From: an uncultured virus (IMG/VR IMGVR_UViG_2061766007_000756)
Taxonomy: Duplodnaviria > Heunggongvirae > Uroviricota > Caudoviricetes
Strand: one strand, 5' to 3'
Virus record (IMG/VR): IMGVR_UViG_2061766007_000756
DNA: 29,893 nt
Shown here piece by piece: positions 1-29,893 of the stretch. Position numbers and translations under genes: made by a program. Position 1 is the stretch's first letter. Every line of letters begins with the position of its first letter. The notes beneath the pieces were generated by a model, which was not told the DNA's origin, did no database searches, and saw nothing but the letters and a program-made list of their open reading frames with translations.

Positions 1-441
1 ATTATCTCTAAACCATTCTTGAATAATTCGACGCTCAGAGCATGGATTATCGGTAGCTTCATGCACTATTAAAACAACTATTGGTTCTTCAGTAAAGCCT
101 TCTTTTTCTTGCACAGCTTTACCAATAGTATAAATACGCTTGATAATTTCTTTAAAATCAAGCATATCTAATTGTTTACGATATGCTCTTAAAAACTGAC
201 AGAATTGCGGGTCCCCGTTATTACAGTACTCAGGGCCGCGACACAGTCCCTCACAAAGCGGGCCCGGCGCAAACGGCTCAGCACGCAAACCATTCCAAAC
301 TCCATTTTTATCTTTCCACTGAACCCTCTGGTCTCCAGTGTTCTGGTGAAACCATTTCGGATCCCAGATCGCTGTCGACAAAGGTATCATATTAGGTGTA
401 AAGAACCTGATTTGATAAAAATATGAAGTCATGATTCGCAT
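1..441 (-). CDS. DUF488-like protein, runs off the window edge
   Basis: Manual translation gives MRIMTSYFYQIRFF...YRKQLDMLD...VVLIVHEATDNPCSERRIIQEWF with no stop; the TSYF, YxxQL and ExxxxxCxRR pattern resembles DUF488. Absent from the ORF track because it is truncated. Confidence 0.65.
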   Translation of the reverse strand, partial: MRIMTSYFYQIRFFTPNMIPLSTAIWDPKWFHQNTGDQRVQWKDKNGVWNGLRAEPFAPGPLCEGLCRGPEYCNNGDPQFCQFLRAYRKQLDMLDFKEIIKRIYTIGKAVQEKEGFTEEPIVVLIVHEATDNPCSERRIIQEWFRDN

Positions 442-596
442 CGTTTAATCTCCGCTTGTAGAAGGTGATAAACAGCCTCAGCCAATCCATGAATTACACG
501 ATCTTGCCAGATGTCTTCTCTATTGGCTGTTCTAATCAGGCATTCTTCTACATTTTCTAAATCTTGAATTAAAGTTTCTTTCTTTGGTGATGCCAT
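429..596 (-). CDS. small hypothetical protein (55 aa)
   Basis: MASPKKETLIQDLENVEECLIRTANREDIWQDRVIHGLAEAVYHLLQAEIKRCES*; overlaps the start of the next gene. Confidence 0.6.
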   Translation of the reverse strand: MASPKKETLIQDLENVEECLIRTANREDIWQDRVIHGLAEAVYHLLQAEIKRCES

Positions 597-740
597 AACT
601 CACATCAATCCTTTCTTTAATTGTGTACTCATGAGGGGCATACCACTTTCCACTTGAGGTCCATATTCATTTATATACCGCGCCAAAACCTCCTTTGTGG
701 TTCAACTGCCATTGTGCCCACGGCCATCCGCGCGGTTTAA

Positions 741-814
741 TACTCCCCCTGGGACTCGAACCCAGGACCTACGGTTTATAAGACCGGCGCTCTTACCTAC
801 TGAGCTAGGGGAGC
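741..814 (-). tRNA. tRNA-Ile(UAU)
   Basis: Cloverleaf; anticodon loop CU-UAU-AA; T loop GGTTCGAGTCC. Confidence 0.9.
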
Positions 815-817
815 ATA

Positions 818-890
818 TGCGCCCATCGGGACTTGAACCCGAGACTCCGAAATTAAAAGTTTCGTACTCTACCAACTGAGTTATGGGCGC
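818..890 (-). tRNA. tRNA-Lys(UUU)
   Basis: Cloverleaf; CGAAA-CUUUUAA-UUUCG anticodon arm. Confidence 0.93.
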
Positions 891-977
891 TGATAAAAAA
901 ATTGGGCATAACTGATAATCAAGAAAGAGAGGGGTTAAAACGATTACCAATTATGCCCGAACAGAAAGGAAACATAC

Positions 978-1037
978 CAAGACTCCTATTTTTAATTATC
1001 CAAAATGTATTAAAAATAAATAGCTGTACAAGTCTTG
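978..1037 (-). ncRNA. ACAGCAA-stem element E1 (shortest, ACAGCUA variant)
   Basis: AAGACUUGU-ACAGCUA...GGAGUCUU terminal stem. Confidence 0.5.
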
Positions 1038-1038
1038 A

Positions 1039-1109
1039 AGCATCAAACGGGGATCGAACCCGTACCTAAACCTTGGAGGGGTCTCACGCTACCATTACGC
1101 CACTGATGC
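1039..1109 (-). tRNA. tRNA-Gly(UCC), atypical C33
   Basis: Cloverleaf; loop CC-UCC-AA; U73. Confidence 0.85.
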
Positions 1110-1197
1110 GAGATTAGGGTTTCTTTATTCGTTGCCACCCTAAAACAATCGAGGGGAAAACAGATAAGGGAAAACAGAATTCTTTCCTTACATATAT

Positions 1198-1226
1198 ATT
1201 ATAACAAAATTTTTAAAAGTTGTCAA
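1198..1226 (-). promoter_or_regulatory. sigma-A-type promoter; first of 17 near-identical minus-strand copies. The -10 boxes start at 1198, 2598, 5130, 6729, 7048, 8893, 11819, 12469, 14543, 15059, 19394, 20842, 20954, 22746, 25186, 26996 and 29858
   Basis: TTGACA/TTGATT-type -35, 17-nt A/T-rich spacer, TATAAT; most copies share the downstream ATATAT(G/A) sequence. Confidence 0.85.
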
Positions 1227-1281
1227 GGAATCGTGCGGGTAGCCGGACTCGAACCGGCACGGGTCGAACCCGAGGGATTTT

Positions 1282-2028
1282 CTTACTACTCTATGTTACC
1301 ATAGCCACATTTCTGTGTTGTAGTCTGGACTATGTCTTCACCATATCTGATGACTTAGGTGGTTGGTGTATAGTCTCTACACTCAAATTTAAGGGCTTTA
1401 TTACGGCCTCTATATGTTTCTGTTAAAGCATGACAGTTGGGGCATAAATATCGAAGATTCTCTATTCGATTATCTGTATTTTCGCCATTAATATGGTCTA
1501 CTTCTAAAGCGATTATACCATTTTGCCAATGACCATCACATCCGCAAGTTTGACATTTATATTCAAGCAATTTGTGTCGTTCAATATATCCTCTCAAAAC
1601 CTTTTGAGTAACTGGACTATTTTGAATAAATACTTGTTCTAAAGTATATAATTCTCTTGATGGATTATTGTCTTGTTGATTTGGACTATCTTGCCATCTT
1701 TGTCCTGTAAAATGAGATATATCAATTCCAAATTCTTCAATTTTTTTTCTTAAAGTAGCTTGACTTCCGCCACCTTGCTTGCGGCCAGCTTTTCTTAATA
1801 CTTCTGCATAAGAATAGCTGCTTTTACATAATTCATTTAGCCATTCTTTATCATATTGACGCATAAACATGACCTCCTTATTTTCTACTTTATTTGAAAA
1901 TTAAGTCTGCCATTTTAATAGCGTCTGCCCAAAAATTTTAGCTCGGCGTTATCTCAGTAAGACTTTCACCGAATTAGCCAACATTCACATCAGAAGTTTC
2001 CTATCTGAGTGCTCCACGGATTTCTCCG
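1282..2028 (-). mobile_element. group I intron carrying an HNH homing endonuclease
   Basis: 5' exon ends in U and the intron ends in G; P7 elements AGAGACUA and AAGACAUAGUCC; same insertion site as the classical trnL(UAA) intron. Confidence 0.9.
1355..1870 (-). CDS. HNH homing endonuclease
   Basis: CQTC...LEVDHINGENTDNRIENLRYLCPNCHALT; AAGGAGG RBS. Confidence 0.92.
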   Translation of the reverse strand: MFMRQYDKEWLNELCKSSYSYAEVLRKAGRKQGGGSQATLRKKIEEFGIDISHFTGQRWQDSPNQQDNNPSRELYTLEQVFIQNSPVTQKVLRGYIERHKLLEYKCQTCGCDGHWQNGIIALEVDHINGENTDNRIENLRYLCPNCHALTETYRGRNKALKFECRDYTPTT

Positions 2029-2450
2029 AAGTCCCTTGCGTCTACCTATTCCGCCATACCCGCTTAGTTTCGTTTCGAGTAATTAAAGAGGTCAAAACGC
2101 TTCCACTTTCGTGCATACCTCTAAGCTCCTCTTAATTAATACATAAGGATTTGTTTAAGGTGATCGGTCCACTGGGCGAATATTAAGTGCAATACCCTTT
2201 TTCTCAGCACTCCTTATATATATCATTAAATAGTGATAAGTTTTTCTACGAAAAGAATTTAAAGACCCTTTCTAAGATAATCGGATTTGCTGATTTAGTA
2301 CTTTCAATTATTTAGACTGTATTCTTCGTAGTTCACTATTTTTTCTAATATCTCTTNNNNNNNNNNNNNNNNNNNNNNNNNNNNNNNNNNNNNNNNNNNT
2401 TTCTTATTCTGTTTACTTCTTGTTCAAGTGGTGGTATAAAAGTTTCCTCT

Positions 2451-2568
2451 CAAGACGGCTCATGAGTATTTTTTAGTGCTGGAATCGAACCAGCTTAGAT
2501 TGTTTTACAGACAATTTGCGATCCAAAACGCTTAATATTCTTGAAGAATGATTGCTGTATCCGTCTTT
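2451..2568 (-). ncRNA. ACAGCAA-stem element E2 enclosing a degenerate tRNA-Tyr(GUA)-like cloverleaf
   Basis: AAGACGGAU-ACAGCAA...CCGUCUU; inner AUUGU-CUGUAAA-ACAAU arm and GCUGG-UUCGAUU-CCAGC T arm; 7-nt insertion before the acceptor 3' strand. Confidence 0.7.
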
Positions 2569-2780
2569 TTATATGATAATCTTTATTTTCTATATATATT
2601 ATATCAAATTTTTTAGGAAAAATCAATTACNNNNNNNNNNNNNNNNNNNNNNNNNNNNNNNNNNNNNNNNNNNNNNNNNNNNNNNNNNNNNNNNNNNNNN
2701 NNNNNNNNNNNNNNNNNNNNNNNNNNNNNNNNNNNNNNNNNNNNNNNNNNNNNNNNNNNNNNNNNNNNNNNNNNNNNNNN

Positions 2781-2836
2781 ACACGGTTACTGGTGGTTTT
2801 CAAGACCACTGCCTTACCAATTAGGCTTAAACCTCC
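2781..2836 (-). tRNA. tRNA-Ser(UGA), 3' part in an assembly gap
   Basis: GGAGGUU..., D loop, GUGGU-CUUGAAA-ACCAC. Confidence 0.85.
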
Positions 2837-2838
2837 AA

Positions 2839-3165
2839 TTATAGACTGCTTTCCACATTTTCCAGCAGGCTTCTTGCGATAATGAGCGCATTATCAGCAT
2901 CTTCGACATATGCGTGCATCTTTTCAAGTCTGCGGCAAGCCCGACTCACTTCTTCACTTGCTTTGATGAATTCACGGTTTGCCCTGGCCGCACGCTTCTC
3001 AGCGATCTTAACACCACAACGAGCCTCAGCTAGCTTCTGGCCAGAACTTAAATCGAATGTGTCTCTTGGATCACACTTGGCAACTCCGCGCACGGTCTTG
3101 CCAGCATAACTAGAAACGGCAACAACTTTGTTTTTATCATCACGATAAATCTTATAATTGTGCAT
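2839..3165 (-). CDS. hypothetical phage protein
   Basis: 108 aa, AAGGAG RBS, GxAKCxPxDxFD motif followed by a coiled coil. Confidence 0.8.
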   Translation of the reverse strand: MHNYKIYRDDKNKVVAVSSYAGKTVRGVAKCDPRDTFDLSSGQKLAEARCGVKIAEKRAARANREFIKASEEVSRACRRLEKMHAYVEDADNALIIARSLLENVESSL

Positions 3166-3195
3166 TTAAAAACTCCTTATAAAGTAATGATATAG

Positions 3196-3268
<73 letters not shown>

Positions 3269-3346
3269 AAGTATCGGTTTTTATCGTGACCGACAACACG
3301 CGGGTACCAGTTTATCGATTTTCAAGTCGGTACCCAATAACTATAT

Positions 3347-3958
3347 TTAATAATAGTTCACAGAACTAATTACACAAAGTGTTTCATAATCGACATATGC
3401 TTTTTCTTTATGCCAATTATCTTGCACAATAATAAATCTTTGAGTTTTCCCATTAACTAAATATTGTGCATACCCAACTATTGTTATAGAATGGTCTTTA
3501 TAATATCCTCGGCCATCATTCCATAATGATAGAATCATTGGCTTATTCTAATCTACTGATTTAACGATAGTATTAAAAGTATAACCAATGCCTTTCAAGT
3601 ATCCGGATTTCCATTTTGTTTTTTTATTAACAAGCTACTTTTCTGCTCGTTCCAAAATGGCGTTTATAAACAATGGAAATGTACCAAATTTACCAGTATA
3701 ACCAAATTTTTTTGCATGTGACTCAACAACATCGTAGATTTCTTGAATTGGTTTATGATATAAAAATTCCAATAGACAAGTCATAGAAGTCAATGTACAA
3801 TCACTTGCCAATCCATAATCTTCTTGTAGTAATGGAATAACACCCCCTACTACTTTATACTTCTATGGAACCATATGGATAATATTTCCATATTTTTCTT
3901 GTAAGTATTGCTATAATGAGTCTTGTGTAATAGGTTTATACTATAAATATTTTTTCAT
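3347..3958 (-). CDS. C39-like (papain-fold) cysteine peptidase, 203 aa with 5 in-frame TAG read as Gln
   Basis: GGAGG RBS plus ATG at 3958; TAG at 3941, 3911, 3863, 3635 and 3548; no TAA/TGA until 3347; Q..SDCTLTS, DHSITIVGY and VQDNW catalytic pattern. Confidence 0.8.
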
Positions 3959-4045
3959 ACTTGCGCCCTCCGTATCCAAAAGGCGAAAATCGAAGCACTT
4001 AGGTGCGCCAGCCGCACATTGTTTAATCTCTATTTGCTTAGAAAG

Positions 4046-4117
4046 AGCAAGTAGTGGGAATTGAACCCGCATCTGATGCTTGGCAAGCACCCGTGATAAC
4101 CATTATACTATACCTGC
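4046..4117 (-). tRNA. tRNA-Gly(GCC)
   Basis: Cloverleaf; loop UU-GCC-AA. Confidence 0.92.
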
Positions 4118-4279
4118 TGGTTAGGCGAGTTGGATTTCCACCAACATTCTCCCCCTCCTTTGGGGGTGTTTTCTACGCAGCTGGCCAAGCCGCCGATCTA
4201 TTTCACAAGTAGGTCAATTCTTATATACGTCTATACAAGTTAACTGCTGCCTTGAGAATAGCGTTGTAACTATCGCCTA
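4118..4279 (-). ncRNA. 162-nt tRNA-like RNA with a greatly expanded D region, ending in ACCA
   Basis: 7-bp acceptor UAGGCGA/UCGCCUA+ACCA; T-like arm GUUGG-UGGAAAU-CCAAC; CCCCC/GGGGG arm; ~90-nt insert inside a GUU/AAC D stem. Confidence 0.65.
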
Positions 4280-4280
4280 G

Positions 4281-4831
4281 AGCCCCCAGCCGGAGTCGAA
4301 CCAGCAACCTGCTCATTTGTATATCAATCACTCATAACGCTTTAAGACTTTTTCCAGTTCATAATTTTCTGCTAAACTGATACCTTTTTTTTGTCCATTT
4401 GAAGGATAAGTGTAACGCAAATTTTTTTCAACACCACATTCTTCAACTGGTACTAAATAGCATTTTCCATTATAATAAGTAGCAAAATAATCAATTTGAT
4501 CCTTATTATAAGATTCATAGGTTACACCAGTACTATTATTATGGGTAGACCTACATGCAAACTTAAAACATTCGTCGCTTACAAATCGAGAAGTTTTACA
4601 CTGAACCTTTAAAAGAGTTCCATTTACATCAAGAATAAAATCATAACGGCAGTTTTCTCCATATGGAATACTAACCTTACAACCTAATTCATAAAATGCA
4701 GTTAAACATCTTAGTTCGGTAAGATTTCCCTTTTCTTTAGAAGTAAGTTCCACTTTTTCAACCTCCTTTTTAAGAAGTCTTAAAGCAGAAAGATATACAA
4801 GTGAGCTGCTCTACCATTGAGCCATGAGGGC
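4281..4831 (-). tRNA. tRNA-Thr(UGU) interrupted in the anticodon loop (5' half 4797-4831, 3' half 4281-4317)
   Basis: Joined halves give a complete cloverleaf with GCUCA-CUUGUAA-UGAGC, C2-G71 and U73. Confidence 0.85.
4328..4753 (-). CDS. PD-(D/E)XK homing endonuclease (PDDEXK_5 / I-Ssp6803I-like)
   Basis: KGNLTE...YDFILD...LKVQCKT...YNKDQIDYFATY; GGAGG RBS, GTG start. Confidence 0.85.
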   Translation of the reverse strand: MELTSKEKGNLTELRCLTAFYELGCKVSIPYGENCRYDFILDVNGTLLKVQCKTSRFVSDECFKFACRSTHNNSTGVTYESYNKDQIDYFATYYNGKCYLVPVEECGVEKNLRYTYPSNGQKKGISLAENYELEKVLKRYE

Positions 4832-4834
4832 AGA

Positions 4835-5112
4835 TGGACCTGAGGGGAGTCGAACCCCTGTCCGAAACTAATACTAAATATGATTGTTTACGCTGTTATC
4901 CGACCAAGAAAAAATGGAAATAAATGATGCATGTCATGCGATTGTTTTTGACCCTCAGTAGCTACCATCGCGATCTGCCACGTTTTGGGGGCTGAACTCA
5001 AGCAGCCATTCTATAAGCGTAATTGTCGTTTATATTTAGAGTTTTTGATGGTAACGCCATCACTCGAGCGCAATCATATCATTCTTAACCCCGTCGAAAC
5101 CTTGACAGGCCC
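4835..5112 (-). ncRNA. ssrA: tmRNA, tag (A)DNYAYRMAA
   Basis: 5' GGGCCUGUCAAGGUUUCGACGGG; 3' GGUUCGACUCCCCUCAGGUCCA with G3:U70; AUAAAC-GAC resume context and tag ending GCU GCU UGA; own promoter at 5130-5158. Confidence 0.93.
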
Positions 5113-5163
5113 TTATTTCTTACATATATATTATAACAAAATTTTTCTAAAAAATCAAGAAAA

Positions 5164-5303
5164 AATCCTTGATGTAAGGCATCGCCCAGGTCTACTCTGT
5201 GCGCGCTAACTTGCGGTCGCCGCACACTACCAGCCTCTTTCTATGCATGATTGCATAAGAACCTTTTTCCATTGACCTTTTGGCTATCCTTACAGCAAGG
5301 ATT
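5164..5303 (-). ncRNA. unassigned stem-closed structured RNA (rod with central bubble)
   Basis: AAUCCUUG.UGUAAGG pairs with CCUUACA.CAAGGAUU; inner AGGUC/GACCU and hairpins. Confidence 0.45.
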
Positions 5304-5496
5304 CCCAACGAATCGTGAAGTCTCAGTTTAAGCGGCGAAGCTCGCAAGGAAAATTGGGAGTTCCTTCCTCTGACTTCAACGACCGTTTCACGAAGTTAAT
5401 ATGCCCCGCAATTAATAATAATATACAGCTCCCACTGACCAATATAGACGGGTACCTCGTCTAATAGGATTTTAGAAATGTAAAATAGAAGTGAAA

Positions 5497-5564
5497 TGCA
5501 AGTTATTCGTTTTCTTTTTCAAGAAATCCAAGAGCGCGACGTGGACGCTACTTGCTTCGCTCTC
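5497..5564 (-). ncRNA. HDV-like (theta-type) self-cleaving ribozyme in the tRNA-Tyr 3' trailer
   Basis: P1 GAGAGC/GCUCUU with G1.U; P2 GCAAGU/ACUUGC; P3 GCG/CGC; L3 UCCACGU; P1.1 CC/GG; P4 UUUCUU-GAAA-AAGAAA; J4/2 CGAA. Confidence 0.85.
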
Positions 5565-5567
5565 GCG

Positions 5568-5650
5568 TGGGCCGCCCTGGAGTCGAACCAGGTGAGCCTT
5601 AGGCACCTGATTTACAGTCAGGCCCGCTTCCACATACGGTATACCGACCC
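5568..5650 (-). tRNA. tRNA-Tyr(GUA)
   Basis: Cloverleaf; CCUGA-CUGUAAA-UCAGG; long variable arm. Confidence 0.93.
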
Positions 5651-5659
5651 ATATTACAT

Positions 5660-6270
5660 TTTGAAAAATTGCGTGAACCTTCGCTCTACAACATTATATT
5701 CTCTGTTTATTAGACTACCGAGGAAACAAGTCTGAGCCATAGGGAGCGACCCCATAACTTCTTGCCCCACCCGTTTTCCACGGGCACAGGTTCTTCACCT
5801 TTAATCTCGGACGGGATTGATTACCCGCAACTTTCACCCACCATTCAGAGTTTTCAGCAATAATGGTTCAAAATACCATTCTTAATCAAACATTAGAAAT
5901 TCTTCGCGCTTTGGGCTACTTGTGCACCGACCTTGTCTTATAGCCTTATTTCTAAGGCGTCACCGCGAACTTCCTTATTGGCATTCCTTGGTTTGTAATT
6001 GGTGCCACCCAATCACCTAACAAGGATTATTCCCCACAGGGGCGTCTATTATGGAAGCGACAAGACATCGTCCTAACTTGAGAATATAATTTGCGCCACC
6101 GCCCCACGGCACTCCCTCATTTAAGGAAGTAGTTCCAATTTGTCACCAAAAAGGAATTTTGCTTCGCTCCTAAGTATCCCAAGGAGTTGCTTAGCCGCTT
6201 TACGAGATTAACCCTACGGTGCCTCAGCACAATGGCATTCGCTCTGCACTGAGTTACGCAATTTTTCAAA
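5660..6270 (-). ncRNA. large (~610 nt) structured RNA of ROOL/GOLLD class; size favours ROOL
   Basis: 15-bp terminal stem TTTGAAAAATTGCGT/ACGCAATTTTTCAAA, many internal hairpins, no credible ORF, located in a phage tRNA array. Confidence 0.6.
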
Positions 6271-6503
6271 GTGCTTGTAAGAATTAGTAGAAAGCACCAT
6301 CGCCACGACAAGGCTTCTTACTTGATGGTGGGCAAAACGGTTTTACAGGTTGACCGTAAACCCTGGTAGTGTGGCTGCGCCCAAGGATTCACCCCGCGGC
6401 CGCAAATCGCTCTTTAAAAGATGGACTCTTCTAATCCTACTTCCTACCATCTATCTCCACTGGACTTACATATGATTTCTAACCATATCGCCAGGAGTTT
6501 TCA

Positions 6504-6576
6504 CAGGGCCGGGTGGATTCGAACCACCGCAATGCAGGAGTCAAAGTCCTGTGCCTTACCGCTTGGCGACGGCCCT
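6504..6576 (-). tRNA. tRNA-Gln(UUG)
   Basis: Cloverleaf; CAGGA-CUUUGAC-UCCUG. Confidence 0.93.
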
Positions 6577-6585
6577 ATTTTTACT

Positions 6586-6702
6586 CAAGACTCATCTTTG
6601 TTACTGATCTACCTCTGATCTATCTACACTATTTTGTGGCGTGTGGAATGGGATTCGAACCCACGACATATAACTTGCGTTATGTTTGCTGTATGAGTCT
6701 TT
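6586..6702 (-). ncRNA. ACAGCAA-stem element E3 with a circularly permuted tRNA module (Y-RNA/YrlA-like topology)
   Basis: AAGACUCAU-ACAGCAA, GCAA hairpin, T arm, acceptor stem closed by a GCCACAAAAUA loop, D arm, AUGAGUCUU. Confidence 0.75.
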
Positions 6703-6772
6703 TCTTTCTTTTTTCATCTTACATATATATTATACCAAATTTTTTCTAAAAAATCAATTTGTGATTTTTTAG

Positions 6773-6846
6773 TCGGGGTTGCCGGATTCGAACCGACGAC
6801 CTCTTGATCCCAAATCAAGCGCTCTACCAAACTGAGCCAAACCCCG
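6773..6846 (-). tRNA. tRNA-Pro(UGG)
   Basis: Cloverleaf; CUUGA-UUUGGGA-UCAAG. Confidence 0.93.
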
Positions 6847-6852
6847 TATTAG

Positions 6853-6926
6853 TCCTGCTCCTGAGACTCGAACTCAGAACCTCTCGGTTATCAGCCGAGT
6901 GCGCTAACCTGTTGCGCCAGGGCAGG
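6853..6926 (-). tRNA. tRNA-Ile(GAU)
   Basis: Cloverleaf; CUCGG-CUGAUAA-CCGAG. Confidence 0.92.
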
Positions 6927-6937
6927 TAATTTACCCC

Positions 6938-7019
6938 TAGACCCTATAAAGTGAGCCAAGTAAAATTCTAAAAATGAATTTGTGATCGCATCCTTGAGGA
7001 AGTTTGCTGCATGGGTCTA
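6938..7019 (-). ncRNA. ACAGCAA-stem element E4 (GCAGCAA variant)
   Basis: UAGACCCAU-GCAGCAA...AGGGUCUA; inner AAAUUC-AUUUUUA-GAAUUU hairpin with a 7-nt loop; follows the promoter at 7048. Confidence 0.6.
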
Positions 7020-7076
7020 AAATGCTTTTTTCATCTTTTGTATATATATTATATCAAAATTTTTCTAAAAAATCAA

Positions 7077-7196
7077 CCTGCGGGTACTTTCCGCGACAGC
7101 CGCTTAACCAATTCGACTTTCTTAGCTTTCACTAATGAGAACATCACGTATTGTCGGTCCTGTCCTCCCTATCGTTAGGCTTCCACTTGCCGCAGG
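7077..7196 (-). ncRNA. unassigned stem-closed structured RNA
   Basis: CCUGCGG/CCGCAGG closing stem; inner GACAG/CUGUC and small hairpins. Confidence 0.4.
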
Positions 7197-7203
7197 TCGG
7201 TCA

Positions 7204-7275
7204 TACCCTGAGAGGGAATCGAACCCCCACCCCAACGTCCGTAGCGTCGTGTTCTGTCCATTATACTACCAGGGC
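7204..7275 (-). tRNA. tRNA-Arg(ACG)
   Basis: Cloverleaf; loop CU-ACG-GA. Confidence 0.9.
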
Positions 7276-7281
7276 TTAAAA

Positions 7282-7455
7282 CTCCCCAAGCGCCAACTTG
7301 AGGAGCGATATTGTTCGTTGGCGCAAACAATATTTTTCGTGTCATTTCGGGGGACACCGAAAGCTATCCGAGTATTGTACGGCGTCACTTTCAAAACCCG
7401 CTTAGCTAAACCAACCAATGCTTTCATATCCAGCTGGATATTACTTACCCTTGGC
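7282..7455 (-). ncRNA. unassigned RNA with kissing-loop hairpins
   Basis: Adjacent hairpin loops GCGCCAAC and GUUGGCGC are exact complements. Confidence 0.5.
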
Positions 7456-7459
7456 AGAA

Positions 7460-7532
7460 TACTCCAGAGTGGATTCGAACCACCGGCCAACCGCTTAGAA
7501 GGCGGTTGCTCTGTCCCCTGAGCTACTGGAGC
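7460..7532 (-). tRNA. tRNA-Arg(UCU)
   Basis: Cloverleaf; ACCGC-CUUCUAA-GCGGU. Confidence 0.93.
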
Positions 7533-7533
7533 G

Positions 7534-7606
7534 TGAACCATCAGGGTCTCGAACCCTGGACATTCTGATTAAGAATCAGATGCTCTACCAACTGAGCTAA
7601 TGGTCC
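7534..7606 (-). tRNA. tRNA-Lys(CUU)
   Basis: Cloverleaf; UCUGA-UUCUUAA-UCAGA. Confidence 0.92.
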
Positions 7607-7749
7607 AAAAGTGAGAGTATATCCATCGCCTCAACTCTCATTACCTACCGGCTTTGCACCTGGGCGCTCAGGNNNNNNNNNNNNNNNNNNNNNNNNNNNN
7701 NNNNNNNNNNNNNNNNNNNNNNNNNNNNNNNNNNNNNNNNNNNNNNNNN

Positions 7750-8854
7750 TTTCAAAACTATCCATAAAGGCTTTTACTTCTGCTTTTCTTGCCTTCTGGT
7801 CATCAGTATCATCATCCATATATTCCCAATCATCATTCCAAATAAGGTCTGCTTTATTAAGGTCAAGATGATAACCTGACTCATCAACAATAATGTCACG
7901 AGTATAAAATCTTAGACCAATAGAGGAGCAATATTTTTCAAATTCTTTAGGAATAGAACCTTTCTCAAAAACACACCAACCATAATTATAACGGTTGTTA
8001 AACATATCAAGGTCATAAGATTCTTTAGAGTAAGCAACAAAGCCATTCTTAAATACGAGTTTTGCAGTAAGATATAGATAGCGTTCACGCTCAATATTGA
8101 GATCCATCATAGTCTCAGCTAAATCATACCCCTGATTCAGTTCAAACGCGATTGCTCTCAACACATCGTACGTAAAAGCGGAAACCGCACTTAAAGCAAC
8201 GATCTTGTCAATCCACTGTTTGGCGTTATCATTGAGATTATCTTCCATATATTCTCTAACTTCATCTCCAGTCGGTGCACCCATAATAAAATGATAATGG
8301 AAGCGACCAGGACGATTCAGTAGATATGAATTCAAATCCCTTGTTTCATTACAAGTTACAACATATAACTTTTTACCATTGTCAATTCCATCAAACAAGG
8401 AAAGCAAAGTTTCTTGAGGTTCGTATCCTGTTTCTTTATTAGCTTTAAATGTTTTTTCAAATTCATCAAACAAGACAATACATTCTTGCTGAATAGAAGA
8501 AATAAAATCCTCAACTCCAGGGACTGCACAATCAACAATTAAAAGAGGAAAATTGGCTTCTTTCCCTGCTTCTGCCAGTAGGCGCGCAAACATAGATTTA
8601 CCGACGCCTTTTGGGCCAGAAAGAATAATACCCATATTGCGATTTAAATTTGCGAAGGTGTTCATAACCTTCTTTACTTTAATTGCATAAGGACCGTATA
8701 CTTTCTCATTTACAACAAGATCGTTATGACTTGTGAGATAAAATCCTGTCATCTTGTTAAATTCAACACGATAGGTATCAGCGGGAAGTTGTTTATAAGT
8801 TTGAACATCTTCACCATAAACCATATATCTATCGCCAGCATTAACAATATTCAT
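7750..8854 (-). CDS. AAA+ ATPase; true stop probably in the gap 7673-7749
   Basis: Walker A GPKGVGKS, Walker B VLFDEFEK, SRH LLNRPGRF. Confidence 0.9.
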
Positions 8855-8929
8855 ATGACTTCTCCTTTATCTCTCATTCATTTTCTATATATATTATACC
8901 AAAATTTTTCCAAAAAATCAATTCAGAAA

Positions 8930-9914
8930 TTATTCTTCTACAGTAAGGGAGTAATACCAATTCATTACAACATCAATATAATTCTGATTCCAAGTAATAT
9001 TATCGCCTTGAATATAAAATGATAAAGCGGCATCGACTTGATTACCAGTAGCAGCCAAAATGGCTTTCATATAATATGCATAGACTTTAAGACTATCATA
9101 TGGATTCCAAATATCAGCATGGTCCATTCCAGCAAAGTTCTTTGCGCGAGCATCAAAATAAATGCCCTTAAATTGACAGATGCCATGGTCTTTACCATTA
9201 GTAGAGTTAGGATTCCAGCGGCTTTCTTGGAAGATTTGCGCTACCGCATATGGATACCACCAAGAAAGACCCAGATTGTTTAATTGATTATAAAGATATT
9301 CTTCATATGCGCGATTAGGACATACTCCACAAATCGAAAGATATGTGAAGCCTGCGGCCGCCGGTTCTCTGATTGTGGAACTAGTCGGTGCGATTGTAGG
9401 CGCCGCCGCAATTGTTGTTGGCGGTACATAAGGTTGATCGCTTAGATATAAATCGCTCATATAAAGCACTTGTTCATTGAGAATAATTGTATACCAACCA
9501 GTTTCGTGGCATCGCGCAATCGCATATAGTTCATCATTTAAATGCGCAACGTGAATAATATCACCTTCTGTGCTGGGTAATGTTCTCACGTTTACCGATG
9601 CTGTCGCATACATAATATGAGGTTGGATATCATAAAATGTATATGCTGGTTTGGTAGTTTCTGGCTCTGTCTCGACCTCTGTTGTTGTTTCTTCTACTGA
9701 AGTTGTGGCTTCTTCAGTAGANNNNNNNNNNNNNNNNNNNTTCTTCTGTAGAACTTTCAAATGTTTCAATTTCTGTTTCTGTTGGTATTGAACGTTCTAT
9801 TACAGAAGGCATAAATTCAGGAAGAGTGTCTGTCGTTACTAACTTTGATTTTGAACATCCTGAACAAAATACGATAGTTAGCAAAACGATTAAAATTGTT
9901 AAGATTTTTTTCAT
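8930..9914 (-). CDS. exported/lipoprotein cell-wall hydrolase: signal, Thr/Glu linker, SH3b, lytic transglycosylase-like domain; frame broken by an N gap
   Basis: MKKILTILIVLLTIVFCSGC; VNVRTLPST...GWY (SH3b); AQIFQESRWNP...GICQF (SLT-like); joins ORFs 9714-9923 and 8930-9769. Confidence 0.8.
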
Positions 9915-9943
9915 TTTGTTCACCTCTTATTTTTTAGGATAAG

Positions 9944-10018
9944 GGTGAATGAAGGGACTTGAACCCTTGACCTCCAGGGCCACAACCTGGCGCTGCCACC
10001 AGCTGAGCTACATCCACC
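9944..10018 (-). tRNA. tRNA-His(GUG)
   Basis: G-1:C73; CCAGG-UUGUGGC-CCUGG. Confidence 0.92.
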
Positions 10019-10021
10019 ATA

Positions 10022-10058
10022 TAAAATAAGGGAGACCAAAATGCATGGCCTCCCTTAC
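10022..10058 (-). terminator. probable intrinsic terminator or processing hairpin
   Basis: UAAGGGAGGCCA...UGGUCUCCCUUA followed by UUUUAU. Confidence 0.5.
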
Positions 10059-10074
10059 AGTTAGTCCTATTTAA

Positions 10075-10620
10075 TTAGGGCCATTCGCCAAGAGGCATGC
10101 CAAGATTTCCAACCTCAATATCAGTATTGTAATAGCAGCCAGTAATACCAGCGTCACCAAAAATTTCTGCGGCAATGTCTTGATATAGAGTGCTAATAAT
10201 ACCATGGCAATCATTCAGATTGTCATTGAAGAACTGCACAACACAATTCTTAAATACGACATAAGTAGTAGCAAGCCAGTTGAAGCCTTCATCAGCAGGA
10301 CATATAGCATATGCAAATGCTGGATTGCCCTTAAACGCAACTTCAAAAAGCTCTTTCTTTGAGGTGAAAGCACGATTGCTCATAGTAGGGCAATCGACAC
10401 CGATTGTAAGAGGAATATTTCCGAAATGGATTTCGGTAGGAAGTAGCTTCACAAGTGCAGCCGCTTTATCACCATCATTCGTTGCAAGAACAACGGATGG
10501 GCCTTTTTCACCATTGTAGTCAACATTGAACGCAATCAGCGGATCGCCATCAAAAAGTGCTTGAAGCTTGTTGACATATGTTACCCATGGTGGAGAAATT
10601 CTTAATCTTACATCTGTCAT
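10075..10620 (-). CDS. hypothetical protein
   Basis: 181-aa ORF with AAGGAG RBS. Confidence 0.8.
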   Translation of the reverse strand: MTDVRLRISPPWVTYVNKLQALFDGDPLIAFNVDYNGEKGPSVVLATNDGDKAAALVKLLPTEIHFGNIPLTIGVDCPTMSNRAFTSKKELFEVAFKGNPAFAYAICPADEGFNWLATTYVVFKNCVVQFFNDNLNDCHGIISTLYQDIAAEIFGDAGITGCYYNTDIEVGNLGMPLGEWP

Positions 10621-10633
10621 AAATTGATCTCCT

Positions 10634-10831
10634 TTAAATCTTTTCTACCAATTCAAATTTGGTAGTATAATATGTACCACAGTGATCGCACTTACCTTCG
10701 CCATATTTTAATTCAAAGGGTGCGCCACATTTTTTACAAGTAATGGGATGGACTTCAATAACTTCGCATCTGAGTTTATAAATTTTTCCGCCTAAAGCGA
10801 TTCTACTAATATATCCAGCAAATTCTTCCAT
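10634..10831 (-). CDS. small zinc-ribbon protein
   Basis: CKKCG...CDHCG; GGAGG RBS. Confidence 0.75.
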   Translation of the reverse strand: MEEFAGYISRIALGGKIYKLRCEVIEVHPITCKKCGAPFELKYGEGKCDHCGTYYTTKFELVEKI

Positions 10832-10853
10832 TATTTTCCTCCATTATTTGAAA

Positions 10854-10939
10854 CGGACAGACAGGGATTCGAACCCTGGGACGCTTGCACGCCTCTGGTT
10901 TTCTGGACCAGTGCACTCGACCAGCTATGCGATCTGTCC
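10854..10939 (-). tRNA. tRNA-Ser(AGA), atypical A34 and C33
   Basis: Ser-type body (GGA.../UCC-G73, long variable arm); CUGGU-CCAGAAA-ACCAG. Confidence 0.85.
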
Positions 10940-10943
10940 AAAG

Positions 10944-11031
10944 CGGAGAGAGAGGGACTCGAACCCTCGCACGGGTTACCCCGTCTGGCAGTTTAGCAAA
11001 CTGCTCCCTTCACCGACTTGGGTACCTCTCC
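10944..11031 (-). tRNA. tRNA-Ser(GCU)
   Basis: GCAGU-UUGCUAA-ACUGC; long variable arm. Confidence 0.93.
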
Positions 11032-11465
11032 ATAAAAAAATATTGCAAGGGCGCTCAATACTCGAACGCGCCCAATTCAGTCACACAGCGCAAACAATAA
11101 TCACAGTATTAGCGATCCCTTGCAATATGCTCCTCTGCGTTGCGGGCTTGGAACCGTCTATGGCCGCATTAGCATATATGTATTTATAAAGTAGGGAGTA
11201 AAAAGAAGAACTGTCATTAATAGAAAGAGGGAAAAGGTCAAAAAGGAAGTCCGAAATATGACCAAAAAATGACAATCAGAGTTAAAAAACTCTCCCTAAC
11301 GTAATAGTTTTGTTCTTTCTGAAGGCAACACTATATATAGAATGATGGCGTCCTGCAGCCTGGTCAGCCGATGATTACTGTCTTTGAAAATGTGGCAATT
11401 CATTAAAGATAACAGGAAAGACCAGGATCTCAACTTGCAGTTCTTACAGCTATACAGTGCTGTAG

Positions 11466-11538
11466 TGCCTCCGAGTGGAATTGAACCACTGACACGAGGA
11501 TTTTCAGTCCTCTGCTCTACCTTCTGAGCTACAGAGGC
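11466..11538 (-). tRNA. tRNA-Phe(GAA)
   Basis: GAGGA-CUGAAAA-UCCUC. Confidence 0.93.
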
Positions 11539-11546
11539 CTGAGGCT

Positions 11547-11660
11547 AGTCGCATATTTTAGGTTGGATTTGAACCAACTACCTTTTGCTCCAAATGCAAA
11601 CGCTCTACCTAATGAGCTACTCTCCCTACAGACGGAAGTAAAAGATTGCTGTTAGCGACT
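11547..11660 (-). ncRNA. ACAGCAA-stem element E5 enclosing D, anticodon and T arms but no acceptor 3' strand
   Basis: AGUCGCUA-ACAGCAA...UGCGACU; GCUC-AUUAGGUA-GAGC, UUUGC-AUUUGGA-GCAAA, GUUGG-UUCAAAU-CCAAC. Confidence 0.7.
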
Positions 11661-11663
11661 GAG

Positions 11664-11738
11664 TAGCGGGAGTGGGATTTGAACCCACAACCTTCTCCTT
11701 ATGAGGGAGACGAGCTTCCAGATTGCTACTATCCCGCG
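11664..11738 (-). tRNA. tRNA-Met(CAU), initiator-like body
   Basis: C1xU72 mismatch, CGCGGGA start; anticodon stem UCUCC/GGAGA lacks GGG/CCC. Confidence 0.85.
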
Positions 11739-11746
11739 ATATTACA

Positions 11747-11805
11747 CAAGACGAATTTAGGTTTTTTGATTACCAGTCAAATCCTTAATTGCTGTAATCG
11801 TCTTT
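11747..11805 (-). ncRNA. ACAGCAA-stem element E6 presenting an isolated Thr(GGU) anticodon stem-loop
   Basis: AAGACGAUU-ACAGCAA...UUCGUCUU; UUUGA-CUGGUAA-UCAAA. Confidence 0.7.
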
Positions 11806-12011
11806 ATTTTACATAATAATTATAACAAAAATTTTTATAAAAATCAATAAGATTAATTGAAGGATTACGTACCTTCTGGTAAATTGATCGGATCTACCTT
11901 ACGGAGGGTTTGCTTCAAGACAGTTATCCTTGCTCTCCCGATGCATTTTTATACCGAGCCAGGATGGACGCGGTTGAGAATTCTCTTAATAGAGTATATG
12001 ATACTCCATAG

Positions 12012-12086
12012 TACCTAAGAATGGATTTGAACCATTGACTTCTCCCTTATGAGGGGAGCGTTCTGACCAGGCTGAACTACTCAGGC
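12012..12086 (-). tRNA. tRNA with CAU anticodon (elongator Met or Ile2)
   Basis: CUCCC-CUCAUAA-GGGAG. Confidence 0.88.
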
Positions 12087-12171
12087 ATATGAAAGGCAGT
12101 TTTTCGAGGACGTGCCCAGGTCCCACAAGAAAGGAAGATACTAAAGTAGTTTAATGACTTACTCGGGTCGA

Positions 12172-12225
12172 TGACTCGTACTGGATTCGAACCAGTGACT
12201 CCAGCGTGAGAGGCTGACGGCTTAG
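12172..12225 (-). tRNA. tRNA-Glu(CUC), 5' part in a gap
   Basis: loop CU-CUC-AC and T arm. Confidence 0.85.
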
Positions 12226-12288
12226 NNNNNNNNNNNNNNNNNNNNNNNNNNNNNNNNNNNNNNNNNNNNNNNNNNNNNNNNNNNNNNN

Positions 12289-12328
12289 GTGAAAGGGTGA
12301 TGGCTTTATACCACTTGCCGAAGGGGCC
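12289..12328 (-). tRNA. tRNA-Glu(UUC), 3' part in a gap
   Basis: GGCCCCUU...CU-UUC-AC. Confidence 0.8.
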
Positions 12329-12336
12329 AATCTATA

Positions 12337-12435
12337 TTAAAAAGAAAGGTCTGCATTATCTATGGAGTCATATTCATCATATACTTCTTCACATTGGACT
12401 TCGCAATCGAATGAGTCCCAATAAAACTCTGTCAT
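12337..12435 (-). CDS. 32-aa acidic peptide
   Basis: MTEFYWDSFDCEVQCEEVYDEYDSIDNADLSF*; AAGGAG RBS directly after the promoter at 12469. Confidence 0.6.
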   Translation of the reverse strand: MTEFYWDSFDCEVQCEEVYDEYDSIDNADLSF

Positions 12436-12517
12436 AGATTTTTGCTCCTTTCTTTATCTTACATATATATTATATCAAATTTTTTCCAAAAAATCAATTC
12501 ACAATTTTTTATGTAAG

Positions 12518-12591
12518 TACCGAAGGTGGGATTCGAACCCACAAAATCTTGAGTTTGAATCAAGCACGTATACCAATTCCATCACTCCGGC
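12518..12591 (-). tRNA. tRNA-Leu(CAA) with a short variable loop
   Basis: CUUGA-UUCAAAC-UCAAG; variable region AUUUU. Confidence 0.85.
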
Positions 12592-12599
12592 ATACTAAG

Positions 12600-12672
12600 T
12601 GGACCGTAAGGGACTCGAACCCTTGACCTCCTCCTTGCAAGGGAGGCTATCTCCCAACTGATATAACGGCCC
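12600..12672 (-). tRNA. tRNA-Ala(UGC)
   Basis: G3:U70; CCUCC-CUUGCAA-GGAGG. Confidence 0.93.
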
Positions 12673-12746
12673 ATAAAATCGCTTTTTGAGAGAGCGATAA
12701 CTCTTACTCACCAAAAGGGGAGTATGATATGAAATCATTCAGGGAA

Positions 12747-12819
12747 TGCGAGATAACGGACTTGAACCGCTGGCCCTCTGCTTGTAAAGCAGATGCTCTC
12801 CCAGCTGAGCTAATCTCGC
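12747..12819 (-). tRNA. tRNA-Val(UAC)
   Basis: UCUGC-UUUACAA-GCAGA. Confidence 0.93.
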
Positions 12820-12824
12820 AAAAT

Positions 12825-13007
12825 AGATCGGGTGTGCAGTTGGCTAACCTCGTTTAAACACGAGTGCCTCAATCACACGCATCCTCGTCTGGATTTCACA
12901 TCCTTGGTACTGGGACTTCCGGTTTACCCTGTTGAGTTGGACCTCAAAGTGTTCCAAATATACGGGCTTTATTCTCTTCTCGGCTTTTAATACTTGCCTA
13001 CCGATCT
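12825..13007 (-). ncRNA. unassigned stem-closed structured RNA (~180 nt)
   Basis: AGAUCGG/CCGAUCU closing stem, several internal hairpins, no ORF. Confidence 0.4.
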
Positions 13008-13094
13008 TTTATATAAACGAGGAAGAGTTGCGGATATTACTCGGCCTCTTGCTACTGGTCTCTTTTAATACCTAAACAGGATACCAACTCGTTT

Positions 13095-13280
13095 TTATTC
13101 TTCTGAGCTGATAATCTCCCAATCATCATCAAAATTGAGAGCTAAACCACCCCAGGAGCCATGAATTTGACCTATATCATCAATAGACCTCACAACGCCT
13201 TCACGATCTGAATACTCCGGCTCACCATACATATGATGGATATGAACAATATCCCCAGGCTTTACATCAAGTTTTGACAT
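13095..13280 (-). CDS. DUF4314-like small protein
   Basis: GVVRSIDDIGQIHGSWGGLAL...DDWE; AAGGAG RBS. Confidence 0.75.
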   Translation of the reverse strand: MSKLDVKPGDIVHIHHMYGEPEYSDREGVVRSIDDIGQIHGSWGGLALNFDDDWEIISSEE

Positions 13281-13581
13281 AGGCTTCTCCTTTAGCTAAT
13301 AAAATGAGCGCGTCATATGTCGATACCAACCACAACTTGTCTTATGTGGACTTCCTTTACGGCTGTCCGAGTCTTCCGCGCTACTAATTCTAAAGACGAT
13401 ATTAAAAATGCACTTTACTTCGCTTCTTTGGTATAGCGTTTTCCGCTCTTTCATGCCACATATCTACTACAACTCCCAAAGGGTCGAATTACGTAGCCGG
13501 TGGTAGTTTAAGTGCTAAATCCGTGTTAACGCTGATTTTTTCGTCTTCTCTGACAAATATCCTGGCCATCTGGCGAGGAAG

Positions 13582-13655
13582 CGACCTGAACGGGGCTCGA
13601 ACCCGTGACCCTTAGCGTGACAGGCTAATGCTCTAACCAACTGAGCTACCAGGCC
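13582..13655 (-). tRNA. tRNA-Asp(GUC)
   Basis: UUAGC-CUGUCAC-GCUAA; G73. Confidence 0.93.
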
Positions 13656-13772
13656 AAAAGGCTATTTTGAATGCTTTTTCATATACCATCTACGGCATGT
13701 CGCAGCGCATACAGTATCTACTTCGGCACCCAAGGCGCCACCCCAATCTGTTTCCCAACAGAAATTTGAAAA

Positions 13773-13931
13773 CAGCCGTGCGATTCTTTCCATACCCGCC
13801 CCACATAATTTTTATTCGGGAACTTTTGTAGGGTCATGACTCCCTATCTCTCTGTGGTAATAGCACATCAATCTACCTTAGGTTGTGCAGTTCAACCTCG
13901 AATCGCTAACCGCGCGCGTCCGGCACGGCTG
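13773..13931 (-). ncRNA. unassigned stem-closed structured RNA (~160 nt)
   Basis: 9-bp closing stem CAGCCGUGC/GCACGGCUG immediately 3' of tRNA-Leu(UAG). Confidence 0.45.
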
Positions 13932-13933
13932 AG

Positions 13934-14007
13934 TACTCCACATGGGACTCGAACCCACAAAATTCTGATCCTAAGTCAGACGCGTCTACCAATTGCGCCA
14001 ATGGAGC
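13934..14007 (-). tRNA. tRNA-Leu(UAG) with a short variable loop
   Basis: UCUGA-CUUAGGA-UCAGA; variable region AUUUU. Confidence 0.88.
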
Positions 14008-14201
14008 ATATGTGATTGGGAACCACCCTATCGGGATCACGCTCTCCGCAATCAAATTGTCTTGCTGATTGTGACAATGCAGATTTTCGACTCTACAACG
14101 GGGCGCCTACCCCTAACACGTGCGGCCCTCCACCCGTCTATGCTTTTTATCAGTCATAGCACTGAACTACATTTTTGGTTTTGAGGTTGTAGCCCCTCTC
14201 G

Positions 14202-14273
14202 CGCCCCCAGATGGGTTCGAACCACCGACACCTCGGTTAACAGCCGAGTGCTCTACCGCTGAGCTATGAGGGC
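14202..14273 (-). tRNA. tRNA-Asn(GUU)
   Basis: CUCGG-CUGUUAA-CCGAG; G73. Confidence 0.93.
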
Positions 14274-14339
14274 TTATTTTTGAACGCTCCCACCGCTTAA
14301 ACTCGCAGTGCCGGTCGACCTTTTCCTCGTTCAGGTTTT

Positions 14340-14516
14340 CAAGACAGGAGTTCCCGTTTCTAAATTTCCCTGCGAGCGCTCGCATTCGGGCTTCGCTACA
14401 GAAGTGGGACACTACTCTAAAGACTTGCTTCTTTTCTTTCTTTGGTGGGGTTATTCAACTCCGGCGCAGAAAAATGATTCTAAATCATCTTTGTAAGATT
14501 GCTGTCACCTGTCTTT
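14340..14516 (-). ncRNA. ACAGCAA-stem element E7 (longest), with an anticodon-like UAG hairpin
   Basis: AAGACAGGUG-ACAGCAA...CCUGUCUU; GAUGA-UUUAGAA-UCAUU; follows the promoter at 14543. Confidence 0.65.
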
Positions 14517-14626
14517 GAAGTCTTTCTTTATCTTACATATATATTATATCAAATTTTTTCCAAAAAATCAANNNNNNNNNNNNNNNNNNNNNNNNNNNNN
14601 NNNNNNNNNNNNNNNNNNNNNNNNNN

Positions 14627-15028
14627 GTTGTCAAAGTACATACCTGAGAATCTGAACGCATCAATCATGTCCAGATAAACATTGAGAGTATTTGCTGCGG
14701 AAGAATACTCTTCAATAAGATCGTCCATTTCCATGAAATTGGCTTGAATTTCTTCCACATATTCCATTTTCTCTTGCAAAGTAGAGTTGGCCGCACTCAT
14801 AATTAGCTGAATACGCTGTTCATCTTCTTGCTTCATCTTCTGGACTCTGCGCTCAGACTCTTTCAGATCGTTGATATAATCTTTTAGGTCTTGAGGCTTA
14901 ATAGCTCTAATCTTCTCATATGGTACTGAGTTGTGAATCTCCTGGTACATCTGAGACGATCTGGAATAACTACCTAATGGAATGAAGATGTTATTTGCTC
15001 TTGCATAAAAATTCACATAGGAACTCAT
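14627..15028 (-). CDS. hypothetical coiled-coil protein; stop in a gap
   Basis: ORF MSSYVNFYAR... downstream of the promoter at 15059. Confidence 0.75.
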
Positions 15029-15114
15029 ACTATTCACCTTCTTTCATTTTCTATATATATTATAACAAAATTTTTCTAAAAAATCAAAAAAGATTGTATA
15101 ATATAGAAAATGAA

Positions 15115-16047
15115 TTATGATAGACGAGTGATAGTTACTCTACCATATTGAGCCCCTCTGGTAATCGTAAGATTCAATCCACTAACGCTTGCTTTAGTAG
15201 AGGTAGAGGTTTTAAGCGCATACAAATGAGAACCAAGTCTATTGGCCGCAACAATCCATGCAGCATCATTTCCAGCTGATGTACTACTTCTATTAGAAAA
15301 TGTTACAAGATAAGTCATATCATTAGCTAATGGATAAGTAGCAGTACCGAGTTGAGAATATACATACCAAGAGTTGCCGTCTAAATCTTTTGTACGCAAG
15401 CCGTTCTCTTTTAAGAACTTCGATGGGTCTTCAGGGAAAATCATAGTGTGTCCTCCTCCTTGTGTATTAGATTGGTTTCCAGCGGGTGTTTGAGGATCGT
15501 TAGAATCTAGCGCCACAGCAGTGTGTCCAGTTTTCCAAAGAATATCACCACGTTTTATTCCAACACCGTATTGAAGGAGCTATTTATCTGTTAATTTTAT
15601 GAATTGACCAGATTTCAATAACACATCATCCATTTCCCAAGTACAAAGTTTTCTCAAAGTACTAAGTTTGATTCCAGCAAAATAAACGGCTGCACCCACC
15701 AATGTAGCACAGTCGCAATTAACAGGAATATTAATCATGCCCGGATTAGGCAATGTCATTTTAGCACACTAGTCAAAAACTCCAACACGAGTTGCGTCTT
15801 GAGAATAACCAATATGACTTCCATTGGCAACAGCAGACATCATAAAGTTAGCAATAAATTCTGCGACTTTATTGTCTTTTGGACGATATACTGCTTCCCA
15901 GCCACCAGAAAAATTGATGACATTTAGTTCGCCATCTAAGTTGCCTCCTGGTTTTGCAACTGTAACTCCAGTTCTGCGCTAATTTGGCGCAGTACCAAAT
16001 TTAGTCCCAGTTTCAGACGAGGCTGCCTATGCAATTCTAATCATCAT
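15115..16047 (-). CDS. NlpC/P60-like peptidoglycan amidase/endolysin, 310 aa with 4 in-frame TAG read as Gln
   Basis: AAGGAGG RBS; TAG at 16027, 15979, 15769 and 15580; IGYSQ...NCDCATLV...RGDILWKTGHTAV; in frame with ORF 15115-15516. Confidence 0.82.
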
Positions 16048-16135
16048 ATCTCCTCCTTACTTATAGACTTCTTACCATCTCATTAAATCATTTAATGAAA
16101 CCTTTAACCCCATAAAATAAGGAGAGCCCATTTGG

Positions 16136-16429
16136 TTATTTTGAACGACAACATTTTAACCAATAGCGGTAAAACTCTTTAAGAGTAGGATAGTGCTTTT
16201 TAAGATATTCATTTTCACCACGCTCCCACTGCTCCTTAGCTTCTTCCCAAGTCCAGCGATTGCAATAGTCATGAATAGTCCAAGATTCACTAACCTTCTT
16301 ATGAGCATTACCTTTCATAGGAAGGTCATCAACCTTACGCACTTTCTTTTGAGCAATTCTTTTAGCTATCTTTGTAGTACCACGAGAACCATCGGTATAT
16401 ACAGGACTTTTCTTATACGATCTGCTCAT
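16136..16429 (-). CDS. basic hypothetical protein (MSRSYKK...)
   Basis: 97-aa ORF, AGGGG RBS. Confidence 0.8.
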   Translation of the reverse strand: MSRSYKKSPVYTDGSRGTTKIAKRIAQKKVRKVDDLPMKGNAHKKVSESWTIHDYCNRWTWEEAKEQWERGENEYLKKHYPTLKEFYRYWLKCCRSK

Positions 16430-16523
16430 ATTTATTTACCCCTATCACATCTTTGTGTTAGTTCTTAAAAAATAGACAAATTGTCTGAAAAAACTTTGTC
16501 CTAAAAGTTCAAAATTTTTTAAG

Positions 16524-16552
16524 CAGGCGGTGAAGGAATCGAACCCACATTA
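16524..16552 (-). tRNA. 3' end of a tRNA, anticodon hidden in a gap (Trp- or Gln/suppressor-like acceptor)
   Basis: GUGGG-UUCGAUU-CCUUC-ACCGCCU-G73. Confidence 0.7.
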
Positions 16553-16724
16553 NNNNNNNNNNNNNNNNNNNNNNNNNNNNNNNNNNNNNNNNNNNNNNNN
16601 NNNNNNNNNNNNNNNNNNNNNNNNNNNNNNNNNNNNNNNNNNNNNNNNNNNNNNNNNNNNNNNNNNNNNNNNNNNNNNNNNNNNNNNNNNNNNNNNNNNN
16701 NNNNNNNNNNNNNNNNNNNNNNNN

Positions 16725-16996
16725 GTTTGTCTTTCATCAGAAGTAAATTCTGCAGGTTCAAAACTAGTTGGAGCTGCGGTTGCTATCATAGGATTTTCAA
16801 AATCTTGCGTAGCAGATTGATTAATTGTGCCCACAGGGACTTTAGGGCAGGTTAATGCCAAAGCCACTTGCATGCGCTCACCATTCTCAATACTCCACAC
16901 ATAGATTTTCTTATCAAATTCTCCAATAAAATCACTTCCAAACGCACTTTGAATGCGTTGAATTACATTAGTTTTTGCTTCAGCACCTTTCGCCAT
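16725..16996 (-). CDS. hypothetical protein; stop in a gap
   Basis: MAKGAEAK... ORF with AAGGAG RBS. Confidence 0.75.
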
Positions 16997-17008
16997 TACA
17001 TAATCTCC

Positions 17009-18412
17009 TTAATCTTCATCATCTATATGATGCTTTTTACGATACGCATATTCTTCTTCAGCAATATCTTCGAAACAATCTTGGCAAAAATATGCCTGAT
17101 ATTTCTCAGAATAAATCACTTCGTCTATATTAAATAATTCCTCACAGTTTTCGCAATAGACGAAATCACCATTATCAAGACAGTTGCGGCAAACCAAAGT
17201 TCCATCATGTAATTCATACATATCATCTTCTGCATATCTCTCGCCGCAACAAGAACAAACCAATCCATCATTTATTAAACCAAAATCAGCCGCACAATCA
17301 TAGCATAACATGCGCCCTTCTCCAGCATCAATTGACCCACGTCCGCAGCACAGACATTTTACATCATGCCCAATGACAATCTTTGGATGCTCCGGCGTAA
17401 GTCCCTGCATATCTCTGCGAGAAGAATAAAATGGTTTATAATAAGATGAATACAACAAATCATTATATGGTAAGTCCGATCCGTCTTCAATGAACTCTTT
17501 TATTCTAACTAAGTCATAAGCGCCATATCCCTGACCAAGTAGAATGTAGGGTTCTGTTAATTCAAATAATTTATCACCCTTAGTTATTTCTTTTAATTGC
17601 GTATCAATAAAAGGATACCAATCCCCAGGTAATATATTTTGAATTTTCTCATAAATACCATCCAAAGTAAATGGATACTGGCGACCCAAAAAGCACCAAT
17701 TCTCGCTTGGGTCAATATGAATCCACATTCTCCATTTTTTTGAATTCCATTTTACACTTGAAGGAAAATGAGGAAGTACAACATCATCATCTCCCTTAAT
17801 ATAACAACATATAGTGACTTCATCAGTCATATAACTTAAGTTGCCCGCACGATATTCACCATCCAATGCATGGCAAGAACGCCAGTTATAAGTAGTTTCG
17901 CTGGCAGACAAATAGTCTAATGGATGCACAGAAAGACATAAACAACCATGAACTTTATCTTTTTGAATATATGAACTTGCTAACTGTTGGATATGAACAA
18001 GCATATCTTTATCAGCAATAAAAAACTTAAAAGCCTTAGATAGTTTCATACCCTTTTTCACAGGCTTATTTAGTGTGATATTCTCATTAGATACCAAATT
18101 TTTGAAAAATGTTTCTTGATTTGCTTTTACAAATTGATAAAATGCAGAATATTCAGTATAATTCATAATATGACTACACTGGTCTAAGAAATCATTTACC
18201 ATTGTAGTTTGCTTTTCAATATCAATATGATATTCAACTTCTCCAAGTTCACAAATCAGTTTATCTCCGAACCATCTGATGAACCTCTTTTTATTTTTGA
18301 ACCAAGTATCAAACAGTGTCGTTGTCGCAGACGGTGTAAACTCCTGACTCCACTCGATTACTTTGTCGAACTGGTTCTGTATAGAAGTCAAATACTGACT
18401 CGGGTATTCCAT
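17009..18412 (-). CDS. hypothetical protein with C-terminal CxxC zinc-ribbon repeats; paralog of 21031-22734
   Basis: LCLSVHPLDYLSAS...WRSCH...GEYRAG; six C-terminal CxxC pairs. Confidence 0.85.
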   Translation of the reverse strand: MEYPSQYLTSIQNQFDKVIEWSQEFTPSATTTLFDTWFKNKKRFIRWFGDKLICELGEVEYHIDIEKQTTMVNDFLDQCSHIMNYTEYSAFYQFVKANQETFFKNLVSNENITLNKPVKKGMKLSKAFKFFIADKDMLVHIQQLASSYIQKDKVHGCLCLSVHPLDYLSASETTYNWRSCHALDGEYRAGNLSYMTDEVTICCYIKGDDDVVLPHFPSSVKWNSKKWRMWIHIDPSENWCFLGRQYPFTLDGIYEKIQNILPGDWYPFIDTQLKEITKGDKLFELTEPYILLGQGYGAYDLVRIKEFIEDGSDLPYNDLLYSSYYKPFYSSRRDMQGLTPEHPKIVIGHDVKCLCCGRGSIDAGEGRMLCYDCAADFGLINDGLVCSCCGERYAEDDMYELHDGTLVCRNCLDNGDFVYCENCEELFNIDEVIYSEKYQAYFCQDCFEDIAEEEYAYRKKHHIDDED

Positions 18413-19364
18413 GTTTTTGTAACTCCTTTACTCTTTCTGCACATTTAGGGCATAATCCATTCTCATTTACAATACCTGGCATAAAACATTCATTACAAGA
18501 ATCGCACCAATCCAGGTCCACATTTTCAAGGCAATCATCGCATATCCATACTCGCTGTTGGTCTTTGTTAATTGCTGGCATCATAATTCTACTTGATTTG
18601 GTTTTACCACAATGAGCACAAGTACACAAAATATTGCCATATAATTCAGCGTAAGCATCTTGATATTCAAAATATTTTGCATTTTCTGCGTCATCAAGCA
18701 TTTTTTCTACTTTTTTAATTGTAGATAACATTTGCCCGACAAATAACGTTTCAATTACGCTATGCTCATTTCTATAACCAATAGAGAGATTAACTCCTGA
18801 TACTCGCCACATAGGACACAATTCTACAATATCTGTGAATGTGCCAAATGCTAATACGAAGTCGAATGATTGTACATAATCTTGAAATTCTTTATTACCT
18901 TCGTCATAAAAGACACAATCCACTGCGCCAGCTCTATCTAATTCTATGATATATTTTAAATCTTGAAATGGACATGGTTCATTAGCCAAATTACTTGCGC
19001 CAACCACACCAATTTCTTCATCAGTTGTAAAAATAATATGGGGGCGGTATCCATCAGATAAAATCTTAAAAATAGAAAAAACTCCTGCACGATCATCCGC
19101 GCCCAGGCCATTCGGACTCCACATTACATTTGCTTCTTTATCATAGAAGATTTGTGTTGGCGGTTCCGCAAATACAGTATCGAGATGAGCCACCAGGCAG
19201 ATAGGTATTTCGCCCTCGGCGCACACAGCGCTTTTAGATATTTTTACTTTATCTTCTGGATATATTTTGCATAGCATACGATATACTGTATTTTGCAGCT
19301 TGGGCTGCGTCATTTGTGCAAGAGTCTTAAAACACTTAAAGTCTCGCGCATTTAATACTTGCAT
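18309..19364 (-). CDS. M28/M20-like zinc peptidase with C-terminal zinc ribbons
   Basis: AHLDTV, LGADDRAG, DEEIG, ELDR, NEH. Confidence 0.85.
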   Translation of the reverse strand: MQVLNARDFKCFKTLAQMTQPKLQNTVYRMLCKIYPEDKVKISKSAVCAEGEIPICLVAHLDTVFAEPPTQIFYDKEANVMWSPNGLGADDRAGVFSIFKILSDGYRPHIIFTTDEEIGVVGASNLANEPCPFQDLKYIIELDRAGAVDCVFYDEGNKEFQDYVQSFDFVLAFGTFTDIVELCPMWRVSGVNLSIGYRNEHSVIETLFVGQMLSTIKKVEKMLDDAENAKYFEYQDAYAELYGNILCTCAHCGKTKSSRIMMPAINKDQQRVWICDDCLENVDLDWCDSCNECFMPGIVNENGLCPKCAERVKELQKHGIPESVFDFYTEPVRQSNRVESGVYTVCDNDTV

Positions 19365-19418
19365 AATATATATCCTTTCATTTTTCTATATATATTATAC
19401 AATATTTTTAATAAAAAA

Positions 19419-20185
19419 TCAAGTATTGTCTTTCGGGAGCTCGTCTACGAACTTCTGCAACAAGTCTTTCTTAGCTAACTGGAGACCAAGATCGCAGGCA
19501 TGGCATCCGGCACCATTGGGATATTCTTCACAATGCTGGCGGCAAGTTAATCTTTGTTTGCCAATTTGGTCATCAATTAACCAATTAGCAATACCTTGGT
19601 CTTTAAATTCAGGCATAATAAATTCAATGTCTTGCTTCCATTCACCAGATTTATAAATACGATAGAACGCTTGTTCTGCTTGAGCAGTTTCTGCCCCTAT
19701 AAATTCGCAAATGCTATTAGGGAACATTTCTTCATATAGCTTTATATCTTCTGGNNNNNNNNNNNNNNNNNNNNNNAAATATCCAGGGCTAGCATCAACC
19801 AAATTTGGGACCCAGCGCACATTAATATCAAATCGTTGCACTTTATCTAAAGAAGAGAAGAGCGGCTGGTCAAGATAAACATATGCAGCGCCCATTTCTT
19901 GTAATGCAGCTAATGCAGCAAAATTATTGATAGTACGTAATAAATAAGCTGGCAATCCTTCTGCAAGAACATTTTTTAAATCAGTCATTGATGTAACGCC
20001 CACAGAAAATCCTTTTGGATATTGAGTAGCCACACCTTTAAGCCATTTTATATCAATCATACCATTATATTGCGTCCAACACTGAACTGTCACAGGTTTT
20101 TCAGCATATTGCTCTTGGTAGTCTAATAATCTTTCTTTCTCTTTATATGGGACAATAATCTCGTCAGCTTGATCAAGATATTTCT
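19419..20185 (-). CDS. U32-family-like protein with a C-terminal Cys cluster; start in a gap
   Basis: NNFAALAALQEMGAAYVYL...PEDIKLY...CRQHC...CHAC; family call tentative. Confidence 0.5.
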
Positions 20186-20352
20186 NNNNNNNNNNNNNNN
20201 NNNNNNNNNNNNNNNNNNNNNNNNNNNNNNNNNNNNNNNNNNNNNNNNNNNNNNNNNNNNNNNNNNNNNNNNNNNNNNNNNNNNNNNNNNNNNNNNNNNN
20301 NNNNNNNNNNNNNNNNNNNNNNNNNNNNNNNNNNNNNNNTTCAACTTTCAAC

Positions 20353-20392
20353 AAAAAAAGAAAGCCTATGGGCTTTCACCCATAGGCTTTTC
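20353..20392 (-). terminator. intrinsic terminator
   Basis: AAAGCCUAUGGG...CCCAUAGGCUUU followed by a U run. Confidence 0.8.
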
Positions 20393-20402
20393 TTTATTCG
20401 GC

Positions 20403-20777
20403 TCAGCCGACCAGACGGTAGGCAACAACCTTGCGGGCCTTCTTGCCCTCGCCGCCTTCGATGACGACCTCACCCTTCTCGGCCTCACCAGCCTNNNNNN
20501 NNNNNNNNNNNNNNNNNNNNNNNGAGGTGACATCTTCGCCCTCGATCTGGGCGGTTACATCGGCGATGGTCTGGAACTCATCGGTCAGGACAGAAGCAAC
20601 AGCCTCGGTCAGCTCATCACCAGCCGCTCTCTTCTTCGCGGCGGTTTCCTTAGCCTTAACGGCCTTCTTGTCCAGGAGCTCGATCTCGTGCTCACAGAAC
20701 GTGACGATCGCGTCGTTGTCCTTAAGCAGGTTCATGATGTCGATGTACATTTCTTTCTTGGTGATCTTGTTAGCCAT
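20403..20777 (-). CDS. probable winged-helix DNA-binding protein
   Basis: Helical N-terminus, FQTIADVTAQI helix, KVVAYRL wing; own promoter and terminator; strong codon bias. Confidence 0.7.
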   Translation of the reverse strand: MANKITKKEMYIDIMNLLKDNDAIVTFCEHEIELLDKKAVKAKETAAKKRAAGDELTEAVASVLTDEFQTIADVTAQIEGEDVTXXXXXXXXXXXAGEAEKGEVVIEGGEGKKARKVVAYRLVG

Positions 20778-21030
20778 AGTTTTTTCTCCTTAAATGATTT
20801 TTTTTGATTTGTGGCTTTGTCTTTCTTTATCTTACATATCTATTATATCAAATTTTTTTGAAAAAATCAAATTGCCGATTTTTTCGCTCCAGCCCCTTGG
20901 ANNNNNNNNNNTTGAGGGACTTGGGAAAACCTCTTTCTTTATCTTACATATATATTATATCAAAATTTTTCCAAAAAATCAATCTGCGTTTTCTTCGTCC
21001 AGGATTGCGACCCAATCATGGCGGGCTTCA

Positions 21031-22734
21031 TCATCCGNNNNNNNNNNNNNNNNNNNNNNNNNNNNNNNNNNNNNNNNNNNNNNNNNNNNNNNNNNNNNCA
21101 TGACGGCAAACAAACTCATCCTGCCAATCTTCTGTTAAATCGGATAAGAAAATATATGCAATATATGAAGTTCTACCATAATAATTCTGTTTCTTAACAA
21201 ATTTAATCTCATGTCCTTCTTTTAAGAAGCGAGAGAACTGCTTATTACCCCAAAGGTCATCAGGTCCAACATCGCCACTTTCGGCATCTAAAATATAAGG
21301 ATTCTGCCAATCAAAGTTCTCAGGTATCAACTGACCATTTTCAATGGCGTCGGCAAGTTTGTCATGAACTACAAAAACTCGTGCCATACTATCATAGCGA
21401 TAATATTCATCATCAGAAAAGCTCTTCTGATAATCTGAACATAAACAGTCTTCACAAACTCGTTCTCCATTACCGGTTTCAATTAGTTCGTGTTCGCCGA
21501 AATGACGTCCACAGCAATCACAATAAGCCATTTCATAACAATCGGGGCAGGTTAAAGATTCTTCAGACTCTTCTTCATATATATCGCCGCACCACATACA
21601 TTCAGGCATACCAGAAAAATTAATGTCAATATTGGTAGCCTGACGTTCATTTTCGCGCACGCATCCATAGTGCTTGACAGATCCAAAGTCAGAGTACATA
21701 TAACCAGCAGAGAAATCTAAATACACGGTGCCATGCGCCGATTCTAACTCAGGATAGTCATAAGCGATAACATTACCATATTTCGCTTGGAAACCAGCTT
21801 CAGCAGCCATCTTTTTGAGTTTGTTGATAATAAGTTTATCAACTTCGGGAAGCTGATAAGGGTATCCCTTAATACTACCAATAAAATCGGGGTGAACAAT
21901 ATACAGGCTGCGCCATTTCTTATTCGTCCACTCATGACCAAAAATCTTCATCGGCTGAGAGGAGTTCAAATAAGCAACAACAACATAGGGGCTGTTCATC
22001 ATCTCAACAGTACCCTGACGATATTCTCCAGGACGTCTCCAGCTCATGCAAGAGTCCCAATCGCAATCATTATCACTCATGGTCATATAATCCATAGGAT
22101 GAATAGATAAGCACAATTCTCCATGAAGCTTAGCCACATTTAAATGCTGAGATACTGCGATGCGAAAGGCTTCAAAATCTTCAGAAATATGAAAAGCCGC
22201 ATTAATTTTGCCGAGCATTTTCACAGGTTTGCATCCGCGCGCAACAATAATCTGATGTCCATCAGGAGTGGGAATACGCGCTTCTTCACCATCATAGCAG
22301 TTCTGTGCCAAAGTATAATATGAGTCTAATGCGAATAAGGTATTTTCGATCGTGCTCCAATCAGACCACCCCATACCATTATCAACTCTGCACCACTGCT
22401 CAAAATTCGAGATCCAGTCATAAAATGCATCAAAAAACCGAGTAATTTTTGAGTCCTTGCGCATATCCATTTCAATACTGCGCGTAGGCACAGTATAGTC
22501 AATATGCTCAGATTTAATTAAAGAATCCTGGAACATCAGTCCCAGCATCGACAAACCTTTGGCTTCAGCCCATGGCTTGAGAATGGTGTCAATATTTGCC
22601 CTACGATGGTAATTAACCGTATAATAATTCCCGTCTCCAACAGCATAAGACTCAATATACATATTCATTAAGTCTTTCTGCTCATCAGTAATCAGATTTC
22701 GTAAGTCCTGCATGACACTCATCTCCTTTTTCAT
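21031..22734 (-). CDS. hypothetical protein with CxxC zinc ribbons; paralog of 17009-18412 (3' end uncertain, may extend to 20979)
   Basis: LCLSIHPMDYMTMS...WDSCM...GEYRQG; CMWC, CPDC, CDCC, CEDC. Confidence 0.85.
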   Translation of the reverse strand: MKKEMSVMQDLRNLITDEQKDLMNMYIESYAVGDGNYYTVNYHRRANIDTILKPWAEAKGLSMLGLMFQDSLIKSEHIDYTVPTRSIEMDMRKDSKITRFFDAFYDWISNFEQWCRVDNGMGWSDWSTIENTLFALDSYYTLAQNCYDGEEARIPTPDGHQIIVARGCKPVKMLGKINAAFHISEDFEAFRIAVSQHLNVAKLHGELCLSIHPMDYMTMSDNDCDWDSCMSWRRPGEYRQGTVEMMNSPYVVVAYLNSSQPMKIFGHEWTNKKWRSLYIVHPDFIGSIKGYPYQLPEVDKLIINKLKKMAAEAGFQAKYGNVIAYDYPELESAHGTVYLDFSAGYMYSDFGSVKHYGCVRENERQATNIDINFSGMPECMWCGDIYEEESEESLTCPDCYEMAYCDCCGRHFGEHELIETGNGERVCEDCLCSDYQKSFSDDEYYRYDSMARVFVVHDKLADAIENGQLIPENFDWQNPYILDAESGDVGPDDLWGNKQFSRFLKEGHEIKFVKKQNYYGRTSYIAYIFLSDLTEDWQDEFVCRHXXXXXXXXXXXXXXXXXXXXXG

Positions 22735-22792
22735 TTTCTATATATATTATATCAAATTTTTTTATAAAAATCAATACAGCCTATAAGAAACT

Positions 22793-22825
22793 AAAAGGCT
22801 GGGTGTTTAACCCAGCCTTTGTTTT
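22793..22825 (-). terminator. intrinsic terminator
   Basis: AAAGGCUGGGU...ACCCAGCCUUUU. Confidence 0.75.
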
Positions 22826-24155
22826 AATATTTACCAAGAGATCCTGATAGTTTATCATTTGCTTTTGGTGGTTCTTTACCTGGCAAAATCGCATTTAGTA
22901 AGATACCTACCACTGATGCGATCGCCAAACCAGACAGCGATACACTAATGCTTCCGATTGCGAATGTAATAGCCCCGGCCGCACTAAACGAAACTCCTAA
23001 AGCCAAGCTAAGGATTGCCGCAGCAATAATAATATTTCTTGACTCTTGGAAATCAGTATAATTTTCTACCATATTTCTAATGCCAATAGCAGAAATCATA
23101 CCATATAGGATTAAAGATACACCACCGATAGTTGCGGCAGGCATTACTCTGATTAAAGCTGCAAACTTCGGGCAAAAACTCAATACAATAGCAAAATATG
23201 CGGCCAATCTAATCACAAATGGATCGTAGACCTTGGTTAATGCAAGCACACCGGTATTCTCGCCATATGTAGTATTTGCCGGAGCGCCAAACAGGGCGGC
23301 GATTGTGGTGCCAACGCCATCGCCGATTAAGGTTCTGTGCAAGCCAGGATTCTCAATAAAATTCTGACCAACTGTTGAGCCGATTGCGGAAATATCTCCG
23401 ACGTGTTCCATCATTGTAGCAATAGCAATAGGTACAATTGTTACAATGGAGCTGATTAGTAATCCTGTATTTACATTAGTCGAAAACAGACCAAATACTG
23501 TATCTTTCATTTGGAAAGGCAACCCAATCCATGCAGCGTCTTTTACTAATGTAAAATCAATATTACCAGTAATTGCGGCAACACCATATGACGCAACTAC
23601 TCCAAGTAAGATTGGAATGATTTTAATCATTCCTTTACCCCATATGTTGCAAACAATAACTACAACAATAGCAACGAGTGCGATCCACCAATTATTCGCG
23701 CAGTTATTAATTGCGGAAGGGGCCAGGGTCATTCCGATTGCAATAATAATCGGTCCTGTTACGATTGGTGGGAAAAACTTAATAATCTTATGGCTTCCCA
23801 CCATCTTACATATAAATGCAAGTAGTAGATAAAGCAGGCCGGCGCACGCAACGCCCACACAAGCATATGGCAATGCTTCAGCTTCAGTTAGACCATATCC
23901 TGCACCAGTTGTCTTGACTGCAGCATATCCGCCTAAGAACGCGAAAGAAGATCCCAGAAATACAGGAATTTTTCCGCTTGTAACTAAATGCATGAACAAT
24001 GTGGCGATACCGGCAAATAGCAGAGTAGCCGATACGCTCAAGCCAGTTAAAATGGGTACTAAAACTGTTGCTCCGAACATGGCAAAAAGGTGCTGCCACC
24101 CAAGCACCACCGTCTTGCCGATGCCCAATTCCTTCACATCATAAATTGGTTCCAT
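22824..24155 (-). CDS. uraA: uracil/xanthine permease (NCS2 family)
   Basis: QHLFAMFGATVLVP, LGSSFAF, EHVGD, NTTYGENTGV signature; multiple TM helices. Confidence 0.93.
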   Translation of the reverse strand: MEPIYDVKELGIGKTVVLGWQHLFAMFGATVLVPILTGLSVSATLLFAGIATLFMHLVTSGKIPVFLGSSFAFLGGYAAVKTTGAGYGLTEAEALPYACVGVACAGLLYLLLAFICKMVGSHKIIKFFPPIVTGPIIIAIGMTLAPSAINNCANNWWIALVAIVVVIVCNIWGKGMIKIIPILLGVVASYGVAAITGNIDFTLVKDAAWIGLPFQMKDTVFGLFSTNVNTGLLISSIVTIVPIAIATMMEHVGDISAIGSTVGQNFIENPGLHRTLIGDGVGTTIAALFGAPANTTYGENTGVLALTKVYDPFVIRLAAYFAIVLSFCPKFAALIRVMPAATIGGVSLILYGMISAIGIRNMVENYTDFQESRNIIIAAAILSLALGVSFSAAGAITFAIGSISVSLSGLAIASVVGILLNAILPGKEPPKANDKLSGSLGKY

Positions 24156-24158
24156 TCA

Positions 24159-24419
24159 TTACCCTTTCCATCGCTTTGCGATTTCTGTTTCGACATACTC
24201 TCGCTCAGCGTCGGTAAGGTCTTCAACTCCGTTAAAGCCGGCGTGCACAAATGCGACTTCCTGTGTCCACTCATCATTCGGATCATCAGCTGCCGCAAGT
24301 TCATTAATCAAGCCTTCTATGCTACTGGTGCGCTGTGCCCAGATATTAAAGGCAACTGTTTCCGCGAAGCTTGCATTTTCCCCACTTGGGGGCGTAACGA
24401 ACCAATCGTGCCAACTCAT
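24159..24419 (-). CDS. hypothetical protein
   Basis: 86 aa, translationally coupled (TAATG). Confidence 0.75.
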   Translation of the reverse strand: MSWHDWFVTPPSGENASFAETVAFNIWAQRTSSIEGLINELAAADDPNDEWTQEVAFVHAGFNGVEDLTDAEREYVETEIAKRWKG

Positions 24420-25144
24420 TAGACTACCTCCTCAACCGCTTTGCAACGAGTCAAAACAGTTTGCTTAACATTCTTGTAGACCTTGTGGTCTTTGATGGTG
24501 CCATCAATCCAATACACACCACCTTCAGGCAGGCTCTTCGAAGCGGTAATCCAGGTATACACGTTACCATCTTCGTCCTCAAAATTGTGGACGGTGGACT
24601 GACCATAGTAACTGTCAATCTGGAACGAACGAGTAACCTTCATCAGGATACCATGAATGCGTTCACCGATCTTACCCTGGAACTCAGATTTGGACGGCTC
24701 GCAGACAAGGGCGTCAACTGCACTCTGAACTTCTTCATCAGACTTCAGAGTCTCGTCTTCCTTGCCAACAACGCTCCAATCCAGGCGCACAGGCTCGATC
24801 CCTTCGATTTCAGGGACTTCGCTTCCGCCAGGGATACCCCAGCCCCAAAACCGCGTATAGCGGGCGCCCGCAGACTTCAATTCCTCTTTGACAGAGAAGG
24901 TGTCACCTTTGAAGATGGTGATATAGCCTTCCTTGAAGCCAAGTACTTCCTTTTGGGACTTCCAGTACGGGTCCTTCGTAGAATCAACCGCTTTCGTGCC
25001 GTACATACGAGCATATTCTTTATCGGTGTACCAGCGCACTTGCTGGACACTGCCCTTGCCGTTACGGACCTTTACATATTTCCGACCGTTGACCGTATAT
25101 ACATCAGACACGATCTCGAAGCTCTGATAAGATTTTGCTACCAT
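24419..25144 (-). CDS. hypothetical protein with a probable C-terminal OB-fold
   Basis: GKIGERI...YG...FEDEDGNVYTW...GTIKDHKVY..KQTVLTRC. Confidence 0.8.
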   Translation of the reverse strand: MVAKSYQSFEIVSDVYTVNGRKYVKVRNGKGSVQQVRWYTDKEYARMYGTKAVDSTKDPYWKSQKEVLGFKEGYITIFKGDTFSVKEELKSAGARYTRFWGWGIPGGSEVPEIEGIEPVRLDWSVVGKEDETLKSDEEVQSAVDALVCEPSKSEFQGKIGERIHGILMKVTRSFQIDSYYGQSTVHNFEDEDGNVYTWITASKSLPEGGVYWIDGTIKDHKVYKNVKQTVLTRCKAVEEVV

Positions 25145-25239
25145 ATACAGCACCAACCTTTCTTTTTCTTTCATTTTCTATATATATTATAACAAAAATT
25201 TTCTAAAAAATCAAAGTCCTTCCTTTTGGCGGGAAGGAC

Positions 25240-25268
25240 TTGAAAATTTGCGAAATTTATGGTATAAT
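25240..25268 (+). promoter_or_regulatory. sigma-A-type promoter, divergent from the one at 25186-25214
   Basis: TTGAAA-N17-TATAAT with an extended TG. Confidence 0.75.
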
Positions 25269-25302
25269 ATATATAGAAGTATCTAAAGAAAGGAGCGAAA
25301 TT

Positions 25303-26025
25303 ATGTCAATTATTGATTCAATACTTGCTGGGTTAGCTTATGGTCTTGGCGCTACTGCATGGTTTTTTATATATGATGGATCTTTAGCCAGCTTAATTGT
25401 TGGATCTTTTTGCTTTGCTATTGTCTTAATGGCAATTCCATATTATCGTCTTGACTTCTTTTTGGGACGCCCCGGCGCACTTGTTGATAAAAATATAGAT
25501 CCCGTTGAAACAATTATTGTTTACTTTGGTAATGCTATTGGAGTAATGTGGATCGCCATATTGATGAAATTATTTGCACCAATGGAAACTCATTTACAAG
25601 AAGTTGCTGAATATTGTTTATCTTATTTACGTGAACAGCATTGGGATAGTGTATTTGTTATATCTATCTTTTCAGGTATGATGTTTTATGCTGGTGCAAT
25701 GGCTATAAATAAAGGACAACCACCTATTTATTTTTTATTGATTAGCTTTGTATGTATGATGGCACGATGGCCAACAGTACATATTGTATTTTATTCTTTG
25801 TGGCTTGATAAATGGGCTGGCAGTTGGTATTTAATTGTTCCTGTAACTCTTGGTAACATAATTGGATCTAATATATGGGTTATGTTACGAAAACATAGTC
25901 CAACATTTAAGAATCAAGATTATATTAAACCAGACGAATATGATATTGTGGACAGGTTCCACGATTTTGTTCGGAACAACAAGAATTCTGAGGATCCCAA
26001 CAAGGACAACCATTCTGACAAGTAA
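25303..26025 (+). CDS. divergent formate/nitrite transporter (FNT)-like membrane protein
   Basis: About six TM helices; YFGNAIG and VTLGNIIGS motifs; AAGGAG RBS. Confidence 0.7.
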   Translation: MSIIDSILAGLAYGLGATAWFFIYDGSLASLIVGSFCFAIVLMAIPYYRLDFFLGRPGALVDKNIDPVETIIVYFGNAIGVMWIAILMKLFAPMETHLQEVAEYCLSYLREQHWDSVFVISIFSGMMFYAGAMAINKGQPPIYFLLISFVCMMARWPTVHIVFYSLWLDKWAGSWYLIVPVTLGNIIGSNIWVMLRKHSPTFKNQDYIKPDEYDIVDRFHDFVRNNKNSEDPNKDNHSDK

Positions 26026-26446
26026 TTTTAATTCTTTCAGGATTCATGACTTGCGTCATGGCAGTCATATTTCCTTGCTGAATTCGTTTAGTGACGACTT
26101 TCGGGAGAGTTGACGGATCGGTTTCAAAAGAACATATGTTCTTGTTTTTACAAGTCTGGCAAGTGTTGTATTGCTGGTTGCATTGAGGGCATATGGACGC
26201 TTCGACAATCATTTTATCATCGGTCATCGTTGCAATTAAAGTGCCAGAGCCAAGATACTCTTGCCCGCAGCATTCGCATCGGCGCAATGACCTGGTATGA
26301 TAGCCACAAAAATGTTCATCTTTGACAGGCTGTCCATCCCGTCTACAAATGCGGCCGGTCTCGACATCCAATCGCGGAGTCGAGATCGCGCAAGTTTTAC
26401 AATAGAAATTTTTAATGTCCATGGTAATATGTATCGTTGAAATCAC
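25925..26446 (-). CDS. Cys-rich hypothetical protein
   Basis: Many CxxC motifs; convergent overlap with the FNT-like gene. Confidence 0.7.
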   Translation of the reverse strand: MISTIHITMDIKNFYCKTCAISTPRLDVETGRICRRDGQPVKDEHFCGYHTRSLRRCECCGQEYLGSGTLIATMTDDKMIVEASICPQCNQQYNTCQTCKNKNICSFETDPSTLPKVVTKRIQQGNMTAMTQVMNPERIKITCQNGCPCWDPQNSCCSEQNRGTCPQYHIRLV

Positions 26447-26720
26447 GAAGCTCGACTTCGCGATCTGCGCTCATAAAATTGAAACCGAATGAACGATATA
26501 TACCGTCTTGCTTCCAGGTAATACAGCACCAATTATCTGGAAGCAAACAATCATCATTTGGAAATGGATAAATAAATACAGAAGCATCAATATCCATTTT
26601 AGCTAAGATATTCTTTACTTTCGTGGGGGCAAAGCAATCATAAACATTGCTAGCCTCTTCAGACCCACGTGCCAAAATATTGTCAGCAATAGTATTATGA
26701 ATTAAATCTTTGACTGCCAT
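26412..26720 (-). CDS. hypothetical protein
   Basis: 102 aa, coupled TAATG start. Confidence 0.75.
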   Translation of the reverse strand: MAVKDLIHNTIADNILARGSEEASNVYDCFAPTKVKNILAKMDIDASVFIYPFPNDDCLLPDNWCCITWKQDGIYRSFGFNFMSADREVELRDFNDTYYHGH

Positions 26721-26959
26721 TAGACCGCCTCTTTAATTAACTGTTCTGCGAGTTCTTTGTTGATTTCAATAGGGCCGGTAGACGCTCCAATAGAAGTAAT
26801 ACGCATGGACATGATATCATCATATCCGCCCCACTGACGATCGATCTGCTCGACAACATCAGCATAAGAATCGCCGGTGTAAAGCTCGTAAAAAGTTTTT
26901 TCAACGCCGGCATCATCGTCCCAACTTTGAATTTCTGCAATATAGAACATGTAATCCAT
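26720..26959 (-). CDS. hypothetical protein
   Basis: 79 aa, GGAGGT RBS after the promoter at 26996. Confidence 0.8.
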   Translation of the reverse strand: MDYMFYIAEIQSWDDDAGVEKTFYELYTGDSYADVVEQIDRQWGGYDDIMSMRITSIGASTGPIEINKELAEQLIKEAV

Positions 26960-27045
26960 ATGATACCTCCATATTCTTTTTCATTTTCTATAATTATTAT
27001 ACCAAATTTTTTCTAAAAAAGCAATTTGAATATTATGTAAGGGGT

Positions 27046-27073
27046 TGACTTACAAAGTAATTTTTGGTATAAT
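27046..27073 (+). promoter_or_regulatory. sigma-A-type promoter for the plus-strand operon
   Basis: TTGACT...TGGTATAAT. Confidence 0.7.
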
Positions 27074-27140
27074 ATTGTTGGACAGAGTAAGACAAAATTT
27101 CATTTCAAACTTTCATATTATATGAAAGGAGTTTGGTGAT

Positions 27141-27281
27141 ATGAAAGATAATACTAACATTACGGTTAGGCTTAGTGTAGAAGAGAAAGAAGCTCTTCTT
27201 AAATATGCGGAAGAGCAAGACCTCACGATGAGTTAGGTCGTGCGTCGCGCACTTAAAGAATTCCTTGAAAAGAAATAGTAA
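27141..27281 (+). CDS. CopG-like ribbon-helix-helix regulator, TAG read as Gln
   Basis: MKDNTNITVRLSVEEKEALLKYAEEQDLTMS[TAG]VVRRALKEFLEKK[TAG]TAA; the TAG at 27234 lies in the S-Q/E-V-V-R helix B. Confidence 0.8.
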
Positions 27282-27296
27282 AGGAGACTAAGCCAA

Positions 27297-27479
27297 ATGC
27301 CAATTACAAAAATTATATATTCATTAAGAATAATGCTCGCACTACGTGCGGCCGGGTTCGAACCATTGACGACAATGCCGAACCCACAGCATCCAGAGTA
27401 TAACTGTTGGGTGTTTGAATTAACAGAAGATTTCCAAGCTGAATTGGACAAAATCTTAGGGGGTGCCAATAATGGGTGA
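27297..27479 (+). CDS. small protein, DUF5659-like
   Basis: IYSLRIMLAL..AGF...NPQHPEYNCWVF. Confidence 0.65.
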   Translation: MPITKIIYSLRIMLALRAAGFEPLTTMPNPQHPEYNCWVFELTEDFQAELDKILGGANNG

Positions 27480-27852
27480 AGCTAAGAATTTTGTTTTTTA
27501 TCAGAATTGGAGAGACTATATTAAATGTTTAGGTAGTCAAGCCGATCAGTTACAGTTATTGACGGCTATAATGGACTATGGAGTGACGGGAGAATATGAT
27601 GAACTAAGTATGTCGCCTATGGTTCGAAATACTTTTGCCACGATGATAAAACCTGCTATCGATCGTTCTCAGAAAAATTACGCTGAAAGTGTCGAATATG
27701 GAAAGACTCACGGAAGACCTCGGACAATTAATGACGATGCAATCAGGGATCTTGCTAAAGGCGGAATGAAGGCTGAGGCAATCGCAAAAGAGTTAGGAAT
27801 TAGTTTAACATCAGTCTATCATAGTGATGGATGGAAGAATCGTAAAAGTTAA
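27472..27852 (+). CDS. DUF6291-like replication-associated protein with a C-terminal HTH
   Basis: NFVFYQNW...LLTAIMDYG...IKPAIDR...GKTHGRP, then AEAIAKELGISLTSVY. Confidence 0.7.
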   Translation: MGEAKNFVFYQNWRDYIKCLGSQADQLQLLTAIMDYGVTGEYDELSMSPMVRNTFATMIKPAIDRSQKNYAESVEYGKTHGRPRTINDDAIRDLAKGGMKAEAIAKELGISLTSVYHSDGWKNRKS

Positions 27853-27895
27853 ACCTCAAGCGCCTTGACTTGAGGGTTGGCGCACTTCTCCTTAA

Positions 27896-28094
27896 GAATT
27901 TGCAAAAAGTGGGTAGGACTTTTTACAAGTTTAAGTGAAAATTTGCAAAAAGTCAAGGTAAAATTTGTAAAAACTTTTTGCAATTTTTGCAAGTTTTGAA
28001 TGAAAATGCATAGATAAAAATCCAAATTTGCAAAAGACTTTTTACAAAAAAAATGCCGTTTTTTGCAAAAAACCTTCGACTTTTTACAAATTTC
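27896..28094. repeat. iteron-like direct and inverted repeats; candidate replication origin
   Basis: Variants of AAATTTGYAAAAAGTC near 27897, 27939, 27961 and 28024; its reverse complement GACTTTTTACAA near 27918, 28036 and 28078. Confidence 0.6.
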
Positions 28095-28152
28095 ANNNNN
28101 NNNNNNTTTGATATAATGATAATAGAAAAAGAATATAAAAAAGAGGGATAAT

Positions 28153-28344
28153 ATGAAGCTGATTATTGAAGAAGAAGTTTTAGATGCTATTATTAAAGGA
28201 ATGTCAAATGAAATTAGACGGCAGGAAACAGAAATTGATAATCTTCGGCAAGAAGTAGAGTATTATAAATCTCGTTTAAAAAGATGGGANNNNNNNNNNN
28301 NNNNNNNNNNNNNNNNNNNNNNNNNGGGTGTTACTCGTAAGTGA
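28153..28344 (+). CDS. small coiled-coil protein; end uncertain because of a gap
   Basis: GAGGG RBS; RRQETEIDNLRQEVEYYK. Confidence 0.65.
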   Translation: MKLIIEEEVLDAIIKGMSNEIRRQETEIDNLRQEVEYYKSRLKRWXXXXXXXXXXXXXGVTRK

Positions 28345-28389
28345 TTTAGGGGAGGAATCGTTTTGGAAAATGAAGTGAAAAATTGTAAT

Positions 28390-28628
28390 ATGGAACAGAA
28401 AGAAAATGAAACGAAAATTCCACCGAAATGGTATGAGAGTGGATAGGTAACAGCTCCTNNNNNNNNNNNNNNNNNNNNNNNNNNNNNNNNNNNNNNNNNN
28501 NNNNNATTTTATATAGAACAGTATTGTATTTTAGAGGACATAAAGTAGCTGTATTAAATAGTGATAAAATATTATTTGATATACAAATGAATGATGAGAG
28601 TTTCTTTAATATAGATTTGTATTTATAA
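28390..28628 (+). CDS. hypothetical protein with an in-frame TAG (28444); spans a gap
   Basis: MEQKENETKIPPKWYESG[TAG]VTAP...ILYRTVLYFRG...DLYL*. Confidence 0.45.
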
Positions 28629-28637
28629 GGAAATAAT

Positions 28638-28871
28638 ATGAGTAAGCATGTAGGATTAACATATAATATGAGTAGTGAAGATAATTATCCTACTTATAAT
28701 TTTTTTACATATGAAGATAATGATGATATTACTATTTATCAAGATCTTACTGATGAAGAAATACAATATTTGAGTGCCCGAGCGCAATTAAAAAAGAGAA
28801 GAAAGCGTGAGGGCTTGGCGCACATGGAGGAATATGATGAGTCCGATGACAGAGGCGATTATGAGTATTAA
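28638..28871 (+). CDS. hypothetical protein
   Basis: 77 aa, AAGGA RBS. Confidence 0.7.
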   Translation: MSKHVGLTYNMSSEDNYPTYNFFTYEDNDDITIYQDLTDEEIQYLSARAQLKKRRKREGLAHMEEYDESDDRGDYEY

Positions 28872-29174
28872 TCATTTAAGTTGGCTTATTGATGAGTTAA
28901 GGAAAGAGANNNNNNNNNNNAGACATTACAAGGTATATTATTCTCTTATCAGTATGCTACTGGTATGGAACAGGTAAAGGGAAAAATGTGGAGACCTGTG
29001 GTAAAATCGGGAGCAGAGTCTGATGATAATTATGATAATTGGATGGATAAGTTAAATAAATGTAGTTGGGTAGATGAATTAAGTAAGTAGGGTGTTATGC
29101 GCTGTGAAGAGGGAGATAAGATAGTGTATCGGCCTACTAATGATTGGACTACTGGAGAGACAGTTATTAGATGA
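28861..29174 (+). CDS. hypothetical protein with an in-frame TAG (29088); spans a gap
   Basis: MSINHLSWLIDELRKE...DELSK[TAG]GVMRCEEGDKIVYRPTNDW...*. Confidence 0.5.
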
Positions 29175-29312
29175 GGAAAAATGGTGGGGTGAGAGNNNNN
29201 NNNNNGCCTGTGTTTGATTTTGTCGTCATCGTCACCGTAAAAAAAGAGAGAGTTGTCCTCTCTCTAATGGCATATGCAACTTAGTAATTAGCTGCAACTA
29301 AATTGTAACTAA

Positions 29313-29349
29313 AGAAACGCCCAGGTCTTCACCTGGGCTTTCTTTTTTT
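29313..29349. terminator. intrinsic terminator between convergent units
   Basis: GCCCAGGT-CTTC-ACCTGGGC followed by a T run; A-rich on the other side. Confidence 0.7.
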
Positions 29350-29421
29350 GGCAAATTCACTTAACGCAGNNNNNNNNNNACCCAGGTCTTCACCTGGGCT
29401 TTCTTTTTTTGGCAAATTCAC

Positions 29422-29814
29422 TTAACGCAGGCTCTGCAAAAAGGCCTTAAGTGCCTCTTCATCAGTCTTTGCCTTGGTCCCGCTCGGCTTCCGCTCGGGT
29501 GCCGGCGCAATTTCCTTGTTAAGTGCAGCACGCAACTCGTCCAAACTGTCCATTAGTTCCATAATGCCGTCGACAGCATTCTCGATCGCCTCATCGTCCA
29601 TGCCCTCTTCGTCAGCATACTTGCTGAAGAACGCGTTCATCGCCTTCACCATCTCGCGAGCGTCGTCACGGCGTGTTTCAACGCGCTTAGCTGCCTCCTG
29701 CTCGGCTTTGTATTCGTCTAGCGCGGCGTTGATATTGTCAGCCATCTTCTGGGCGATGTCAGATGCGTCGACACCATCGCGAAGCTGCGCCAGGATTTCA
29801 TCCTTAGTAAACAT
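29422..29814 (-). CDS. hypothetical helical protein
   Basis: 130 aa, AAGGAG RBS after the promoter at 29858. Confidence 0.8.
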   Translation of the reverse strand: MFTKDEILAQLRDGVDASDIAQKMADNINAALDEYKAEQEAAKRVETRRDDAREMVKAMNAFFSKYADEEGMDDEAIENAVDGIMELMDSLDELRAALNKEIAPAPERKPSGTKAKTDEEALKAFLQSLR

Positions 29815-29893
29815 AGCTATGCTCCTTCTGGTTTGTATTCTATTTTCTTACAATTATATTATAGCAAATTTTTTTATAATTTTCAACTCTGCT

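Follow-up and report, generated by a model that had tools for sequence, protein, structure and literature searches.

The window analysed here is a 29,893-nt stretch of DNA from an uncultured virus (IMG/VR IMGVR_UViG_2061766007_000756). On its minus strand, positions 4831–4281 hold a tRNA-Thr(UGU) gene with both halves intact and a 479-nt insert between them (Table 1). The gene lies in a tRNA cluster of the phage type. Its 5′ half supplies the acceptor, the D arm, one strand of the anticodon stem and loop nt 32–36; CCA is not encoded at the 3′ half. Pairing holds in all four stems, and the window is absent from the loci with two or more stem mismatches. ARAGORN in its default mode makes no call for this tRNA; with introns allowed it reports c[4280,4831] and a 479-nt insert, which it locates at 32/33, and names the tRNA Cys(ACA). 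That placement is one among several that fit the window sequence. We set the insertion point at 36/37 because unambiguous relatives, and a related insert with its empty-site allele in another phage (EFP01/iF6, below), fix the otherwise ambiguous border. The original prediction had offered 36/37 or 37/38, of which only the former stands, whereas its reading of two intact halves around a leader, an ORF and a short tail was confirmed from the sequence, the pairing of the stems and the insert recovered by ARAGORN. An exact search of viral contigs for exon 1 returned no match.

Table 1. Features of the split tRNA-Thr(UGU) gene in the window.
Feature	Position	Strand	Description and basis
tRNA-Thr(UGU) 5′ half	4797..4831	-	35 bases, standard nt 1–36, 3′ end is the anticodon UGU; sequence reading and ARAGORN with introns
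tRNA 3′ half	4281..4317	-	A37, A38, anticodon-stem strand, variable loop, T arm, acceptor strand, discriminator U73; sequence reading and ARAGORN
Insert at nt 36/37	4318..4796	-	479 nt, length by ARAGORN; 4317–4795 (one-base shift) equally compatible with the window sequence
Leader	4754..4796	-	43 nt; first 5 bases in the anticodon helix; 4786–4775 is one strand of a 12-bp helix
Shine-Dalgarno GGAGG in leader	4766–4762	-	sequence reading
Endonuclease ORF, I-Ssp6803I family, PD-(D/E)XK	4328..4753	-	426 nt, 141 codons and stop; GTG start, 8 nt past GGAGG
Tail	4318..4327	-	10 nt; final three bases are the reverse complement of the anticodon
9-bp helix, 5′ strand	4792..4800	-	U33–U36 and insert bases 1–5; fold and covariation in relatives
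9-bp helix, 3′ strand	4317..4325	-	last 8 insert bases and A37; fold and covariation in relatives
ORF end pairing with leader 4786–4775	4339..4350	-	12 bp, perfect; ORF looped out

The ORF matches PF11645 with 104.6 bits (cut-off 26.1; E 5.6e-30) over profile positions 3–137 of 138. It also matches the solved prototype, PDB 2OST (E 7.4e-7), with the '...YD...D...LLKVQ.K' block aligned, and its PHROG family is phrog_5018. E13, D38, D42, Q51 and K53 are invariant in an alignment of 27 sequences, and we take the acidic and Q-x-K positions to be the catalytic residues. Judged by these matches, the ORF is an I-Ssp6803I-type PD-(D/E)XK homing endonuclease (PF11645), as had been proposed. The accompanying claim that tRNA group I introns are the usual home of this family is true of the prototype but not of the phage relatives, which occur in ribozyme-free inserts, in cassettes with a spare tRNA, and free-standing between tRNA genes. 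The reading frame is open in 68 of 69 cases. Decay was rejected as the cause of apparent premature stops in the ORFs of some relatives: all of these stops are TAG where other relatives have sense codons (Gln where compared by eye), and the phages concerned carry suppressor tRNAs.

Infernal found no group I, group II or ribozyme family between positions 3000 and 6500 at E ≤ 10; 12 relatives, together with the region of genome G003, which carries several such inserts, likewise gave no intron or ribozyme match at E ≤ 1. The window's other split tRNA, Ser(CGA), served as a positive control and gave a weak group I match (18.9 bits, E 0.035, under the gathering score). Non-coding RNA amounts to only 53 nt of the insert. 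Four-fold sites retain 1.3–1.8 bits along the ORF, with synonymous sites unconstrained, and therefore no conserved RNA core is concealed in the coding sequence. The insert ends in ...CA in place of the terminal G of group I introns; relatives end on A, T or C, whichever matches the first anticodon base. When the canonical bulge-helix-bulge register was checked, nt 32–35 were unpaired with insert positions −6 to −3, and the predicted fold runs through both junctions as a continuous helix without 3-nt bulges (9 bp in the window, 11 positions in relatives). Thus the earlier statements that the insert has no ribozyme core, has no terminal G and fails the bulge-helix-bulge test are all borne out, and no cryptic group I core emerged from the window or its relatives. 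The insert does not qualify as a group I intron, with no core found, too little RNA and no terminal G.

The 3′ end of the insert pairs with U33–U36 and with the insert's own 5′ bases, which places the two junctions 3 bp apart, flanking the paired anticodon. This perfect 9-bp pairing (4800–4792 with 4325–4317), noticed from the window alone, was confirmed: the minimum-free-energy fold of the 551 nt keeps both the helix and the cloverleaf (z −4.0; 0 of 100 shuffles fold as well), and relatives conserve it. Covariation is seen at insert positions 1–5 across 56 distinct junction types; the i3:i−6 pair, for instance, is AT in 28, GC in 25 and TA in 2, being paired in 55/56 types compared with 38.8 in shuffles. 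The helix is beyond chance because the pairing recurs and covaries in these 56 types. The original prediction had named degenerate exons or loss of the 9-bp pairing in homologues, together with a missing spliced product, as signs against it; instead, the pairing persists and most exons are intact. Counted from nt 33, the helix spans 11 positions in 44 of the 56 types. The same pattern appears in the paralogous Met and Lys2 inserts of G003, while Lys1 deviates after 8 pairs. The 3′ triplet of the insert tracks the anticodon, with compensation in 3/3 cases of AGU, for UUU and CAU in G003, and for GUU in EFP01.

U33:A37, G35, U36 and A38 are unchanged in 56/56 types although they lie inside the covarying helix, and nt 34 is limited to U, A or G, each of which gives a Thr anticodon, while flanking stem pairs and intron pairs show 3–9 pair types each. 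C32 faces A38 in 22/56 types, and A38 is never altered to restore a pair. A second helix, which loops out the ORF, has modest support in relatives (mean duplex energy −10.5 versus −8.3 kcal/mol for cross-locus pairs). Beside the anticodon helix, most relatives keep a 5′ 'CAAAY' and a 3′ 'CATTG' block. In most of them A.A and pyrimidine.C mismatches follow the 11 pairs, the A.A mismatch standing at one fixed position in 47/56 types. The window has no 5′ conserved block and shows U.U mismatches at that place, and the blocks differ in the inserts of Asn, Lys and Met tRNAs. The right half of the RNA helix bears no sequence likeness to the DNA target. Two other origins for the terminal complementarity were considered and discarded. 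Target-site duplication does not fit, since a staggered cut yields a direct and not an inverted repeat and the bases that covary lie within the insert; mimicry of RNase P/Z substrates by 7-bp end helices was dropped, as the 3′ tails change from one anticodon to another and do not resemble CCA.

The same layout is shared by at least 97 of 116 related loci on rumen and gut phage contigs. Their targets comprise six tRNA species or isoacceptors, namely tRNA-Thr (UGU, AGU, GGU), Lys(UUU), Met/Ile(CAU) and Asn(GUU), and the same insert type occupies tRNA-Thr genes with differing acceptor and T stems. A 463-nt related insert lies in tRNA-Asn of a cultured phage, Enterococcus phage EFP01, a viable isolate and the only carrier among 29 sequenced Schiekvirus phages (31 records, two of them second accessions). 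Against 27 other records only the flanks of the EFP01 locus align, and most of these records have an intact tRNA-Asn annotated. Comparison with insert-less alleles, proposed in the original prediction, succeeded in its sister phage iF6 (single record aligned), where an exon prefix of 36 and a suffix of 37 make up an empty 73-nt tRNA gene. The borders are exact at 36/37, with nothing duplicated and nothing lost, and the suggested homing-element nature is borne out by this pair of filled and empty sites. For the window itself, we found only insert-less look-alike tRNAs in the same habitat. Searches for ORF-less mini inserts gave at least 120 AT-rich matches to a degenerate motif, none in a tRNA among the matches listed, and, by ARAGORN with short introns in five genomes, only calls that break the helix rule. 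We conclude that the cassette is a mobile homing endonuclease insert between the anticodon and A37, without a ribozyme, and that the window insert belongs to a large family whose members move between tRNA genes of large phages by DNA homing.

Most split tRNAs are well preserved: at most 1 of 21 stem pairs is mismatched in 63/69 of them, compared with 116/138 intact neighbours. In five near-complete related genomes, with 27–37 tRNAs each, the split gene is the sole Thr(UGU) gene (5/5), and in one of them (G005) it is the only Thr tRNA of any kind. Four tRNAs are split in G003, both Lys(UUU) genes among them. Exceptions exist. L103/L105 have lost the T arm by deletion, three stem pairs are mismatched in L072, and G003 has one copy out of five without a matching 5′ half. 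An intact spare tRNA-Thr lies next to the ORF in L001/L004 (73% identical enzyme) and in L076, and in L001 the 5′ half no longer fits the 3′ half; such cassettes suggest that insertion can kill its target. Two ectopic copies (L043, L119) keep the terminal helix without a tRNA body, and so the helix may serve the cassette itself. Ordinary cassettes are far commoner than those with a spare tRNA (at least 97/116 loci versus about 3).

The protein-spliced reading in the original prediction called for a nuclease and an RtcB-like ligase. Neither RtcB nor a tRNA_int_endo splicing endonuclease was found in the five near-complete related phage genomes (0/5 each), and Tpt1 was likewise found in 0/5. An RNA ligase was identified by PF09414 in 5/5 of these genomes, and two ligase ORFs scanned against phrog_968 matched with E 1.5e-71 and 1.7e-64; its neighbours show only a sub-threshold Macro domain. 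The RNA_lig_T4_1 search hit 0/5 related genomes, with its control also silent in every genome. No ligase or splicing nuclease was detected among window ORFs of at least 100 aa (23 scanned in Pfam, 18 in PHROGs), nor a PF09414 ligase in EFP01. RNA libraries X1, X2 and X4 gave no coverage of the ORF, and spliced RNA from the window locus was not seen. A joint skipping 479 nt (4316→4796) occurs in one contig of RNA library X1 (depth 2.9) and one contig of X7, a library of unstated kind. We rejected it as evidence of splicing: the flanks of these contigs are unlike the window and belong to another genome, and the contigs therefore reveal insert-less relatives in the habitat.

Our leading reading, held tentatively at not quite an even chance, is that of an intron whose splicing depends on proteins. 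Once transcribed into the precursor, the 3′ bases of the insert would pair with U33–U36 and with its 5′ bases, prolonging the anticodon stem into one helix of typically 17 positions (nt 27 to insert base 7, centred on nt 35), and a second helix would loop out the ORF. Both junctions would then lie inside the helix, 3 bp apart with 3′ overhangs, flanking the pairing of anticodon and 'anti-anticodon'. A two-fold symmetric nuclease could cut both strands beside the anticodon, leaving an RNA ligase to seal the 7-nt anticodon loop. RNase III-type cleavage was ruled out for this step on the geometry of the helix, because a 2-nt stagger cannot yield a 7-nt loop and only a 3-nt stagger does. The nuclease might be a host enzyme or the insert's own, which would leave 5′-phosphate and 3′-OH ends suited to an ATP-dependent ligase. 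The latter is a candidate because the prototype reportedly cuts DNA with the same geometry: work by Bonocora and Shub in 2001 is said to place the I-Ssp6803I cut on each strand beside the anticodon triplet, with 3-nt 3′ overhangs. The tRNA apparently still matters to its carriers, since the loop bases are invariant, the stems intact, the split gene the sole Thr(UGU) and the ORF open. The RNA ligase of the five related genomes also speaks for this reading. Against splicing we weighed the absence of spliced RNA from the window locus in the libraries, the missing splicing endonuclease, RtcB and Tpt1 in related phages, the lack of a ligase in the scanned window ORFs and of a PF09414 ligase in EFP01, and the spare-tRNA cassettes, ectopic copies and damaged exons described above. 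We know of no enzyme of the PD-(D/E)XK fold that cuts double-stranded RNA, and of no protein-spliced tRNA intron in bacteria or phages. With slightly less confidence than the reading itself, we propose that large gut and rumen phages carry ribozyme-free, protein-spliced tRNA introns, the first outside archaea and eukaryotes, whose substrate is a continuous two-fold symmetric helix. In the boldest form of this proposal, the insert's own PD-(D/E)XK enzyme would cut its DNA site as transcribed into RNA, making a single protein both homing and splicing enzyme, with closure of the loop left to an RNA ligase of the phage or its host.

It is also quite plausible, if somewhat short of probable, that nothing is spliced and that a purely selfish homing element destroys the tRNA, a loss tolerated or later rescued by spare-tRNA cassettes. 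The lack of a ribozyme, and of RtcB and a splicing endonuclease in related phages (0/5), is consistent with this, as are the spare-tRNA cassettes, the ectopic helix-bounded copies, the damaged exons in L103/L105, L072 and one G003 copy, and the presence of the insert in a single Schiekvirus phage that is viable. Intact exons need not reflect selection on the tRNA, for one insert in many exon backgrounds indicates frequent homing, which would keep exons intact by itself. The conserved long-range helix would then act on behalf of the endonuclease gene. By holding the tRNA body in its fold, it could allow the transcript to be both processed and stabilised in the way of a tRNA-scaffold RNA; as a site for a double-strand RNase, it could free the mRNA and stabilise it; or it could be an autoregulatory binding site for the enzyme. 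Yet a sacrificed tRNA does not readily explain why U33, G35, U36, A37 and A38 stay invariant and nt 34 takes only Thr anticodon bases amid covarying pairs. Pairing alone would permit drift, bases adjoining the insertion site should move with the element, and the C32–A38 opposition is never repaired through A38. Nor does it sit easily with a split gene that is the sole Thr(UGU) in 5/5 relatives with near-full tRNA sets, with four split tRNAs in one phage, or with the rarity of spare-tRNA cassettes, and a standard 2-nt staggered cut would miss the exon borders. Of the two readings first offered, a protein-spliced intron and a homing element that tolerates the loss of this tRNA, the first is only slightly the likelier on this evidence.

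Self-splicing by a small, undescribed catalytic RNA, built only from the terminal helices and conserved internal loops and cleaving and rejoining reversibly in the manner of a hairpin-type ribozyme, appears improbable. The CAAAY/CATTG blocks, the A.A mismatch in 47/56 types and the fact that no protein partner was identified speak for it, whereas there is no Rfam ribozyme match (a core split by a 426-nt loop could evade the models), the window lacks the 5′ block and has U.U mismatches instead, the blocks differ in Asn, Lys and Met tRNA inserts, synonymous sites of the ORF are unconstrained, and about 50 nt is very small for two site-specific cleavages and one ligation. As the window is a metagenome record, it might also be a chimera of assembly or a decaying pseudogene without wider significance; this we consider highly improbable, given that the layout recurs in at least 97 loci of independent assemblies and in a cultured phage genome, and that a 538-nt contig from an independent run bridges both junctions (4288–4825) with 2 differences.

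Under the accepted rule, a homing endonuclease gene sits in an essential or conserved gene only under the cover of a self-splicing intron or an intein. Our results show a large family of at least 97 loci, in six tRNA species or isoacceptors, that breaks this rule in one of two informative ways. If the inserts are spliced, bacteria or phages have an unnoticed protein-based tRNA splicing with a new kind of substrate, which bears on the origin of archaeal and eukaryotic tRNA introns. If they are not, phage tRNA genes are expendable landing pads, and the helix is a new device by which a selfish gene exploits the tRNA body to get itself expressed. Standard tRNA finders overlook such split genes, as seen with default ARAGORN and with the unannotated split gene of EFP01, and phage tRNA sets are therefore undercounted. 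A cultured phage–host pair renders the splicing question testable at the bench. New here are the multi-locus family, the exact empty site at 36/37, the covarying helix with invariant loop bases, and a split gene that is the sole Thr(UGU); none of the literature we searched describes endonuclease inserts of this ribozyme-free kind in phage tRNA genes.

Among known systems, free-standing homing endonucleases of tRNA clusters (SegB of T4/T6; T5-like phages) are likewise selfish nucleases aimed at tRNA genes. SegB spreads together with flanking tRNA sequence (PMC8421152). A distant relative of the window ORF stands free between tRNA genes in Pectobacterium phage My1. Such genes lie between tRNA genes and break nothing, unlike the window ORF inside the anticodon loop. 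Split-and-replace cassettes, which bring an endonuclease and a spare tRNA (L001/L004, L076), share enzyme family and insertion point with the window, whose 43-nt leader is too short for a tRNA and which contains no substitute; its exons are intact and mutually matching, in contrast to the mismatched halves of L001.

I-Ssp6803I, from the group I intron of Synechocystis tRNA-fMet, belongs to the same protein family (PF11645, with the 2OST match given above) and likewise targets the anticodon stem-loop of a tRNA gene. The splice-site geometry proposed here equals the DNA cut reported for this enzyme. That intron is self-splicing and resides in a cyanobacterial chromosome, whereas the window insert, with 53 non-coding nt and no core found, sits in a phage tRNA array. 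The enzyme binds a pseudo-palindromic 23-bp site as a tetramer (PMC3384342), its specificity profile spans 17 bp (PMC3424549), and the Synechocystis intron has 655 nt, with a 150-aa ORF and about 200 nt of non-coding sequence and ribozyme (PMC1995217).

The original prediction also likened the insert to eukaryotic pre-tRNA introns, a likeness that stands for the pairing with the anticodon region and the prolonged anticodon stem but not for the junctions, which lie within a continuous helix and not in bulges. Compared with archaeal bulge-helix-bulge introns, some of which carry homing-endonuclease ORFs, and with eukaryotic introns, the insert lacks 3-nt bulges and sits at 36/37, not 37/38, and neither an EndA homologue nor RtcB was found in the five related phages (0/5); we know of no EndA homologue in bacteria. 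If the insert is spliced, the resemblance would nevertheless extend to the absence of a ribozyme, insert ends that pair near the splice sites, an ORF looped out, an intron paired with the anticodon region, and a pseudo-two-fold substrate that would suit a dimeric nuclease followed by a ligase.

The insert is a mobile homing-endonuclease cassette that has no ribozyme, sits at position 36/37 of its tRNA and forms a selected long-range RNA helix in which the anticodon lies buried. As originally predicted, both tRNA halves are intact: positions 4831-4281 on the minus strand form a complete tRNA, interrupted in the anticodon loop, in which every stem (acceptor, D, anticodon, T) is paired, be it within one half or across the two. 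With C-U-UGU in the 5' part of the loop and A-A in the 3' part, this is a tRNA-Thr(UGU); CCA is not encoded. The insert has the make-up claimed for it, a 43-nt leader, the ORF and a 10-nt tail. With introns allowed, ARAGORN found the gene and its 479-nt insert but placed the insert at 32/33 and called the tRNA Cys(ACA); several placements fit the window sequence, since loop bases recur, inverted, at the ends of the insert.

Of the two sites first proposed, 36/37 stands and 37/38 does not, as Enterococcus phage EFP01 (Schiekvirus), its sister phage iF6 and those relatives with one possible placement fix the site for the family. EFP01 carries a 463-nt insert, with an enzyme 50% identical, in a tRNA missing from its annotation. 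Two of the 31 matching phage records are EFP01, 27 match both flanks only (most with a tRNA-Asn annotated there) and two have an HNH gene nearby. The 73-nt tRNA-Asn(GUU) of iF6, the only record aligned, equals the first 36 plus the last 37 bases of the EFP01 tRNA, so insertion was precise, between nucleotides 36 and 37, without duplication or loss. Near-identical insert leaders in tRNA-Thr genes with differing acceptor and T stems indicate mobility in the rumen set. In EFP01 the annotation breaks the terminase large subunit into two short CDS around a "hypothetical protein", possibly another intervening element.

Over its first 14 kb, the window carries a dense tRNA array on the minus strand (24 tRNAs and a tmRNA by default ARAGORN). 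The last tmRNA base immediately precedes G1 of the split tRNA, with zero spacer, and a ROOL RNA lies 540 nt upstream of this site; ROOL adjoins the split tRNAs in EFP01 and in the complete 190-kb phage G003 too. Given its cell-like cargo, the window may come from a very large phage that has acquired host genes, or span the junction between a phage and a chromosome.

Features of the window, of related phages and of related loci (coordinates after a colon belong to the named locus; L137 is the tRNA region of G003, L288 and L291 are regions of the EFP01 record)
Feature	Position	Strand	Details
Second split tRNA, Ser(CGA)	c[1233,2063]	-	745-nt intron at 37/38
HNH endonuclease ORF in Ser(CGA) intron	1355-1870	-	PF01844/PF13392
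Endonuclease ORF	4753-4328	-	GTG start, GGAGG ahead of start
tmRNA	4832-5112	-	Rfam
ROOL RNA	5656-6277	-	Rfam, 349.8 bits
tRNA	11560-11621	-	Rfam, 49.1 bits, model positions 6-65; absent from default ARAGORN list
Xanthine/uracil permease	22824-24155	-	PF00860, E 2.4e-83
ORF resembling formate/nitrite transporter	25240-26025	+	
Four G003 split tRNAs	L137:1438-1965, 8516-9063, 9874-10416, 11349-11887		
Fifth G003 ORF	L137:6823-7200		only 3' tRNA half recognisable; no matching 5' half
G003 ROOL RNA	L137:4397-5047		
EFP01 ROOL RNA	L288:2430-3016		
EFP01 terminase region	L291:708-2654		record 100707-102653
Short ORF-less inserts in tRNA-like genes	L020:101-236, L027:537-672, L026:857-1005, L006:295-414		
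Spare-tRNA cassettes	L001:1269-1968; L076:~470-1100		
Ectopic cassettes	L043:120-700; L119:~560-1130		
Distant ORF relatives	L034:1058-1700; L035:690-1270		Pacearchaeota MAG contigs

A permissive Rfam scan of positions 3000-6500 gave no match to group I, group II or small ribozymes at E<=10, and no ribozyme or intron matched at E<=1 in 12 relatives or in the 20-kb tRNA region of G003. The scan is able to detect such cores in the window, since the Ser(CGA) insert, probably a true group I intron, gave weak group I matches of 18.9 bits (E 0.035) and 15.7 bits, under the gathering score. Only 53 nt of the Thr(UGU) insert are non-coding, whereas the prototype intron measures 655 nt with a 150-aa ORF (Table 1 of PMC1995217), and insert lengths of 451-494 nt among relatives leave no room for a ribozyme in any of them. 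A core concealed within the ORF appears unlikely from the codon alignment of 69 ORFs, in which third positions of conserved four-fold codons stand at 1.3-1.8 of 2 bits along the whole gene. The insert indeed ends in a base other than G, and the canonical bulge-helix-bulge register fails in the window, as had been noticed, the predicted fold being a continuous helix at the junctions.

The pairing across the anticodon was recovered in the window and is kept in relatives; the window differs slightly from them in having 9 perfect bp followed by two U.U. With junctions anchored at the anticodon stem, 56 distinct junction types were compared. U33:A37 is paired in all 56. Between the anticodon and the last three insert bases, the pair forms at nucleotide 34 in 51 types and at nucleotides 35 and 36 in 55 each, and insert bases i1-i7 (from the 5' end) pair with i-4 to i-10 (from the 3' end) in 42-55. 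Pairs covary: i2:i-5 is TA in 17 types, AT in 15, TG in 13 and CG in 4 (49 paired vs 29.1 in cross-locus shuffles), and i3:i-6 is AT in 29, GC in 24 and TA in 2 (55 vs 38.8). A compensating change is present in all three AGU genes, and insert 3' ends in the Lys, CAU and Asn genes complement their own anticodons, with one G.U pair in the Asn case; nucleotide 34 is mismatched in two of the three GGU genes and in three UGU genes. The helix ends after 11 positions in 44 types, at a conserved A.A (47/56) and a pyrimidine.C mismatch; counted from nucleotide 27 it comprises 17 positions centred on nucleotide 35. The exon-insert junctions are symmetric about this centre, 3 bp apart, with 3' overhangs, and flank the paired anticodon. 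The MFE fold of the whole 551 nt (-145.4 kcal/mol, z -4.0) retains the cloverleaf, this helix and a second one of 12 perfect bp between leader positions 4786-4775 and the last ORF codons (4350-4339), which among relatives is only modestly better than cross-locus pairs.

Protein and 27-sequence-profile scans yielded 3 + 26 viral, 6 genome and 80 metagenome loci, 116 with the window. The sources are mostly 100-250 kb viral contigs or rumen/gut metagenome contigs, the few "genome" matches being small MAG contigs. In 92 loci the ORF lies within a split tRNA by a strict filter that demands an ARAGORN insert of 400-520 nt and an ORF motif; L006-L009 and L055 are of the same type, missed only through ORF motif or stem framing, and the layout is thus shared by at least 97 of the 116. 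Under the 36/37 placement, the anticodons of 73 unique split genes are UGU (63), AGU (3), GGU (3) and other (4); L002 reads as a tRNA-Asn(GUU), and L012, L091 and L110 are ARAGORN stem-framing errors that become Thr(UGU) after re-framing. Phage G003 has five PF11645 ORFs; four are paralogous and each splits one tRNA gene (Thr(UGU), a CAU tRNA and two distinct Lys(UUU) genes), the inserts measuring 453-472 nt. Short ORF-less inserts, too small for a ribozyme, were also seen in tRNA-like genes, including a Leu(UAA) with 49 nt ending ACCA, a Lys(UUU) with 72 nt and a 117-nt tRNA-like RNA with an Rfam tRNA score of 38 bits; these break the anticodon-pairing rule. In the literature searched, mostly titles and abstracts, no tRNA gene of a phage or bacterium is described as carrying an endonuclease insert that lacks a ribozyme. 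We class the insert as a homing-endonuclease element of tRNA genes, with a substantial chance of its being an intron of a new kind.

Membership of the encoded enzyme in the I-Ssp6803I family was borne out by matches to PF11645 (PDDEXK_5; E 5.6e-30) and to 2OST, the solved I-Ssp6803I chain (E 7.4e-7). The acidic residues and Q-x-K block aligned with the prototype are invariant among 27 aligned relatives. Relatives of similar length number 361 in a large protein collection, and several predicted ones have an N-terminal extension that resembles a translated tRNA 5' half. Under code 11 the reading frame is open in 64 of 69 cases, and in four more with TAG read as sense; one is ambiguous. In-frame TAG occurs at sense-codon positions of relatives in the endonuclease ORFs of seven loci (L016, L019, L020, L027, L071, L101 and L111), the relatives' residue being Gln where compared by eye, and suppressor-type tRNAs are present in the same phage group (CUA and UCA in phage G002, UUA in G003), a pattern that looks like stop-codon recoding. 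Distant ORF relatives (31-34% identity) directly follow an intact tRNA-Thr(UGU) in Pacearchaeota contigs L034 and L035; in L034 a second, diverged copy of the tRNA T arm and acceptor strand follows the ORF.

We give close to an even chance to the helix being a splicing substrate: a symmetric nuclease would cut both helix strands next to the anticodon triplet, and U36 would then be ligated to A37. The main rival, a serious one that we hold somewhat short of evenly probable, involves no splicing and gives the helix a role in expressing the endonuclease gene. This rival sits poorly with an invariant island inside the covarying helix: U33, G35, U36, A37 and A38 are unchanged in 56/56 types, whereas flanking pairs take 3-6 types each in the anticodon stem and 4-9 in the insert. 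Nucleotide 34 is only U, A or G, each giving a Thr anticodon, and C32 stands opposite A38 in 22/56, with A38 never altered to restore the pair. Bases beside a homing site normally travel with the element, so these loop bases would be expected to drift like insert bases unless selected; such constancy goes beyond what pairing demands and is what a working anticodon loop requires. The junction set was pre-filtered on these bases, a filter that dropped just 4/73 (one other tRNA, three framing errors). Also against the rival, the split gene is the sole Thr(UGU) in 5/5 near-complete relatives (27-37 intact tRNAs each). Phage G005 has no other Thr tRNA at all; G003 has no intact Lys(UUU), and the EFP01 cluster no second tRNA-Asn. 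Across 21 stem pairs, 49 of 69 split tRNAs have no mismatch and 14 have one, the corresponding counts for 138 intact neighbours being 74 and 42; five of six split-tRNA outliers are parser offsets and one (L072) is real.

The rival draws support from damaged exons (a T arm lost in L103/L105; one G003 copy) and from aberrant cassettes. In L001/L004 an intact Thr(UGU) lies between the ORF and a 5' piece that no longer matches, and L076 carries a spare Thr(GGU); that cassettes of the same enzyme family bring a spare tRNA suggests that insertion can disable its target. In ectopic cassettes between tRNA genes (L043, L119) the terminal helix persists but the tRNA is reduced to remnants of the anticodon arm, so the helix may serve the cassette itself. 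Nor was a splicing enzyme found: RtcB, the ligase type the original prediction had envisaged, the splicing endonuclease tRNA_int_endo and Tpt1 were each found in 0/5 near-complete relatives and in none of the window ORFs scanned. A phrog_968 RNA ligase with an N-terminal OB domain (PF21189 + PF09414) is present in 5/5 relatives; such ligases are also common in tRNA-rich phages for other reasons, and EFP01 has none of the phrog_968/PF09414 family. RNA data are silent on splicing: a single contig from an RNA library carries the joint, and its flanks are foreign.

If the helix is a splicing substrate, its geometry excludes an ordinary double-strand RNase with a 2-nt stagger, because only a 3-nt stagger restores the 7-nt loop. 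That the insert's own endonuclease is the splicing nuclease we consider unlikely, since the right half of the RNA helix is unlike the DNA site and enzymes of this type are not known to cut double-stranded RNA. Its candidacy comes from likenesses to known systems. I-Ssp6803I reportedly (Bonocora and Shub, in 2001) cuts each DNA strand next to the anticodon triplet, leaving 3-nt 3' extensions, the same geometry as that of the RNA junctions here. The prototype acts as a tetramer on a pseudo-palindromic site of 23 bp (PMC3384342), with a specificity profile of 17 bp (PMC3424549). The PD-(D/E)XK superfamily also includes the archaeal splicing endonuclease, as a derived member (PMC3424549).
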